Shown: in pieces, positions 1 to 64,000 of the stretch | How positions within the stretch are numbered: the first letter of the stretch is position 1 | Layout of the letters: each line of letters begins with the position of its first letter | DNA from: Malacoraja senta | Lineage: Eukaryota | Assembly (NCBI GenBank): GCA_038087875.1 | Contig: JAXLNO010002694.1 | Location: forward strand, 248,001 to 312,000 | Length of the DNA stretch: 64,000 nucleotides | Reading direction: 5' to 3' | Position numbers and translations under genes: made by a program | The notes under the pieces: model-generated | Databases searched by the model: none | Told to the model about the DNA's origin: nothing | The model's input: the letters and a program-made list of their open reading frames with translations, nothing else

Positions 1-580
1 TGTTATCCCACTTTCTCAACCACTTAACCAATTAACCTACAAACCCGCACGTCTTTGGTGTCTAAAAAACAAAGATAAGAGAATGGACAGGCAATGTTTC
101 GGATTGGGACCCTTCTTAGAATCATACTGCACAGAAACAGACCATTCGACCAAACTCGTCCATGCCATGACGACCAAGATGAGCCATCTAAGCTATTCCC
201 ATTTGCCCGCATTTGATCCATATCCCTCTCAACCTATCCTACCCTCGCATCTGTCCATATCTCTTTTAAATGCTGTTACTGATTCTGCCTCACCTACCTC
301 CGCAGTCTGAAGAAGGGTCTCGACCCAAAACGTCACCCGTTCCTTCTCTCCAGCGATGCTGCCTGTCCCGCTGAGTTACTCCAGCATTTTGCGTCCACAG
401 TTTAAACCGGCATCTGCAGTTTCTTCCTACATACTTCCTCTGGCAACTCATTCCGTGCACCCACCACCATCTGAGTGAAAATGTTGCCCCTCAGGTTCCT
501 ATTAAATCTTTCCCCTCTCACCTTATGACTTCTGGTTCCCGATTTCTACCTCCGCAGTCTGCCTCATCTACCTCCGCAGT

Positions 581-612
581 CTGAAGAAGGGTTTCGGCCC
601 GAAACGTTGCTT
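581..612 (+). ncRNA. Minimal hammerhead-ribozyme-like motif in a Penelope terminal-repeat fragment
   Basis: CTGAAGA-A-GGGT-TTCG-GCCC-GAAAC-GTT: intact core boxes, helix II, palindromic ACGT in place of helix III. Helix I is only ~2 bp. Confidence 0.5.
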
Positions 613-764
613 ATTTCCTTCGCTCCATAGATGCTGCTGCACCCGCTGAGTTTCTCCAGCATTTTTGTGTCCCTCCACGGCTGCTGCCCGACCCGCTGAG
701 TTTCTCCTGTTACTTTCTCGAAGTAACAGGAGAAACATTCGCTGCCACACAACCACTGTCTTAC

Positions 765-840
765 CTGCGTGGTCTCCCGATACAGAGCACAGAGACAAGA
801 CGGCGATCAGGAGTGATACAGGTACATTGTAACTTTCCAT
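765..840 (-). CDS. First coding exon (signal peptide) of an unidentified secreted or membrane protein gene that continues beyond the left edge
   Basis: Strong Kozak context GCCGCCAAG-ATG-G; 25 codons MESYNVPVSLLIAVLSLCSVSGDHA + G, followed by canonical donor GTAAGA (phase 1); hydrophobic core; unique, non-repeat sequence. Confidence 0.7.
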
Positions 841-1270
841 CTTGGCGGCTCCTCACACCGACTGAACCGTCTCTGCTGTTCCGTGAAGTACTGAGGGCGG
901 AATTAAGATTGACTGGGTGGGTAATGAGCAGAGTTCTCAACAGGAAGCAGCCAGCAGGAGAAAGTCGGACCTAGAACCAAATTCTTCTGCAGTGCTCGCC
1001 ACCCCCCGCTCGGGGAGTGTAGTAGTGGGAGGGTGAGTAGAGGAAACGCAAACACGTCTGCCGTTCACGCTGTGTGCAGCTGACGCGGAGCCCAAACGCT
1101 TCCAGCGAGAGAGAGTGCGGGTCGATCAGGTCAGATTGCATCAATGTGCGGCGAGCGGGTGGCAGGGCGGCGCCGGCCAGACTTCCAGGATCCTCCCAGT
1201 GACCCCGCGGACAGTCTCTATCCGCTCGACACCTGGTCCCAGCTTCCCCCACCCCTCACTCGTGTACACC
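841..1270 (-). promoter_or_regulatory. CpG-rich putative promoter / 5' UTR of the left-edge gene
   Basis: Unique CpG-rich sequence just upstream of the ATG at 840, with a GC box (CCGCCC), an ETS-like CTTCCTG and a CRE half-site (TGACGC, ~1081-1086). Confidence 0.45.
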
Positions 1271-1309
1271 TGAGAAATCATTCTGCCCATGCATCGTACG
1301 CCCTACACC

Positions 1310-2000
1310 TCACCCCTTCAATCCCACTCCCCTCCCATTCTATCCCACTCCCCTTTACCCAACTGCCCACACCCCACTCCCCTGCCCCACATTCGTACAG
1401 CACGAACCCCTCCATCCCACTCCCCGCCATCCCCACCATCCCATTCCCCTCAATCCCACTCCCCTCCATCCCACTCCCCTCCATCCCAATCCCCTCCATC
1501 CCACTCCCCTCAATCCCGTCCATCCCAATCCCCTCCATCCCAATCCCCACCATCCCACTCCCCTCAATCCCCTCCATCCCACTCCCCTCAATCCCCTCCA
1601 TCCCAATCCCCTCCATCCCCTCCATCCCAATCCCCTCCATCCCAATCCCCTCCATCCCATTCCCCTCAATCCCACTCCCCTCCATCCCAATCCCCACCAT
1701 ACCACCCCTCAATCCCCTCCATCCCAATCCCCTCCATCCCACTCCCCTCCATTCCCTCCATCCCAATCCCCTCCATCCGCTCAATCCCCTCCATCCCAAT
1801 CCTCTCCATCCCACTCCCCTCAATCCCCTCCATCCCAATCCCCACCATCCCACACCCCTCAATCCCCTCCATCCCAATCCCCTCCATCCCACTCCCCTCA
1901 ATCCCCTCCATCCCACTCCGCTCCATCCCACTCCCCTCCATCCCAATCCCCTCAATCCCCTCCACCCTAATCCCCACTATCCCACTCCCTCTGTACTCTG
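1310..2000. repeat. C-rich low-complexity tandem repeat (VNTR)
   Basis: Array of short modules (CCCTC, CATCC, CAATC, CCACT). It explains the spurious PSIP/HPNP/GMEG ORFs. A degenerate C/T-rich tail continues to ~2180. Confidence 0.95.
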
Positions 2001-2210
2001 TACTCTACATTTCACTAGGCACTCCCTATCCTGCCCATGCACTCCCTCTCACTGCCCTGAATGACCTCTCACTCCCCGTGCTCTCTCTCACACTCCATCC
2101 ACACTCCCTGCACTCTCTCCCACACTCCCCCTGCACTCTCTCTTACTCCCCCTGCACTCTCTTCCACACTCTCTCTTCCTATACATGCAACAGTCCAAAT
2201 GTCTTTCCCC

Positions 2211-2517
2211 ACAGTGGGGCAGCGGTAGAGCTGCTGCCTTACGGCGCCAGAGACCCGGGTTTGAGATCCTGACCACGGGTGCTGTCTGTATAGTATTTGC
2301 ACATTCTCCCTGTGATGACGTGGGCTTTCCCCTGGTGCTCCGGTTTCCGCTCACATCCCAAAGAAGAGCAGGTTTGCAGGTCAATTGGCTTCTGTAAATT
2401 GTCCCTAGTGTGTAGGATAGAGGTAGTGTGAATGGGCGTTCAATGGTCAGCGCGGACTCGGTGGGCCGAAGGGCCTGTTTCCACGCTGTATCTCTAAAAT
2501 AAAGACTAAACTAAATC
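2211..2517 (+). mobile_element. V-domain tRNA-derived SINE (HE1-like); representative of at least 15 copies in the window
   Basis: tRNA-like head with A/B boxes, V-domain core (ttgcacattctccc...ggtgctccggtttcc), CR1-like tail ending in TAAAC repeats. Similar copies at ~3085-3380(-), 10285-10585, 17280-17575, 21050-21360(-), 23140-23430, 23675-23945, 26810-27100, 32945-33180, 33497-33803, 35145-35460, 35925-36240, 38610-38905(-), 39510-39800, 41470-41750(-), 51400-51690(-). Confidence 0.85.
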
Positions 2518-3744
2518 AAAGTGAGAAAACACAAGAGGATGTAGATTTAGGGTAATGGGGAAGAGATTTGCAGGTGATCGGAGGGACCTTTCTCAGCCAG
2601 AGTGTGGTGAGTACCTGGAACACACCACGGCAGTGGGGAGGTGGAAGCAGATTCACTGACAGCGTTTAAGAAGTGTATGGACATGCTCTTGAATCACCTT
2701 GAAAGCTTGGGACCGATTGCTGGGGGAATGGGATTAATTCTAATTGGTGGCCACCGATCAACATGAACGTGGTGGGCCGAACGGCCTGTTTCCATGCTGT
2801 ACCACTCTGTCACTCGCCCACCATGTGCTCTCCCACACCCAGGGTGGGCTCCCTCTAATTCTTCCTCTTCCCCTTTCCTCTCCCCTGCCCACGTCCTTCC
2901 CACTCACCCGACATGTCTCCCATCTCTCTTGCCCTGGGTCAAACCACGGCCCATTTTGTTGGTACCGTTTCAAAATTCCTCATGAATATATCACAAGAAT
3001 TTTTTCCCCTGGATCGTTAACTGCTGATGAGTCTGAAATCGCTGCTTGCCCCAACTGGATTTGAGTTTAGAGTTACAGCATGGAAACAAGCCCTTTGGTC
3101 CACTGAGTCCATGCCAACCGTTAACACTAGTTCTAAGTTATTCTACTTTCTCATCACACGTGGGGCAATTTACTCAACTTACACACTGGGTGCGTTTTAC
3201 AGAGGTCAATTCACCTGCAAACCCGCACGTCTTTGGGATGTGGGTGAAAACCGGAGGACCTGGAGGAAGCCCATGGAGTAACAGTGAGACCATGCAAATT
3301 CAACACACTCAGACAACACCCGAGGTCAGGATCGAACCCAGGTCTCTGGCGCTGTGAGGCAGCAGCTCTACCATTGTGCCACTCACTGTTCTGTTAGTAA
3401 ATCCTCAGGACATGCCCGCATATCGAGCGGTGTAGACTTCCCCTAACCCTGCCCTTGCTTTTGTACCCCCTAACGCCCATCTGTACAGCACCCTCACCCA
3501 TCTCCCCACACTAGGTTCTCCACACACATTGAGGAAATGGTAGCAGGAAACACAAGGAACTGCAGATGCTGGAACCTTGAGCAAAACACAAAGTGCTGGA
3601 GGGTCGGGTAGAATCTGTGGAAGGGGATGGGCAGATGATGGTTCGGGTCGGGACACTTCTTCAGTCCCTGCAAATGGCAGCAGAGGTAGGCCACTCGGCC
3701 CCTCAAGCTTGTCTCGCCATTCAATCCATTTCATAACAAGAGGA

Positions 3745-4380
3745 TTTCAGTTTCATAACAAGAGGATTTCAGCTCATAACAAGAGGATTTCAGTATAGGA
3801 GTAAAGAGATTCTTCTGCAGTTGAATAGGGCTCTGGTGAGACCACATCTGGAGTATTGTGTACAGTTTTGGTCTCCTAATTTGAGGAAGGACATCCTTGT
3901 GATTGAGCCAGTGCAGTGTAGGTTCACGAGATTGATCCCTGGGATGGCGGGACTGTCATATGAGGATAGATTGAAAAGACTAGGCTTGTATTCACTGGAG
4001 TTTAGAAGGATGAGGGGGGATCTTATAGAAACATATAAAATTATAAAAGGACTGGACAATTTAGATGCAGGAAAAATGTTCCCAATGTTGGGCGAGTCCA
4101 GAACCAGGGGCCACAGTCTTAGAATAAAGGGGAGGTCTTTTCCACCCAGAGAGTTGTGAATTTATGGAATTCCCTGCCACAGAGGGCAGTGGAGGCCAAA
4201 TCACTGGATGGATTTAAGAGAGAGTTAGATAGAGCTCTAGGGGCTAGTGGAGTCAAGGTATTTGGGGAGAAGGCAGGCACGGGTTATTGATAGGGGACGA
4301 TCAGCCATGATCACAATGAATGGCGGTGCTGGCTCGAAGGGCCGAATGGCCTCCTCCTGCACCTATTTTCTGTGTTTCTA
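3745..4380 (+). mobile_element. CR1 LINE, 5'-truncated 3' fragment
   Basis: ORF RALVRPHLEYCVQFWSP...LYSLEFRRMRGDLIETYK (CR1 ORF2 C-terminus) followed by the CR1 3' UTR. Confidence 0.9.
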
Positions 4381-4639
4381 ATCCTAAAAGAGCTGATGTA
4401 CTCCAGTTCTCATTTCCTCTTCTGATTCGGTTCCTTCCACAGTGCATGCTGGCGAGAGGAACCATGGAACATCTGTATAACTTGGCAAGTGAAAGGCCGC
4501 ATGCATTAGAGGAGAAAAGTCACCCACCAATCCAAAGACGCCCTGCAGTTTAACAAATATGTTGGAAGAAAATCAAACCAAGTACTTAGGTTTATTTATA
4601 GAGGGACAAACACTGAAATTGGAGACTTCTGTTATGACT

Positions 4640-7445
4640 GTGTTTAGGCACACAGAATACATGGGGATCGAGGATCTAGTGGGAGGGAGGAACTGAAGGG
4701 AATCCACATTAGTCAGGAAATGGTGTTAGGTAAACTGTTGGGACTGAAGGCTGATAAATCCCCAGGGTCTGATCCCAGAGAACTCAAGGAGGTGGCCCTA
4801 GAAATTGTGGATGCATTGATGATCATTTTCCAATATTCTCTCGATTCTTTGATCAGTTCCTGTGGACTGGAGAGTAGCCAATGTAACTCCACTTTTTAAG
4901 GAAGGAGGAAGGGAGAAAACTGGGAATTATAGGCCAGTTAGCCTTACATCGGTAGTGAGGAAGATGCTTGAGTCGATCGTTAAAGACGTTATAGCAGTGC
5001 ATTTAGAAAGCAGTGACAGGAAGGATTTATGAAGGGGAAGTCATGCTTGACTATCCATGTGGAATTTTTTGAGGATGTAACAAATAGAATGGATAAGTGA
5101 GAGCCAGTGGACGTGGTGTATCTGGACTTTCAAAAACCCTTTGACCAGGTCCCACACAAGAGATTAGTGTGCAAAATTAGAGCACATGTTATTGGCGGTA
5201 GGGTATTGACATGGATAGAGAACTGGTTGGCAGACAGGAAGTAAAGAGTAGGAATTAACGGGTCCTATAAAGGATCGCAGGCAGTGACTAGTGTGGTGCC
5301 GCAAGGCGCAGTGCTGGGACACCAGTTATTTACAATATATATTAACGATTTAGACTAGTGGTTCCCAACATGGGGCGTACGCCGCACAAGGGGGCAATTT
5401 GATTTTTAAGGGGGGCAATTGAGCGCGACTGAGGAGGTCTGGGTCCAAATTTTCAATTTTTATTTTTTTGGATTTTCCATCAGGTAAACATATGTAGTTT
5501 ATGTTTCAGATGTTATTTTGAGTAAATAATTTTTGGGGGGTAAAAAAGGTCTTTATTGTGTAGTTATTACATAATCACCGCGCCATCGCTCTTCATGCAC
5601 GTCGCACGAAGCGCGCGAGGTCATGGGAGAACCTTATTTATTGAATTGGATTTAGAAATGCGATTCAAAGAGCTTTTGCTAAGTTACCCTTATAATATCT
5701 ATTTCCTCCGTTTTCTCTCAAGGGAAAGCAATCCATTTTCTGAGAATTATTTCTTTGACTGCTCGTGCTAAAATGAGTAGTACAAGCAAGAAGAAAGTTT
5801 GTCAGTATTCAGAGGAATATTTAAAACTTGGTTTCATACCCGCTGTCCATGATGAACGGTCACCTTTCTGCCTCTTATGCCAACAATGCTTGACCAACGA
5901 ATCAATGAAACCAGGTCGTCTTGAGGCGCATTTGAAGGCGAAACATAGTGCGTATGTAAATTCAGATTTGAATTACTTCAAATCTTTAAAGGATAAGTTT
6001 GAAAAAAGATCAACAATAAAGTCTGTTTACTGCACAAACTGTTACTGTCAGTCGTACTCTTGAGGCTAGTTATGAAATTTCTTTACTCATTGCTAAATCT
6101 GGAAAAAATCATACTATAGGGGAGGATTTAATTAAACCATCAATATCAGCATTTCTTAAAACAGTTCTGTAAAAAGATGACAAAGATGTTAAAGCCATGC
6201 CACTCAGTAACAACACTGTTAGGAGAAGAACAGATGAAATGAGTGAAGATATTGAAACACAACTTGTTGAAAAGCTGAAATCAAGAAAATTCTCAGTACA
6301 AATGGATGAATCAACTGTGAGAGACAGTGAGGCCTTATTGCTAACCTATGTAAGATATATTGATAAAGGTGAATTTGCTGAAGAAATGTTATTCTGCAAA
6401 TCGTTAGAGACCACCACTACCGCCACTGATATATATAATAAACTAAAACACTACTTAGATGTCAATAATATACCAATGGAAAACATAACATCTTGTGCAG
6501 CTGATGGTGCTCCTGTTATGATGGGCAAGAAAAATGGTTGCTTAAAATTGATGAAAGATGAGAATCCGGAAATGCTTCTTGTGCACTGTGTTATTCATAG
6601 AGGGAACTTAGTGTTGAAAAATATTTCTCCTGTACTTAATGAGGTACTGAAATCAGTTATAAAATCTATCAATGCTATCAAAGCTAATGCCAAATGTGGG
6701 CGTCTTTTCAAGCAATTTTATGAAGATAACAATGCAGACCATGTGAGACTTTTACTTCACACTGAGGTACGGTGGCTTGGAGATGTTACATTTAATTCCT
6801 TCGTCTAAATTTTAGACGAAGGAATTAAATGTAACATCTCCAAGTTTGTGGATGAAACAAAGCTGGGTGGTAGGGTGAGGAGAATGCTATGAGGCTGCAG
6901 GGTGACTTGGATAGGTTGGGTGAGGGGGAAGATGCATGGCAGATGCAGAATAATGTGGATAAATGTGAGGTGGTAAGAACAAGGCAGATTATTATCTGAA
7001 TGGTGTCAGATTAGGAAAAGGGGAAGTGCACGAGACCTGGGTGTCCTTTTACATCAGTCACTGAAAATAAGTCGCAGCAGGCAGTGAAGAAAGCTAATTG
7101 AATGTTGGCTTCATTGCAAGAGGTTTTGAGTTTAGGAACAAGGAGGTCCTACTGCAGTTGTACAGGGCCCTGGTGAGGACATTATTGCTATTGAGGAAGT
7201 GCAGCATACGTTTACCATGTTAATTCCCAGGATGGTGGCACTGACATATGATGAAAGAATGAGTCGACTGGGCTTGTATTCAGTGCAATTTAGAAGGATG
7301 AGAGGGTATCTTATAGAAACATATAAAATTCTTAAAGGATTGGACAGGCTAGATGCATGAAACATGTTCCTGATATTGGGGGAGTCCAGAACCAGTGGTC
7401 ACAGTTTAAGAATAGCGGGTAGGCCATTTAGGATTGAGATGAGGA
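4640..7445 (+). mobile_element. Degenerate CR1 RT fragment split by a hAT insertion (CR1 parts 4640-5355 and 6811-7445)
   Basis: Homologous to the CR1 RT in ORF 59728..61158. The CR1 sequence resumes after the hAT at the tttagac target repeat. Confidence 0.85.
5356..6778 (+). mobile_element. hAT (Buster/Charlie-type) DNA transposon, 3'-truncated, inactivated transposase
   Basis: Left TIR TAGTGGTTCCCAAC; BED zinc finger (CLLC...HLKAKH); catalytic motifs FSVQMDEST and AADGAPVM, CxxH (HCVIH) and HTEVRWL. Frameshift near 6030 and in-frame TAA near 6169. The C-terminal catalytic E region and right TIR are absent. Confidence 0.9.
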
Positions 7446-7631
7446 AGGGCCTGCTTCCACACTATATCTCTAACCTAAACTAAAATTAAATGCTTTGACA
7501 GAGTGGTTTCCATTTGTGAGAAGCGTATAAATAGAAGCCGTCACTAAATCACGTTCAGCAGCAAATGCGGTTGCACATTTAGCAGAAATCCTTCAACCCA
7601 CAAGAATCAAAGTGTCACAGAGTGATACAGT

Positions 7632-7833
7632 CAAATTGTGTTTCTGATTTTCTTTTTTGTCCCTTTGAAATGAATTCTATCCTTAATTTGTGTATTGTGA
7701 TGTTGTTGATGTCCCTATTATTTTTTATTTTTTATTCTGCTTATATGTTTTGTAATTTTGCTTATCTGCAAGGCGTCCTTGAGAGTCTTTGAAAGGCGCC
7801 CTATAAGTGTAATGATAAATAAATAAAAATAAA
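7632..7833 (+). mobile_element. Short LINE 3' end (L2-like)
   Basis: Ends gcgtccttgagagtctttgaaaggcgccctataag plus an A-rich tail; flanked by ACAGT (7627-7631, 7834-7838); absent from the duplicate copy at ~11995. Confidence 0.6.
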
Positions 7834-7836
7834 ACA

Positions 7837-8700
7837 GTGTGGAAACAGGCCCTTCGGCCCAACTCGCCCACACCAGCCAACATGTCCCAGCTACACAGTC
7901 CCACCTGCCTGCGCTTGGTCCATATCCCTCCAAACTTGTCCTATCCACGTACCTGTATAACTATTTCTTAAACGTTGGGATAGTCCCGGCCTCAACTACC
8001 TCCTCTGGCATCTTGTTCCATACACCCATCACCCGCTGTGTGAAAAAGTTACCCCTCAGATTCCTATTGAATCCTTTCCCCTTCACCTTGAGCCTCTGTC
8101 CTCTGGTCCTTGATTCCCCCACTCTGAGCAAGAGACTCTGCATTTACCCAATCTATTCCTCTCATGATTTTATACACCTCAATAAGACCACCCCTCATCC
8201 TCCTGCGCTCCAAGGAATAGAGACCCAGCCTACTCAATCTCTCCCTATAGCTCACACCCACTATTCCTGGCAACATCCTCGTAAATCTTCTTTGAACCCT
8301 CTCAACCTTGACAATACCTTTCCTATAAAATGGTGCCAGAACTGAATACAATACTCTAAATGCGGTCTCACCAACGTCTTATACAACTGCAACATGACCA
8401 CCCAACTTCTCTACTCAATACTCTCCCTGATGAAGGCCAATGTGCCAAAAGCCTTTTTGACCACCTTATCTACCTGGGACTCAACCTTGAAGGAACCATG
8501 CACCTGTACTCCAAGATCCCTCTGCTCCACAACACTCTCCAGAGTCCTACCATTCACTGTGTAGGTCCGGCCCTTGTGTGACGTTCCAAAATGCAACATC
8601 TCACAATTCTCTGTATTAAATTCCATCAACCATTCTTCAGCCCACATAGCCTATCAATCAAGATCCTGCTGCAATCTTTCACAGCCATCTTCACTATCTG
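7837..8700 (-). mobile_element. CR1 3' fragment (second subfamily)
   Basis: Minus-strand ORFs LERVQRRFTRMLPG...ERRRMRGGLIEVYK and VVEQRDLGVQVH. Confidence 0.85.
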
Positions 8701-9254
8701 CAAGAGCAGTGAGTGTTTGGAAGTGCCCCCCAACAGGTGCTGGTAGGTGGATTTTTGTAGATAAGTTCATACGGTATAGAAATAGAATTAGGCAATTCGG
8801 CCCATCGAGTCATAACTGATCTACCTTGCCCACATAATCCCATTCTCCCCGTAACTTTTGATGCCCTTACTAATCAAGAACCTATCTGCTTTAAAAATAC
8901 CCAAAAATGGGCTCCACTTCTGTCCATGGCAAATAATTCCATGGATTCACCACCCTCTGGATAAAGAAATTCCTCCTCATCTCCATTCTAAAGGTACGTC
9001 CTTTGATTCTGAGGCCGTGCCATTTGTTTCTGGACTCTCCCACTGGTGGAAACATCATCTGCACATCCACTCTATCCAGGCCTTTCATTATTTGGTATGT
9101 TTCAATGAGTATCCTTATCCTTCTGAACTCCAGCAAGTAGAGGCCCAGAGCTGTCAAATGCTCTTCATAACAATCATCCAATAACCCAATCATCCCACCC
9201 GGGTCATTCTCGTAAACCTCCTTTGGATCCTCTCCAACGCCAGCTGGATGGTTT

Positions 9255-10010
9255 AAGGGAAGACTGACAAGACAAGACAAGACAAGAGACATTTATTGTC
9301 ACATGCACCAATTGGTACAGTGAAATTTGGGGTCACCATACAGCCATACGAATAAAAGAAGAACACAACACACGATAGACTTTAACATAAAACATCCCAC
9401 ACAGTGGAAACAAAGTTTTCCCACTGAGGGAAGACACCAAAGTTCAGTCATCTTCCCCTGATGTTCTTTGATGTTCACCCGTGGTTGTGGCCTCCCGAGC
9501 CCTCCACAAGCCCAATGTTCAGGCCCTCTCGCCGGGATAATGGTACTCCGACGTGGGAACGGAAGAACATCCTCAGCAGCTTGGACTTATGAATCGGCCA
9601 CTTCCTACCAGAGACCACAGGCCGAGCTGGGTGGAGATTCACACTGGTGGCCCTCGCCAAAGGGATCCCAGGCCTCTGCGATGTTGAAGTCATCGCCGCC
9701 CGCGGCTAGAAGCTCTGCAAACCACAGCTACACGATGTTGAAGCAGCAGGCTCAACACTCCGGAGCTTCAAACGGCGATACCAGGTAAGGCATCGCCCGC
9801 TCCGCGATGAATCCAGTGCTGCTCCGCCGCTGAAGCTCTGGTTCGGTCTCCGGCAAGAAAGACCGCGCCAATCCAGTTGGTAGGACGCGGGGGGGGGAGG
9901 GGGGGAGGCGAGGATGCGACTCAGAATAGTCGCATCCTCACCAGGAAGTGGCTGGAAAACAGATTCCCCCTTACCCTGCCCACCTCCCCCACATAAAAAT
10001 ACTAAGTACA
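9255..10010 (-). mobile_element. ~750-bp GC-rich non-coding element with a Rex/Babar-like 3' tail
   Basis: (TCTTG)n tail. The 3' motif tttcactgtacc..ggtgcatgtgacaataaa is shared with the Rex 3' end at ~18050-18100. Related copies at 16255-17015(-), ~19745-20140(-) and ~63255-63540(+). Confidence 0.6.
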
Positions 10011-12470
10011 GTGAGATTAGACAATAGACAATGGACAATTGGTGCAGGAGTAGGCCATTCGGCCCTTCGAGCCAGCACCGCCATTCAATTTGATCATGGC
10101 TGATCATCCCCAATCAGTACCCCGTTCCTGGTTGTTCTGCAAAATGAGTTGGAAGTGACAGAGGAGTCTCAAATGTAGTCTAAACTTTGGTGTGGAGTGC
10201 TGTTCCTGGAGTACCCACTCAGCCACCCTTCACTCCAAGGGTTTACTTGCCTTGTAGTCCTGACCCATCGGTCACTCTGTTAACTTGGGCGGCACGGTGG
10301 CGCAACAGCAGAGTTGCTGCTTTACAGCGCCAGAGACCCAGGTTCGATTCTAACTGCGGGTGCTGTCTGTATGGAGTTTGTACGTTCTCCCCGTGACCTA
10401 CGTGGGCTTTCTCCGAGATCTTCGGTTTCTTCCCACACTCCAAAGGCATACAGGTTTGTAGGCTCATTTGCTTGAAATAATTGTAAATTATCCCTAGTGT
10501 GTGTAGGATAGTATTAATGTGCGGGGATCGCTGGTCGGCGTGGACTTGCTTGTTTCTGCGCTGTATCTTTAAATTAAACTAAAATCATCCCCCATTTGAA
10601 ATATCAATGTGCATCACCCTCACTGCGACCTCGTAGGTGTGCCCTTGAAGTTCAGGTTTGTTATTCTCACCCTCATTTCTGCACCATTCACCCCCACTGC
10701 TACACTGTTATAGCAGTGCATTTGGAAAGCAGTGACAGGAAGGATTTATGAAGGGGAAGTCATGCTTGACTCTCCTTCTGGAATGTTTTGAGGATGTAAC
10801 AAATAGAATGGATAAGTGAGAGCCAGTGGACGTGGTGTATCTGGACTTTCAAAAACCCTTTGACCAGGTCCCACACAAGAGATTAGTGTGCAAAATTAGA
10901 GCACATGTTATTGGCGGTAGGGTATTGACATGGATAGAGAACTGGTTGGCAGACAGGAAGTAAAGAGTAGGAATTAACGGGTCCTATACAGGATCGCAGG
11001 CAGTGACTAGTGTGGTGCCGCAAGGCGCAGTGCTGGGACCACAGTTATTTACAATATATATTAACGATTTAGACTAAGGAATTAAATCTAACATCTCCAA
11101 GTTTGTGGATGAAACAAAGCTGGGTGGCAGTGTGAGCTGTGAGGAGGATGCTATGAGGCTGCAGGGCGACTTGGATAGGTTGGGTGAGGGAGCAGATGCA
11201 TGGCAGATGCAGTATAATGTGGATACATGTGAGGTTATCCACTTTGGTGGCAAGAACAAGGCAGATTATTATCTGAATGGTGTCAGATTAGGAAAAGGGG
11301 AAGTGCACGAGACCTGGGTGTCCTTTTACATCAGTTTTACCTTCGATTTTCCAGCATCTGCAGTTCCTTCTTTAACACTGGAAATAAGTATGCAGGCGCA
11401 GCAGGCAGTGAAGAAAGCTAATTGTATGTTGCCTTCATTACAAGAGGTTTTGAGTTTAGGAGCAAGGAGGTCCTACTGCAGTTGTACAGGGCCCTGGTGA
11501 GACCACACCTTGAATATTGTGTGCAATTTTGGTCTCATAATTTGAGGAAGGACATTATTGCTATTGAGGAAGTGCAGCATAGGTTTACCATGTTAATTCC
11601 CAGGATGGCGGCACTGACATATGATGAAAGAATGGGTTGACTGGGCTTGTATTCACTGAAATTTAGAAGGATGAGAGGGCATCTTATAGAAACATATAAA
11701 ATTCTTAAAGGATTGGACAGGCTAGATGCATGAAACATGTTCCCGATGTTTGGGGAGTCCAGAACCAGGGGTCACGGATTAAGAATAACGGGTAGGCCAT
11801 TTAGGACTGAGATGAGGAAGGGCCTGCTTCCGCGTTGTATCTCTAAATTCAAATAAAATTAAATGCTTTCACAGAGTGGTTTCCATTTATGAGAAGCGTA
11901 TAAATAGAAGCCGTCACTAAATCACATTCAGCAGCAAATGCGGTTGCAAATTTAGCAGAAATCCTTCAACCCACAAGAGTCAAAGAGTGATACAGTGTGG
12001 AAACAGGCCCTTCGGCCCAACTCGCCCACACTGCCCAACATGCCCTAGCTACACTGGTCCCATCTGCCTGCGCTTGGTCCATATACCTCCAAACTTGTCC
12101 TATCCATGTACCTGTATAACTATTTCTTAAACGTTGGGATAGTCCCAGCCTCAACTATCTTCTCTGGTAGTTTGTTCCATACACCCACCACCCACTGTGT
12201 GAAAAAGTTACCCCTCAGATTCCTATTGAATCCTTTCCCCTTCACCTTGAGCCTATGTCCTCTGGTCCTCGATTCCCCTACTCTGGGCAAGAGACTCTGT
12301 GCATTTACCCGATCTATTCCTCTCATGATTTTATACACCTCAATAAGATCACCCCTCATCCTCCTGCGCTCCAAGGAATAGAGACCCAGCCTACTCAACC
12401 TCTCCCTATAGCTCACACCCTCTAGTCCTGGCAACATCCTCGTAAATCTTCTTTGAACCCTTTCAAGCTT

Positions 12471-15300
12471 ATAGATACATAGAAAATAGGTGCAGGAGTA
12501 GGCCATTCGGCCCTTCAAGCCTGCACAGCCATTCAATATGATCATGGCTGATCATCCAACTCAGTATCCCGTACCTGCCTTCTCTCCATACCCCCTGATC
12601 CCTTTAGCCACAAGGGCCACATCTAACTCCCTCTTAAATATTGCCAATGAACTGGCCTCAACTACCCTCTGTGGCAGAGAGTTCCAGAGATTCACCACTC
12701 TCTGTGTGAAAAAGTTTTTTCTCATCTCGGTCTTAAAGGATTTCCCCCTTATCCTTAAGCTGTGACCCCTTGTCCTGGACTTCCCCAACATCGAGAACAA
12801 TCTTCCTCCATCTAGCCTGTCCAACCCCATTAGAATTTTGTAAGTTTCTATAAGATCCCCTCTCAATCTCCTAAATTCTAGCGAGTATAAGCCAAGTCTA
12901 TCCAGTCTTTCTTCATATGAAAGTCCTGACATCCCAGGAATCAGTCGGCTGAACCTTCTCTGCACTCCCTCTATGGCTATAATGTCCTTCCTCAGATTTG
13001 GAGACCAAAACTGTACGCAATACTCCAGGTGTGGTCTCACCAAGACCCTGTACAACTGCAGTAGAACATCCCTGCTCCTATACTCAAATCCTTTTGCTAT
13101 GAAAGCTAACATACCATTCGCTTTCTTCACTGCCTGCTGCACCTGCATGCCTACTTTCAATGACTGGTGTACCATGACACCCAGGTCTCGCTGCATCTCC
13201 CCTTTTCCTAATCGGCCACCATTTAGATAATAGTCTGCTTTCCTGTTTTTGCCACCAAAGTGGATAACCTCACATTTATCCACATTATACTGCATCTGCC
13301 AAACATTTGCCCACTCACCCAGCCTATCCAAGTCACCTTGCAGTCTCCTAGCATCCTCCTCACAGCTAACACTGCCCCCCAGCTTAGTGTCATCCGCAAA
13401 CTTGGAGATGTTGCCTTCAATTCCCTCATCCAGGTCATTAATATAAATTGTAAATAGCTGGGGTCCCAGCAGTGAGCCTTGCGGTACCCCACTAGTCACT
13501 GCCTGCCATTGTGAAAAGGACCTTACTCCTACTCTTAGCATCCTGTTTGCCAGCCAGTTCTCTATCCACATCAATACTGAACCCCCAATACCGTGTGCTT
13601 TAAGTTTGTATACTAATCTCTTATGTGGGACCTTGTCGAAAGCCTTCTGAAAGTCCAGATACAACACATCCACTGGTTCTCCCCTATCCACTCTACTAGT
13701 AACATCCTCGAAAAATTCTATAAGATTCGTCAGACAATGATTTACCTTTCGTAAATCCATGCTGACTTTGTCCAATGATTTCACCACTTTCCAAATGTGC
13801 TGCTATCCCATCTTTAATAACTGACTCTAGCAGTTTCCCCACTACCGATGTTAGACTAACTGGTCTGTAATTCTCCGTTTTCTCTCTCCCTCCCTTCTTA
13901 AAAAGTGGGGTTACGTTTGCTACCCTCCAATCCTCAGGAACTACTCCAGAATCTAAAGAGTTTTGAAAAATTATCACTAATGCATCCACTATTTCTGGAG
14001 CTACTTCCTTAACTACTCTGGGATGCAGCCTATCTGGCCCTGGTGATTTATCGGCCTTTAATCCATTCAATTTACCCAACACCACTTCCCGACTAACCTG
14101 GATTTCACTCAGTTCCTCCATCTCCTTTGACCCGCGGCCCCCTGCTATTTCCGGCAGATTATTTATGTCTTCCTTAGTGAAGACGGAACCAAAGTAGTTA
14201 TTCAATTGGTCCGCCATAGCCTTGTTCCCCAAGATCAATTCACCTGTTTCTGACTGCAAGGGACCTACATTTGTTTTAACTAATCTCTTTCTCTTCACAT
14301 ATCTATAAAAACTTTTGCAGTCAGTTTTTATGTTCCCTGCCAGTTTTCTTTCTTAATCTATTTTCCCTTTCCTAATTAAGCCCGTTGTCCTCCTCTGCTG
14401 GTCTCTGAATTTCTCCCAGTCCTCTGGTATGCTGCTTTTTCTGGCTAATTTGTACGCATCATCTTTTGCTTTGATACTATCCCTGATTTCCCTTGTTATC
14501 CACGGATGCACTACCTTCCCTGATTTATTCTTTTGCCAAACTGGGATGAACAATTTTTGTAGTTCATCCATGCAGTCTTTAAATGCCTTCCATTGCATAT
14601 CCACCGTCAACCCTTTAAGAATCAATTGCCAGTCTATCTTGGCCAATTCACGTCTCATACCCTCAAAGTTACCTTTCTTTAAGTTCAGAACCGTTGTTTC
14701 TGAATTAACAATGTCACTCTCCATCCTAATGAAGAACTCAACCATATTATGGTCACTCTTGCCCAAGGGGCAGGCACAACAAGACTGCTAACTAACCCTT
14801 CCTCATTACTCAATACCTAGTCTAGAATAGCCTGCTCTTTCGTTGGTTCCTCTACATGTTGGTTTAGATAACTATCCCACATACATTCCAAGAAATCCTC
14901 TTCCTCAGCACCCCTGCCAATTTGATTCACCCAATCTATATGTAGATTGAAGTCACCCATTATAACTGTTTTGCCTTTGTTGCACGCATTTCTAATTTCC
15001 TGTTTGATGCCATCCCCAACTTCACTACTACTGTTAGGTGGCGTGTACACAACACCCACCAGCGTTTTCTGCCCCTTAGTGTTTCGCAGCTCTACCCATA
15101 CCGATTCCACATCCTCCAAGCTAATGTCCTTCCTTTCCAGTGCGTTAATCTCCTCTCTAACCAGCAACGCTACCCCACCTCCTTTTCCTTTTCTCTATCC
15201 CTCCTGAATATTGAATATCCCTAGATGTTCAGCTCCAAGCCTTGGTCACCCTGGAGCCATGTCTCCGTGATCCCAACTATATCATAATCATTAATAGCTA
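12471..15300 (-). mobile_element. Young CR1 LINE with most of ORF2 (endonuclease + RT)
   Basis: EN motifs (LVGVVY, IMGDFN, SDH) at 14353-15167; RT ORF 12561-13787 (YLDFQKAFDKVPH, GVPQGS, FADD); 3' UTR and (CATAGA..) tail. A few stops and frameshifts. Confidence 0.95.
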
Positions 15301-18049
15301 TTAATAACTTTCCTATAACATGGTGCCGGAACTGAATACAATACTCTAGATGCGGTCTCACCATCGTCTTATACAACTGCAACATGACCTCCCAACTTCT
15401 CTACTCAATACTCTGACTGATGAAGGCCAATGTGCCAAAAGCCTGTTTGACAACCTTCTCTACCTGCGTCTCAACCTTCAAGGAACCATGCACCTGTACT
15501 CCTAGATCCCTCTGCTCCACAACACTCCCCAGAGTCCTACCATTCACTGTGTAGGTCCTGCCCTTGTTTGACGTCCCAAAATGCAACATCACACATTTCT
15601 CTCTATTAAATTCCATCAACTATTCTTCAGCCCACCTAGCCAATCAATCAAGATCCTGCTGCAATCTTTCACAGCCATCTTCACTATCTGCAAGAGCAGT
15701 GAGTGTTTGGAAGTGCCCCCCAACAGGAGCTGGTAGGTGGATTTTTGTAGATAAGTTCATACGGTATAGAAATAGAATTAGGCAATTCGGCCCATGGAGT
15801 CATACCTGATCTACCTTGCCCACATAATCCCATTCTCCCCGTACCTTTTGATGCCCTTACTAATCAAGAACCTATCAATCTCTGCTTTAAAAATACCCAA
15901 TAATGGGCTCCACTTCCGTCCATGGCAATTAATTCCATGGATTCACCACCCTCTGGCTAAAGAAATTCCTCCTCATCTCCATTCTAAAGGTACGTCCTTT
16001 GATTCTGAGGCCGTGCCATTTGTTTCTGGACTCTCCCACTGGTGGAAACATCATCTGCACATCCACTCTATCCAGGCCTTTCAATATTTGGTATGTTTCA
16101 ATGAGTTTCCCCCTTATCCTTCTGAACTCCAGCGAGTAGAGGCCCAGAGCTGTCAAATGCTCTTCGTAACAATCATCCAATAACCCAATCATCCCACCCG
16201 GGTCATTCTCGTAAACCTCCTTTGGATCCTCTCCAACGCCAGCTGGATGGTTTAAGGGAAGACTGACAAGACAAGACAAGACAAGAGACATTTATTGTCA
16301 CATGCACCAATTCGTAGAGTGACATTTGGGGTCACCATATAGCCATACGAGTAAAAGAAGTACACAACACACGATAGACTTTAACATAAAACATCCCACA
16401 CAGTGGAAACAAAGTTTTCCCACTGTGAGGGAAGACACCAAAGTTCAGTCATCTTCCTCTGATGTTCTTTGATGTTCACCCGTGGTTGGGGCCTCCCGAG
16501 CCCTCCGCAAGCCCAATGTTCAAGCCCTCTCGCCGGGATGATGGAACTCCGACGTCGGAACGGGAGAACATCCTCAGCGGCTTGGAGGTCCGAATCGGCC
16601 ACTTCCTACCACGGCTCCCGAAGTTCACAGGCCGAGCTGGGTGGAGATTCACACTGGCGGCCTTCGCCAAAGGGATCCCAGGCCTCTGCGATGTTGAAGT
16701 CAGCGCTAGAAGCTCCGCAAACCACAGCTACACGATGTTGAAGCAGCAGGCCCAACACTCCGGAGCTTCAAACGGCGATACCAGGTAAGGCATCGCCCGC
16801 TCCGCGATGAATCCAGTGCTGCTCCGCCGCTGAAGCTCTGGTCCGGTCTCCGGCAAGAAAGACCGCGCCAATCCAGTTGGTAGGCAGCGGGGGAAGGGGG
16901 GGGGGGCGAGGATGCGACTCAGAGAATAGTCGCATCCTCATCACGAAGTGGCTGGGAAACAGATTCCCCCTTACCCTGCCCACCTCCCCCACATAAAAAT
17001 ACTAAGTACAGTGAGATTAGACAATGGACAATAGGTGCAGGAGCAGGCCATTCGGCCCTTCGAGCCAACACCGCCATTCAATGTGATCATGGCTGATCAT
17101 CCCCAATCAGTACCCTGTCCCTGGTTGTTCTGCAAAAAGAGTTGGAAGTGACAGAGGAGTCTCAAATGTAGTCTAAACTTTGGTGTGGAGTGCTGTTCCT
17201 GGAGTACCCACTCAGCCACCCTTCACTCCAAGGGTTTGCTTGCCTTGTAGTCCTGACCCATCGGTCACTCTGTTAACACGGGCGGCACGGTGGCGCAACA
17301 GCAGAGTTGCTGCCTCACAGCGCCAGAGACCCGGGTTCGATTCTAACTGCGGGTGCTGTCTGTGCGGAGTTTTACGTTCTCCCCCTGACCTACGTGGGCT
17401 TTCTCCGAGATCTTCGGTTTCCTCCCACACTCCAAAGGCGTACAGGTTTGTAGGCTCATTTACTTGAAATAATTGTAAATTATCCCAAGTGTGTGTAGGA
17501 TAGTATTAATGTGTGGGGATCGCTGGTCGGCGTGAACTTGCCTGTTTCTGCGCTGTATCTTTAAACTAAACTAAAAACATCCCCCATTCCAAATATCAAT
17601 GTGCATCACACTGACTGCGACCTCGTAGGTGTGCCCTTTAAGTTCAGGTTTATTATTGTCACTCCTCACACTCACTTCTGCACCATTCACCCTCACTACT
17701 ACACTGCCTCACTGCTTCATGCAGACCCACACCTCCAGCAGCTCACTCCCACATTATAGTTTGTCATAGAGTCATGCAGCACGAAAAGAGGCCCTTCAGC
17801 CCATCAGGCCCATATTATCCACGAGTACCCAGTTACACAACCCTTACATTTCTATTTTACTTCCCATGCTCTCCCATCCCGTCCAGCCTGATCCCACCCC
17901 TCACTTGGGGCAATTTACAGAGGTTAATTCACCCACCGACCCACACACCTCTTTGGGATGTGGGAGGAAACCGGAGCACCTGGAGGAAACCCACGTGGTC
18001 ACAGGGAGAACGTGAAAACTCCGCATCCTGAGCAGCAGTGGTTTAATTT

Positions 18050-18830
18050 AGTTTATTTTATTTTATTGTTGTCACGTGTACCGTGGTACACTGAAAAACT
18101 TTTTGTTGCGTGCTATCCAGTCAAAGAAAAGACTATACATGATTGCAATCAAGCCGCAATCTGCAATTGTACAGATACAGGAAAAAGGGAATAACGTTCA
18201 GTGCAAAGTCCAATTAAAGATAGTCCAATGGTCTCCAATGAGGTAGACGGGAGGTCAGGACCGCTCTCGAGTTGGTCAGAGGATGATCCAGCTGCCTGAT
18301 AACAGCTGGGAAGAAACCGTCTCTGAAGCTGGAGGTATGCATTTTCAGAATTCTGTACGTCTTGCCCGATGGGAGAGGGGAGAAGAGGGAGTGTCCGGGG
18401 TGAGACTTTTTTTATTGTGTTGGCGGCCTTGCCGAGGCAGCGTGAAGTGTAGATGGAGTCAATGGAAGAGAGGTTGATTCTGCGATGGTCTGGGCTACGT
18501 CCACAACTCTCTATAATTTCTTGCCGTCTTGGATAGAGTTGCTTCCAACCATACTGCGATGCATCCTGATAAAATGCTTTCCATGAGAAATCTGTAGAAG
18601 TTGGTGAGGATTGTTGGAGACACGCCAAATTTCCTAAGCCTTCTAAGGAAGTTGGTGTGCTTTCTTACTCGTTGCTCGATGTGACTGATCAAGGACAAAT
18701 TTCTCGTGAGAATTATTTCTAAGAACTGGAAGCTTTCGACCATCTCTATTTCGGTGCATTCAATATACTGGGGTGTGTGCACTGCTTTGCTCCATGAAGC
18801 CAATCACAATCTCCTTTGTCTTGCTGATAT
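18050..18830 (-). mobile_element. Rex1/Babar-type LINE 3' fragment
   Basis: VESFQFL...FLRRLRKFGVSPTILTNFYR..ESILSGCIAVW and SRCLGKAA..HTLPLLPS motifs. Confidence 0.75.
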
Positions 18831-19161
18831 TGGCGGAGTGGTTGTAATCTTGGCACCATGTCGTAAGTGATAGGAGCAGAATTAGGCCATTCGGCCCATC
18901 AAGTCTACACCATTCAATCATGGCTGATCTATCTCTCCCTCCTAACTCCATTCTTCTGCCTTCTCCCCATAACCTCTGACACCCGTACTAATCAAAAATC
19001 TATCTATCTCTAGCTTAAAAATATCCACTGATTTGACCTCCACAGCCTTCTGCGGCAAAGAATCCCACAGATTCACCAACCTCTGACTATAGAAATTTCC
19101 CCTCATCTCCTTCTTAAAAGAACGTCCTTTAATTCTGAGGCTATGACCTCTAGTCCTAGAC

Positions 19162-19341
19162 CAGTGGTTCTTAACCTTTTTGGCACCAGTACACGCATAC
19201 TGTATGTGGTATGTACTTTTGTTAGGTTCCTAAACATGGGCTCAACAAATTGATATGTTATTTGTGTTCCCTTTATTACCCCTGGCAAAGCCCCAAATGA
19301 CCTCCAAAGGGGGGTCACGACCCCCAGGTTAAGAACCACTG
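19162..19341. mobile_element. hAT (Buster/Charlie) MITE, 180 bp
   Basis: 15-bp TIRs CAGTGGTTCTTAACC / GGTTAAGAACCACTG; perfect 8-bp TSD TCCTAGAC (19154-19161, 19342-19349); nested in a CR1 fragment. Confidence 0.92.
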
Positions 19342-19642
19342 TCCTAGACTCTCGCACTCGTGGAAACATCCTCTCCACATCCACTCTACCCATGCCTTTC
19401 ATTATTCTGTATGTTTCAATGAGGTCCCCCCTCATTCTTCTAATCTCCAGCGAGTACAGGCCCAGTGCCGACAAACGCTCATCATAGGTTAACCTACTCA
19501 TTTTGTGATCATTTTTGTATGGGGGTTCTCAATCTCCTTCATGTACTCTGTTTCGTCATTATTTGATATGCGGCCCACTACGGTGGTGTCGTCTGCGAGC
19601 TTGTATATTGAGTTGCATTGGTATTAGACTGCACAGTCATGA

Positions 19643-20338
19643 CAGGGCCGCGTAACGCATGGGCACACTGGGCAGTTGCCCGGGGCCCCACGAGCATAGG
19701 GGCCCCATGCTAATCTACGTATGTTGTGACTTGCGACGCGATGCAAAGTCCACGCCGCGCCCGCGGTTAGAAGCTCCGCAGACCGCGGCTTCAGGATGTC
19801 ATAGTCCACGGGCCAGCGATCTTCAGGATGTCGTGATCCGCGGGCCAGGGGACGGAGCTCTTCTTCTAGCAGCCCTTGGCAAGGGATCGCCCGGCTCTGC
19901 GCTGCTGAAGCTCTGGACCCGACTTCGGGAAAGGCCGCACCAAGCTGTTAGGCCGCGAGGGAGGCTGAAATGCAACTAGGAGAAAAGAGCTAAGTGACTA
20001 AAAAACAGTTTCCCCCAATTCCAGCCGCCACCCCACCACACTAAAACACACTGAAACACACTTTTAGACATACTAAAAACAAAAAAAAGTGGAAAGGATG
20101 AACAGCTGTTGGCGAGACTGCTGGCTCACGGTGCCACCCGTTGTTCAAACGTTTGTGTTGATTGATCTTTGCTGTACAGCATGTTTTTTAATGATTAAAC
20201 ACTGATTTTGTTGGAAGTACCAAGAAATGTTTAATTTTATCGACCATTTACATTTTGATTCCTGTGAGTGGTTGTGTGGGTTGGGGCCCCAGGGCACTGC
20301 TTTGCCCGGGGGCCTATAATGCTGTGAAGACGGCTCTG
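19643..20338. mobile_element. hAT non-autonomous element (CAGGGCCG-type TIR) with an internal insertion
   Basis: Ends CAGGGCCG... / ...AAGACGGCTCTG; perfect 8-bp TSD AGTCATGA (19635-19642, 20339-20346). Confidence 0.85.
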
Positions 20339-21591
20339 AGTCATGAGTGAAAAAGGAGAGAAGAAGGGGGCTGAGAATGCATTCTTGAGGGGCAGCAGTG
20401 TTGAAGGTTATCGTACGTAGAGGATGATTTGTCAGCTCTCCTCACTGATTGCGGTCTGTTGGTCAGGATGTCAAGGATCCAGAAGCAGCGGGGAAGTGCT
20501 GACTCCAAGTTTCGAGATGCATTTGGTTGGGATTACGGTATTGAAAGCAGAACCACTGTACGTGATTAGAAACTTCCTGCATCCAACCCCTGGCTTGGTT
20601 GCATTTCCTGTTTTAGTTTAGTTTATTTTAGAAATACAACGCCGGAACAGGCTGTTTGCTGTTTGCAGGTGAGAACGAGAAGCTGGTGTGACTTGGGTGA
20701 GGGAAGGATGGATCCTCTCTTGGGGGAGGGAGGGTTGGAGCCTTCTGCACCCTCTCCAAAATCTGCACATGCTGCCCGTGATGGGGCGACCAGAACTGTA
20801 CGCAGAATAAAGTAGGATTACTATTGATTAGTGCATGTGGGTGGTTGATTGTCAGCACAAGCTTAGTGGGCTGAAGGGTCTGTTTCTGTGCGGTATCTCT
20901 CTGTGATACCAAGGTGAGATGGTCGTAAGTGGGACGGAAGAACTGAGGAGAAAAATCAATTGTAGAAAATGAGAATAGTGGAAGCAGTGGTCTAATGGGA
21001 TTGTCCCTGCCTCAAGGTCCTGGGGTAAAGGTGCTGTATAGGTTTGGGACTAGTTTAGACTTTGCGTTAGACTTTAGAGATACAGTGCGTAAACAGGCCC
21101 TTTGGCCCATTGAGTCTGCACCGACCAGTGATCACCCCGTACCCAAGCGCTGTCCTACACACTAGGGACAATCTACAATTTTTTTTACCAATTAACTTAC
21201 AAACCTGCATATCTTTACAGTGTGGGAGGAAGCTGTAGCACTTGGAGAAAGCCTATGCGGTCACAGGGGGTATGTGCAAAGTCCATACAGACAGTAGCCA
21301 TAGTCAGGATGGAGCCTGGGTAAATGGCGCTGTAAGGTAGCAACTCTACTGCTGCGCCGCTGTGCTGCCCAATTCTACAGAAGGTTTTTGTCACCTGGCA
21401 TTGAAGTCACGCTTGTCCAAACAGGCGGCAAGGTGTTCAATGTTATCTGTGTTGGGTTTGCATGGTCACACAGTCACCAAACTCCACAGAGACAGCACTG
21501 GCAGCAACTCTGAAGAACATGGATAGGTGACGTTTTTTGGTTGAGACCCTTCTTCAGACACGAGACTGAGAGTCAGAAAAGATTCAAAAGT

Positions 21592-21624
21592 CTGAAGAAG
21601 GGTCTCCACCCGAAACGTCACCCA
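21592..21624 (+). ncRNA. Minimal hammerhead-like motif (GUC triplet) in a Penelope repeat
   Basis: CTGAAGA-A-GGGT-CTCC-ACCC-GAAAC-GTC-ACC; a degenerate inverted copy lies at ~21525-21560. Confidence 0.5.
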
Positions 21625-21899
21625 TTCCTTCTCTCCAGAGATGCTGCCGGTCCTGCTGAGTTACTCCAGCTTTTTGTGTCTATCTTCGGTTTAAACCAGC
21701 ATCTGCAGTTCCTTCCTACACATGTTCTCCAGACATGTGGCCTGACCCCCTGAGTTGCTCCCTCCACAACTTTGTGTCCTTTTTTGTGTCCTACCATACT
21801 TGTGCCAATGGCAATAAACCCAACTTCTGACTTGTGAATATCTTCTATCATAGTCTCCTGGTGCCGTTTGATTCCTCTAAACCTTCCGTCCCACAGCAG

Positions 21900-22030
21900 G
21901 GCAGCCTGAAGGACAGTTTCCTTTGTCATTTCCTTTCTACAAATCAAAGGCGTCACCATGGGAACTCCCGTGAGCCCCATCTACGCCTCCCTCTTCACAG
22001 ATACACAGAGTCGTACCTGTTTCAGACTGA
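21900..22030 (+). mobile_element. Penelope-like RT fragment
   Basis: Translates FLQIKGVTMGTPVSPIYASLF, the QxxGxxMG..SP motif of Penelope RTs. Confidence 0.7.
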
Positions 22031-22219
22031 AACAAGTATCTGCCTCATTTATTTGCGTCTGCTTGTTCTGCGTTCTGCTCTCAAATTCACTCTCACCAAC
22101 CACTGGAATCTGAGTAAACCTGTTAAACTAGTGGGAGGTAGTCGAAAATGTGACTTACCGTCAAGTGACAAAAGGGATAGGAGTCCGATGTTCAAACAAA
22201 AAATGATATCGTTAACTAA

Positions 22220-22995
22220 AGGGCCTGTCCCACTTGGGGGTCATTTGCACGTCATTTACGCGACATAATTTACGTGTCGTGACGTGCACGTGATGCGCGC
22301 ATGGTGCGCATTACGCGCGTGTGGTGCGTGGTGATAGAAACATAGAAACATAGAAAATAGGTGCAGGAGTAGGCCATTCGGCCCTTCGAGCCTGCACCGC
22401 CATTCAATATGATCATGGCTGATCATCCAACTCAGTATCCTGTACCTGCTTTCTCTCCATACCCCCTGATCCCTTTAGCAACAAGGGCCACATCTAACTC
22501 CCTCTTAAATATAGCCAATGAACTGGCCTCAACTACATTCTGTGGCAGAGAATTCAAGAGATTTACCACTCTCTGTGTGAAAAATGTTTTCCTCATCTCG
22601 GTCCTAAAAGATTTCCCCCTTATCCTTAAACTGTGACCCCTTGTTCTGGACTTCCCCAACATCGGGAACAATCTTCCTGCATCTAGCCTGTCCAACTCCT
22701 TAAGAATTTTGTACGTTTCTATAAGATCCCCCCTCAATCTTCTAAATTCTAGCGAGTACAAACCGAGTCTATCCAGTCTTTCTTCATATGAAAGTCCTGA
22801 CATCCCAGGAATCAGTCTGGTGAACCTTCTCTGTACTCCCTCTATGGCAAGAATGTCTTTCCTCAGATTGTAGGCAGTGACACGCGGTTGTGCGCAGCCC
22901 CCCAGGATTTTGGGATGTACAATACCTTTGCGCGCCATCTACGTGCCCAAGTGCGTGCCCATCTGCGCAAATGATGCCCAAGTGGGACAGGCCCT
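22220..22995. mobile_element. PIF/Harbinger-like MITE with a nested young CR1 3' end (22334-22869, minus)
   Basis: TIRs AGGGCCTGTCCCACTTGGG / CCCAAGTGGGACAGGCCCT; flanks TAA / TAT (TWA-like); CpG-rich interior. Confidence 0.7.
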
Positions 22996-24057
22996 TATAG
23001 ATGCAAGAACTGACATAACAATTTCAAATGCCACTGTCTCACAGTGCCAGAGACCAGGAACAAGGAAATGCAGATGCTGGTTATACCCCCAAAAAAACAC
23101 AAATTGCTGGAGTAACTCCACAAAATGCTGGATTTTTATGGGCGGCACTGTGGCGTAGCGGCCAGAGACTCGGGTTCCATCCTGACTACGAGCGCTGTCT
23201 GTACGGAGTTTGTACGATCTCCCCGTGACCTGCGTGGGTTTTCGCTGAGATCTTCGGTTTCCTCCCACACTCCAAAGATGTACAGATTTGTACGTTAATT
23301 CACTTGATATAAAATGTAAAATTGCCCCTAATGCGTGTAGAGTGCTGTTAATGTGCGGGGATCGCTGGTCAGTGTGGACTCGGTGGGCAGAAAGGCCTAT
23401 TTCCGTGCTGTATCTCTAAACTAAACTAAAACTAAAATTAGGTAGTGTCTCCGGAGATCATGGATAGGTGATGTTTCAGTTTAGGACTCCTTATTCAGAC
23501 TGATTGCAGTGGGGGCGGGTAAGAATGTAGAAAAAAAGGAAGATTGTGACCGGTAATTTAGTAATGGGTGATCACAGGCGAGGGGGTTGTCTGATAGGCA
23601 GAGACGAAAAGAATGGCGTAATTCCAGAAAGGATAAAAAGTTACGAATTGCGAAACCCAAGATTAGAAAAGGGGGTGGCACGGTGGCGCAGTGGTAGAAT
23701 TGCTGCCTTACAGTGCCAGAGACCCGGGTTTGATCCTGATCACGGGTGCTGTCTGTATGGAGTTTGCACGTTCTCCCCTTGACCACGTGGGATTTCTCCG
23801 AGATCTTCGGTTTCCTTCCACACTCCAAAGACGTACAGGTTTGTAGGTTAATTGGCTTGGAGTAAGTGTCCTTAGTGTGTGTAGGATAGTGTTAATGTGC
23901 GGGGATCGCTGGTCGGTGTGGACTCGGTGGCCTGCTGTACCTCTAATGAAAATATTTGTTTTCACGTAGCTAATTATTGATCCAATTCAAGGGATGCGGG
24001 GGGGGGAAGAAACCAATGAAAGGTGAATTAGGGGTCAAGGGAGTGGGAGCGAGGGAA

Positions 24058-24585
24058 ATAGAAACATAGAAACATAGAAATTAGGTGCAGGAGTAAGCCA
24101 TTCGGCCCTTCGAGCCTGCACCGCCATTCAATATGATCATGGCTGATCATCCAACTCAGTATCCCGTACCTGCCTTCTCTCCATACCCTCTGATCCCTTT
24201 AGCCACAAGGGCCACATCTAACTCCCTCTTAAATATAGCCAATGAACTGGCCTCGACTACCCTCTGTGGCAGAGAGTTCCAGAGATTCACCACTCTCTGT
24301 GTGAAAAAAGTTCTTCTCATCTTGGTTTTAAAGGATTTCCCCCATATCCTTAAGCTGTGACCCCTTGTCCTGGACTTCCCCAACATCGGGAGCAATCTTC
24401 CTGCATCTAGCCTGTCCAACCCCTTAAGAATTTTGTAAGTTTCTATTAGATCCCCTCTCAATCTCCTAAATTCTAGAGAGTATAAACCAAGTCTATCCAG
24501 TCTTTCTTCATAAGACAGTCCTGACATCCCAGGAATCAGTCTGGTGAACATTCTCTGCACTCCCTCTATGGCAATAATGTCCTTC
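24058..24585 (-). mobile_element. Young CR1 3' fragment
   Basis: Near-identical to the 3' end of 12471-13787; (CATAGAAA)n tail. Confidence 0.92.
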
Positions 24586-27500
24586 GTGTGTGATAAATGT
24601 TTGCAGGTTAATTGGCCTCTGTAAATTGCCCCTAAACTGCAGGGAATGGATGACAAAGTGGGATAACATAGAACTTGTGTGAATGGGAATCAATGGTCGG
24701 TGTGGACTCAGTGGGCTGGAGGGCTGTTTCCATGTTGTAGCTTTCAATCCAACAAGATGCAAAAGTGGTACCTGGTGAAAGGGATAGCAAGCAACAGCCG
24801 AAGAATACGGCAGGTCAGTTATGCTGCAGCTTTATAGGGCTTTGGTTGGGCAACATTTGAAGTATTGCATGCTGTTCTGGTCGCCTCATTACACGGTGGA
24901 TGTGGAGACTTTGGAGAGGGTACAGAGGGAAATTTACCAGAATGTTGCCTGGATTAGAGGGTATTTGCTATAAGGGGTCTCTGGAATGCTGGAGATTGAG
25001 GGGAGGCCTGATAGAAGTACATAAAATGATGAGAGGCATAGATGGGGTAGAATCTAATCCCCAGGGTGGAAAAATCAAATTCTGGAGGGTAGAGGTAAGA
25101 GGGGCAAGTGTGGTGAGTGCCAGAAATTGATTAGTAAGGGTGTCAGGTGTTACGGGGAGAAGGCAAGAGAATGGGGAGTAGACCTGATGGGCCGAGTGGC
25201 CTAATTATGTCCCCTGAACTAATAAACATGAATGTGCTGCTGGGGGGGGGGGGGGGGGGGGGTGAAGGCAGATAAGATAGTGGCATTTAAGAGATATGCA
25301 GTACATGGATATGCATGGAATGGAAGGCTATGAATTATGTGCAGGGAGATAAGGCTTGGTCTTGGCATCATGCTTCTTCTTCTTCTTGTGTATGGCATGC
25401 ACAGCCTAAAGTGAAGTCTGAAGAAGGGTTTCGGGCCCGAAACGTTGCCTATTTCCTTCGCTCCATAGATGCTGCTGCACCCGCTGAGTTTCTCCAGCAT
25501 TTTTGTGTACCCTGTAGGACAACTTGTTCTATTTGATCTTATTGATTGCATTCGTCGAAACAGGGCGGACCACGTGAAGATTGCAGTCTTCCACCCCCGG
25601 CATCATGCTAAGCACAGACATTGTGGGCCAAAGGGCCTGTTACTTTGCTGTATTATTCTATGTTCTAGATAGGGGAGACAGTCTAAACCTTTTTCCCAGG
25701 GTGGAAATTTCAAACACTAGAGGACATCGGTAGTAAAGAAAGCAAACTCAATGCTAACATTTATCTCAAGAGGGCTTGTATACAAAAACAGGGATGTAAT
25801 GCTGAGGCTCTATAAGGTGCTGGTCAGGACGCATTTGGAATATTGTGAGCAATTTTGGGCACCATATCTGAGGAAGGATGTGCTGGCTCTGGAGCGGGTC
25901 CAGAGGAGGTTGACAAGAATGATCCCACGAATGAGTAAGTTAACCTATGATGAGCGATTGTGGGCCTGTACTCGCTGGAGTTTAGAAGAATGAAGGGGGT
26001 AGGGGGGTACCTCATTGAAAGGTACAGAGTAGTGAAAGGCTTGGATAGAGTGGATGTGGAGAGGATGCTTCCACTAGTAGGAGAGTTTAAGATTAGAGGT
26101 CGTGGCCTCAGAATTAAAGGACGTTCTTTAGGAAGGAGATGAGGAGCAATTTCAGAGGTTGGTGAATCTGTGGAATTCATCGCCACAGAACTACTTCTAC
26201 TCCTACAACTTATGACCTTATGACATGGCTTTCAGGTGAGAGAGGCATCTTCCAATCTGAAGAAGGGTTTCAGCCCGAAACGTTACCTATTTCCTTTGCT
26301 CCATAGATGCTGCTGCACCCGCTGAGTTTCTCCAGCATTTTTGTGTATCTTCCAATCTTTGGTACCTTAGGCAGCAAAGGTGTTCTCGAGAGATGTGGCC
26401 AGATCTGCTGATTTACTCCAGTGCTTTGTATTTCTTTTATTGTAACCCAGCAACTGCAATACCTTGTTTCTTAAAGATTTATAAATTACTGTCTCTTCCC
26501 TTGCCTCCCATAGCAGGACATGGGAGGCAAGGTCCGCCAAGTGGCTCAGCGGTAGAGTTTGCAGTGTATGAACATTGAATTCTCCCAACTCTGCTAGCCC
26601 TTGCTGTCCCCTCCCCTTCATCAGCCCTCTGGTTGTCTCCTCCCATCCCCCAGCCCTCGGGCTCCTCCTCCGCCTTTTTTCCTTTTTTCCTTTCTTCTCC
26701 CCACCCCCTATCAGTTTGAAGAAGGGTTTCGGCCCGAAACGTTGCCTATTTCCTTCGCTCCATAGATGCTGCTGCACCCGCTGAGTTTCTCCAGCATTTT
26801 TGTGTACCTTCAGCGGTAGAGTTGCTGCTTTAACCGCCAGAAACCCACGTACGATTCCGACTACGGGTTCTGTTTGTATGGAGTTTGTACCTTCTCCCCG
26901 TGACCGCGTGGGTTTTCTCCGAGTGCTCTGGTTTCCTCCCACACGCCAAAGACGCACAAGTTTGTAGGTTAATTGGCTTTGGTAAAATTGTAAATTGTCT
27001 CTAGTGTGTAGGATAGTGCTAGGGTATGATCGCTGGTCGGCATGGACTCGGTTGGCTGAAGGGCCTGTTTCTGTGCAGTATCTCTAAAGTCTAAAATCTA
27101 AAGCAGCCGGTGATAAATCTTAAAAGGCATGGGGGACTATTCATCTGTAAACCTACGAAAACATCTAATACTTCCTTATTTTATCATGGTATTATGTCCC
27201 TACACCCTCTGTCTGCAAGTGCTCTGTATCTCTCCCTGTTCATTGCATGTTCATCAGGCAATTGTCTAAAAGCCTCTTAAATGTAATTATCTGCCTCCAC
27301 CCCCACTCCCGTCATGCCTGAACAGTCTGCAGCTTGGAATGTCGCGCTGCCAGTCCTGCCTGACTCCCAGCCATGTCTCCTTGATAGCAATGTCGTCATA
27401 GTCCTTTGTGTTGATCGACGCCCAAATATAATCACCTTACCTGTCAGGCACCTTGCATTAAAATGATTGCGATTTAGCCTTTCATTCCCCACACCCTTGC

Positions 27501-28129
27501 TTCACCACACCCACGTTCGCTCTGCTGACTGGACTGAATTAGTGTCCCTGCAATTACTGACTGTGCTTCCTGTTAACCCCTCCCCCCCCCCCCCCCCCCC
27601 AGCACTCTGTGCCCCATTCCCTTGCCAAATTAGTTTAAAGACAACCTGGCTGTGGTACCGGGTCTGAAGAAGGGTTTCGACCCGCAAAGTTGCCTATTTC
27701 CTTCGCTCCATAGATGCTGCCTCACCCGCTGAGTTTCTCCAGCATTTTTGTCTACCTTAGTTTAAAGACAAAGTGCTGGAATAACTCACGATTTAGGCAG
27801 CATCTCTGTCGAACATGGATCCATTCCCTCCACTGATGCTGCCCGGCCTGCTGAGTTACTCCAGCACTTGGTATGTTTTTTCTTTTGTAAACTGGCATCT
27901 GCGGTTCCTCGTGTCTCCAAATGAATGGTTTTGTGGCCATGTTTGCAGATGATACGAAGATAGTTGGGGGTGCAGGTAGTGTCGAGGAAGCAGAGAGGCT
28001 GCAGAAGGAATTGGACAAATTGGGAGAGTGGGCAAAGAAGTGGCAAAGGAATAATGGTGTAGATTATTTTCTAAATGGGAAGAGGATTCAGAAATCAGAG
28101 ATCTTCAAATATGTCGCTTTGCTAAAACA

Positions 28130-30380
28130 GTGTTTCCCTCATTTCCTCATCTGTCCACTAAGAGCCAATTAGACACTATTCTGGAGTTGGACCCCTTTGA
28201 CAAGAAATGTGTTTCAGCAATTTACACATGAATACAGGAATTAAAACAGATAACCTGGGACAAAACTAAAGTGTCATGGGAGAGGGACCTGGGTGTAGAG
28301 CTTTCTGATGAGGTGTGGCGAGAGGCTTAAACGTATAGGCAAGGCAAGGCAAATTTATTTGTATAGCACCATTCGTGCAAACAGCAATTCAAGGTGCTTT
28401 ACAGGAAAGAAAAAATAAAATAGTCAATAATTAAAAATTGCAAAATAAGCAATACGACAAACGTATGAATAATAAAACAACGTCAATGAAGCAATAAAAC
28501 AATTTTAAAAAGCACATAAAAGGGTTAAAATTAGACGGTTAAGATTACCTGCATGTCAGGTTATGGAAAAGCTCTGGTAAACAACAGTGTTTTAAGGCCT
28601 GATTTAAATGCGCTTACAGTCTGTGCCCACCTCAGGTGTTCAGGGAGCTTGTTCCACAGGTGTGGAGCATAAAAACCCAATGCTGCTGCAACCTTTTTAG
28701 TTCTGACCCTGGGAACACAGAGTAAACCTGTCCCTGAAGACCTGAGGAGTCTAGGCGCCTCATATACAACAAGTAGGTCAGAGATGTATTTTGGACCTAG
28801 ACCATTCAGTGCCTTGTAGGTCAGTAACAGAATTTTAAAATCTATCCTCTTACACACAGGGAGCCAGTGCAAAGATTTAAGGACAGGTGTAATGTGGTCC
28901 ATTTTCTTGGTGTTGGTCAAGACTCTGGAAGCGGCATTTTGGATAAGCTGCAGTTGTTTAATTGATTTTGTATTTGAGACCTGTAAAGATGCCATTACAA
29001 TAATCTAACCTACTAAAAATATATGCATGAACAAGTTTTTCAGTGTCTTCTTTGGACAGAAATCCCTTGATTCTTGCAATATTTTTTAGATGGTAATAGG
29101 CAGATCTGGTAATGGTCTTTATATGGCTGATAAAATTCAAATCCGAGTCCATAACTACACCAAGGTTTCTGGCTTTGTCTGTGGTTTTCAGTGCAATTGA
29201 GTCGAGTTGAGCACTCACCTCTAGCCTTGTTTTATTGGGACCAAAGACAATAATTTCTGTCTTATTTGCATTGAGCTGGAGGAAGTTCTGGTTCATCCAC
29301 TCATTGATATGTTTGACACATTGGCTCAGTGAGTGTAGGGGACTATGGTCATGTGGTGACACTGCGATATATAGTTGTGTGTCATCGGCATAAGTGTGGT
29401 AGGATATGTTAAAATGCTCTATGATCTGAGCTAGGGGGAGCATATAAATGTTGAACAAAATGGGTCCAAGAATGGAGCCCTGAGGAACCCCGCATGTGAG
29501 TTTTGTACGTTCTGATTCAAAATTACCAAGGGAAACAAAATAATCCCGATCTTTCAAGTAAGATTTGAACCAGTCCAGCACAGAACCAGAGAGTCCCACC
29601 CTCTTCTCCAGTCTGTCAAGCAGTATGTTGTGGTCCACCGTATCAAAAGCAGCACATTGCTGTGTATACGCCATGGGTTGATCCAATTTAAAGTCCTTCA
29701 CCCTCTTCATTATTCAAGAAACAAACTTGCCATAATCTTGTCTACCACAGATCCTGGCTGCCCTAGATGTGGCCATAGCCCAGCCTCTGTAGGACACATG
29801 TTTTGGACATGTCCCTCTCTCATCAGCCACTGGGGAAACATATTTGAGGTATTCTCCCATATCTGCAGACATGACTATAAATCCTGACTTGCACGCAGCT
29901 ATCTTTGGAATACCACCCCCAAACTGTAAGCTTACAAATTTACAAGCATTGCTTGCTCGCAGGCTTATTCTTTTCAACTGGAAGTAAAAAAAAGCTCCAT
30001 CTTTTTTGCAGTGGTTAAAGGAGGTGCTCTCCTTTTTGCCCTTGGAAAAGATCAGGTATAAACGGTGCAAGTCCCGCAGAAACTTTGCTCTGAGCTGGAA
30101 CCCTTTTATAGATCTTATTACAGATTTTTCCTTTAACTGAAAATATTGTCTACACAGTCATAATCATTTATTTATATGTGCATGTTGCTGTTGTTAACAT
30201 GTAACATTTGAACACAAAGACTGCCTTTTAAACAAATTTTTTTATTTTCTCTTTCTCGTTTTTGAGCCTTGGGGATAGGGAGGGGTATATAAGTTTTGTA
30301 CTGTTCTGTACTGTTTGTTGGTGTTCTGCGTAAATTTGTGTTTATAACTTGAAAACCAAAAATAGAGTTGTTTTTTTTTA
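28130..30380 (+). mobile_element. L1/Tx1-type ORF2 3' fragment interrupted by an L2
   Basis: CIRHGLIQFKVLH...CPRCG...HMFWTC cysteine-rich C-terminal domain, preceded by a W.RDLG..LSDEVW-like segment. Confidence 0.75.
28338..29654 (-). mobile_element. L2 LINE 3' half (RT)
   Basis: AAFDTVDH, GVPQGSILGP, YADDTQLY, SRLDYCN, HITPVLKSLHWLPV; (TTGCC)n tail. Confidence 0.92.
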
Positions 30381-31495
30381 AATCAGAGGCAAAGGGACTT
30401 GAGAGTGCTGGTACAGGGTTACTAAAAGATTAATGAACAGACAGCACCCGTAGTTGGGATTGAACCGGAGTCTCTGGTGCTGCAAGCTCTGTAAGGCAGC
30501 AACTCTACCACTGCGCCACCATGCCTCCCTAATATTTTTTCAGATTTTTGAATTGATCACCATGTGCTACAGTGGGATTCAAACCCTGCTCTGATTTATG
30601 TCACTAATCCGGACGCCATCACCTCCCTGGTGTACCTGGTGTTGACCCATCGCTCTTCCCTCTGTGCTACCAATCATTGTGGGGTGACTAGTTCACTAAA
30701 TGATGTTCTCGGCATCACAGATGTTCCACAGTGGACCATCAGTAATGCATGAAGGCATTTATTCTCAACGCATTCCTGCAGGTTCGATTGTTATATATTT
30801 TTATGTCTGCGAGCCTCATGTATAATTCATCTCAGCCAGTTCAGTTTAGTTTATTGTCACATGTACCAAGGTACAGTGAAAAGCTGTTTGTTGCGTGCTA
30901 ACCAGTCAGCAGAAAGACAATATGTGATTACAATCAACCAATTTACAGTGTATGGACACATGATAAGGGTATAACGTTTAGTGCAATGTAAAGCCAGCAT
31001 AGTCCGAGGGACATCAAAAAGGTAGATAGTAGTTCAGCACTGCTCACTGGTTGTGGTAGGATGATTCAGTTGCCTGATCTCACCTGGGGGAAACATCATC
31101 ATTACGTTTAACTTGCCATACTCTGTACCAAAGAAGGCCCCAAACCGAAACATTGCTTGTTAATTTCCCTCCCATTAGATGCTACCTAATCCATTGAGTT
31201 CCACAACCACTTTGTGCTTTGCTCTAGATTCCAGCATCTGCCCTTCCTTGTGCCTCTGTAAGTCCCTTATGTTTTAGAATCATATAGAGTGGAAACAGGC
31301 CCTTCGGCCCAACATGTCCCAGCTACACTAGTCCCATCTACCTGTCTAACTGTTTCTTAAATGTTGGGATAGTCCCTGCCTCAACTACCTCCTCTGGCAC
31401 CTCATTCCATACACCCACCACCCTTTGTGTGGAACAAGTTACCCATCAGATTCCTATTCCTCTCTTCACCTTAAACCAATATCCTCTGGACCTCG

Positions 31496-31696
31496 TGTTA
31501 AAGAAGGAACTGCAGATGCTGGAAAATCGAAGGTACACAAAAATGCTGGAGAAACTCAGCGGGTGCAGCAGCATCTATGGAGCGAAGGAAATGGGCAACG
31601 TTTCAGTCTGAAGAAGGGTTTTGGCCCAAAACGTTGCCTATTTCCTTCGCTCCATAGATGCTGCTGCACCCGCTGAGTTTCTCCAGCATTTTTGTG
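31496..31696. mobile_element. Inverted-pair Penelope terminal-repeat insertion with a 16-bp TSD
   Basis: TATCCTCTGGACCTCG at 31480-31495 and 31697-31712; ~70-bp inverted arms around a mutated hammerhead-like core. Confidence 0.8.
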
Positions 31697-33240
31697 TATC
31701 CTCTGGACCTCGATTCTCCTACTCTGGGCAAGAGACTCTGTGCGTCTACCGGATGTATTCCTCTCATGATTTTATACCATATAAGATCACCCTTCATCCA
31801 CCTGCTCTCCAAGGAATTGAGTCCCAGCCTACTCAACCTCTACCTGATAGCCCAGACCCTCAAGTCCTGGCAACATCCTCGTAAATCTTCTCTGTACGCT
31901 AACCAGATCACTCTTCGAAACTGAAGATAATAAGCAAATAATATTCTGACGTCCTTTTAATTGATTTTTATTATAATTTCTTTTTATTACCCATTGTATA
32001 ATAGAAAATAGTATTTTGACATCCATTTAATATATTTGTATTAAAGATATTATACAATGTATGATAATTTTTACAGCAAAAACAGGTGATCTTAAAAAGA
32101 CAACAGGACACAGACCCTGGTGAGTTTAAAGGGAGAGCGGATAACAGACCCCAGCATTTTAAAGGATCAGTAGAACTGGGCTCCAGTGTGTGAGAGGGAG
32201 GGTGGGAGTCAGCTTCTGCCTCATGTGAACTACCAAGATTTCCAAATAATTGGATAGTGGACAATCGGTATTTTACTGCATTGTGGAACTGAGAAAAAGC
32301 ATTAATCACAAATGCTGGAGTTACTCAGCTGGTCAGGCAGCGTCTCTGGGGGAAAGGAATAGCTGACGCTTTGGGTTCCGACTATTCTCGAGACCGAGAG
32401 TCAGGAGGGAGGGAAACTTACAGATATGAAAAGTAAAAGTGATATCTCAGGTCAAAAGGCCTGGACAGTGATTGTGGAGAGGATGATTCCAGTAGTGGAA
32501 GATTCTAGGACCAGAGGGCACAGCCTCAGAATAAAAGGACATGCCATTAGAATGGAGATGAAGAGGAAATCTTGATGCTGGTGAATCTGTAGAATCCATT
32601 ACCACAGGTGGCTGTGGAGGCTAAGTCATTGGATATTTTTAATGCGTAGATTGATAGTTTCTTGATTAGTAAGGGTGTCAAAAGTTACAGGGAGAAGCAA
32701 GGAGAATGGGATTGAGAGGGGAAAATAGATCAGCTTTGAATGTATGGCAGAGCAGACTTGATGGACTCAATGGCCTAATTCTGGTCCAATGACTCATGAT
32801 CTTGTGAAAAGCTCAGGCCTGGCACAAAGCTTGCAGTCCACAGGGCAGCAGTGATCTCTGGTCTTCTATATATTTTGGGGGCTATCTATCTACAACATCC
32901 ATGGATGTTGCGTGACCTGCTGAGTGGTTCCCGTTTTTATTTCGGAGTGCTCTCGGTATGGAGTTTGCATGTTCACACTGGGACTGTGTGCGTTTTTTCA
33001 GGGTGCTCCGGTTTCTTCCCACACTCCAAAGACGTGCGGGCTTGTAGGTTAATTGGCTTCAGTCAAAATTATAAATTGCCCCTAGCGCGTAGGATAGTGC
33101 TAGTGTACGGGGTGATCGCTGGTCGGCGCGGACTCAGTGGGCTGAGGGGTCTGTTTCCACACTGTATCCCTAAAGTCTAACGAATCATCCATTCCAATGA
33201 GAGGGCACCAGTACACTCGAGTAGGGTCCATGATTGGGGA

Positions 33241-33348
33241 TAGACACAAAATGCTGGAGTAACTCAGCGGGACAGGCAGCATCTCTGGAGAGAAGGAATG
33301 GGTGACGTTTCGGATCGAGACCCTTATTCAGACTGGGCAGTCAGACTT
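33241..33348 (-). mobile_element. Penelope terminal-repeat fragment inserted in the last MHC exon
   Basis: 12-bp TSD CATGATTGGGGA (33229-33240, 33349-33360); sequence matches the hammerhead-containing repeat family. Confidence 0.85.
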
Positions 33349-33449
33349 CATGATTGGGGAGTCTGACTTGGGAAGCATTTTCTCTTTCTCGTTCCTGTCA
33401 ACTCCTCCTGCTGTTACATCCTTCTGCAAAGACTGACTGCTGGTGGAAC
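33328..33449 (-). CDS. MHC class I exon 7 (terminal cytoplasmic exon)
   Basis: Acceptor ...tctatcttag; phase-compatible (G)STSSQSLQKDVTAGGVDRNEKEKMLPKSDSPIMKSDCPV*; the last 6 aa and the stop derive from an insertion. Confidence 0.7.
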
Positions 33450-34167
33450 CTAAGATAGAGAGTAACAAGGTGAGTGGAAATTCCAGGCAAGATTTAGACA
33501 GCACAGTGGCGCAGTGGGTAGACCTGCTGCCGCACAGCGACAGAGACCCAGGTTCCATCCTGACCTCGGGTGCTGCATGTGTGGAGTTTGCACGTTCTCC
33601 CTGTGACCACGTGGGTTTCCTCCGGCTGTCCTGGTTTCCTCCCACATCCCGAAGGCGTGTGGGTTTGTAGGTTAATTGACCCTAGTGTCAGGGAGTGGGT
33701 GCAAATGTGGGGTAATGTAGAACTAGCGTGAACACATCCACGATGGTTGGCGTGGACCCGGTGGGCTGAAGAGCCCGTTTCCATGCTGTATCCCAAAACT
33801 AAACACCATCCTACGTCCTTCTCTCTCCCCACCGCCACATTCCCCACCCTCCCCTCAACCCTCCTCACACAAGGGGGGTGACTGCCTAGAACGAACTGCC
33901 AAGGTGGTTGAAGCAGATAGGAATGTGGCATTTTAAAGACTTTTGGATAGGTATATGGATACAATGGGAATGGAGGGATATGGATTATGGGCAGACAGAT
34001 AAGTGATGGTCATGGCATCATGTTCGGCCCAGACACTGTGGGCTGAAGGGCCCATTCATGTGCTGTACTGTTCTATGTCCGATGTTCCATTATTGTGATC
34101 TATGCTGGGAGCTGAATTTAGCACCAAGTCCTGCCCTAGTCCAACAAGTCCGTACAATGTTACTTAC

Positions 34168-34197
34168 CTGATGAGGAAGAGTCAGTCTCACTGGATC
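34168..34197 (-). CDS. MHC class I exon 6 (Ser-rich cytoplasmic exon, 30 nt)
   Basis: tttgtttag|GATCCAGTGAGACTGACTCTTCCTCATCAG|gtaagt = (G)SSETDSSSS, phase 1-1. Confidence 0.85.
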
Positions 34198-34569
34198 CTA
34201 AACAAATGAAAAGGCACAAGTCAGCTGCTGAGAAATGTCACTGCGGAAACACTGCCACAGGCTCCGCATCAAACTACTTCCACAAAAACAAGCACATCAT
34301 ATTCTGGGACAATTCTTCCTTGAGGTTAAACTGCAGCTGGAGATATTGGAGAGAGGGAGCACTGCACTGTAGCATAGGGAATGGAGGGAGTGCTGCACTG
34401 TTGGAATGAGGGAACTGATCGAGTGCTGCATTGTTGCACAGAGAGCCGAGGGAGCGCTGCATGGCTGCACAGAGAACTGAGTGAACCGAGGAGTCCCATA
34501 CAACTGCTGGACGAGTGCGTTCCACGTGTCTGTGCAGTGTGTGAGGTTGCAGCCCCTGTTCCAATATCT

Positions 34570-35030
34570 AAAGCGGCTGCTCCTTGCCTTCTGGCTGCAC
34601 TTCACACCCACCATCCTCATCTTTGGACACCCTATGCGTAGGTGAGAGGGTAGGGCCGAGGATGTCCTGGTTGGGTTGCTTCTAGGCCTGACCAAGCTGG
34701 CCATCCGCAAGTCACGGAGCCAGGCGGAAGAGGCCTTTGCCTGAGCCGGCTGCCTGCCCCTTTTCCGTGGATATGTCCGCGCCCAGCTGGTTTTAGAAAG
34801 GGACTAGGCGCTGTCCATGGGCGCCCTGGGGAATTTCCGGGACCGCTGGGCATCGCGGGGCGGGGGGATGAATGCATCCTTGACAAGGATTGTAATATAG
34901 TCGTTTAATTTTCAGTATATTTAAGAATATTTGTTTTACTTTGTGCTGTGGTGGTGGGTTTGTTGTTATCGTTTTGTATTGTACATATTATTCTTGTAAA
35001 TAATTGATTTAAATTATTTTTTGGTATAAA
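34570..35030 (+). mobile_element. Tx1-type LINE 3' fragment
   Basis: LLLGLTKLAIRKSR...AGCLPLFRGYVRA motif followed by an AT-rich 3' UTR. Confidence 0.65.
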
Positions 35031-35537
35031 AAAATGTTCTATTTGCTTGCTCTGTGCCTCTTTGATGGAGTATTGCTCATTTTCAGTGCGTTTTTGAGGC
35101 TCAGTATATTGCAATTAAAAGAATCTCAACAGACAGGCTGTGGCAGCCCAGTGGTGCAGCCGTTAGAGGCGCTATCTCACAGTGCCAGAGCCCCGGGTTC
35201 GATCCGGACCACGGGTGCAGAGTTTGCACGTTCTCCCTGTGACCGCGTGGGTTTGCTCTGTGTGCTCCGGTTTCCTCCCACTTCCCAAAGATGTGCAGAT
35301 CTGTAGGTTAATTGTCCCTCTGTAAATTGCCCCACCTAGTGTGTAGGGAATAGATGAGGAACGGGATAACATACAGCTAGTGTGAACGGATGATCGATGG
35401 TCAGCGTGGACTTGGTGGGTTGAGGGGCCTGTTTCCTTGGTGTATGTCTAAACTAAACCAAGTGCTTGAGGTTAACAAATGTGGGTGGCTTGTCCCTGAC
35501 TGTCGCATGCGAAACAGATCGTGCAATGCGGTCTTAC

Positions 35538-35669
35538 CCTTGCCAAAACAGCTGTAGTCTTTCACCACTCCTGAACCCTTCTTCCACAAGTTGAAAACAG
35601 CCCACAGTGTGCACAGAAACAGCAGGATAGCTGGGATCACCAGCCATATAAGAACACGGCCACCTTGAT
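35538..35669 (-). CDS. MHC class I exon 5 (transmembrane + proximal tail)
   Basis: ttgtttaattag|...|gtaaga, 132 nt, phase 1-1: DQGGRVLIWLVIPAILLFLCTLWAVFNLWKKGSGVVKDYSCFGK. Confidence 0.9.
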
Positions 35670-36346
35670 CTAATTAAACAAGAAGTCATTGTATTATCAA
35701 CGGACAGGAACTATCAGTCAGCGCATAGTGTACCCAACCCTTACCCAGCGTCCCTTACCCAGAGGTGGCACAGTGGCGCAACTGGTAGAGTTGCTGCCTC
35801 ACAACACCAGAGACCCAGGTTCAATCCCGACCTCGGGACAAAGCCGAGCAAGTGATAGGTGGATACAGGTGAAATGGGGTAGTGGGGTTGATTGGCAGAT
35901 GAGTGGGCAAAGGCCACAGGGCGCCACAGTGGCACAGCAAGTAGAGCTGCTGCCTCACACCACCAGAGACCCAGGGTCGATCCCGACCTCTGGTGCTGTC
36001 TGTGTGTGGAGTTGCACATTCTCCATGTGGCCACGTGGGTTTCCTCCGGTGCTCCACTTTCCTCCCACATCCCAAGAAAGACGTGCGGGTTTGTAGGTTA
36101 ATTGGCCCTCTGGTATGTATCGAGTGAATGAGAATATGAGATAACATCGAATTATTGTGAACATGTGAACAGGTGGTCAGCGTGAATTCGTTGGGCCGAA
36201 GGGTCTGTTTCCGTGCTGTATCTCTACACTAAACTAAATCCCACCCTCCTGACCTCTCTCCCTCTCTCTGGATACACAATTAGCTTGATGGTAGGAAGCA
36301 GCTGAAGAAGGTGTAAGTTTTGCTTGTTTGGACTAGAGCCCGTGAC

Positions 36347-36817
36347 CAGTGGACTTTCATATGAAGAAAGACTGGATAGACTTGGCTTATACTCGCTAGA
36401 ATTTAGGAGATTGAGAGGGGATCTTATAGAAACGTACAAAATTCTTATGGGGTTGGACAGGCTAGATGCAGGAAGATTGTTCCCGATGTTGGGGAAGTCC
36501 AGGACAAGGGGTCACAGCTTAAGGATAAGGGGGAAATCCTTTAAGACCGAGATGAGGAAAAACTTTTTCACACAGAGAGTGGTGAATCTCTGGAACTCTC
36601 TGCCACAGAAGGTAGTTGATGCCAGTTCATTGGCTATATTTAAGAGGGAGTTAGATGTGGCCCTTGTGGCTAAACGGATCAGGGGGTATGGAGAGAAGGC
36701 AGGTACGGGATACTGAGTTGGATGATCAGCCATGATCATATTGAATGGCGGTGCAGGCTCGAAGGGCCGAATGGCCTACTCCTGCACTTATTTTCTATGT
36801 ATCTATGTATCTATGTA
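36347..36817 (+). mobile_element. Young CR1 3' fragment in MHC intron 4
   Basis: GLSYEERLDRLGLYSLEFRR...GYGEKAGTGY* plus 3' UTR and CTATGTAT tail. Confidence 0.92.
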
Positions 36818-38250
36818 TGCGTCGGGGATCGTGCTGAGCCCATTGCCGATGTTGATCGCTATTAACGATTTGGATGAAAATGTAAACATATAATGGTGGA
36901 GTAACTCAGCGGGACAGGCAGCATCTCTGGATAGAAGGAATGGGTGATGTTTCGGGTCGAGTCTGAAGAAGGGTCTCGACCTGAAACATCACACATTCCT
37001 TCTATCCAGAGATGCTGCCTGTCCCGCTGAGTTACTCAAGCATTTTGTGTCTATCTTCAGTTTAAACCAGCATCTGCAGTTCCTTCCTACACATTGGATG
37101 AGAATGTACAAGCCATGGCTAGTAAGTTTGCAGATGACACTAAAGTAGTTGGTATTGTAGAGAGGGAAGATGATTAGAGTCATAGTCATATAACGTGTAA
37201 ACAGGCCCATCAGCCGAATTTTCCTATGCAGACCAACACACCCCATCACACTAGTTCCACCCGTCAGCATTTGGCCCATATCCCTCTAAACCTGTCCTAT
37301 CCATGTGCCTGTCTAAATGTTTCTTATACATTGTGATAGTACCTGCCTCAACCACCTCCACCAGCAGCTTGTTCCATATGCCAACCGCCCTGTGTGTAAA
37401 AAAGTTGCCCCTCAGTTTCCTATTGCAATTTTTAAAAATAATCTTTTGGTTATGAAGAATTACAGTGGGATCTTAATCAGCTGGGCAGGTGAGCCGAGGA
37501 ATGGGAAATGGAGTTTAATTCAGACAAGTCCGAGGACTTGCATTTCCCTTTCCAGTGACTCGTCTGAAGAAGGGTCTAGACCCAAAAGGACACCCATTCC
37601 TTCTCTCCAGGGATGCTGCCTGTCCCGCTGAGTTACTCCAGGTTTTTGTGTCTATCAGAGGTAGTCACGTTGGTGAAGAAGGCTTTTGACTTTCATCTGT
37701 AAGGGCATTTACTATGGAGGAACTGCACATGCTGGTTTACAAAAAATGAACTGCAGATTCTGGTTTACAAAAAAAAAGACACAAAGTATTGGATAACTGA
37801 ATGGGTCAGGCAGCATCTCTCGAGAACAAGGAAAGACGATGTTTTGGGTTGGATCCCTTCTTCAGACGCTAGACGAAGTTTATGTTTGGGATCCATCCTC
37901 AGACTGAAAAAGTGCCCTAATCCAAAACGTCGCCTATCCATGTTCTCCGGGAGATGCTGCCTGACCCACTGAGTTACTCCAACACTTAATGTGAAAAACA
38001 AAGAGCTGCAGATGCTGGTTTATACCAAAAATAGGCACAATGTGCTGGAGTAACTCAGGAGAAAAAGGATGGGTGATGTTGTGGGTCGGGCTTCTTCAGT
38101 GTGAAAAAGGGTCCCGACCCAAAATGTCACCTATCCATGTTCTCCGGAGATGCTGCCTGACCAGCTGATTTGCTTTAGCACTTTGCGTCTTTCATTGAGG
38201 TTGGGACGTGTTGCTATGGTTGTACAAGTTGTTCTTCATCCATCACTTAC

Positions 38251-38526
38251 CCCAGACAACGTCCATTCCTTCGGGCCTGCTGCTGTGCCACACGCGGCAG
38301 ACATGCTCCCGTCTCTCTGCAGGCTCCATCAGCAGAGTTACCCTCATCTGATAGGTGCCATCGTGGTTGGGTAGAACGCCAGAGTTTTTGTTCGCAGGGA
38401 CAGGTTGCCCATCCCTGAACCAACTTACGTTGATGGTCTGCGGGAAAAAGCCAGTGGCCAGGCAATGGAGAGCGAGTTTCTGACCATCGGGAGACCTCCC
38501 GGAGTAGACCCTCACATCTGGAACAG
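38251..38526 (-). CDS. MHC class I exon 4 (alpha3, Ig C1 domain)
   Basis: 276 nt, ctctcag / gtaagt; AVPDVRVY...HCLATGFFP..INVSW...VLPNHDGTYQ...HVCRVWHSS; both Ig cysteines present. Confidence 0.97.
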
Positions 38527-41500
38527 CTGAGAGAAAAGAGAGAGAGAGACATGGAGATACAGGGAACCACAGACACTGGAATCTTGAGTTAATATTGGAG
38601 AAGCTCATTAGACTTTAGAGATACAGCGCGAAAACAGGCCCTTCCGCCCACTGAGTCCGAACCAACCAGCGATCAACACTAGCACTATCCTACACACACT
38701 AGGGACAATTTACAATTTTTACCGAGCCAATTTTACCGATAGACCTGTACGTCTTTGGAGTGTGGGAGGACACTCGAGCACCTGGAGGAAACCCACGCGG
38801 TCACAGGGTGACGGTACAAACTCCGTGCATTCAGCGCCCATAGTCAGGATCAAACCTGAATCTCTGGTGCTGTAAGGCAGCAATTCTACCGCTGCGCCAC
38901 CGTGCTGGACAAACCCAGAGGGTCAGGCAGCATCTGTGGAGGACAATGGGCAGGAACACTCTCTGAACCAAAACGCCGTCTGTCCATTCCCACCACCGAT
39001 GCTGCTTGTCGGAGCCATTAAGCTTGTCAGTATTATTATCATCATGTCTGATATTATTAGTTTTAGTTTTTATCTGCCTGTACTTTTGTAGGTGGGATTT
39101 GATACATAGTAGGGGTGTGTTCTTTTGTTAGAGGCGTCTGGCGCAGACTCTCAGATTAGAAGTATCAGTTTGGTGTCGGAGAATGAGGGGAAACAGTTTT
39201 CTACCATGATCACACACATGTTATGAGACGGCATACCTTTATAAGAAGCTTTTATGTGATTTAGATGATGTGAATGGAACAGCGATAAAGAACAGAAAGT
39301 TATGAGTTATTTCTTTGTTTTGTATTACTTCAATAAAAAAGCAATTAATCAAGAAACAAAGTCTGGAAGATTCATCTTTGCTGTCGTGTGTCGTGAGTGC
39401 GTTAGGCTATACCTCCGAATCATCTCCGATAATTAATGGCTATCGAAGTTGGACTTTGAGAATGTTGTAAAAACTGCCATTATACTGCCTGTCCCACCGA
39501 GCCCCTCTAGCACCGTTTGCTGCCTTAGAACGCCAGAGACTCGAGTTTGACCCCGACTACAGGTGCTGTATGTATGGCGTTTGCACGTTCTCCCCGTAAC
39601 CTGCGTGGGTTTCCCCCAAGAGCTCCAGTTTCTTCCCACACTCCAAAGATGTACGGGTTTGTAGGTTAATTGGCTTGGTAAAATAGTAAAATGTCCCTAT
39701 TGTGCATTGGATAGTATTAGTGTATGCGGATCGCTGGTCGGCACGGACTCGGTGGACCAAAGTGGCCCGTTTCCACGCTGTATCTCTAATACTAACCTAA
39801 AAACTGTGGAAGATAGTCATGGCCAGGGTCTCGAGTGCACAATCTGTGGCGGTCAACAGCGCAACAGATTGAGAGCTCCTGAGACCCAGGTTCGATCCTG
39901 ACCCCATTGCTGCCTGCATGGAGTTTGCAAATTCTCCCTGTGAGTCCATGGGTTGCCACCAGGTACTTCGGTTTCGTCCCATATCCTAAAATTAAGTGGC
40001 CTAATAGTGTCAAGTGTAAAGATGAGTGGTGGAATCTGGAGGAACAAGATGGGAATAAGGGATTGGTGTAGAATATAGGACAGTACAGCATGGAAACAGG
40101 CCCTTCGGCCCACCATGTCTGTGCTGATCATGATGCCAATCTTAACTAATAACATCTGCCTGCACAGGGTTTGAATCCCTCCATTCCTCTGTTCCTTGTT
40201 TAAATGTCTGTCTAAATGTCTTTCAAACGTTGCTATCATGTTTATCCCCACCATTTCTCCTGGCATCACGTTCTGGGGACCAATCACTTGTCTTGCAAAT
40301 CTCCTTTTTGCTGATGGCCTCTATTCCAGGCATCATTCTGGTCTACCACTTCTGCACCCTGCCCAAAGCTTCCACTGTGGCACCATCTTGTGGCCGGCCC
40401 ACTTTGGTCTTGAACAGTCGTTCATCGAGCTCGAGCTCTTATGTGAACTCGCGTGATCTGGGCCGACCAATCGACGCAGAACTGGGTGGTCAGGTGACGG
40501 GGTGCAACTGACGATGGAGCTAGTCTTCCCTTGGCAGTGAACGCGTTAACACACTTTGCACTTTGGTACTAATATTAAACTGAGTGTTTAAATATTAAAC
40601 TGAGTGTTTATACAACCTCTTCACCACATCCTTTCTTTAACAGGGTGACTAGAATGGCACACAATACTCCAAATGAGACCTAATCAAACTTTTACAACTG
40701 CAATATGACTTCCCATCTTTTATATTGACTGATGAATGCTAATATATCATAGGCCCTCCTCACCACCCTATCTACTTGTGTTGCTACTTTCAAAGAACTA
40801 TGGATTCACACCCAAGATCCATCTGTACATCATTGCTCCCTGGAGCCTTGCCATTTATCTTTCCTCTTACATTTGACCTTCCAAAATGCAGCAATTTGCA
40901 CTTTTCCAGATTTTTTTTTAGATTAAAAAGAAAAAAATATTTATTTATTTATTGTACATGTTAAAAAATACAAACACAAATAAACTTATAAGCAATAAAA
41001 GGAAAACAAAACACAAAGGAAAACAAACAAATAAGTAACTCAAATAATACAAATAATATCGTTCATGTTCAAAAGGGGTAAGAAGAAGTTCGAAAACGTT
41101 TCTGGTCCTACCCCCTCTTATTTTCCATACATTTTCATGGAAAAACAAAATAATGGGAACAAATGGACCCAAAATCTGTTGAACAGTCCACAAACAAGAA
41201 ATAACCAAACAGAAAAGAAAATCACTGGTCCAGCTCATAACCATTCAATCTTTTGTTTCTGAAAAGTGTTTTTAGTTTGAATAGAGTCTTACATTTTTTC
41301 AGCTCATCATGGCATTAAACATTATCTGCCAATTCTCTACCCACATCACCAGCTGGTCCATATCCAGTTGATTTCTTTGACAACCTCTCTCGCTTTCAAC
41401 AACAGAAATTATGTGTTCTGTGCAAACCTACTCTTCAGCCCACCTATATTTAGACTTTAACACTTTATACTTTGGAGACACAGCATGGAAACAGGCCCTT

Positions 41501-41899
41501 CAGCCCACCGAGTCCGTGCCAACTAACGATCACCCCCTTACACTAGCACTATCCTACACACTTGGGACAATCTCAATTTTTACCAAACCTACAAACTTGT
41601 ACGTCTTTGGAATTCGGGAGGAAACCAGGGCAACCTGAGGAAACCCGCATGGTCACAGGGAGAATGTACAAACTCTGTACAGACAGCACCCGTAGTCATG
41701 ATTGAACCAGGGTCTCTGGCGCTGGCAACTCTACCGCTGTGCCACCATGCCGCCACAAATTATTGCCCAAATCATTATTTAGTTTAAAGATAGATGCGAA
41801 ATGCAGGAGTAACTGTGTATAGTGTTTAGTGTTTAGTGTCTAGTGTGTCCTAGAAATGTGCTACGGGGATAACTTTGTTTACAACCGCGCTGAGTTACT

Positions 41900-44800
41900 T
41901 ACCGTCGGTTTAAAATGATGCACCGACGTTAGAAGTGATTTCCAGTGATCTCGCAACATACCCAGGTCATAGCGAGCCCACCGGGCTCTTCCTGGATTGT
42001 TGTCGGGACTGGGAGGCAGCGCAGACGGCGAAGGGAGCGGAAGCAGAAGCGAGGATGCCGGGCGGGCCTACTTGCTAGGGTAAATAAACAGCCACATAGA
42101 CTTCCGTTACCGAGCATCTTCCTCACCAACACCAGATCCATCGTCCACATAACAGACGCACTGGAACTGCAAATTGCTGCAAACACCTATGTTCACGAAT
42201 GCTGTGTGATGGTCATAACAGAAACCTGGCTGATCCTGGACGCTGCAGTACAACTGACGTACCACCCATCGCCAAGACAGAAACAGTGACTCCGGGAAGA
42301 AGAGAAGAGGTGGTCTTTGCATCTATGTACATAACGATAAGTGTACAAACAGTAGGATCATATACACCCATTGCTCTCCTTACTTAGAAGTCATGACTGC
42401 CATTTGCAGACCCTTCCATTTGCCTAGAGAGTTCACAGTAGTAATGATGACAGCTGTTTATATCCCACCAGATGCTAATGTTAGCACAACTCTTGTCCAT
42501 CTGCATGACACCATAAACAAACAACAGCAGGCTCATCCTGAGGGAGTTTACATTGTTGCGGGGGATTTCAATCAAGTGCTTCCTAAATTCGTACAATACG
42601 TACAGTGTCCCACCAGGGGGTAAAACATACTGGACCACGTCTACCACAACATAAAGCATGCATATAGATCAGTACCCCTCCCACATTTGGGCCTGTCAGA
42701 CCATCTCTCACTGCTCCTCATCCCAGCATATATTTCCCTCAGGAGGAAAACCAAGCCGGACATAAAGATCATAAAAACCTGGCCTGAGGGAGCACTCTCT
42801 CAGCTGCAGGGTTGCTTTACACATACAGCATGGAATATATTTCAACAACAGGACTTACAGGACTACACAGAAACTGTACTGTCCTACATAAAGAACTGCA
42901 CCGATAATGTCACTGGTTGAAAAACCTATCCGGGTTTATCCCAACCAAAAACTCTGGATGACTAGTGAAGTACAGTCACTCCTGAGAAAGTGCAACTCTG
43001 CCTTTAGATCGGGTGACAGGGCCCAATACAGCATGGCAAGAGCAGAACTGAGGAGAGGCATGAAAGCTGCAAAGGAAGCCTACAAGAAAAAAGTGGAGGA
43101 CCATCTCACACACAATAACCCACGGCAGGTGTGGCAAGGATTACATTTAAATATTATCTAAATGGTGGCCGATTAGGAAATGGGGAGATGCAGCGAGACC
43201 TGGGTGTCATGGTACACCTGTCATTGAAAGTAGGCATGCAGGTGCAGCAGGCAGTGAAGAAAGCGAATGGTATGTTGGCCTTCATAGCAAGAGGATTTGA
43301 GTATAGGAGCAGGGAGGTTCTACTGCAGTTATACAGGGTCTTGGTGAGACCACACCTGGAGTATTGCGTACAGTTTTGGTCTCCAAATCTGAGGAAGGAC
43401 ATTATAGCCATAGAGGGAGTGCAGAGAAGGTTCACCAGACTGATTCCTGGGATGTCAGGACTTTCATATGAAGAAAGACTGGATAGACTTGGCTTATACT
43501 CGCTAGAATTTAGGAGATTGAGAGGGGATCTTATAGAAACGTACAAAATTCTTATGGGGTTGGACAGGCTAGATGCAGGAAGATTGTTCCCGATGTTGGG
43601 GAAGTCCAGGACAAGGGGTCACAGCTTAAGGATAAGGGGGAAATCCTTTAAGACCGAGATGAGGGAAAACTTTTTCACACAGAGAGTGGTGAATCTCTGG
43701 AACTCTCTGCCACAGAGGGTAGTTGAGGCCAGTTCATTGGCTATATTTAAGAGGGAGTTAGATGTGGCCCTTGTGGCTAAAGGGATCAGGGGGTATGGAG
43801 AGAAGTAAGGTACGGGATACTGAGTTGGATGATCAGCCATGATCATATTGAATGGCGGTGCAGGCTCGAAGGGCCGAATGGCCTACTCCTGCACCTATTT
43901 TCTATGTATCTATGTATCTATGTACAGCAAATCACCAACTACAAAGGAAACTCACCTGTGACTGACGGTGCTAATGCCTCGCTGGTGGAGGAACAAAACC
44001 ATTTCTTTGCTCGCTTTGAGGCAAAGAGGCCTCATGCAATCACGCTGCTCCCACCGACCTCCAGCTCCCATTCGCTCACTCTCCAGGAACACCAAGTGAG
44101 GCGCGCGGTCAAGTCGGTGAACCCAAGGAAAGCCGCTCCCTCCAAACCTTGACCCTCATCAGTTTGCTTATAGAGCAAACAGATGGATGGAGGATGCCAT
44201 CGCCACTGCCCTCCACACTGCACTGAGCCATCTGGAACACCCGGGGAACTATGTAAAGTACGCGGTAAGTACGCGCTAAGTTCGCGCGTGACGTAACCTG
44301 CGTCATACTTACCAATCAGCTGGGCAGGAGGCGGGCCAACTGAATTTGGGTGTCGCACGGCGTCGGGCGGTGACGTCATCATGCAACGGCACGCCGGGCG
44401 GTGACATCATCGCGCAACGCCACGCGCTAGGCGTACGCCGTTAAGACGCTGCGTACGACGTCGAGACGCTGCGTACGCCCTCAATGTGCCTGCGGGCCGA
44501 CAGGCTGTTGACGCGCGGAATTTTCGGACAGTGCGGGATTTTCGGAGCCCCGCGCGATGTCGGGACCAGCCCTGCACAACTCCATCCGCCTCCGCGCTTG
44601 GAAGTGGGACCGGGTCGGCGCAGCCCGTACGCCTCCAGCGACCACGTTTGGTCGTGCCAGACGCATGCAATCGCATGCAAGTGGGACAGGCCCTTTAGAC
44701 TTCCCCCCTCTCACCTGCATCTGGATAAAGGACTTCCTTACTAACCGCCCATAAACAGTCAAAATGGGCCCCCACTGCTCCTCCACCCTCGCACTCAGCA

Positions 44801-45620
44801 CTGGTTCTCCACAGGGCTGTGTGCTGAGTCCACTCCTCTATGCTCTGTACACTTACGACTGCACTCCCATCCACTCCACAAACTCCATTATTAAATTCGC
44901 GGATGACACCACAGTGGTCGGACTCATATCAGGAGGAGACGAGGCAGCGTACAGAGACGAGGTCTTGAAGCTGTCAGAGTGGTGTTCTGCGAGCAACCTG
45001 GCACTTAATATCAGCAAAACAAAGGAAATGGTCATCGACTACAGAAGGCACAGAACGGACCCAGGCCCGCTCTACATCAACGGGGACTGTGTCGAGAGGG
45101 TTTCCACCTTCAAATTCCTGGGAACGCACATCGCGGAGGACCTCTCCTGGTCTGCCAACACTTCAGCGGTGGTAAAAAAGATTCAGCAGCGATTGCACTT
45201 CCCGAGAGTGCTGAGGAAGAACAGTCTAGAGGAGAAGCTGCTGGTGGCCTTCTACCGCTCCACCATCGACAGTGTGCTGGCACATTGTATCACGGTGTGG
45301 CAATGCCGGCTGCTCAGCAGCAGACAGGAGAGCACTGCAGAGAGTGATCAAAACTGCCCAGAAAATCATCAGCTGCCCTCTGTCTTCCCTGGAAGACATC
45401 TCCAGCTCTCGGTGCCTCTGTAGAGCCAGGAAAAGAATCAAAGACCCCTCCCATCCTGGACAGTCCCTGTTCAACCTCCTGCCCTCTGGTAGGCGGTACA
45501 GGTGCGTCAAATGCCGGACAAACAGACTCAAGAACAGTTTCTTTCCCTGGGCCATCAGAACTCTAAATTCCTCAAATATCCACACGACATGAGAATGCTG
45601 TCATCCATTCCACTATAAAA
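41900..45620 (+). mobile_element. Rex1/Babar-type LINE (EN + RT), degenerate, with nested CR1 (~43152-43923) and a Harbinger-like MITE half (~44255-44695)
   Basis: RRRRERKQKRGCRAG, CCVMVITETWL, VYIPP, AGDFN, SDHLSLLL, TGSPQGCVLSPLLY, KFADDTT. Confidence 0.9.
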
Positions 45621-46890
45621 CAGACCACTCAGCTAATATTTCTTTTTTTAAATTCTTTTAAAGTATTTATTAAATTTTAAAGTGTAATATTCTCCCAGTG
45701 CAATGTTGTTCCTAGGTGTGATAATTATAATGTATCTACTATTTCATGCAGTTAAATAACATATTATAAAAGTATAAAGTATCCTTTATTGTCATTCAAA
45801 CTTTTGGTTTGATCGAAATTACGTGCCTTGCAGTCATGACAGAGAATAAAATAACAGAACGCACAATGAACACAGTTCAACATTCACCACAGTGAGTCTA
45901 CCAGACACCTCCTCACTGTGATGGAAGGCAAACGTCTTAAAGTCCTTGTCCATTGAATGTATTGGATGTGTTTTTGTCTTGTTTGGACTTGTTTTGGTTG
46001 CACTGATCAGTAGCAGCTCTCCTAATGTCATTGTATTTCTAAGTACAATGACAATAAAGGCTTATTATTATTATATTATTATTATTATTATTATTATTAT
46101 TACAGGAGACTTTTAAAGTCAGGACCCTTCATCAGTCTTTGGCATTTACAAACTGGAAAAAGGATTCTGATGTTCTACTCTATGTCCCTCATAATTTTAT
46201 ATTCTTCTATCACATCTTTCCTCAACCAACAGGGCTCCAGAGAAAACAATCCAATTTTGTCCAACCTCTCCCTATAGCTAATACCCCTAATTCAGAAAAC
46301 ATTCTAGTAAACCCCTTCTGCACCCTCTGCAAAGCCTCCACATCCTTCCTGTAATGGGGCGATGAGAACAGCACACCATGCTCTAAATGCGGCGTAACCA
46401 AAGTTTTACAAAGCTGCGTCATGACTTCCTGACTCTTATGCCCAATGCCCTGACTGATGAAGGCTAAGCACACATTACAACTCAGTGGGCTAGCGTTAGG
46501 GGAGAGGGGTCCCATCACCCAGAGTGTGTGGGTGTGGGGAAGTGGTTCCCATACCATGGGGGAGACAGCGGGATGGCATGGATTCACCCATGAACACAGT
46601 TTGGCGTTCGGCGCAAAACCCAAAGTGTTGGAGCAACTCAACAGGTCAGGCACCATCTGTGCAGGGAATGGATCAGCAACGTTTTGGGTTGGGACCTTTC
46701 CTCATAAGGGGCTACATGCCAAGCGGCAAGGGGGGTAGATAATGCAGGTCCACACAGCAAGTGTGGCCTTTGGTCAACCAGAAATAGGTGTGACTTCCCA
46801 TCCTGGTGACCAAACCAAGGGTGATAGAGGAGATAAGACAAATGCTGGAGTAACTCAGTGGGACAGGCTGCATCTCTGGAGAGAAGGAAT

Positions 46891-46925
46891 GGGTGACGTT
46901 TCGGGTCGAGACCCTTCTTCAGACT
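46891..46925 (-). ncRNA. Minimal hammerhead-like motif (GUC), intact core; sense to the MHC pre-mRNA in intron 3
   Basis: AGT-CTGAAGA-A-GGGT-CTCG-ACCC-GAAAC-GTC-ACCC on the minus strand, ~80 nt downstream of the alpha2 donor. Confidence 0.5.
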
Positions 46926-47005
46926 GATAGAAGAGGTGGCGGGACAAGAGGGGGATAGGATTGGCGGGCGGAGGGGCAAACGACGGCTGGCACAGCGTGA
47001 CCTAC

Positions 47006-47281
47006 CTTTGCGAGATAGCATGGAGTCTCCGTACTCGAGGTATTTCTTCAACCATTCCACGCAGATCGTCTCGGTGTAATGCTTCTTGTAGATGTTGTGG
47101 GCTGTGTCGCTGTTCCACTTGTCCCTCGTGCTCAAGGCCAAGGGTGAGGCGGTGACCCAGATGGACCGCTCGAAGTCAAAGCTGATCAGATCCTGGCCGT
47201 TGAAGGCATACTGGCGCACCCCGCTCACCGTCCCGTTGTCCGTGACGCTGCAGCCCGACGTGTACTGCAGGTAGTTCAGCT
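47006..47281 (-). CDS. MHC class I exon 3 (alpha2 domain)
   Basis: 276 nt, tccag / gtaggt; ELNYLQYTSGCSV...QYAFNGQDLISFD...STRDKW...YTETICVEWLKKYLEYG; both alpha2 cysteines present. Confidence 0.98.
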
Positions 47282-48498
47282 CTGGACATGGAGAGAACGT
47301 CAAAAGCCGTCCGAAACTCACACACATCCTCTACATCCACCAACCCAGGGGTGGCATCTACAAGATGGATATTACCCACCATTACCTGCCCATTACTGTC
47401 CCAATTCAGCACGGAACTCAACATCCCGTTACACTCCCAACAGTTGTACAAAATGTTGGCGAAGCCACGTGTTAGTTTTGTTTATTATTATTGTCGTCAT
47501 AGACTCATACAGCATGGAAACAAGCCCTTTGGCCCAACTTGCCCACACCCACAAATATTCCCATCTGCACTAACCCCACCTGCCTGCGTTTGGTCCATAT
47601 CCCTCTAAACCTGTCCTATCCATCTGTCCATATCATTGTTTCTTAAACGTTGCAATTGTCCATACATCAACTACCTCCTCTGGCAGCTCATTCCATACAC
47701 CCACCACCCTTTGAGTGGAAAAGTTACCCCTCAGATTCATATTGAATCTTTCCCCCCTTCAGCTTAAACCTATGTTCTCTGGTTCTCGATTCCCCTGCTC
47801 TGATCAAGAGACTCTGTGAGTCTACCCGATCTATTCCTCTCACGATTTTATACACCTCAAGAATACTGAGGTATATTAAAAAGCTTTTTCTTGCATGCTA
47901 TCCAATAGGCAAAAAGGCGATAGTGTACAGATAAAGGGAATAATGTTTAGTACAAGATAAAGTCCAATTAAAGATAGTCCGAAGGTCTCCAATGAGATAG
48001 GTGGCGACTCAAGCCAGCTTTCTAGTTGGTGATAGAATGGCTCAATTGTCTCTAAACAGCCTTTGAAGAAACTGTCCCTGAATCAGGAGATGTGTGTTTT
48101 CACACTTCCATCCCTCTTGCCAAACGGGAAAGGGGAGAAGATTGAGTGACTGGGGCGAGACTCATCCTTCATTATGCTGGCAATCCTAGGATGGCTGATT
48201 TGGAGGGTTGTGTTCAGTTTTGGTCACCCTGCTCTTAGAAGGAAGTTAATAAACTGATGAATAGGGCAGAGAAGGTTTACGTTCTCCCCGTGACCTGCGT
48301 GGGTTTTCTACGCGATGTTCGTTTTCCTCCCACACCCCAAAGACGTACAGGTGTATGGATCAATTGGCGGTGCGGACTTGGTGGGCCGAAGGGCCTGTTT
48401 TCACGCTGAATCTCTAAACCAAACTGAACTCCTAACATGTCTGTGCACACCATTGCCCATGGCATGCCGTGTGAATCAAGCACTGAGGATGCACATAC

Positions 48499-48762
48499 CC
48501 ATCTTGCTGCGGTTAGATCGTTGCATTACGATCTGGACATTGGCCATGTACAACTTGTGTCGATTGATCAATCTCTGGGTCTCCTTGTCCCAGTAGTCAC
48601 TTCCCAGGGCTCTCTCCATCCAAGGCTGCCGGGCAATGTCCTCCTCGGTTTTGCTGTCAAAGTAGGTTATCTGAACGCCATCCAAAACTCCGATGTGCAC
48701 AAACTCAGGAAGGTCCACACTCCCGACCATCGAGGTGTAGTAATATTGCAGTGAGTGTGTCT
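48499..48762 (-). CDS. MHC class I exon 2 (alpha1 domain)
   Basis: 264 nt, ttacag / gtatgt; (E)THSLQYYYTSM...PEFVHIGVLDGVQITYFDS...PWM...DYWDKET...QRSNRSKM; N86-equivalent sequon NRS. Confidence 0.98.
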
Positions 48763-50104
48763 CTGTAAATCACAACACAACACAACCTCAGAATGAGATA
48801 ACATGGTGCCGGCCTTTCAGACACCTCCTCTCCTCTATCTCCTGCCCGCCACTCCCCAGTAAAAGAACATGGAACATAGAACAGTACATTACAGGACCAG
48901 GCCCTTGGACCCACAATGTTTGTGCCAAACATGATACCAAGTTAAACTGATCTAATCTGCCTGTACATGGGGCATATCCCTCTATTATTTTCACTTACAA
49001 GTGCCTACCTAAAAGCCTCTTAAATGGCACTATGGTATCTGCCTCCATCACCACCACCCCTGTCAGTGCGTTCCTGGCACCTACCACCCTCTGTGTAAAA
49101 ATCACACCCAGAATATCTTCATTAAACTTTCCACCGCTCACCTTATAGCTATGCCCTCTAGTTTTGGATATTTTAACTCTCGGAAAAAGGTTCTGTCTAT
49201 CTACCCTGTCTATGCATTATGATTTCATATTCTATCAAGCCACCCTTCAACCTCCAATGTTTCAGAGAAAACAATCCAAGTTTATCCAACCTAATGGGCA
49301 GAGAAAGCTCAAGAAATGAACGCCGTCATCTCAATGGAGACACAAGAAACTGCAGATGCTGTAATCCTGAGCATAAACAAAATGCTGGAGTAACTCAGTG
49401 GGTCAGGCAGTATCTGTGGAGGGCAGGCCGAGTTTCAGGTCGGGACCCTGTTTCGACTCCATCTCCGTTGGAAGAAAATTATTAAAACAGAGAGGTGAAA
49501 GTGTACAGTTATAGTCTCCACATTACAGGAAGAATGTGGCTACACTGGAGAAGGCGCTGAGGAGATTCATCAGGATGTTGCCTGGGATGAAGCTGTTATG
49601 AAGAGAGACCAGAGAGGCTGGGTTTGCTTTCCTTTGAGCAGTGGAATGTGAAGGGGGAATCCTAATGGACGCGTACAACATTATGAGAGGCATAGATAGG
49701 ATAGAGAGTAAGAAACATTTCCCCATAAGGAAGACTCTAAATAAGGAGGCGTAGGTTTAAGATAAGGAGCAAGATCTTCATCGAGGATTTGGTGTTTGAA
49801 ATCTGGAAGACACTGCCTGAGAGGTGATTCTCCCAACATTTAAGAAAATCTGGGTAAAGAACCAGATTGCCAAGGCAGAAAAAGTAATGAACCAAATGCT
49901 GGTAAATAAATTAGTAGAATGCAATTTGCTGCATTTTGAGAAGTCAGATCATGGCAGGATCTTCACGGTGAATGACAGGCCTCTGGGGAGTGTTGTAGAG
50001 CAGAGGAGCCTAGGAGTGCAGGTACATAGTTCGCATAAAGTGGCATTACAGGTAGATAGGGTGGTGAAAAAAGCTTTTGGTACATTGGCCTTCACTAGTC
50101 AAGG

Positions 50105-50995
50105 TATTGAGTATTGAGGCAGCTTACAACCCAGCGTTATGAATATTGATTTCTCTAACTTCAAGTCACCCTTGCAACCCCTCTCCCTCTCTGTCCCTCC
50201 CCCACCCAAGTCGTTGTACTAGTATCAAAATCGTCTTGTGTAGGAAAGAACTGTAGGTGCTGGTTTACACCGAAGATAGACACAAAATGCTGGAGTGACT
50301 CAGTAGGACGGGCAGCATCTCTGGATAGAAGGATTGGGTGACGTTTCGGGTCGAGACCCTTCTTCGGACTTGTCAACAAGACAAGGTCGTCTTGTTGTGT
50401 CTCATTGCCTGTAACTCATTTTGGGGCCACATGAGTGCAACGGCGCCATGTAGACTGGGCAATCGTTTCACTGAACACCTTCGCTCAGTCCCCTTGGAGT
50501 TACCTGATCTCCCAGTTGCCAAACACTTTAATTCCCCTTCCCATTCCTACACTGAGCTTTCTGTCCTCGGTCTCCTCGATTGTCAGAGTGAGGCCAAATG
50601 CAAATTGGAGGTATAGCATCTCATATTTTGCTTGGTCAGCTTACAACCCAGTGGTATGATTATTGATTTCTCTAACTTCAAGTAACCCTTGCATCCCCTC
50701 TCTTTTTCCATCCCCCTCTCGCCCAAGTCATACCAGCATCAAAGTCCGCTTGTTGAGTCTCATTGTTGATACTTGTTTTCACCCAGCACACAGCTAACAA
50801 TGGTCTGTTTCTTTTATCATTGTTACTTTTTAGTATATCTTTAATTTATTTGTTCTATATCTCCCTATATCACCATCTATATCTCTCGTTTCCCTTTCCC
50901 CTGACTCTCAGTCTGGAAAAGGGTCTCCACCCGAAACATCACCCAGAGATGCTGCCAGTCCCGCTGAGTTACTCCAGCGTTTTGTGTCTAGGCTG
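50105..50995 (+). mobile_element. Penelope-like element 3' end: GIY-YIG domain C-terminus plus terminal repeat, in partial-tandem arrangement
   Basis: RLGNRFTEHLRSV...DLPVAKHFNSPSHS..LSVLGLL.CQSEA...LQPSGM.IDFSNFK* (~50440-50685); 3' piece duplicated at ~50118-50240; degenerate hammerhead core at ~50912. Confidence 0.85.
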
Positions 50996-52649
50996 TCTGA
51001 CCCGCTGAGTAACTGCAGCTTTAATTGTCTATATTGAGTATAGAAGTTGGGATGTTATATTAACAGTTATATAAGACATTGGAGAAGACATACTTGGAGT
51101 TTGGTGTTCACTTTTGGTCACCCTGCTATAGGAAGGATGTCATTAAGTTGTAAAGACCACGGAGAAGATTTATGAGGATGTTGCTCAGACTTGAGGGGCT
51201 GAGCTACATGGAGAGGTTGGACTTTATTCCTTGAACGCAGGAGGTTGAGGGGTGATCTTAAAGAGGGGTACTAGATCATGAGGGGAATAGATGGGGTGAA
51301 TGCACAGGTTCTTTACCCAGAGAATAGGAATCAGGAACCAGAGGTCATAGTTTTCAGGTGAGAGGGGAAATAACTTTCTTTAGTTTAGTTTAGGTTAGAG
51401 ATACAGAGTGGGAACTGACCCTTCGGCCCACTGAGTCCGTGCCGACCAGCAATCAACGTACACTAGCACTATCCTACACACTAGGGGCAATTTACAATTT
51501 GAACCAAAGCCAAATAACCTAAAACCCTGTACGTCTTTGGAATGTGGGAGGAAACCAGAGCTCCCCAAAAAACCCCACACAGTCACAGGGAGAATGTACA
51601 AACTCCATACAGACAGCACCCATAGTGAGGATTGATCCCAGGTCTCTGGCACTGTTAGGCAGCTACTCTACCTCTGCGCCACTGTGCTTGTAGGAATCTG
51701 AGGGGCAACTTTTTCATGCAGAAGGTGATGGCTATATGGAACAAGCTTCCAAAAGATGTATTTGAGGCAGGTACTGTAACAACATTTAAAATACTTTTGG
51801 ACAGGTACACAGATAGGAAAGGTTCAGAGGGACATTGGCCAAATGCAGGAAGGTAGGAATAGTGAAAATGGTGCATGTTGGTCGCCTTGGGCAAGTTGGG
51901 CCAAAGATCCTGTTTCCATGCAGTATAACTCCGAGTACTTCCAAAATGTTCTAATTTATTTTTCAGATTGCAGGGCGAGGGATGATCTTATGGAGTGCAT
52001 AAAATCATGAGGGGAATAGACACGATGCATATACAGTTTTTTACCGAGGGTAGGGGAATCAAAAAGAAGAGGACATATGTTCAAGGTGAGAAGGGATAGA
52101 TTTAATACGGACCTGAGGGCTATCTTTTTCACTCAGATGGTGGTAGTATATAGAACCAGCTGCCGGAGGAGGTAGTTGAGGCAGGCATGATAACTGCATT
52201 TAAAAGATACTTAGTCAGGTACTTGGAGAGGAAGATTTTAACGGGATGTGGGCCAAACGTGGGCAAATGGGACTAACTTAGATGGGGCAGCTTCGGGGAA
52301 TGAAGGAGTTAGCCGAAGGGTCTGTTTCTTTGCTGTATGACTCTAGTAAAGATAGACAGCATAGACAGGGTGGGCCATAGGGCCTGCTCTTATACTATAA
52401 ATCTATGATTATATCTTTCTCAAATTTATGTTGACCTATTTATTACCTGGCACGCATTGACCTAGCTCTCTCCCCTTTTCCATACCCCAGCCCCCATGAC
52501 AATCAGTCTTTACAAGGGTCTCGACCCGAAATGGCACCTGTCCATGGTCTCCAGGTTTGCTGCCTGAGCCGCAGATGGATTCCAGCACTTTGTGTACCTT
52601 TGTCCTCTAGTCTTTCCTAAGTGAGACTAGAGAAATGAAGTCCACTTAC

Positions 52650-52701
52650 CCGAACAGACCCAGGGAAGGCATAGACACAAGGTACCGAGTAGCAGCAACA
52701 T
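52650..52701 (-). CDS. MHC class I exon 1 (leader)
   Basis: MLLLLGTLCLCLPWVCS + G|gtaagt (52 nt, phase 1); splices in frame to E-THSLQY; promoter motifs lie directly upstream. Confidence 0.9.
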
Positions 52702-52831
52702 TCCCCAAAACAAATGCCCCGGGCAGGGCAAGGGGGCAAAGAGACCAAATAAGAATAAACAACAAATGTTTATCCACACATTATAGCGTAGTTTGCATTT
52801 CAGGCATTTCCTCGAATTCAATGCGGAAGCT

Positions 52832-52843
52832 GAGAAAGTGAAT
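52832..52843 (-). promoter_or_regulatory. ISRE / IRF-E-like site
   Basis: GAGAAAGTGAAT on plus (ATTCACTTTCTC on minus), 131-142 nt upstream of the ATG. Confidence 0.55.
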
Positions 52844-52867
52844 GATTAGGCACTCGGATACAAGTGG

Positions 52868-52909
52868 CCAATGAGAGATTTTCACCGGAACTGCTCACCA
52901 GTTACCGGG
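52868..52909 (-). promoter_or_regulatory. MHC X1/X2-Y module
   Basis: Minus strand CCCGGTAACTGG-TGAGCAG, 18-nt spacer, (CTC)ATTGG; resembles MHC X and Y boxes in sequence and spacing. Confidence 0.7.
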
Positions 52910-53310
52910 CAGCCCAGACTCAAACAGTTTAAAAAACAAGAAACCGCACCTTCAACATCAGGCTTAGAGGTTCGACACAAAATGCTGGAGTAACTCAGCG
53001 GGACAGGCCAAGAAGGGTCTCGACCCGAAACATCACCCGTTCCTTCTCTCCAGAGAGGCTGCCTGTCCCGCTGAGTTATACCAGCATTTTGTGTCCAACT
53101 TTGTTTTAATACAGCATATGCAGTTCCTTCCGATGCTGGACATTAGGGGGCACAGGCTTTTCAGTTAACTAGGATGAGAGAGTTATTAGCTGGAAGAAGA
53201 GGCGCGGCAAACCTGGGAAAATGTAGAAACAAGGAACTGCAGACGCTGGTTAATGCACAAAAGGACACAAAGCGCTGGAGAATGATACAGGGATCCTTGT
53301 CACGATTCAC

Positions 53311-56300
53311 GCGAAACACCAAGGAGCAGAAAACGTTAGTGGGAGTTGTGTACAGGCCACCCAACAGTAGTAGTGGAGTTGGGGATGGCATCAAACAGGA
53401 AATTAGAAATGCGTACAACAAAGGTAAAACAGTTATAATGGGTGACTTCAATCTACATATAGATTGGGTGAATCAAATTGGCAGGAGTGCTGAGGAAGAG
53501 GATTTCTTGGAATGTATGCGGGATAGTTTTCTAAACCAACATGTAGAGGAACCAACGAGAGAGCAGACTATTCTAGACTGGGTATTGAGTAAAGAGGAAG
53601 GGTTAGTTAGCAGTCTTGTATTGCGTGGCCCCTTGGGCAAGAGTGACCATAGTATGGTTGAGTTCTTCATTAGGATGGAGAGTGACATAGTTAATTCAGA
53701 AACAAGGGTTATGAACTTAAAGAAAGGTAACTTTGAGGGTATGAGACGTGATTTGGCCAAGATAGACTGGCAATTGATTATTTTAAAAAATTTTAATTTT
53801 TATTTATTAGAAGTACATTACATTACAACCACATACATTAGTACTCGTCATTTATATCTTCTTACAATTAATGTACTCCATTTATTTTTTACACTAGAAA
53901 AGGAAAAGATTGAAAGAAAGAAGAAAGTGAAGGAAAAAGTGAAAGTGTAGAAAATGTGACAACAAAAAAGGACGAAGACCCTATAAGAGCAAAATTAAAA
54001 ACAAAAGAAAAAGAGTTAAGGAATAGACCCTAGAAAAGAAAGAGAAAGAGAAAGAGGAAAAAGAGAGAAACAAATATTTTTATGAGCATTACGTAAATGG
54101 GACATACCAACTCTTCAAATATCATCCCCCCTTTTTTTTAAAGTACTTTTGCACCCTATATTTGTAATAATTCTATAAATGCAGACCACGTCAGGTGGAA
54201 GTGATCTGGTTTACCTGCTAGGAGGAGTCTTATCTCTTCTAGGTGTAATGTTTCAAACATATTTGAAATCCACATATTTATAGTTGGTATTGGAGCCTTC
54301 TTCCAAAATTTTAGAATTAGCTTTTTTCCAGTTATTAACCCATAGTCCATTAGTTTCTTTTGAAACACATTTAGTTCTGGACCATCTTCCGTTATTCCGA
54401 AGATAATCCATTCTGCTTTGGGTATCAGTCTTGTTTTAAATAACTTTGTAAAGATTTCAAAAATTTCATTCCAAAATTTTTGAATTTTTGTACAGAAAAC
54501 GAATGAGTGCGCTATAGTAGCTTCTTGGGATTGACATTTATCACAAATAGATGATACATTTGGGAAAATTGTATGAATTTTAGTTTTCGAATAATATAAT
54601 CTATGTACAATTTTAAATTGTATTAAAGTGTGTCTTACATTAATCGAGCATTTATGCACGTTTAATAAGTGTTCATTCCAACTTTCCTTTGAAATTTTAA
54701 TAGCTAACTCTTGTTCCCAGTCTCTTCTGATACCCTCCGTAGATGGTATTTGTACATTTAAGATAATATTATACAAATATGATATTAAGTTTGCTGATTC
54801 AGCTTTTATCTGCATTGCCTCGTCCAATACATCTACTGGGTTATTATAATGATCTTTTGTATATTTTTTCAAATAGTCGCATATTTGAAAATATTTAAAA
54901 TATTGATTATTTCCGAGTTTATATTTTATTTGTAATTGTTGAAATGAAAGTAATTTTCCAGTTTCATACAAGTCACCAAACGTTTTAATTCCTAGTCTAT
55001 CCCAATGTGTAAAAGCTTTATCTATAATAGAGGGATTAAACGAAGGGTTATTAACTATAGGTAATAAAAGTGATAAATTTCTTAATTTTAAATTTTGTTT
55101 TATTTGTTTCCAAATTCGGATTGTACTATGAATAATTGGGTTCTTATTATAATTTATGTTATTCAATTTCATTGGAGAAAGGAGGATCGCTCCAATGTTT
55201 CTAGAGGAGCAATCCTCTTTCTCCATTACAATCCAGTCCACTTGCTGGGCGGAGTTATCCATCAGTTGAATCATATTTTTAATATTTACTGACCAATAAT
55301 AACACATAAAATTAGGTAGTGCTAAACCCCCTAATACTTTAGGTTTATTCAGATGAGTTTTTTGTATTCTATGTGATTTATAGTCCCATATAAAATTAGT
55401 GATATCTGAGTCGAGTTTTTTAAAAAACGTCTTTGGTAAGTATATAGGAATCGATTGAAATAGGTATAAAATTTGTGGTAGAAAGATCATTTTTATTGCG
55501 TTTATTCGGCCTATTAAAGACATCGGGAGCATTTTCCAGAATTTAATTAGTGTGTTTAATTTATTAAGTAGGGGGTCAAAATTTGCCCTAAACATACCTT
55601 GATATGTTCTGGTAATTTCGATTCCTAAGTATTTAAATTTTTCTGTAGCTATTTTAAAAGGGAATTTTAAAAGATGTGTTGACTCTTTCGGTTTTATTGA
55701 CATAATTTCACTTTTATTCCAATTCATTCTATATCCAGAAAAAGATCCAAAGTCTTCAATTAAATTTAATATATTTGGTATAGTGATTTGAGGTTTTGTA
55801 ATGTACAGTAATATATCATCCGCGTATAAAGATATTTTATTATATGTCTTTAGTATTATATCCATGGATATCAGGGTGTATTCTAATTTTTTCTGCTAGC
55901 GGTTCAATAATGAGAGCAAACAGCTGTGGTGATAATGAGCATCCTTGTCTATTTCCCCTTGATAGTTGGAATTTCGAGGATAATATGTTATTAGTTAGTA
56001 TTCTAGCTGTAGGTTTGTTATATAGTAACTTGATCCATAGAATAAAATTCTCCCCCAGTTGAAATTTTTGTAATACTTTGTCCATATAATTCCATTCTAC
56101 TTGATCAAATGCTTTTTCAGCATCCAGCGAAATAATTGATAATTCTTGATCTTCAGATTTGTGTGAGTGCATTATGTTGAGTAGACGTCTCATATTGTTA
56201 GATGAGTATCTCTTAGGGATAAACCCCGTCTGATCTGGGTTTATTAATTTACTAATATATTTACTTAATCTTCTAGCTAATGTTTTCGCTAATATTTTTT

Positions 56301-59300
56301 GATCTGTGTTTAACAATGCTATAGCTCTATATGAACCAGGTTCTTCTAAATCTTTGTTTTTCTTAGGTATTAGAGTAATCGTTGATTCCGCTAATGTATC
56401 AGGTAGTATTCGTTTTTTAAAAGCATATTGGTACATTTTTTGTAATCTTGGTATTATTTTATCATAAAAGCTTTTATAAAATTCATTAGTAAATTCGTCA
56501 GGGCCTGGTGTTTTTCCATTCTTTAGTGAGTTTATTGTATCTTCTAATTCCTTAATTGAGATTTGTGCACCCAGTTCCTCTTGTTCCTTCAGCTCTAACT
56601 TTGGAAGGTTACAGGTATCCAAAAACTTTGTGATATTATTGGAATCAATTGTCGTTTTAGATGTATACAAATTCTCATAAAATTGCGCAAATCTTTTATT
56701 AATATCCTTCGGTGTTGTTAATAATTCCCCTTTATCTGATTTGATCTTTGGTATAGTATGTTCCTTTTCTCATTTTTTTAGCTGGCGAGCCAAAAGTTTA
56801 TGCGGTTTATCCCCAAATTCAAAGTGCTCTTGTTTTGTAATTTGAAACACGGCTCGAGTGGTTGAAGACATGGCGAAAATGAGGCAAGAACATGAGCAAA
56901 TGAGGCGAGAAAATGAACAAACTTCACTACAGATGGTGACTCAACTGGAGAAAGTCTCAGACAAATGCCTGGACCTGGAAGCTCGCTCTAGACGCCAGAA
57001 TTTGAGAATTCTTGGAGTCTCAGAGGGAGCCGAGGGGGAGGATGTACGTGAGTTTGCCATGGGCTTGTTTAAACAACTGCTGAATCTGTCCAAAGAACTG
57101 AAAATCGAAGTGGCTCATCGTGTCCCAAGATTTAAACAAAGATCTGGTGCGGGAAAAACTTATCCACGACATATTATTGTGAAATTTCGGGATATTTTAG
57201 AACTGGAAGATGTTATGAGCAAAATCAAATACGGTGTGCAACTGCGGCTGGACAATGACACTATTAAGATATTCAGGGACTATCCGTATGAAATTGTGCA
57301 AAAAAGAAACAAATTCGAGAAGGTTAAGGATCTTTTAAGAGGGAGAGAAGGGATCAGATATGGGATTTTCTACCCCGCGAAAATGCGTATTTCCTTTAAG
57401 GGTCTTGAAAAGACATTTGTTAAGCCTGAAGATGCGTTTAAATATGCCCAAACCATCGTTGAAAAATAGAAATGAAAGGGAGGTTTGGCAGATCTGAACC
57501 ATTCTAAGCAATGCTTTGTCTGGGGATAGTTAGACTGTTATCTTTGGAATGTTGAATCAAGGACACTTTCTGTTCAAAACGAGTAAACAGCTGAACAGAT
57601 GAGAATGGTATATACCAGAAGCATATACTTGCTTATTAGATTATAATATTATAACCAATTGTAAGAACTTATCCTATTAACAACTTAATAAGTTATGCAT
57701 GTTAGATTAGAATACTAACAAAAACAACAACAAAAAAATACTGAACTAACATACTAACATGAATTTTTAATAAATTGAAACCTTATCTATAAGTGGGAGG
57801 AGGGGATGAGAAACGAGCACCTGGCTTAGGCCCAGGGGCACGTCTCGTTAACCCCTTCAACCAACAGTTGATTCTTATAGAAGTCAAAAATATCGGTTTA
57901 ATAATTAGTAGTTAAAATTCCGATATATAAATATATATGTTATAATGAAATATACAGGGTAAAATTGTATTATATATCTGAATGTGAGGCCCCATTTTAA
58001 TATTTTAATATGTTATGATTAACCAAGAGAGCGGAGCTATTTGTGTAACAACGCAATGGAAGTCAAAACAAGGTTTCTTCCCACCAACAGGTGGGACACT
58101 CGCTACAGTGCCGATTATATCAGACACTGTATTTTCACTTTTTTTTTTTTTTTTTATCACATAAAATCACATGTTTGTGTTTTGTGTTTAGTGATAAGCA
58201 TAAAATGGACATACCAACAAAACTTAAAAACTCAAAAGCTCCCCCAATACCCAAAGACCTGGGATATGGATGCACCACAAGATTTAAAGGTACTATAATT
58301 ATTCAAAATGCATGACACCAAACAAAAGAACCTAGGAGGAATCTCATTTTGTAGTTGGAATATAAGAGGTATTAACGAACCTATTAAAAGGGGTAAGATA
58401 CTAGCTCAGCTGAAACTGTACAACTCCGACATTACCTTCCTACAAGAAACACACCTAAAATCTCAGGATCAAGTTAGGTTGAGGGCGAAATGGATAGGTC
58501 AAACATACCATTCTTCATTTACTTCAAAATCTAGAGGCACGTCAATCATCATAAGAAAAGGTATACCATTTAAAGCAAAGAATATCATAACAGATATGGA
58601 AGGGAGATACCTAATAGTTAATGGAGAAATCCATGATACTCCACTTACCTTGGTAAATATATATGCCCCTAACTTTGATAACCCCCACTTTTTCAATAAA
58701 ATTTTCAACATAATTGCAGAGTCTAACTATCAAAATGTTATAATAGGAGGAGACTTTAACTGTGTTTTAGATCCGTACTTAGATAAATCAAGTCACAAAC
58801 AGAGTGGGAATATGAAATCGAAAACCGCGGAACTTCTCAATACCTATATAAACAACACTAATATAGCAGATGTTTGGAGAATTCTTAATCCAACTGGCAG
58901 GGAATACTCATTTTATTCAATGGTACATAAGACATACTCACGTATAGACTACTTTCTGCTGGATACAAAATTAATCCCCCAAACATCTAACGCAATATAC
59001 CACACAAATTCGATTTCAGACCATTCTCCACTAACTTTCTTTTTAAAACTAGAAGGATTGTCTAAGAATAAATCGTTTTGGAGATTTAATTCTCAAATTC
59101 TAAAAGATCCACAAGCGAGTATATATTTAAAAGAACAAATGGAGGTCTTTTTTCAAATAAATGATACTCCAGATATATCGCCTACTGTATTATGGGAATC
59201 TTTTAAAGCATACATTAGGGGTATTATAATTTCATATCAAGCTTTTCAAAATAAAAAGAATAAGAATGAACAAAGACAGTTAGAAGAACTTATTAGACAA

Positions 59301-61535
59301 ATGGATATAGATAATGCTAAAGATCCATCAATAGTTAAACATAATAAAATAATAATTTTGAAATTTAAATTAAATAAATTATTATCTGCCAATCTTATAA
59401 GGCAATTGATTCTTAAAGTGTTGACGGTGGATATGCAATGGAAGGCATTTAAAGACTGCATGGATGAACTACAACAATTGTTCATCCCAGTTTGGCAAAA
59501 GAATGAATCAGGGAAGGTAGTGCATCCGTGGATAACAAGGGAAATCAGGGATTGTATCAAACTACAAGATGAAGCATACAAATTAGCCAGAAAAAGCAGC
59601 CTACCAGAGGACTGGGAGAAATTCAGAATCCAGGAGGACAAAGGGCTTAATTAGGAAAGGGAAAATAGATTATGAAAGAAAACTGGAAGGGAACATAAAA
59701 ACTGACTGCAAAGGTTTTTATAGATATGTGAAGAGAAAAAGATTAGTTAAAATAATTGTAGGTCCCTTGCAGTCAGAAACAGGTGAATTGATCATGGGGA
59801 ACAAGGACATGGCAGACCAATTGAATAACTACTTTGGTTCTGTCTTCACTAAGGAAGACATAAATAATCTGCCGGAAATAGCGGGAGAACGGGGGTCAAA
59901 TGAGATGGAGCAACTGAGTGAAATCCAGGTTTGTCGGGAAGTGGTATTAGGTAAATTGAATGGATTAAAGGCCGATAAATCCCCAGGGCCAGATAGGCTG
60001 CATCCCAGAGTACTTAAGGAAGTAGCCCCAGAAATAGTGGATGCATTAGTGATAATTTTTCAAAACTCTTTCGATTCTGGAGTAGTGCCTGAGGATTGGA
60101 GGGTAGCTAATGTAACCCCACTTTATAAAAAGAGTGGGAGAGAGAAAACGGGGAATTACAGTCCAGTTAGTCTAACATCGGTAGTGGAGAAAATGCTAGA
60201 GTCAGTTATTAAAGATGGGATAGCAGCACATTTGGAAAGCGGTGAAATCATTGGACAAAGTCAGCATGGATTTATGAAAGGGAAATCATGTCTGACGAAT
60301 CTTATAGAATTTTTCGAGGATGTAACTAGTATGGATAAGGGAGAACCAGTGGGTGTGTTATATCTGGACTTTCAGAAGGCGTTCGACAAGGTCCCACATA
60401 AGAGATTAGTATGCAAACTTAAAGCACATGGTATTGGGGGTTCAGTATTGATGTGGATAGAGAACTGGCTGGCAGACAGGAAGCAAAGAGTAGGAGTAAA
60501 CGGGTCCTTTTCAGAATGGCAGGCAGTGACTAGTGGGGTACCGCAAGGCTCAGTGCTGGGACCCCAGCTATTTACAATATATATTAATGATTTGGACGAG
60601 GGAATTGAATGCAACATCTCCAAGTTTGCGGATGACACGAAGCTGGGGGGCAGTGTTAGCTGTGAAGAGGATGCTAGGAGGCTGCAAGGTGATTTGGATA
60701 GGTTGGGTGAGTGGGCAAATGCATGGCAGATGCAGTATAATGTGGATAAATGTGAGGTTATCCACTTTGGTGGCAAGAACAGGAAAGTAGACTATTATCT
60801 GAATGGTGGCCGATTAGGAAAAGGGGAGATGCAACGAGACCTGGGTGTCATGGTACACCAGTCATTGAAAGTAGGCATGCAGGAGCAGCAGGCAGTGAAG
60901 AAAGTGAATGGTATGTTAGCATTCATAGCAAAAGTATTTGAGTATAGGAGCAGGGAGGTTCTACTGCAGTTGTACAGGGCCTTGGTGAGACCACACCTGG
61001 AGTATTGTGTACAGTTTTGGTCTCGTAATCTGAGGAAAGACATTCTTGCCATAGAGGGAGTACAGAGAAGGTTCACCAGACTGATTCCTGGGATGGCAGG
61101 ACTTTCATATGAAGAAAGACTGGATAGACTCGGCTTGTACTCACTAGAATTTAGATGATTGAGGGGGGATCTTATAGAAACTTGTTCCCGATGTTGGAGA
61201 AGTCCAGAACAAGGGGTCACAGTTTAAGGATAAGGGGGAAGTCTTTTAGGACCGAGATGAGAAAAACATTTTTCACACAGAGAGTGGTGAATCTGTGGAA
61301 TTATCTGCCACAGAAGGTAGTTGAGGCCAGTTCATTGGCTATATTTAAGAGGGAGTTAGATGTGGCCCTTGTGTCCAAAGTGATCAGGGGGTATGGAGAG
61401 AAGGCAGGTACAGGATACTGAGTTGGATGATGAGCCATGATCATATTGAATGGCGGTACAGGCTCGAAGGGCCGAATGGCATACTCCTGCACCAATTTTC
61501 TATTTTTCTATGTTTCTATGTTCCTATGTTTCTAT
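53311..61535 (+). mobile_element. CR1 LINE split by an L1 insertion (CR1 parts 53311-53779 and 59401-61535)
   Basis: EN half (LVGVVYRPP, MGDFN, SDH) ends ...gactggcaattgatt and resumes ggcaattgattcttaaag; RT ORF 59728-61158; 3' UTR and CTATGTTT tail. Confidence 0.93.
53780..59400. mobile_element. L1/Tx1-clade LINE with 5' inversion (minus segment 53780-~56848; inverted plus segment ~56855-59400)
   Basis: Plus: ORF1 C-terminal part (LEARSRRQNLRI, 56858-57469) and ORF2 APE endonuclease (SWNIRG, LQETH, GGDFN, SRID, SDH; 58308-59400). Minus: rest of ORF2 (KTPGPD, LDAEKAFD, RQGCSLSP, LYADD, CDKC..HSFVFC) and an A-rich tail. 11-bp TSD GGCAATTGATT. Confidence 0.93.
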
Positions 61536-61629
61536 GATTTATCCCGAACTGCTCTGCAGCAGAGGATAGGCTCAAAAAGCCAGAATAACTCAGCGTGTCA
61601 GACACACGGCCGGATTTAGATGAAGAGAG

Positions 61630-63165
61630 GCCCTAAGCTATTTCACTTGTGAGAACCCCCCTCCCAAAGGGGTCCCCCATGATCTTGTTGGCCCTGGATT
61701 TGCACCTTCTGATGTATAGTTCCTGCAGGGGGGCGAGTGAAGTTCCCATAGTGCGTTCGGCCGAAAGCATTACTCTCTGCAGAGCCTTCTTGTCCTGGGC
61801 AGAGCAGTTCCCAAACCAAATTGTCATGTTTCCGGACAAGATGCTTTCCACGCCGCTGAGTAGAAGCGCTGGAGGATCATCAGAGACACTCTGAATTTCC
61901 TCAATTGCCTGAGGTGGCCTTACTCACCACTGCAGCAGCGTGTGATGTCCATGTCAGATCCTCTGAGATTTGGACTCCAAGGTATTTAAAGCAGCTCACC
62001 CCATCCACAGTATCCCCATTTATCTTCAATGGTGTGTACGTCCTCGGATGTTGTGCCCTCCTAAAGTCCACGATCAGCTCCTTAGTTTTTTTGACATTCA
62101 AGAGGAGGCTGTTGTCTTGACACCTGAGTGCCAGATCAGCCACCTCCTCCCAGTAGGCCTTCTCATCGTTATTGGAGATCAGGCCCACCACCACAGTGTC
62201 ATCAGCAAACTTGATTATAGAGTTGGAGCTGAACCTACCCACACAGTCATGTGTGTACAGGGAGTACAGTAGGGGGCTGAGGATGCAACCCTGGGGGGGT
62301 CCTATGGTAAGGGTGAGGGACTTCGATGTATTTCCTCCCATCTTGACTACCTGGGGCCTGGCGGTGAGAAAGTCCAGGACCCAGGCACACAGGGGGGTGT
62401 TGAGCCCCAATTCCAGCAGCTTCTCAGCAAGTCTGGTGGGGACTATCGTGTTGAAGGCTGAACTGGTCTATGAACAGCATCCTCACATAGCCCGCCTTCT
62501 GGCTCTCAACGTGAGAGAGAGAGGTGTGCAGAACCTGGGAGACCGCATCGTCCGTGGATCTGTTTGGACGGTATGCGAATTGTAGCGGGTCCATGTTGCG
62601 AGGGACGAAGGCGCAGATGTGTTTCTTGACCAGCCTCTCAAAGCATTTCATGACTACCGAGGTGAGGGCCACCGGACAGTAGTCATTCAGACAAGCTGGA
62701 GAGGCATTTTTTAGTACAGGTACAATGATGGATCTTTTGAAGCAGGCAGGGACCACGGACTTGGCCAGGGAGAGGTTGAATATTGTAGTGAGCACCGGAG
62801 CTAGCTGCGTAGCACAAGACTTAAGTACTGGCCCCGAGATGCCATCTGGGCCTACAGCTTTCCTCGTGTTTACCCGTGTCAGGGCCCTTCTCAAATCATG
62901 CCCGGACAACGAGAATGTGTACCCATTCTCAGCGATGGACCTCCCTTCAGCTTTGTTAGCCAGCACGCTGGCGGTGTTGTCGTTAGCCGGCAAACCTGGG
63001 GTGATGTTGCCCGACTCGAAGCGAGCATAGAAGGAGTTCAGGTCATCAGCTAGGGAGGTGCCAGCCCTTCCGGTTGAGGGGGTGCTGCTCCGGTAGTTGG
63101 TTACAGTCCTTGGCCCCTGCCACAGGCGTCTGGTGTCCTGCTGCTCCATCTGTGACTCCATCTGA
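61630..63165 (-). mobile_element. Rex1/Babar-type LINE RT fragment
   Basis: [55 protein letters not shown]. Confidence 0.9.
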
Positions 63166-63659
63166 GGACCATGACTACCCGACAGTGACAGTGTGACACT
63201 TTTAGATCCTACTGTATGTTGTCATTAAACAATTGGTTTAAAAATACATATTGGATTCATCGCAGAGCGGGCGATGCCTTACCTGGATCCCCGTTTGAAG
63301 CTCTGGAGTGCTGGGCCTGCTGCTTCAACATCATGGAGCTGTGGTTTGCGGAGCTCCCAGCCTCGGGCCGCGCTGATTTCAATATCGCGGGGCCCTGTGA
63401 TCCCTTTGCCGAGGGCCGCCAGCGTGAATCTCCGCCCAGCTCAGCCTATGGACTTCGGGAGCCGCGGTCTCCGGTAGGAAGTGGCCGATTCGGAAGTCCA
63501 AGCCGCTGAGAATGTTCTCCCGTTCCGACGTCGGACGTTGACTCCCAAATTTCATTGTACCAATGGCCATGAGGGGGGGGTCCAAGAGGAGGGGGCCGTT
63601 GGAGACGGGAAAAGGGATCATCAATGGGGGCGAGGACTCCAACGCATGGAGAATGGTGT

Positions 63660-63950
63660 GAGGCGGAGGCGACGGAAGAAGAGCTCTAAATCACGTCGGG
63701 CGCAGAACTCATTGAGATGGAGACGGAGGGGGACAAAGGTGAGGCCTCTACTGAGGACAGACCGTTCGGTACCTGAGAGGGGGAGCTCAGGGGGGATGGT
63801 GAACACACGGCAGTGATGGGGGTTGAGGCCCGAGGAAGGCAGGTGAGTGGACTGAGGCCAAGGCGATGTCTGGTGGGGGGGGGGCTGGTGGGTGGTCAGG
63901 GGGTAGGGGGTATGAGGACTGTAGTGTGGGTGGGGAAGAGCTGGGGTCAC
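63660..63950 (-). mobile_element. Penelope-like ORF N-terminal fragment
   Basis: LSGTERSVLSRGLTFVP...LELFFRRLRL motif typical of the region preceding Penelope RT. Confidence 0.65.
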
Positions 63951-64000
63951 ATGGTTTGAGGAGAATGGGGAAGACCCAGTGGAACAGCCACTGATGTTAC

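Follow-up and report, generated by a model that had tools for sequence, protein, structure and literature searches.

A 34-nucleotide palindrome at the broken end of a putative Buster-type hAT element: a probable transposase-break repair scar in Malacoraja senta

The locus described here lies in a window of 64,000 nucleotides, by which we mean the whole stretch of DNA that was analysed (Malacoraja senta, assembly GCA_038087875.1, contig JAXLNO010002694.1, positions 248,001 to 312,000 of the forward strand), and all positions are counted from its first letter. It comprises a LINE with a reverse-transcriptase region, the 5' part of a putative Buster-type hAT element inserted into that LINE, and a long palindrome at the point where the hAT element breaks off and the LINE resumes. 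The coordinates of these features, together with the basis for each of them, are collected in Table 1.

Table 1. Features of the interrupted LINE, the truncated hAT element and the palindrome between them.
Feature	Position in window	Strand	Basis or remark
Host LINE to the left of the insertion (reverse-transcriptase region), up to and including the left target-site duplication	5101..5355	+	RVT_1 matches, frame continuity
Left 8-bp target-site duplication ATTTAGAC	5348..5355	+	Uninterrupted LINE copies and the 5348 to 6811 joint
Putative Buster-type hAT element, 5' 1.42 kb	5356..6778	+	5' terminal repeat starts TAGTGGTTCCCAAC; truncated after ...HTEVRWL
Decayed transposase pieces	5773-6060, 6020-6169, 6173-6775	+	Coding pieces within the hAT element
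3-nt microhomology CTT at the joint	6776..6778	+	Limit of contig alignment at 6778, start of palindrome at 6776
Left arm of palindrome	6776..6809	+	First 34 nt of the right flank in inverted form; 100% complementary to 6811-6844
Centre base T	6810..6810	+	Complement of the expected first target-duplication base A
Right arm of palindrome	6811..6844	+	TTTAGAC (6811-6817, bases 2-8 of the right target duplication) and 27 nt of LINE flank in original orientation
Continuation of host LINE to about its 3' end	6845..7440	+	Frame continues; high-copy LINE depth to about 7440; 3' limit approximate

The host sequence matches RVT_1 (LINE reverse transcriptase) weakly, and its reverse-transcriptase frame becomes continuous when positions 5356-6817 are removed, ...FTIYINDLD then leading directly into EGIKCNISKF.... 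Two uninterrupted copies of the same LINE family are present in the window, at about 11057-11101 and 60580-60624, and they read AACG-ATTTAGAC-(G/T)A(A/G)GG. The uninterrupted site also corresponds to a joint between 5348 and 6811, sharing 7 bases, that is abundant in the Logan contigs of four public sequencing runs, which do not come from the source individual and whose contigs are informative at the level of the family only. From the uninterrupted LINE copies, together with this joint in the four runs, it follows that the ancestral target was ...AACG ATTTAGAC GAAGG..., that it was duplicated as 8 bp, and that its first base was A. The right duplication now reads T+TTTAGAC; seven of its eight bases have been kept and the first has been replaced by its complement. 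When divided as ATT-TA-GAC, the duplication matches nnnTAnnn, the target-site motif of Buster elements (PMC3499496).

Several of these points had been proposed in a first-pass annotation made from the sequence alone, and they stand. The left duplication at 5348-5355 is confirmed by the uninterrupted LINE copies and by the 5348 to 6811 joint in the four runs, and the same two sources give A as the missing first base of the target duplication, of which the centre T had been taken to be the complement. The right arm, which had been read as CR1 flank starting at the target repeat, is flank of the LINE, here a putative CR1, and begins at base 2 of ATTTAGAC, as indicated by the continuity of the frame and by the other LINE copies. 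Adjoining the 3' end of the LINE, positions 7444-7463 and 7836-7855 form a 20-nt inverted repeat, 95% complementary and with arms 372 nt apart, which may represent the ends of a small DNA element.

The element that occupies this site was compared with known transposases mainly through its last coding piece. This piece (6173-6775, 201 aa) is 96% identical to a catshark protein named 'SCAN domain-containing protein 3-like', and it shares 57-59% of its residues with full-length proteins of 592-607 aa; many of its matches carry the names SCAND3, ZBED5, ZBED8 or FAM200, which belong to the Buster group of hAT-derived genes, and SCAND3 and the Buster genes are related to TcBuster (PMC3499496). Single full-length relatives gave no match when searched against Pfam, NCBIfam and PDB. 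A profile of 30 full-length relatives matched the Hermes structures 2bw3, 4d1q, 6dww and 8edg, with E-values from 7.5e-7 to 4e-6, and the Pfam domain Dimer_Tnp_hAT was found in 20 of the 30, in a C-terminal region that the window copy does not have. These similarities support the placement of the family in the Buster group of the hAT superfamily, and the hAT identity originally given to the element is upheld by the names of its relatives, by the profile match to Hermes and by the dimerisation domain.

The last hAT residue in the window aligns to about residue 336-348 of the relatives of 592-607 aa, which means that this copy lacks its entire 3' end and approximately 43% of the transposase. The 5' end of the element, TAGTGGTTCCCAAC at position 5356, has no second copy on either strand of the window, and the 3' terminal repeat is gone. 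The divergence of the copy from the family contigs is about 0.3-1.7%, and against them it shows a 2-bp deletion after 6021 as well as a stop at 6170; on these grounds it is dead, yet not very old.

Other observations concern the two repeat families at large. The transposase piece at 6173-6775 shows 74-82% identity, over about 200 aa, to proteins of spiders (Trichonephila, Parasteatoda), octopus, salmon louse, bees, scorpion and Hydra, and this similarity across phyla suggests that the putative Buster-type family may have spread horizontally; the salmon louse, a parasite of fish, is among the carriers. The first 300-400 bp of the hAT element (5376-5750), its 5' terminal and subterminal region, are covered by contigs 10-100 times more deeply than the coding part in three of the four public runs, which suggests many short non-autonomous derivatives with the same 5' end. 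Between positions 5000 and 7800 of the window, the runs of six labelled organisms each contain 36-50% of the sampled words, and in the public runs the LINE reaches very high depth and the hAT element is represented at 98-99.7% identity. The LINE and hAT families are thus common to several sequenced species and nearly unchanged among them.

Between the truncated element and the resumed LINE, a repeat search and a direct check showed perfect reverse complementarity between 6776-6809 and 6811-6844, the arms being separated by a single T (6810), in a layout of 34+1+34 that amounts to 69 bases. Beyond the arms there is no further symmetry, CGGTGG on the left standing opposite TTTGTG on the right. 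When the perfect inverted repeats of the 64-kb window with a spacer of at most 6 nt are ranked by the length of their arms, the 34 nt found here are followed by 16, 12 and 10, and arms of 34 nt have a chance expectation of about 1e-15 per window. Folded as single-stranded DNA, the palindrome reaches -36.4 kcal/mol (z = -15 against shuffles). The palindrome is real and not due to chance, and the 34-bp structure with a central T that had been noticed at first pass is confirmed by its exact complementarity; the next-best inverted repeat of the window has arms of 16 nt.

That second-best perfect inverted repeat, at 700-736, has a 5-nt loop. A short repeat occurs twice in direct orientation here (acccgctgagtttctcc at 642 and 691), and the second copy contains the inverted repeat. 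Since no transposon end adjoins the inverted repeat, it is a candidate template-switch product.

The point at which the hAT sequence ends was located with both contigs and proteins. In all four runs, the longest contigs of the hAT family match the window to exactly 6778 and then continue into unlike sequence, for 26, 156, 219 and 548 nt. In the protein alignment, the family continues ...HTEVRWL-SKGNCLKR..., whereas the window reads ...HTEVRWL-GDVTFNSFV-stop. The trinucleotide CTT at 6776-6778 is common to the hAT-family contigs and to the outer end of the left arm. The contigs and the alignment therefore bear out the first-pass statement that the transposase is cut off at HTEVRWL with an overlap of about 3 nt (CTT) with the palindrome. 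They also rule out the left arm as hAT sequence, a possibility that the same annotation had raised against its own reading, and the arm is foreign to the element.

With regard to its source, the left arm agrees with the local flank at every position; in other LINE copies, 2-3 of 30 positions are different, and the left-arm sequence is absent from the uninterrupted LINE copies. Because of this difference between an exact local match and the imperfect matches elsewhere, the arm is regarded as copied from the adjoining flank and not from another LINE, and a second, inverted LINE fragment is ruled out as its origin. Insertion of the hAT element into a pre-existing palindrome was ruled out as well, because the left flank is proper LINE sequence all the way to the duplication. 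Given the 3-nt overlap of CTT, between 31 and 34 nt of the left arm were templated from the flank.

The explanation that we favour, and that we regard as probable, is that the locus records the repair of a break which the transposase had made at the right end of the putative Buster-type hAT element. The axis of the palindrome is the single base adjoining the lost right end of the element, which is now T and was ancestrally A. Hermes nicks the non-transferred strand first, and the 3'-OH of the flank then attacks the transferred strand, so that the flank is closed as a hairpin (PMC6900584); TcBuster leaves footprints of the hairpin type in human cells (PMC3499496). The literature accordingly agrees with the proposal, made at first pass, that hAT transposases hairpin the flanking DNA as RAG does. 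For Ac/Ds, the base at the centre of the palindromic footprints is the complement of the one that adjoined the element end, their joints are usually microhomologous, and their arms reach up to 20 nt in yeast (PMC5873905).

Compared with such footprints, the skate locus has a flank palindrome centred on the complemented boundary base (axis 6810, T against ancestral A) and microhomology at the joint (CTT, 6776-6778). The element, however, is not gone and the flanks are not rejoined: 1.42 kb of hAT sequence and an intact left junction remain, and for this reason the event must be viewed as incomplete or one-sided and not as a classical empty-site footprint. The arm, at 31-34 nt, also exceeds 20 nt, and the first-pass remark that 34 nt is long for such a footprint is therefore correct with respect to the maximum cited for yeast (PMC5873905). 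Through the length of its arm and the partial retention of the element, the scar is an unusual product of a known mechanism. Three considerations weigh against this explanation, namely this length of the arm, the fact that a single locus is concerned, and the extra step that the retained 1.42 kb of the element requires. Nevertheless, the boundary axis, the complemented centre base, the left arm of non-hAT origin, the hAT identity of the element and the CTT joint support the reading as a hairpin-resolution (P-nucleotide-like) footprint, and we infer from them that this putative Buster-type family used flank-hairpin chemistry.

The sequence of events may be envisaged as follows. The element first inserted normally into the LINE and thereby made the 8-bp duplication ATTTAGAC, a step that is documented by the target-site evidence given above. 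Later, the transposase would have cut the element, at its right end at least, by the hAT pathway. The non-transferred strand would have been nicked first, after which the 3'-OH of the flank would have attacked the other strand, thus sealing the right flank as a hairpin whose tip is the first base of the duplication. This hairpin could then have been opened at a distance of about 31-34 nt, on the strand that lies 3' of the tip, or, alternatively, a polymerase primed at the AAG/CTT microhomology could have copied round the unopened tip; a distal nick and a copying round the hairpin give identical products and are indistinguishable from sequence. Either would generate a 3' tail, the top strand then consisting of inverted flank, complement of the tip base and flank, and the end of that tail (...AAG) would pair with CTT inside the element and be sealed by microhomology joining.

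The inner partner of the joint may have been the degraded right part of an element cleaved at one end or, after full excision, a nascent strand that had re-copied 1.42 kb from the sister copy before gap repair was aborted. One-ended cleavage and interrupted gap repair are established routes to truncated elements, and the sequence fits both. The outcome would be a dead 5' half-element, a palindrome of 34+1+34 and an intact flank.

The odd number of bases in the palindrome can be accounted for if the first nick is offset by one nucleotide, as for Hermes, for which Zhou et al. 2004 are reported to have placed the first nick one nucleotide into the flank. With this offset assumed, the flank hairpin would have the top-strand A as its unpaired tip, and a top-strand nick 34 nt from the tip would free a bottom-strand 3' tail running through the tip, which would yield inverted flank, T and flank. 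A nick on the opposite side of the tip would place A at the centre, and a RAG-like nick at the boundary would give an even palindrome.

Among the other explanations, the one that survives best is a template switch independent of any transposase, and we consider it unlikely. In such an event, in the course of replication or of break repair, a nascent strand ending in ...CTT would jump to the AAG complement at 6842-6844, copy 31 nt backwards and go back to its first template, and the 3' part of the element would be deleted in the same event. Template switching makes perfect inverted repeats beside their source (PMC8794818), a switch of this kind needs a microhomology like the 3 nt at the outer end of the arm, and the window holds, at 700-736, another perfect inverted repeat without a transposon end. 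The return point, however, would need to coincide by chance with the exact boundary between the element and the duplication, the centre base would also need to be the complement of the boundary base, and a deletion of at least about 1 kb would need to reach precisely the end of the element. If the template ended at the boundary through a break, that break would most simply be one made by the transposase, and the template switch would then merge into the hairpin scar.

Partial excision through a cryptic internal end, in which the true right end would be paired with a pseudo-end near 6778, the 3' part excised and the two donor hairpins joined, would explain both the clean internal breakpoint and the flank hairpin without degradation or gap repair, and 'sliding' or cryptic-site cleavage has a precedent in a proposal for Ds (PMC1978519). 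Against this, the element side of the joint shows no palindromic nucleotides, and we judge this course of events to be very improbable.

The least probable explanation is an assembly or sequencing artefact, such as a fold-back or chimeric read within the consensus: no contig was seen to bridge 6776-6844 among the family-level contigs of the four non-source runs, but this is presumably uninformative, given that de Bruijn contigs at k=31 cannot traverse inverted arms of 34 nt, and fold-back chimeras mirror sequence of read length, whereas here the symmetry ends at 34 nt, beyond which the two sides differ, one being unique hAT sequence and the other LINE, and the axis, the centre base and the microhomology all obey one biochemical rule, which is unexpected of an artefact.

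Earlier knowledge of the flank-hairpin step of hAT transposition came from Hermes reactions in the test tube and from the short footprints seen in plants, yeasts and cultured cells. If the scar was formed through a flank hairpin, a vertebrate germline has preserved a large product in which the boundary axis, the complemented centre, the microhomology joint and a half-deleted element are united, and this would constitute natural evidence that a putative Buster-type hAT element of a cartilaginous fish cut its flank in the same way as Hermes and Ac. The scar has no evident function and is a fossil of the reaction. It also provides a pattern by which genomes can be searched, consisting of a truncated element followed by an inverted flank copy whose centre is the complement of the duplication base. 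That long flank palindromes are a recurrent, readable signature in the slowly evolving genomes of cartilaginous fish seems to us improbable. If many truncated hAT copies were to carry such palindromes, hairpins would often be opened tens of nucleotides from the tip, or copied round; this would be a repair behaviour undescribed for vertebrates, with a bearing on how V(D)J junctions are shaped in the oldest jawed vertebrates, and the cleavage chemistry of extinct transposon families would become inferable from genome sequence alone.

Three known systems invite comparison with the scar. The closest in form are the Ac/Ds footprints of plants, yeast and Candida, in which, likewise, the flank is inverted around the complement of the boundary base and the joint shows microhomology, and which are attributed to a flank hairpin opened away from its tip (PMC5873905). 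In those cases, however, the arms measure at most 20 nt, in contrast to 31-34 nt in the skate scar, and one flank is joined to the other, whereas in the skate the flank has been connected to the interior of the element. The skate scar is further set apart from the Ac/Ds cases in being germline-fixed, in occurring in a cartilaginous fish and in involving an element of putative Buster type.

RAG nicks exactly at the boundary, from which an even palindrome results, and P tracts are normally a few nucleotides long. The P nucleotides of V(D)J coding joints, where RAG makes the hairpin and Artemis opens it, share with the scar the hairpinning of a flank by a transposase-like nuclease and an off-centre opening that leads to a palindromic addition (shared chemistry, PMC6900584). 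They differ from the skate scar, which has a single odd centre base and a tract ten times longer.

A further resemblance is to internally deleted or 'fractured' copies of Ac, P and other elements of the cut-and-paste type, which retain one intact end with its target duplication and show an internal breakpoint with short microhomology. Such copies arise by interrupted gap repair or by one-ended cleavage, and we know of none that carries a long flank palindrome centred on a base of the duplication. In kind, the scar is probably a known hAT hairpin footprint, of which it would be an atypical member.

Follow-up and report, generated by a model that had tools for sequence, protein, structure and literature searches.

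A truncated Penelope fragment probably provides the C-terminal residues and stop codon of a likely UDA class I protein in skates

The window analysed here, a stretch of 64,000 nucleotides of Malacoraja senta DNA, carries on its reverse strand an MHC class I gene of seven exons (Table 1), with GT-AG boundaries in all six introns. Splicing by coordinates yields an intact coding sequence of 1152 nt (383 aa) with no internal stop, in which leader, alpha-1, alpha-2, Ig C1-type alpha-3, transmembrane segment and tail follow one another in a single open frame, as in a class I heavy chain, and which ends in KSDSPIMKSDCPV and the stop codon. The orthologue of Amblyraja is 89-92% identical per domain, that of Leucoraja 87-89% in alpha-2 and alpha-3, that of Rhinoraja 81-84% and that of Pristis 68-76% per domain. 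The nurse shark protein QGX07421, which we take to be UDA, is about 60% identical in alpha-1 and alpha-2; a search of one published supplement for this accession gave no match. Among the 75 matches of the alpha-2 exon in the assembly the gene's own locus alone is close, all others being at most 39% identical, and a single copy is also what distinguishes the elasmobranch UDA lineage: in the available text of PMC10751288, UDA is the single-copy gene of its MHC-Ib cluster. That text and the accessible part of PMC12562908 likewise place UDA beside another divergent class I gene, and the nurse shark 'nonclassical MHC class I antigen' (QGX07421) is the orthologue of the skate gene. The gene is a single-copy nonclassical MHC class I gene, likely UDA, and we use that name for it.

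Table 1. Features of the class I gene and of its terminal exon in the window, in the order of transcription.
Feature	Position	Strand	Description
Exon 1	52650..52701	-	signal peptide MLLLLGTLCLCLPWVCS; tblastn with orthologue leaders; GT donor
Exon 2	48499..48762	-	alpha-1 domain; Pfam MHC_I, E 5e-15
Exon 3	47006..47281	-	alpha-2 domain; Pfam MHC_I match
Exon 4	38251..38526	-	alpha-3 (Ig C1) domain; Pfam C1-set, E 2e-16
Exon 5	35538..35669	-	transmembrane segment and start of tail; joint to exon 6 found in runs X1 and X3
Exon 6	34168..34197	-	30 nt, Ser-rich; joints seen on both sides
Exon 7 (terminal), coding part	33328..33449	-	ends in EKEKMLPKSDSPIMKSDCPV and stop; joint 34168>33449; orthologues
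Target 15-mer	33355..33369	-	KSDSP codons; resembled by the filler (13/15)
TSD, 5' copy	33349..33360	-	12 bp, exact direct repeat
Insert	33241..33348	-	108 bp: 15-nt filler and Penelope pLTR fragment, sense to the gene
5' filler	33334..33348	-	15 nt coding KSDCP; putative mosaic of target register and element upstream sequence
Val codon and minimal hammerhead motif	Val 33333-33331; motif 33331-33304	-	criteria from the available parts of PMC4209133 and PMC11167929
TSD, 3' copy	33229..33240	-	12 bp, exact; 120 nt from the other copy
Unique stretch	33181..33228	-	separated from the frame by the insert; would read DPTRVYWCPLIGMDDS; now 3' UTR
SINE	32947-33180	+	5'-truncated, tRNA-derived, antisense to the gene; presumably older than the Penelope insert
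AATAAA	32936..32941	-	just past the SINE; without the SINE might overlap the K-stop ending, given a 4-bp TSD

Several other class I sequences were seen. A leader exon with its upstream sequence, MESYNVPVSLLIAVLSLCSVSGDH, lies at 745-998 of the window (minus strand); it belongs to a second divergent class I gene, with the leader at 849-745 and a gene order as in the fused Rhinoraja and Rhincodon models, and this gene may be the CD1-like UFA. One distant alpha-2 match (L003, G000:C2938:617110-617373, 39% identical) stands within an open frame of 1174 aa, an unusual length for an exon-split gene, with one TAG inside the match. Unplaced contigs of G000 carry dozens of near-identical alpha-2 exons, 31-35% identical to that of the skate gene and mostly one per small contig, which represent either an expanded nonclassical family or haplotype duplicates. 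Intron 5 contains four to five diverged tandem units of 31-33 bp at 34345-34484.

The original prediction held that a coding terminal exon takes its stop from a Penelope fragment, a claim that would fall if exon 6 were spliced elsewhere. The joint 34168>33449 is present in contigs of three of the four runs (X1 at depth 1108, X13 and X3), from three related organisms rather than from Malacoraja senta RNA; the fourth run, X22 (raw RNA reads of organism I), has zero depth on exons 5-7 and covers only repeats. Among the skate protein tails that could be aligned, 15 of 16 end in (K/R)S(D/G)CP(V/A): two Leucoraja RefSeq isoforms and 13 transcript-type Logan proteins, which possibly come mostly from one species; the sixteenth is the Amblyraja model, which ends in MV. 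The main cluster numbers 32 members, of which 15 were listed. Because the splice is seen and orthologous proteins share the tail, exon 7 is coding and the fragment does supply its stop. A protein search with the tail alone matched P0001 and P0002 only. As to isoforms, P0001 (five contigs) is without the alpha-3 exon, and P0015 (the Leucoraja X2 model) is without the 30-nt exon 6.

The 108-bp insert in this exon is bounded by the 12-bp target site duplication (TSD) that had been proposed, the two copies being exact, and it supplies the last six residues, KSDCPV, together with the stop. The first two nucleotides of the 3' copy perhaps belong to the element, as 58 local alignments with family copies reach 33239 while 51 end at 33241. 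With the insert removed, frame 0 continues past the second TSD with MDPTRVYWCPLIGMDDS, after which it runs through 26 codons of the SINE before a stop; our recomputation (16 + 26 codons) reproduces the predicted 42 aa in place of 6. This pre-insertion state is only a computed one, since no empty allele was seen in the assembly (where a search with exon 7 gives one match), the listed proteins or the contigs examined.

The likeness of the insert's 5' end to the target just upstream also holds: the filler agrees with a 15-mer 21 nt upstream at 13 of 15 positions, a level reached by 3 of 20,000 shuffled 15-mers anywhere in the 161-nt flanks on both strands, and the homology-guided joining suggested from it is a fair reading of this match. 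Part of the likeness is the element's own upstream sequence, of which one family variant reads CTGACTCTCAGTCTGAA before the core. The filler keeps the register and the first four letters of the target, and at two diagnostic sites its letters are of the element type; the exact 18-mer of the insert occurs in one other genomic copy. Since target register and element-type letters are combined in it, we propose that the filler would be best explained by a template switch between similar sequences. Such an event would be ordinary for the Penelope family in this genome, where target-derived 5' fillers, direct or inverted, are found at other copies (window 581 and 50340, L048 and L069). The two copies in the window, at 540-610 (plus strand) and 50340-50400 (minus strand), have 5' ends with a copy of the target that is direct at 581 and inverted at 50340.

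The Penelope identity of the insert is borne out by a family copy, L116, whose 572-aa frame joins reverse transcriptase (RT) and C-terminal GIY-YIG in one ORF, the mark of EN+ Penelope-like elements (PLEs), and is followed about 110 nt behind by the same hammerhead motif; the insert, itself without an ORF, is 85% identical to L116 over 96 nt. The Pfam matches of this frame (RVT_1, E 1.7e-5; GIY-YIG, E 8.7e-4) both fall short of Pfam's cut-offs. In several family copies the motif also follows GIY-YIG-like frames, as befits a Penelope/Poseidon pLTR. Pfam gave no match in two degraded frames of this kind at 50329-50656, nor in L108. At 50430-50990 (plus strand) the window holds a degraded Penelope 3' part with a GIY-YIG-like C-terminus, then a pLTR and a broken hammerhead, and a further copy faces it head to head. 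EN+ PLEs may have a tail of 30-40 nt and occur as inverted or tandem partial copies; in this family 3' ends of both a short and a long type, as well as inverted 5' copies, were visible by eye, without a formal count. For comparisons within the family we sampled 60 consecutive-style copies from the start of contig C1. TSD-like repeats of at least 10 nt were found in 7 of 23 scorable copies, which include the near-duplicates L048 and L069, against 4 of 108 control pairs; 33 of the 60 had been set aside because the element continues upstream, and four more because no 3' end was found. Against the column majority of 53 of the sampled copies, the insert differs at 3 of 94 sites: hammerhead position G8, a position in stem II and one subfamily-variable site.

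The motif itself was recognized by inspection in the pLTR of the insert and of the 60 sampled copies. The stop TGA at 33330-33328 is U4-G5-A6 of the hammerhead and the last base of the Val codon is C3. At 33326 U replaces G8, the base found in 53 of 53 scored copies, which were picked with a pattern that includes this G, and a C to U change at 33314 turns a G-C pair of stem II into G-U. The core 20-mer has 41,177 exact genomic matches in its intact form and 287 in the G8U form. An Rfam scan of 32400-35200 returned no hammerhead and no other credible family, and the lowest-energy monomer folds of the window's copy and of an intact copy were not hammerheads (z about -0.7), negative results that are to be expected because the motif is a minimal monomer. 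Single minimal PLE hammerheads did not cleave according to the available text of PMC4209133; in the accessible part of PMC11167929, G8C abolishes cleavage in an Anolis element, whose ribozyme also needs protein. The window's copy, whose core is not intact, is likely dead, and since lone minimal motifs do not cleave and G8 is lost, the mRNA is predicted to be safe from cutting.

Behind the unique stretch lies the SINE, one of a family with a CTAAA-type tail of which 37 copies were examined. The copy breaks off at about 32947, short of the B-box region of longer copies, and the tRNA-derived head with A and B boxes is absent from it; its part at 32957-33035 may correspond to the V domain of V-SINEs. 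It differs from its family majority at 36 of 234 sites, a majority that mixes subfamilies and overstates its age, and its best copy is 83% identical, compared with 3 of 94 sites and a best copy of 98% for the Penelope body; given this divergence the SINE is likely the older of the two. The AATAAA next to it is doubtful as a working poly(A) signal, because 32744-32927 is covered by a contig of organism A whose depth, 1130, is like that of the splice junction, although contigs cannot show ends. A cluster of AATAAA/ATTAAA at 31961-31988 (minus strand), about 1.3 kb behind the stop, is a candidate for the end of the 3' UTR.

The insert is common to other skates. Its 5' junction is crossed by spliced contigs of organisms B (48 insert letters) and C (68), and a contig of organism B spans the 3' junction, with 28 insert letters, together with the unique stretch and the SINE. 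DNA-type contigs of organisms E, F and G cover 33320-33491 gap-free at 92-96% identity with 29 insert letters; these and the 3'-junction piece of B are just below the 31-letter rule for bridging. In all, the insert is present in five of the five coded organisms with listed pieces that reach the 5' junction (B, C, E, F and G), a count outside which stand D, whose contig stops 3 nt short, A, whose piece is unlisted, and I, which has no cover. The contig of D (run X7) encodes the same residues as Amblyraja; it ends at 33352, with a depth of 3.4 and no loose end. The Amblyraja RefSeq model ends in SPIMV, a third type of end. GTCTGA occurs twice in the insert, once in the filler and once in the core, and removal of either 2 or 15 nt after the Met codon would give Val-stop; an indel of the assembly in the RefSeq model is also possible.

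Among orthologues outside the skates, the tail ends in KMLV in Pristis, Hypanus, Hemitrygon and Mobula hypostoma, and in LV in Pristiophorus and Heterodontus; tails of carpet, cat, basking and hound sharks run longer, which weakens the view of KMLV as certainly ancestral. In the fused model of Rhinoraja, KMLPKSVSPVM is followed by divergent sequence, the residues after SPVM having no credible match in the window. MKPDPSLTDP of Hemiscyllium lines up with skate PKSDSPIM/DP across the insertion site (p about 0.007-0.009); the test is weak, as one of eight sharks reached p<0.01 on both scores and one more on one score, with a 10-residue window chosen post hoc.

With regard to function, a C-terminal Val or Ala is a reported ER-export signal of human MHC-I in the accessible text of PMC3741148, and terminal Val is kept in all three end types of skates and rays (KMLV, SPIMV and DCPV). 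Other ends are found in five full-length orthologues of Orectolobiformes and Carcharhiniformes (P0031, P0032, P0033, P0037 and P0039), in Mobula birostris (VLVS) and in one Logan protein (CPA). Since the end is again Val, tolerance of the insert is plausible and selection for it possible; a Val-stop is also what the element's GTCTGA simply encodes, which speaks against selection. The tail upstream is intact, including an ExxxML stretch that resembles a dileucine-type sorting signal. At 35538-35570 (minus strand) the window reads DYSCF where Leucoraja has GCCSF, Amblyraja GCCGF and Rhinoraja GSCCF; DYSCF holds a YxxF-type motif, and this species-specific gain could outweigh the insert for trafficking.

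We consider it quite probable that a 5'-truncated Penelope fragment with a 12-bp TSD ends the likely UDA protein, and that it was fixed before several skate species split. The element's GIY-YIG endonuclease would have cut with a 12-nt stagger, and reverse transcription would have started, with at most 2 nt of microhomology, at the short 3' end that many copies of the family share. Copying may have stopped shortly before the hammerhead, at a point where element and target are alike, and a template switch would there have left the 15-nt mosaic filler with the frame kept, so that the hammerhead-core word GUC-UGA would come to read Val-stop. The insertion was likely tolerated because the change is small: exon 7 still holds the stop, nothing is altered in the tail upstream, the end is Val and no cutting is predicted for a lone minimal ribozyme, which would need a dimer or protein and has lost G8. 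The SINE would have arrived earlier and would now be 3' UTR, and the MV ending of Amblyraja is likely a later small deletion, of 2 nt if it uses the filler's GTC-TGA or of 15 nt if it uses that of the core. The original prediction that the tail was altered twice stands as regards the greater age of the SINE, but the SINE would have altered the protein only on condition that reading already continued past KML when it landed. We lean towards such an open frame, in which a tail of about 17 residues (ending GMDDSK, which needs a 4-bp SINE TSD) would have grown to 42 and then been cut to 6; a small share of the probability falls to orders other than this one and the next.

An alternative order, with both elements landing behind an ancestral KMLV stop that was lost later, so that read-through met the Penelope TGA 13 codons on, is possible though in our judgement rather unlikely; the 42-aa form would then never have existed, because with the LV stop intact both elements would have entered UTR. 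It is favoured by the six rays and sharks that all stop at LV and by parsimony, an LV stop requiring two changes instead of three on an assumed species tree. Rhinoraja, a more distant skate, is already open past KML, so that the open frame may predate the insert, and the Hemiscyllium alignment, weak as it is, points the same way. An original direct join ATG/GTC TGA, giving the MV ending, with KSDCP as a later local tandem duplication of the KSDSP codons, we hold to be improbable. The exact register of the filler with its target, the Amblyraja ending and the Rhinoraja model, which appears to leave the exon right after Met as at a GT donor, would agree with it; but the filler is found in Leucoraja, the window, B, C, E, F and G, of which the last three form a separate group by exon states, and one loss in Amblyraja is simpler. 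The element-type letters at the two diagnostic sites, the 18-mer shared with another copy and the target-derived fillers elsewhere also count against a duplication.

Selection for the insert itself, in the sense that a frame open past KML had extended for 42 codons into the SINE, the insert brought back a short Val tail for ER export and the loss of G8 protected the mRNA, appears unlikely. In its favour are the terminal Val of KMLV-ending rays, Pristiophorus, Heterodontus, Amblyraja and the insert form, the single skate variant being Ala, the other residue allowed in human MHC-I in the available text of PMC3741148, as well as the position of both clear departures from the family majority within the 28-nt hammerhead and the rarity of the G8U 20-mer. 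Yet Val-stop is just GTCTGA translated, several shark orthologues do without terminal Val, G8U was read among skates in the window's copy only, and with two changes in 94 nt the chance that one strikes the roughly 11 core positions is, by our own estimate, about 0.2. A bolder variant, to which we give little credence, would have the ribozyme core co-opted as a protein terminus, with GUC-UGA giving Val export signal and stop twice in different frames (KSDCPV and the Amblyraja MV); either G8U would then have been selected, or skates that keep G8 would have, 24 nt past the stop, a switch that cleaves itself as the Clec2 ribozyme does. Least probable by far is the young polymorphic insertion, altering trafficking between individuals, that had been envisaged at the outset. 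In its favour are the perfect TSD and the 95-98% identity of the insert to its best genomic copies, but the insert is shared with Leucoraja and with species that are 3.5-8% divergent in the terminal exon, the assembly has one copy of the exon, and no empty allele was met; judged from these sequences, the insert is likely old and fixed, consistent with the Penelope insertion before the split of several skate species preferred above.

Retroelements in terminal exons that alter the mature transcript are known from a survey of last-exon transposable element (TE) insertions (PMC2911107), in the available text of which such insertions usually touch the UTR; unlike the cases given there, a Penelope-like element here gives coding residues and stop, in a cartilaginous fish, and is shared between species. 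In the accessible parts of PMC4209133, PMC11167929 and PMC6765202, Penelope/Poseidon PLEs have, as here, a single frame for RT and GIY-YIG with the motif behind it, minimal hammerheads with CUGANGA core, bulged A, short stem II and palindromic ACGU stem III, inverted partial copies, and two favoured 3' ends that differ by about 40 nt (the 'tail'). In contrast to these, the core of the skate copy is read as host codons and has lost G8. The skate insert has a 12-bp TSD and at most 2 nt of microhomology at its 3' end, and its site is not rich in A and T; the Anolis enzyme described in the same sources, by contrast, preferred ATT and needed no homology in vitro. A further parallel is the mammalian Clec2 hammerhead, whose cleavage site lies, as here, between stop and polyadenylation signal of an immune-receptor mRNA; in the available text of PMC6765202 that ribozyme is split and active in vitro, while the skate motif is a lone minimal one whose core is broken, and its cleavage site is reached or crossed by spliced contigs of B and C. 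The skate gene also differs from UDA as described, its tail ending in element-derived residues; the portions of PMC10751288 and PMC12562908 available contain no discussion of the tail.

No report of a Penelope-written protein end in skates was found in the literature searched, and an earlier mention in the primary UDA/UEA papers is possible. We regard this as a new, well-supported case of a known phenomenon, that of TE-derived exon ends, in which a Penelope-like element, a class seldom documented in that role, writes the C-terminus of a host immune protein. Should the ending be without effect, the case would be of modest value, since the insertion, neutral or tolerated, would then be one of more than 41,000 copies. 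Its presence across skates makes the insert a presence/absence marker for skate phylogeny, and the three natural endings KMLV, SPIMV and DCPV offer a ready test of the human MHC-I Val export rule in an ancient nonclassical lineage.

Follow-up and report, generated by a model that had tools for sequence, protein, structure and literature searches.

The 64,000-nucleotide stretch of the Malacoraja senta genome analysed here (hereafter the window) contains an MHC class I gene, which raises the question of whether this skate locus belongs to the classical UAA lineage or to a non-classical lineage, and what kind of ligand its groove might hold. The UDA lineage of cartilaginous fish is described as a single-copy lineage of sharks, rays and chimaeras with eight of nine peptide anchors and a conserved groove, and was reportedly described by Almeida and colleagues in 2020 as keeping eight of the nine invariant anchor residues. 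The first-pass annotation of the window, made from the sequence alone, had placed an intact class I gene at 33328-52701 and proposed that it was of the UDA type rather than UAA. On the evidence given below, the gene is very probably the skate orthologue of chondrichthyan UDA, encoding an intact, membrane-anchored heavy chain in seven exons. The UDA lineage is already known from the literature, and the gene is an expected member of it, not a new kind.

A 383-residue MHC class I heavy chain was rebuilt from the window sequence on the minus strand, running from 52701 to 33328 in seven exons with a coding sequence of 1152 nucleotides; every acceptor is AG, every donor GT and every boundary in phase 1, so that the gene proposed at first pass is indeed complete. 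Exon 1 (52650-52701) carries the ATG and a 17-residue signal peptide, ends in a GTAAGT donor in phase 1, and is collinear with exon 1 of Leucoraja erinacea and Amblyraja radiata. The alpha1 domain (exon 2, 48499-48762, 88 codons) holds Y7, Y59, R84 and an NRS glycosylation site, and its junction is the same as that of L001, a transcript of a related skate, while the alpha2 domain (exon 3, 47006-47281) holds L123 within QDLIS, T143, K146, W147, Y159, Y171 and the C101-C164-type cysteines. Exon 4 (38251-38526) encodes alpha3, a C1-set Ig domain with 68% identity to the sawfish protein P0156, and exon 5 (35538-35669) the connecting peptide, the transmembrane helix and the start of the cytoplasmic tail, matching proteins P0002 and P0159. 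A serine-rich cytoplasmic micro-exon of 30 nucleotides (exon 6, 34168-34197; GSSETDSSSS) is present in the X1 isoform of L. erinacea and in transcripts, and is skipped in isoform X2. Exon 7 (33328-33449), with 95-98% nucleotide identity in two other skates, supplies the end of the tail and a TGA stop. The features general to class I are thus all present: leader, alpha1, alpha2, alpha3, transmembrane segment and tail on separate phase-1 exons, both domain disulfides, an N86-type NRS glycosylation site, and, as modelled for the L. erinacea orthologue, a class I fold. Homology searches were run with individual exons and with P0295, a protein of 93% identity, in place of the joined 383-residue protein.

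An interspersed repeat copy at 33239-33335 contains the stop codon and the last two codons of the gene, and the introns are crowded with retroelements. The gene spans 19.4 kb here. Its sawfish counterpart is shorter, at 12 kb, and those of A. radiata and L. erinacea are longer, at 28.4 and 32.5 kb, the differences in length being due to differing repeat loads.

A stop codon within a repeat and introns full of retroelements would also suit a gene that is intact by chance and silent or decaying in M. senta. We regard this as very improbable, as the frame is open, the splice sites are intact, dN/dS in alpha1 and alpha2 lies well below 1 against two other skates, the promoter region has been conserved and transcripts of the orthologue exist. 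An alignment of three skates delimits a proximal promoter at 52766-52872 on the minus strand, with motifs whose functions are putative: an ATTGG Y box (52872-52868), an ISRE-like element TTCACTTTCTC (52842-52832) and TATAAT (52785-52780). L001 is a full-length cDNA contig that begins with a SMART adapter; the adapter junction, marking the capped 5' end, maps at about 52766, and the six exon joins are those of the window model. The orthologue is therefore transcribed and identically spliced in a related skate. The expression evidence, like the polymorphism evidence below, comes from a related species and not from the M. senta genome.

In the IQ-TREE phylogeny (LG+C20), the window protein grouped with its L. 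erinacea and A. radiata counterparts with support of 100/100, and skates grouped with sawfish, again with 100/100. These RefSeq orthologues (XP_055521806, 383 residues, in L. erinacea; XP_032903621 in A. radiata) are collinear with the window at the DNA level. The wider elasmobranch clade (100/99) contained one gene per species, including the nurse shark protein QGX07421.1, and chimaeras formed its sister group, with a joint support of 100/99. Database searches for the clade likewise returned one protein per species, and the window holds one copy. The lineage thus appears to be single-copy; it is common to sharks, chimaeras and batoids (skates and sawfish) and separate from classical UAA.

That the gene might instead be the classical, polymorphic, peptide-presenting UAA gene of the skate is suggested by its eight anchors, its full-length membrane form and its classical-like modelled fold. 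However, the UAA clade, anchored by P0176 (a match to PDB 6LUP at 3e-97), sits elsewhere in the tree, and constraining the batoid proteins to join it was rejected (delta lnL 136.6, AU p = 0.00016). A second candidate for a UAA-like sequence, P0163, was discarded; it had no PDB match below 1e-60 and belongs to a large multicopy clade found only in sharks, and the homologues recovered with it carry only generic RefSeq names, with no lineage labels.

The neighbourhood of the gene bears on the same question. At 840-763, 32 kb downstream of the UDA gene and likewise on the minus strand, is the leader exon of a UFA-type gene. The first-pass annotation had seen no second class I copy in the window, and this stands in so far as no further alpha1, alpha2 or alpha3 exon occurs within the 64 kb, but has to be amended for the UFA-type leader exon. 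It had also treated tight linkage to TAP and PSMB8/9 as an arrangement that would speak against UDA. Of the ten longest open reading frames outside the gene (from a set of 286), eight were retroelement pieces (reverse transcriptase or endonuclease), one was a hAT-type piece and one had no match, and neither TAP nor PSMB was seen in these ten long frames. A GNAT acetyltransferase gene, which in L. erinacea lies upstream of the UDA gene at a distance of 6 kb, had no match in the window and probably lies past its end, since LINE insertions occupy 53.1-63 kb.

In the sawfish the order is BRD2, B2M, ZFP2-like, LOC127585849 and UFA/UGA-type genes, with B2M on one side of the orthologue and the UFA/UGA-type genes on the other. 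The window contains neither BRD2 nor B2M, and the adjacency of UDA and a UFA-type gene seen there agrees with the sawfish order BRD2-B2M-UDA-UFA. A class Ib cluster has been described as containing UDA (Verissimo et al. 2023, PMC10751288); its supplement labels the genes simply 'MHC-Ib'. The UFA-type neighbour in the window and the place of the sawfish orthologue beside B2M in the class Ib cluster both speak against UAA.

It could also be argued that the clade is real but represents a non-classical lineage other than the published UDA, whether another named one or one still unnamed. We take QGX07421.1 to be the nurse shark representative of UDA; its record name is just "nonclassical MHC class I antigen". 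We nevertheless consider another lineage improbable. The clade appears to have one copy per species, includes rays and chimaeras and retains eight of nine anchors; most of these are lost in the large multicopy clade found only in sharks, which we assume to be UEA-like; UBA reportedly arose from UAA; the UGA molecule (PDB 9CH4) and that of PDB 8GM8 are only about 34% identical or fall in another clade; and the sawfish orthologue lies within the cluster described as containing UDA. In the whale shark, one gene model joins a UDA module with a second module that matches PDB 8GM8 and is presumably UFA. We strongly infer the name UDA from clade, published traits and synteny, rather than from a direct match, because the sequences compared included none labelled UDA, UBA, UCA or UEA by their authors.

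With the gene very probably a UDA orthologue, the remaining question is what its groove might hold. In HLA-A2 numbering the skate protein keeps Y7, Y59, R84, T143, K146, W147, Y159 and Y171 and has leucine at position 123, exactly as read at first pass; in mature skate numbering the nine sites are Y7, Y57, R82, L120 (in QDLIS), T140, K143, W144, Y157 and Y169. The residues that clamp the ends of a peptide are therefore retained, with the single replacement of Y/F123 by leucine. The resulting pattern YYRLTKWYY is common to skates, sawfish and six shark genera and was found in 11 of 13 members of the elasmobranch clade; Mustelus has lost Y59 and K146.

At the sequence level, the residues predicted to line the groove are nearly frozen among elasmobranchs. 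Across 12 species, 32 of 45 mapped groove positions were invariant against 39 of 135 others (Fisher p = 1e-6), the sites having been placed in HLA-A2 numbering by hand via landmarks, with the stretch 148-158 and position 45 uncertain. The invariant count rises to 35 of 45 when Mustelus is left out, and conservation is imperfect in that 13 of the 45 positions vary. The fixed pocket residues (HLA-A2 numbering) include Y9, H24, D45, E63, R66, L67, R70, L73, N77, I80, L95, Y97, S99, R114 and Y116. Domain identity is higher in alpha1 (65.8%) and alpha2 (66.1%) than in alpha3 (59.1%), and dN/dS between the window and other skates is 0.12-0.24 in alpha1 and alpha2, values based on few substitutions, with the Leucoraja-Amblyraja comparison noisy. 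Among 13 distinct Leucoraja-like sequences, from an unstated number of individuals, 9 of 169 alpha1/alpha2 positions varied, none of them at a mapped groove position, while alpha3 had 11 variable sites. The high polymorphism that the first-pass annotation had named as speaking against UDA was not seen in these sequences, which come from another species. The CD8-binding loop of alpha3 was set aside as an argument, being inconsistent among UDA members.

A groove that is frozen between species and does not vary in these 13 sequences is a further point against UAA. Taken with the separate clade, an anchor set of eight out of nine and the absence of TAP and PSMB from the ten long reading frames scanned, it leaves the assignment to UAA barely credible.

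The ectodomain of the L. erinacea orthologue (93% identical), modelled with AlphaFold2 (pLDDT 93.2), matched solved class I chains in Foldseek with TM scores of 0.85-0.91. The closest structures were peptide-loaded chicken BF2 (TM 0.90-0.91) and shark UAA (6LUP), with MR1 less close (TM 0.80-0.83); the PDB holds no UDA structure.

From these features we suggest that the UDA heavy chain would pair with beta2-microglobulin and hold short peptides in a closed-ended groove, much as classical class I molecules do. As its specificity pockets are invariant, what it shows may be a single conserved peptide or a small range of peptides, not a diverse repertoire; its role would then be in monomorphic recognition, like that of HLA-E or Qa-1, instead of polymorphic T-cell restriction. 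HLA-E and Qa-1 are monomorphic peptide presenters. By analogy with them, UDA might be the cartilaginous-fish counterpart of such a sentinel, with frozen pockets, one conserved self or microbial peptide and an invariant receptor, an idea that we put forward only tentatively.

A frozen groove is also typical of MR1- and CD1-type molecules, and UDA could instead bind a non-peptide class of ligand or, needing no ligand, be recognised as a marker by an innate receptor; the leucine in place of Y/F123, the gene neighbours of lipid-binding type and the presence of MR1 among the good structural matches are all compatible with this. We think it unlikely. Four clamps for the N-terminus and four for the C-terminus have all been kept through more than 270 My of elasmobranch history, which would be hard to explain if the groove did not bind the ends of peptides. 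The model also lies closer to peptide-loaded BF2 than to MR1, and the F pocket, as judged by the HLA-A2 pockets, stays hydrophobic with leucine at 123.

Should the sentinel reading of UDA as a peptide presenter be true, the system would predate the split of sharks and rays, and a modified form would have been kept since the chimaera split. From the fixed pocket set the UDA peptide motif could be predicted directly, and a table of the groove positions frozen between species could guide work on the ligand and structure. The value of the locus as a discovery is small, as the lineage is published and RefSeq already lists the orthologues of two other skates, with generic names; its use is as a clean annotation that gives exact exon coordinates, assigns the lineage and shows the tandem arrangement from UDA to UFA for a skate.

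Compared with UDA as known in cartilaginous fish, the M. senta gene differs in nothing essential: it falls in the same 100/99 clade, has the eight-of-nine pattern with L123, apparently one copy per species and a conserved groove, and probably belongs to the class Ib cluster, which is close to BRD2 and B2M (placement as in PMC10751288). Skate UDA differs from that of the sawfish in having about 13 additional C-terminal residues, with the stop codon in the repeat copy. With UAA (PDB 6LUP), to which the modelled skate ectodomain is about 36% identical, it shares the fold, the domain plan and the clamps Y7, Y59, R84, T143, K146, W147, Y159 and Y171; it differs in forming a separate clade, in having L123 where UAA has Y/F, and in not being seen beside TAP or PSMB. 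Pocket positions variable in UAA-like sequences, such as 24, 45, 66, 70, 97, 114 and 116, do not change in UDA, where they are H, D, R, R, Y, R and Y. The UFA/UGA molecules of lipid-binding type (PDB 9CH4 being UGA) share the class Ib cluster, and one of them is the next gene downstream of skate UDA, but they have lost the clamp residues and form the most distant branch of the tree. The likeness to HLA-E and Qa-1 is one of analogy, covering non-classical status, intact peptide clamps, a near-invariant groove and an implied narrow peptide set; UDA is not orthologous to them and is far older, being present in chimaeras too.

The minus strand of the window carries a seven-exon gene, rebuilt here from the raw sequence, in which exon 1 (52701-52650) encodes the signal peptide, exons 2 (48762-48499), 3 (47281-47006) and 4 (38526-38251) the alpha1, alpha2 and alpha3 domains, exon 5 (35669-35538) the connecting peptide and transmembrane helix, exon 6 (34197-34168) a serine-rich micro-exon of 30 nt and exon 7 (33449-33328) the tail with a TGA stop. 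Each intron begins with GT and ends with AG, and the six exon junctions all fall in phase 1. The 1152-nt CDS translates into 383 aa, the length given in the first-pass annotation, and the residues that it had read at the nine anchor positions (Y7, Y59, R84, L123 within QDLIS, T143, K146, W147, Y159 and Y171 in HLA-A2 numbering) were recovered exactly; in skate mature numbering these are positions 7, 57, 82, 120, 140, 143, 144, 157 and 169.

The closest database proteins were XP_055521806 of L. erinacea (383 aa, identical architecture) and XP_032903621 of A. radiata (377 aa), both approximately 92-93% identical to the window protein, which marks the window as DNA of a third skate. Their loci are collinear with the window through each exon and unique intron segments and differ by repeat insertions, the gene spanning 19.4 kb in the window, 32.5 kb in L. 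erinacea and 28.4 kb in A. radiata. A public sequencing run yielded a 1272-nt transcript contig (L001) that opens with a SMART cDNA adapter and contains the entire ORF, and since the contig's exon joins coincide with the boundaries of the rebuilt model, the orthologue is transcribed and spliced likewise in a closely related skate. Because L. erinacea isoform X2 lacks exon 6 (34168-34197; P0294 compared with isoform P0295), the cytoplasmic tail occurs in two forms, with and without a stretch of potential phosphorylation sites.

A compact putative promoter block conserved in three skates (52766-52872, minus strand) holds an ATTGG motif (Y box), an ISRE-like TTCACTTTCTC approximately 30 bp downstream and then a candidate TATAAT element, approximately 20 bp upstream of the capped cDNA start of the related skate; a palindromic SINE/MITE-like element common to all three skates lies immediately upstream of the block. 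At the other end of the gene, 33239-33335 is one copy of an interspersed repeat found over 20 times in the window, and this copy spans the stop and the last two codons. The skate C-terminus is approximately 13 residues longer than that of sawfish (ends ...KDKMLV), and each of the three skates, like the mRNA, carries both the extension and the stop.

Starting from the alpha2 exon, a profile-free search and then a search for homologues yielded a single tight group to which each species contributes one protein: skates, sawfish (Pristis), sawshark, horn shark, catshark, smooth-hound, bamboo shark, whale shark and basking shark, together with nurse shark QGX07421.1, labelled 'nonclassical MHC class I antigen', Callorhinchus and one other chimaera. 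In an IQ-TREE analysis of 76 ectodomains (LG+C20+F+G4), the window protein grouped with the two other skates at 100/100, skates with sawfish at 100/100, and the enclosing elasmobranch clade received 100/99 with chimaeras as its sister (100/99). The branching order approximates the species tree, as a single-copy orthologous gene would give. In the study that named UDA, that lineage reportedly occurred in every chondrichthyan examined, in few copies and with little polymorphism, kept eight of the nine invariant residues along with a conserved groove, and was linked to the MHC but lay outside its class Ia block. The clade is very probably UDA, a name that derives from clade membership, published traits and synteny. 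The gene is an expected member of a published lineage, and its orthologues in two other skates already have annotations, though with generic names.

The classical lineage UAA was anchored independently by horn shark P0176, which hit 6LUP, the solved structure of nurse shark class I, at 3e-97 and formed, with three more sequences, a separate clade beside bony-vertebrate class I. Forcing the five batoid proteins together with the four UAA sequences was 136.6 log-likelihood units worse (AU p = 0.00016). The lineage call of the first-pass annotation is thus supported, both by this rejection and by the 100/99 clade shared with QGX07421.1. A large shark-only multicopy clade, which has lost most anchors, is probably UEA. 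Mean identity in this P0163-type clade is 88% in alpha3, 69% in alpha2 and 49% in alpha1, the opposite of the UDA pattern, and one sub-branch has approximately one member per species, at 74-86% identity across shark orders. A further distinct anchor-less clade includes a module matching PDB 8GM8, and identity between the skate orthologue and 9CH4, the solved structure of UGA, reaches only about 34%.

UDA is single copy and belongs, like UEA and UFA, to a class Ib cluster bordered on one side by brd2 and beta2m and on the other by hsd17b8, rxrb, slc39a7 and col11a2 (Verissimo et al. 2023, PMC10751288); a 2025 review lists UDA, UFA and UGA as single-copy lineages, with UBA derived from UAA. The sawfish order is BRD2, B2M, ZFP2-like, LOC127585849 and UFA/UGA-type genes, with COL11A2, RXRB and HSD17B8 further on (gene table, PMC10751288). 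LOC127585849, marked MHC-Ib in that table, shares its name, 'H-2 class I ... Q10 alpha chain-like', with P0156, the sawfish member of the clade. The UDA-to-UFA part of this arrangement is seen in the window, where a leader exon of a neighbouring anchor-less class I gene (840-763, minus strand; MESYNVPVSLLIAVLSLCSVSGDHAG, donor GTAAGA), sharing 65% identity with the leaders of P0238 and P0240, sawfish proteins of UFA/UGA type, sits 32 kb downstream of UDA, head-to-tail and in the same orientation. In whale shark, the RefSeq model P0242 joins a UDA-clade module to one of 8GM8 type, indicating that these genes are adjacent there too. No TAP or PSMB was found among the long ORFs of the window, to which the check was confined.

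The first 2 kb owe their strongly negative GC skew to a C-rich minisatellite (1407-1988; 39-bp unit, approximately 15 copies, 81% matches), which is situated 0.6-1.1 kb upstream of the leader exon of the UFA-type gene. In L. erinacea, a single-exon GNAT acetyltransferase gene (L002:3450-4172; 240 aa, camello/NAT8-like with a hydrophobic stretch) lies 6 kb upstream of UDA; it has no counterpart within the window, where 53.1-63 kb is filled by LINE insertions.

The heavy chain is intact and under constraint, with both peptide-end clamp sets and an unvarying groove. The anchor pattern YYRLTKWYY is common to skates, sawfish and six shark genera, the exceptions being E59 in chimaeras and a derived Mustelus sequence with I59, F123 and A146. 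When 45 HLA-A2 groove positions were placed on the skate sequence by hand from landmarks, 32 of the 45 were invariant across 12 elasmobranch species versus 39 of 135 other alpha1/alpha2 positions (odds ratio 6, p = 1e-6). Between genera, alpha1 (65.8%) and alpha2 (66.1%) are more conserved than alpha3 (59.1%). Comparison of the window gene with the two other skates gave dN/dS of 0.12-0.24 in alpha1 and alpha2 and higher values in alpha3 and the tail, all from small counts. Among 13 distinct Leucoraja-like sequences, which come from a related species, nine alpha1/alpha2 sites were variable, none at a groove position, along with 11 alpha3 sites.

The AlphaFold model of the L. erinacea ectodomain, built on an alignment of 32 relatives, has a mean pLDDT of 93.2 and standard class I topology. 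Foldseek ranked shark UAA 6LUP first; by TM-score, peptide-loaded chicken BF2 was highest (0.90-0.91), with MR1 at 0.80-0.83, and no UDA structure was found in the PDB. Leucine at 123 leaves the F pocket hydrophobic, so the pocket is expected to be modified and not abolished. The protein is predicted to assemble with beta2m and to hold peptides with fixed ends; the chief functional alternative, that UDA has a non-peptide ligand or none, is less probable. The practical value of the work is a precise annotation, and the frozen, specificity-setting residues (H24, D45, E63, R66, L67, R70, L73, N77, I80, Y97, S99, R114 and Y116) provide a list for a ligand search in UDA. UAA-like sequences vary at the specificity positions fixed in UDA, which may present a small and conserved range of peptides to a recognition system that is itself not polymorphic, much as HLA-E or Qa-1 does.

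Follow-up and report, generated by a model that had tools for sequence, protein, structure and literature searches.

5' inversions attributed to twin priming are known from the L1 elements of human and mouse (Ostertag and Kazazian, 2001, cited from PMC4245944 and PMC12016303). Among human 5'-inverted L1 insertions the two cDNA ends lie no more than 20 bp apart in 46% (PMC12016303), and 5' inversions are associated with target-site duplications (TSDs) of 10–20 bp (PMC4245944). Retrotransposition assays of LINEs in chicken DT40 and human HeLa cells bear on 5' inversion beyond human L1 in human cells: nearly all of the inversions came from human L1 in human cells, L1 in DT40 and the zebrafish element ZfL2-1 gave none, the DT40 exception was a single inverted Nimb-2_DR insert, and the authors concluded that the host and the LINE species both matter (PMC4245944). 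Descriptions of twin priming come almost exclusively from mammalian L1: among the papers covered, those that use the term appear to concern mammals or to mention it in passing.

Here we describe an insertion in a skate, Malacoraja senta, that resembles the human and mouse cases in having one TSD pair, a sense 3' segment with a tail, an inverted 5' segment, and segments that adjoin. Like the DT40 and HeLa assays it reaches beyond human L1 in human cells; unlike them it is a natural germline case involving a native L1. We consider it highly probable, on the structure of the copy, that a single retrotransposition event by twin priming produced this 5'-inverted, 5'-truncated L1-clade element.

Results

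An L1-clade copy in two orientations within one target-site duplication

The window, by which we mean the whole 64-kb stretch of DNA analysed, contains an L1-clade element of 5,621 bp (53780–59400) lying between two exact 11-bp TSD copies. The features on which the argument rests are as follows.

53174–53768, plus strand: host LINE, left part (endonuclease domain)
53769–53779: left TSD copy, GGCAATTGATT; its plus-strand 3' end is the putative primer of the first strand
53780–54155, minus strand: L1 3' UTR, 376 nt, with AATAAA and a 23-nt A/T-rich tail adjoining the left TSD copy
54156–56850, minus strand: non-inverted segment, comprising ORF2 codons from about 366 through the stop (reverse transcriptase [RT], putative C-terminal Cys/His motif)
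56848–56853: internal junction, 56850/56851 ± 3 nt, at which the 5' ends of the L1 segments stand head to head
56851–57469, plus strand: inverted part 1, ORF1 lacking the 5' UTR and the N-terminal part
57470–58307, plus strand: inverted part 2, inter-ORF spacer, 838 nt
58308–59400, plus strand: inverted part 3, ORF2 codons 1–364 (APE-type endonuclease, linker) and the first base of codon 365
59401–59411: right TSD copy, first two bases GG
59412–61158, plus strand: host LINE, right part (ORF continuation, RT domain)
14220–15018, minus strand: host LINE paralog, uninterrupted across the insertion point, used as the empty-site control

The two copies of GGCAATTGATT (53769–53779 and 59401–59411) are identical at 11 of 11 positions, and identity ends at 11 in both directions. 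When 53780–59411 is taken out, the host ORF is open in frame. The paralog at 14220–15018 matches the joined flanks at 94.6% identity over 795 of 800 nt and carries the 11-mer as a single copy, so that it acts as an empty site. The perfect match together with this paralogous empty site upholds the original prediction of an 11-bp TSD around a 5.6-kb insert, and the L1 element is an insertion into an older, dead LINE. LINEs nested in one another are found within the window.

The non-inverted segment as a whole (53780–56850, minus strand) is 3.07 kb long. Its 3' terminus shows homology to the corresponding end of an L1 copy in Amblyraja radiata (L002, about 28260–28310) and is the natural end for this lineage. 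A tail does adjoin the left TSD copy, as had been predicted; the A-rich run expected there proved to be AATAAA and 23 A/T-rich nt and not a poly(A) run. This half gives an RVT_1 domain match; its zf-RVT match is weak, at 18.3 bits where the cut-off is 27.5, and the string C-x2-C-x8-H-x4-C is present in its 569-aa ORF. ORF2 bears out the description of the copy as lightly mutated, its damage being limited to a single stop and a single frame change. The stop, earlier put near 56780, is an in-frame TGA at 56770–56772; the frame change, earlier read as a 2-nt frameshift near 55845, can be localized only to 55843–55865 and corresponds to one extra or two missing nucleotides.

The inverted segment is itself 5'-truncated, its ORF1 being short by about 70–130 N-terminal residues relative to the proteins P0266 and P0265. 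A 21-nt tandem duplication lies within this ORF1 part at 56877–56918. The Transposase_22 match of ORF1 is weak, at 18.7 bits under a cut-off of 22.4; distant matches (31–33% identity) are annotated in UniRef as 'L1 transposable element RRM domain-containing protein', and the closest matches carry no such name. In the spacer, an ORF at 58091–58315 ends in a stop (58313–58315) that overlaps the start of ORF2 (ATGCATGA). The endonuclease is recognized as Exo_endo_phos (E = 2e-17), and ORF2 runs right up to the right TSD copy, its last base being 59400.

Affiliation of the element

Similarity scores place the element among the L1-clade LINEs, with the L1/Tx1 group taken as a whole. Residues 8–326 of human ORF2p match the plus-strand half (E = 2.5e-53) and the minus-strand half matches from residue 388 onward; the RT scores about 1e-66 against human L1 ORF2p and about 1e-19 against R2 proteins. 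Three features that mark the clade are present: an N-terminal APE-type endonuclease, an RT nearest to that of L1, and an A-rich 3' end with a TSD.

A collinear L1 in Amblyraja radiata (L002 24113–27932, GCA_010909765.2) belongs to a related lineage and shares with the window copy 72–75% nucleotide identity, the motif at the 3' terminus and the ORF2 layout. It differs in having its endonuclease, RT and C-terminal parts on a single strand, continuous across the position at which the window copy is broken and flipped. The two halves are similarly diverged from it (72.5% and 75.2% nucleotide identity) and have similarly low G+C contents, which fits a single RNA source.

The two halves adjoin within a few nucleotides of ORF2

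Near-contiguity of the halves in ORF2 had been predicted, with an internal junction at about 56848. Both the contiguity and the arrangement hold, and the junction moves to 56850/56851 (± 3). In all ten ORF2 relatives used, which are 45–69% identical to the plus-strand half, one residue separates the last full codon of that half (59397–59399) from the Val codon at 56850–56848; this residue is R or K in eight of the ten. At the DNA level, window position 59387 corresponds to L002 25225 and 56847 to L002 25244, leaving 2 nt between 59400 and 56850, and a second related DNA copy (L001) gives the same result. Position 59400 supplies the first base of the codon between the halves, and the GG of the TSD can supply the other two. 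We thus put the gap between the halves at 0–2 nt in L1 coordinates, and at 5 nt at most. With 69% protein identity to the nearest relative used, the break points carry an uncertainty of about 3 nt, and the 2-nt microhomology discussed below is putative.

Discussion

A twin-priming model for the skate insertion

The structural predictions of twin priming that can be checked in a sequence all appear to be borne out at this locus, as the original prediction had it. The composite lies within one TSD pair, the sense 3' segment has its natural tail at one TSD copy, the inverted 5' segment places its L1-3'-most base at the other, the segments adjoin within 0–5 nt, both halves show about the same divergence from shared relatives, and the flipped part is not bordered by inverted repeats. 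What we read directly from the sequence is the geometry, the presence of the TSD and of the empty site, and coordinates that abut. The sequence in which the events took place, the pairing over 2 nt and the joining of the ends are inferred, and for them we suggest the following scheme. The element's endonuclease would nick the plus strand of the window after ...GGCAATTGATT, and the nicked 3' end would serve as primer for copying the L1 RNA, starting at its A/T-rich 3' terminus and yielding the cDNA 53780–56850. The other strand would then be cut 11 nt away, and the freed 3' overhang ...AATCAATTGCC-3' (minus strand) would pair with the same RNA in ORF2 at codon 365, probably through its two terminal bases only; the second cDNA would extend toward the 5' end of the RNA and halt inside ORF1 (59400 back to 56851). 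The first cDNA would have stopped at the starting point of the second, which would explain why the segments abut in L1 coordinates. Host repair would finally join the cDNA ends at 56850/56851 and complete the second strands, with the 11-bp duplication as the result.

Concerning the second priming, the GG at 59401–59402 would complete an AGG (Arg) codon where relatives carry AGA, so that 1 nt of microhomology is supported and 2 nt are possible. Two other candidate sites of pairing between RNA and target within the L1, a 10-nt match at 56642–56652 and a 14/16 match at 57865–57880, were equaled by 40% and 14% of dinucleotide shuffles, respectively, and are attributed to chance. The origin of both cDNAs from one RNA in one event is consistent with the similar divergence of the halves, the single TSD pair and the tail-less inverted part. 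The copy has been immobile from its insertion onward and has since acquired the one ORF2 stop and the one frame change. Twin priming is a model that was itself derived from structures of this kind, and a single copy gives no independent proof of mechanism.

The same arrangement, and equally the abutting coordinates, would be expected if a 5'-truncated L1 had inserted in minus orientation and its 5' 2.55 kb had afterwards been inverted in the chromosome, and the flip cannot be dated from the sequence alone. Such an inversion would, however, require one break point to hit the boundary between L1 and TSD (59400/59401) to the nucleotide, and a search for inverted repeats that could have mediated it, at 56851 and at 59400, found none at either; we regard it as improbable. 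Less probable again is a part of a repeated element flipped by the assembler. L1 copies are repeats and the junction is known from one assembly, and exact look-ups in other assemblies of the chimeric ORF (58308–59651) and of the 569-aa ORF returned nothing on record. Against an artefact of this kind, the 64-kb window holds no second copy of this L1 family, and the assembler would have had to break the sequence precisely where the TSD begins and again at the L1 coordinate that matches it, with the TSD still perfect and the host ORF still restorable.

We give the least weight of all to two independent L1 fragments lying side by side in opposite orientation, whether as nested or adjacent insertions, for which the nested LINEs of the window offer a precedent, or as two cDNA pieces captured at a double-strand break. 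The plus-strand piece has neither a 3' tail nor a TSD of its own and ends in the middle of ORF2 at the host TSD; both pieces sit inside the single 11-bp TSD pair; their similar divergence from the A. radiata copy suggests one subfamily; and by a rough estimate the chance that two unrelated fragments of a 6-kb element would abut within about 5 nt is about 0.002.

Comparison with mammalian 5' inversions

Read as a product of twin priming, the skate insert, with its 11-bp TSD and near-zero gap, fits both of the patterns described above for human 5' inversions. It departs from the human and mouse cases in its host, a cartilaginous fish, and in its L1 lineage, which is distant (best protein matches 45–69%), the match to human ORF2p being clear but remote. 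Its tail is a short A/T-rich repeat and not a long poly(A), and its non-inverted segment is long (3.07 kb). The putative first-strand nick, GATT/CT, departs from the TTTT/A preference seen in mammals.

The mechanism is not new, being a copying accident that is well established in mammals; what is new is the host lineage, a cartilaginous fish. The insert is located in the older dead LINE, and no bearing on the MHC class I gene nearby is evident. With its empty site verified and its break points abutting within a few bases, the skate case points to the same accident with a distant L1 lineage, and it can serve as a template for genome-wide counts of 5' inversions. Whether twin-priming 5' inversion is a regular outcome of skate L1 insertion and not a one-off is, in our judgment, evenly balanced. 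If it is regular, the capacity of L1 ORF2p for priming from the second-strand overhang would be at least as old as the common ancestor of jawed vertebrates, mammalian host factors would not be required for it, and the dependence on host and LINE species seen in the cell-culture assays (PMC4245944) would have to be qualified.

Boundaries of the insert

The stretch from 53780 to 59400 is markedly A/T-rich (G+C about 30–35%, versus about 46% in its surroundings) and has an exact copy of GGCAATTGATT on either side, at 53769–53779 and 59401–59411; the copies agree at 11/11 positions, and the match extends no further in either direction. Its flanks belong to an older plus-strand LINE, with the endonuclease domain on the left and the reverse transcriptase (RT) domain on the right. 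Removing the insert together with one of the two 11-mers makes the reading frame of this host LINE continuous across the join.

Features of the insert and of the host-LINE paralog
14220–15018, minus strand: second host-LINE copy, uninterrupted, 94.6% identity over 795/800 nt of the joined flanks
Within 56851–59400, plus strand: ORF1, with a weak match to the L1 RRM
Within 56851–59400, plus strand: inter-ORF spacer, 838 nt
Within 56851–59400, plus strand: ORF2 codons 1–364, APE-type endonuclease
Within 56850–53780, minus strand: remaining ORF2, with RT, C-terminal Cys/His motif and stop at 54156
Within 56850–53780, minus strand: 3′ UTR, 376 nt
End of 56850–53780, minus strand: AATAAA, then 23 A/T-rich nt adjoining the left 11-mer

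The host-LINE paralog carries the 11-mer in single copy and serves as an empty-site control as good as one window allows. The exact 11-mer pair, the restored host frame and the paralogous empty site together establish that the ends of the insert and its target-site duplication (TSD) are real, and the 11-bp TSD of the original prediction is thus borne out by both the perfect match and the uninterrupted paralog. The host LINE family had been active shortly before the L1 inserted.

Identity and relatives of the element

Sequence similarity places the element in the broadly defined L1 clade. Against the PDB, both halves find human L1 ORF2p structures at the top, the plus half matching solved structures over residues 8–326 (E ~1e-53) and the minus half over residues 388–688 (E ~1e-66), with R2 proteins far behind. 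The plus half is itself 5′-truncated: just 20 nt precede the first ORF1 ATG, and the ORF1 N-terminus is ~70–130 residues shorter than in related ORF1 proteins (269 and 337 residues). In the minus half, ORF2 has one in-frame TGA (56770–56772) and one frame change (within 55843–55865); apart from these it stays open as far as its natural stop. The closest collinear DNA copy among those retrieved, from the thorny skate Amblyraja radiata, has a terminus where an A/T-rich simple tail comes after the same CTTCTAATAAA motif, and the 3′ end of the insert is accordingly the natural one for this L1 lineage.

Several smaller features were also seen. Within the coiled-coil region of ORF1, a 21-nt tandem duplication (56877–56918, 86% identity) yields a repeated 7-residue block (the KMRQEHE / QMRRENE region), and a 74-codon spacer ORF (58091–58315) ends with a TGA (58313–58315) in an overlap with the ORF2 ATG (58308–58310; ATGCATGA). 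Elsewhere in the window, a short plus-strand fragment of an L1 ORF2 C-terminus (29663–30131) adjoins a minus-strand RT-like fragment (29234–29650; 29% identity to an L1 RT). Probably 29234–30131 is a 3′ piece of an L1 next to a different LINE; as the coordinates of the two fragments are not contiguous, it does not look like a second case of twin priming. In A. radiata CM021375.1 (7001–27932 of L002, the DNA holding the collinear copy), the NCBI model LOC116978134 (P0266, ‘uncharacterized protein’) has matches to L1 ORF1 at L002 7280–7417 and 22763–23140, separated by 15 kb, and the collinear L1 ORF2 comes next at 24150–27919. Rather than a host gene, this model seems to be an L1 ORF1 joined up across an interruption.

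The two halves adjoin in L1 coordinates

As there is no same-family copy of the insert elsewhere in the window, the break points were sized against relatives. The A. radiata copy is 72.5% and 75.2% identical to the two halves, an about equal divergence. ORF2 relatives crossing the break region, collected by an exhaustive profile search and a word search, range from 45% (P0001) to 69% (P0151) identity to the plus half; P0019, which begins within the endonuclease, falls outside this range at 42%.

Each half was aligned separately to ten ORF2 relatives. In all ten, exactly one residue separates the last full codon of the plus half (59397–59399) from the Val codon at 56850–56848, with Arg or Lys at this place in 8/10; in the window, the A at 59400 together with the GG that opens the right TSD gives AGG, an Arg codon. 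At the break point the related Logan contig L001 reads ATA AGA TTA TTC CAA ATT and the A. radiata copy ATC AGA TTA TTT CAA ATT; the corresponding window sequences are ATA A|GG at the TSD and GTG TTT CAA ATT at the internal junction. In A. radiata coordinates, 2 nt separate window positions 59400 and 56850. The claim that the halves are nearly contiguous in ORF2 is therefore confirmed and sharpened, to one codon by the proteins and 2 nt by the DNA. Because the ten relatives and both DNA references agree, the segments abut with 0–2 nt missing, or at most 5 should the GTG codon not stem from the L1; placed by relatives in this way, the break points are uncertain by ~3 nt and the microhomology at the second priming site is putative.

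Two target-like stretches within the L1, at 56642–56652 (10/10) and 57865–57880 (14/16), are put down to chance, since dinucleotide shuffles do as well in 40% and 14% of trials.

Origin of the insert

Twin priming most likely produced this arrangement, which matches the predicted geometry in each part that the model requires: a single TSD pair surrounds the whole composite, the tail of the sense 3′ segment sits at one TSD, the L1-3′-most base of the inverted 5′ segment sits at the other, and the segments are joined 5′ end to 5′ end, adjoining in L1 coordinates. The first cDNA would have been primed by the plus-strand 3′ end ...GATT on the RNA tail, while the minus-strand overhang ...TTGCC-3′ may have annealed to the RNA at ORF2 codon 365 through 1–2 bases, thereby priming the second. 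The second cDNA would end in ORF1 and the first at the second's start point, with repair joining both at 56850|56851.

An ordinary insertion followed by inversion of its 5′ part is very unlikely, as the break point would have to fall exactly on the L1/TSD boundary and no inverted repeats lie at the break points to mediate the flip. An assembly artefact, which would need to hit both the TSD boundary and the matching L1 coordinate, is more doubtful again. Least credible are two independent insertions, from which neither a shared TSD pair nor abutting L1 coordinates would be expected, and whose plus-strand piece should have its own tail. We saw no evidence of an effect of the insert on the neighbouring MHC class I gene.

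Relation to known L1 inversions

Twin priming is a textbook mechanism for mammalian L1. The matches listed for the twin-priming literature, also when narrowed to zebrafish, fish or non-mammalian hosts, are either studies of mammals or mention the mechanism only in passing; the one paper on Anolis refers to the original twin-priming work for 5′ truncation only. Human long-read data put 5′-inverted insertions at 18–22% of L1 insertions, with cDNA ends ≤20 bp apart in 46% of the inverted copies (PMC12016303), and in cultured human cells 5′ inversions are associated with TSDs of 10–20 bp (PMC4245944). The skate insert resembles these human inversions, fitting both the 20-bp cDNA-end class and the 10–20-bp TSD class. 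In cell culture, 5′ inversions were seen with human L1 in human cells, the exception being one Nimb-2_DR insert in DT40 cells; none were found for L1 in chicken DT40 cells or for zebrafish ZfL2-1, and it was concluded that both host and LINE species matter (PMC4245944). Given the standing of the mechanism in mammals, the mammalian literature found and the host- and LINE-dependence of inversions in culture (PMC4245944), this natural case in a skate is a modest extension of a known mechanism.
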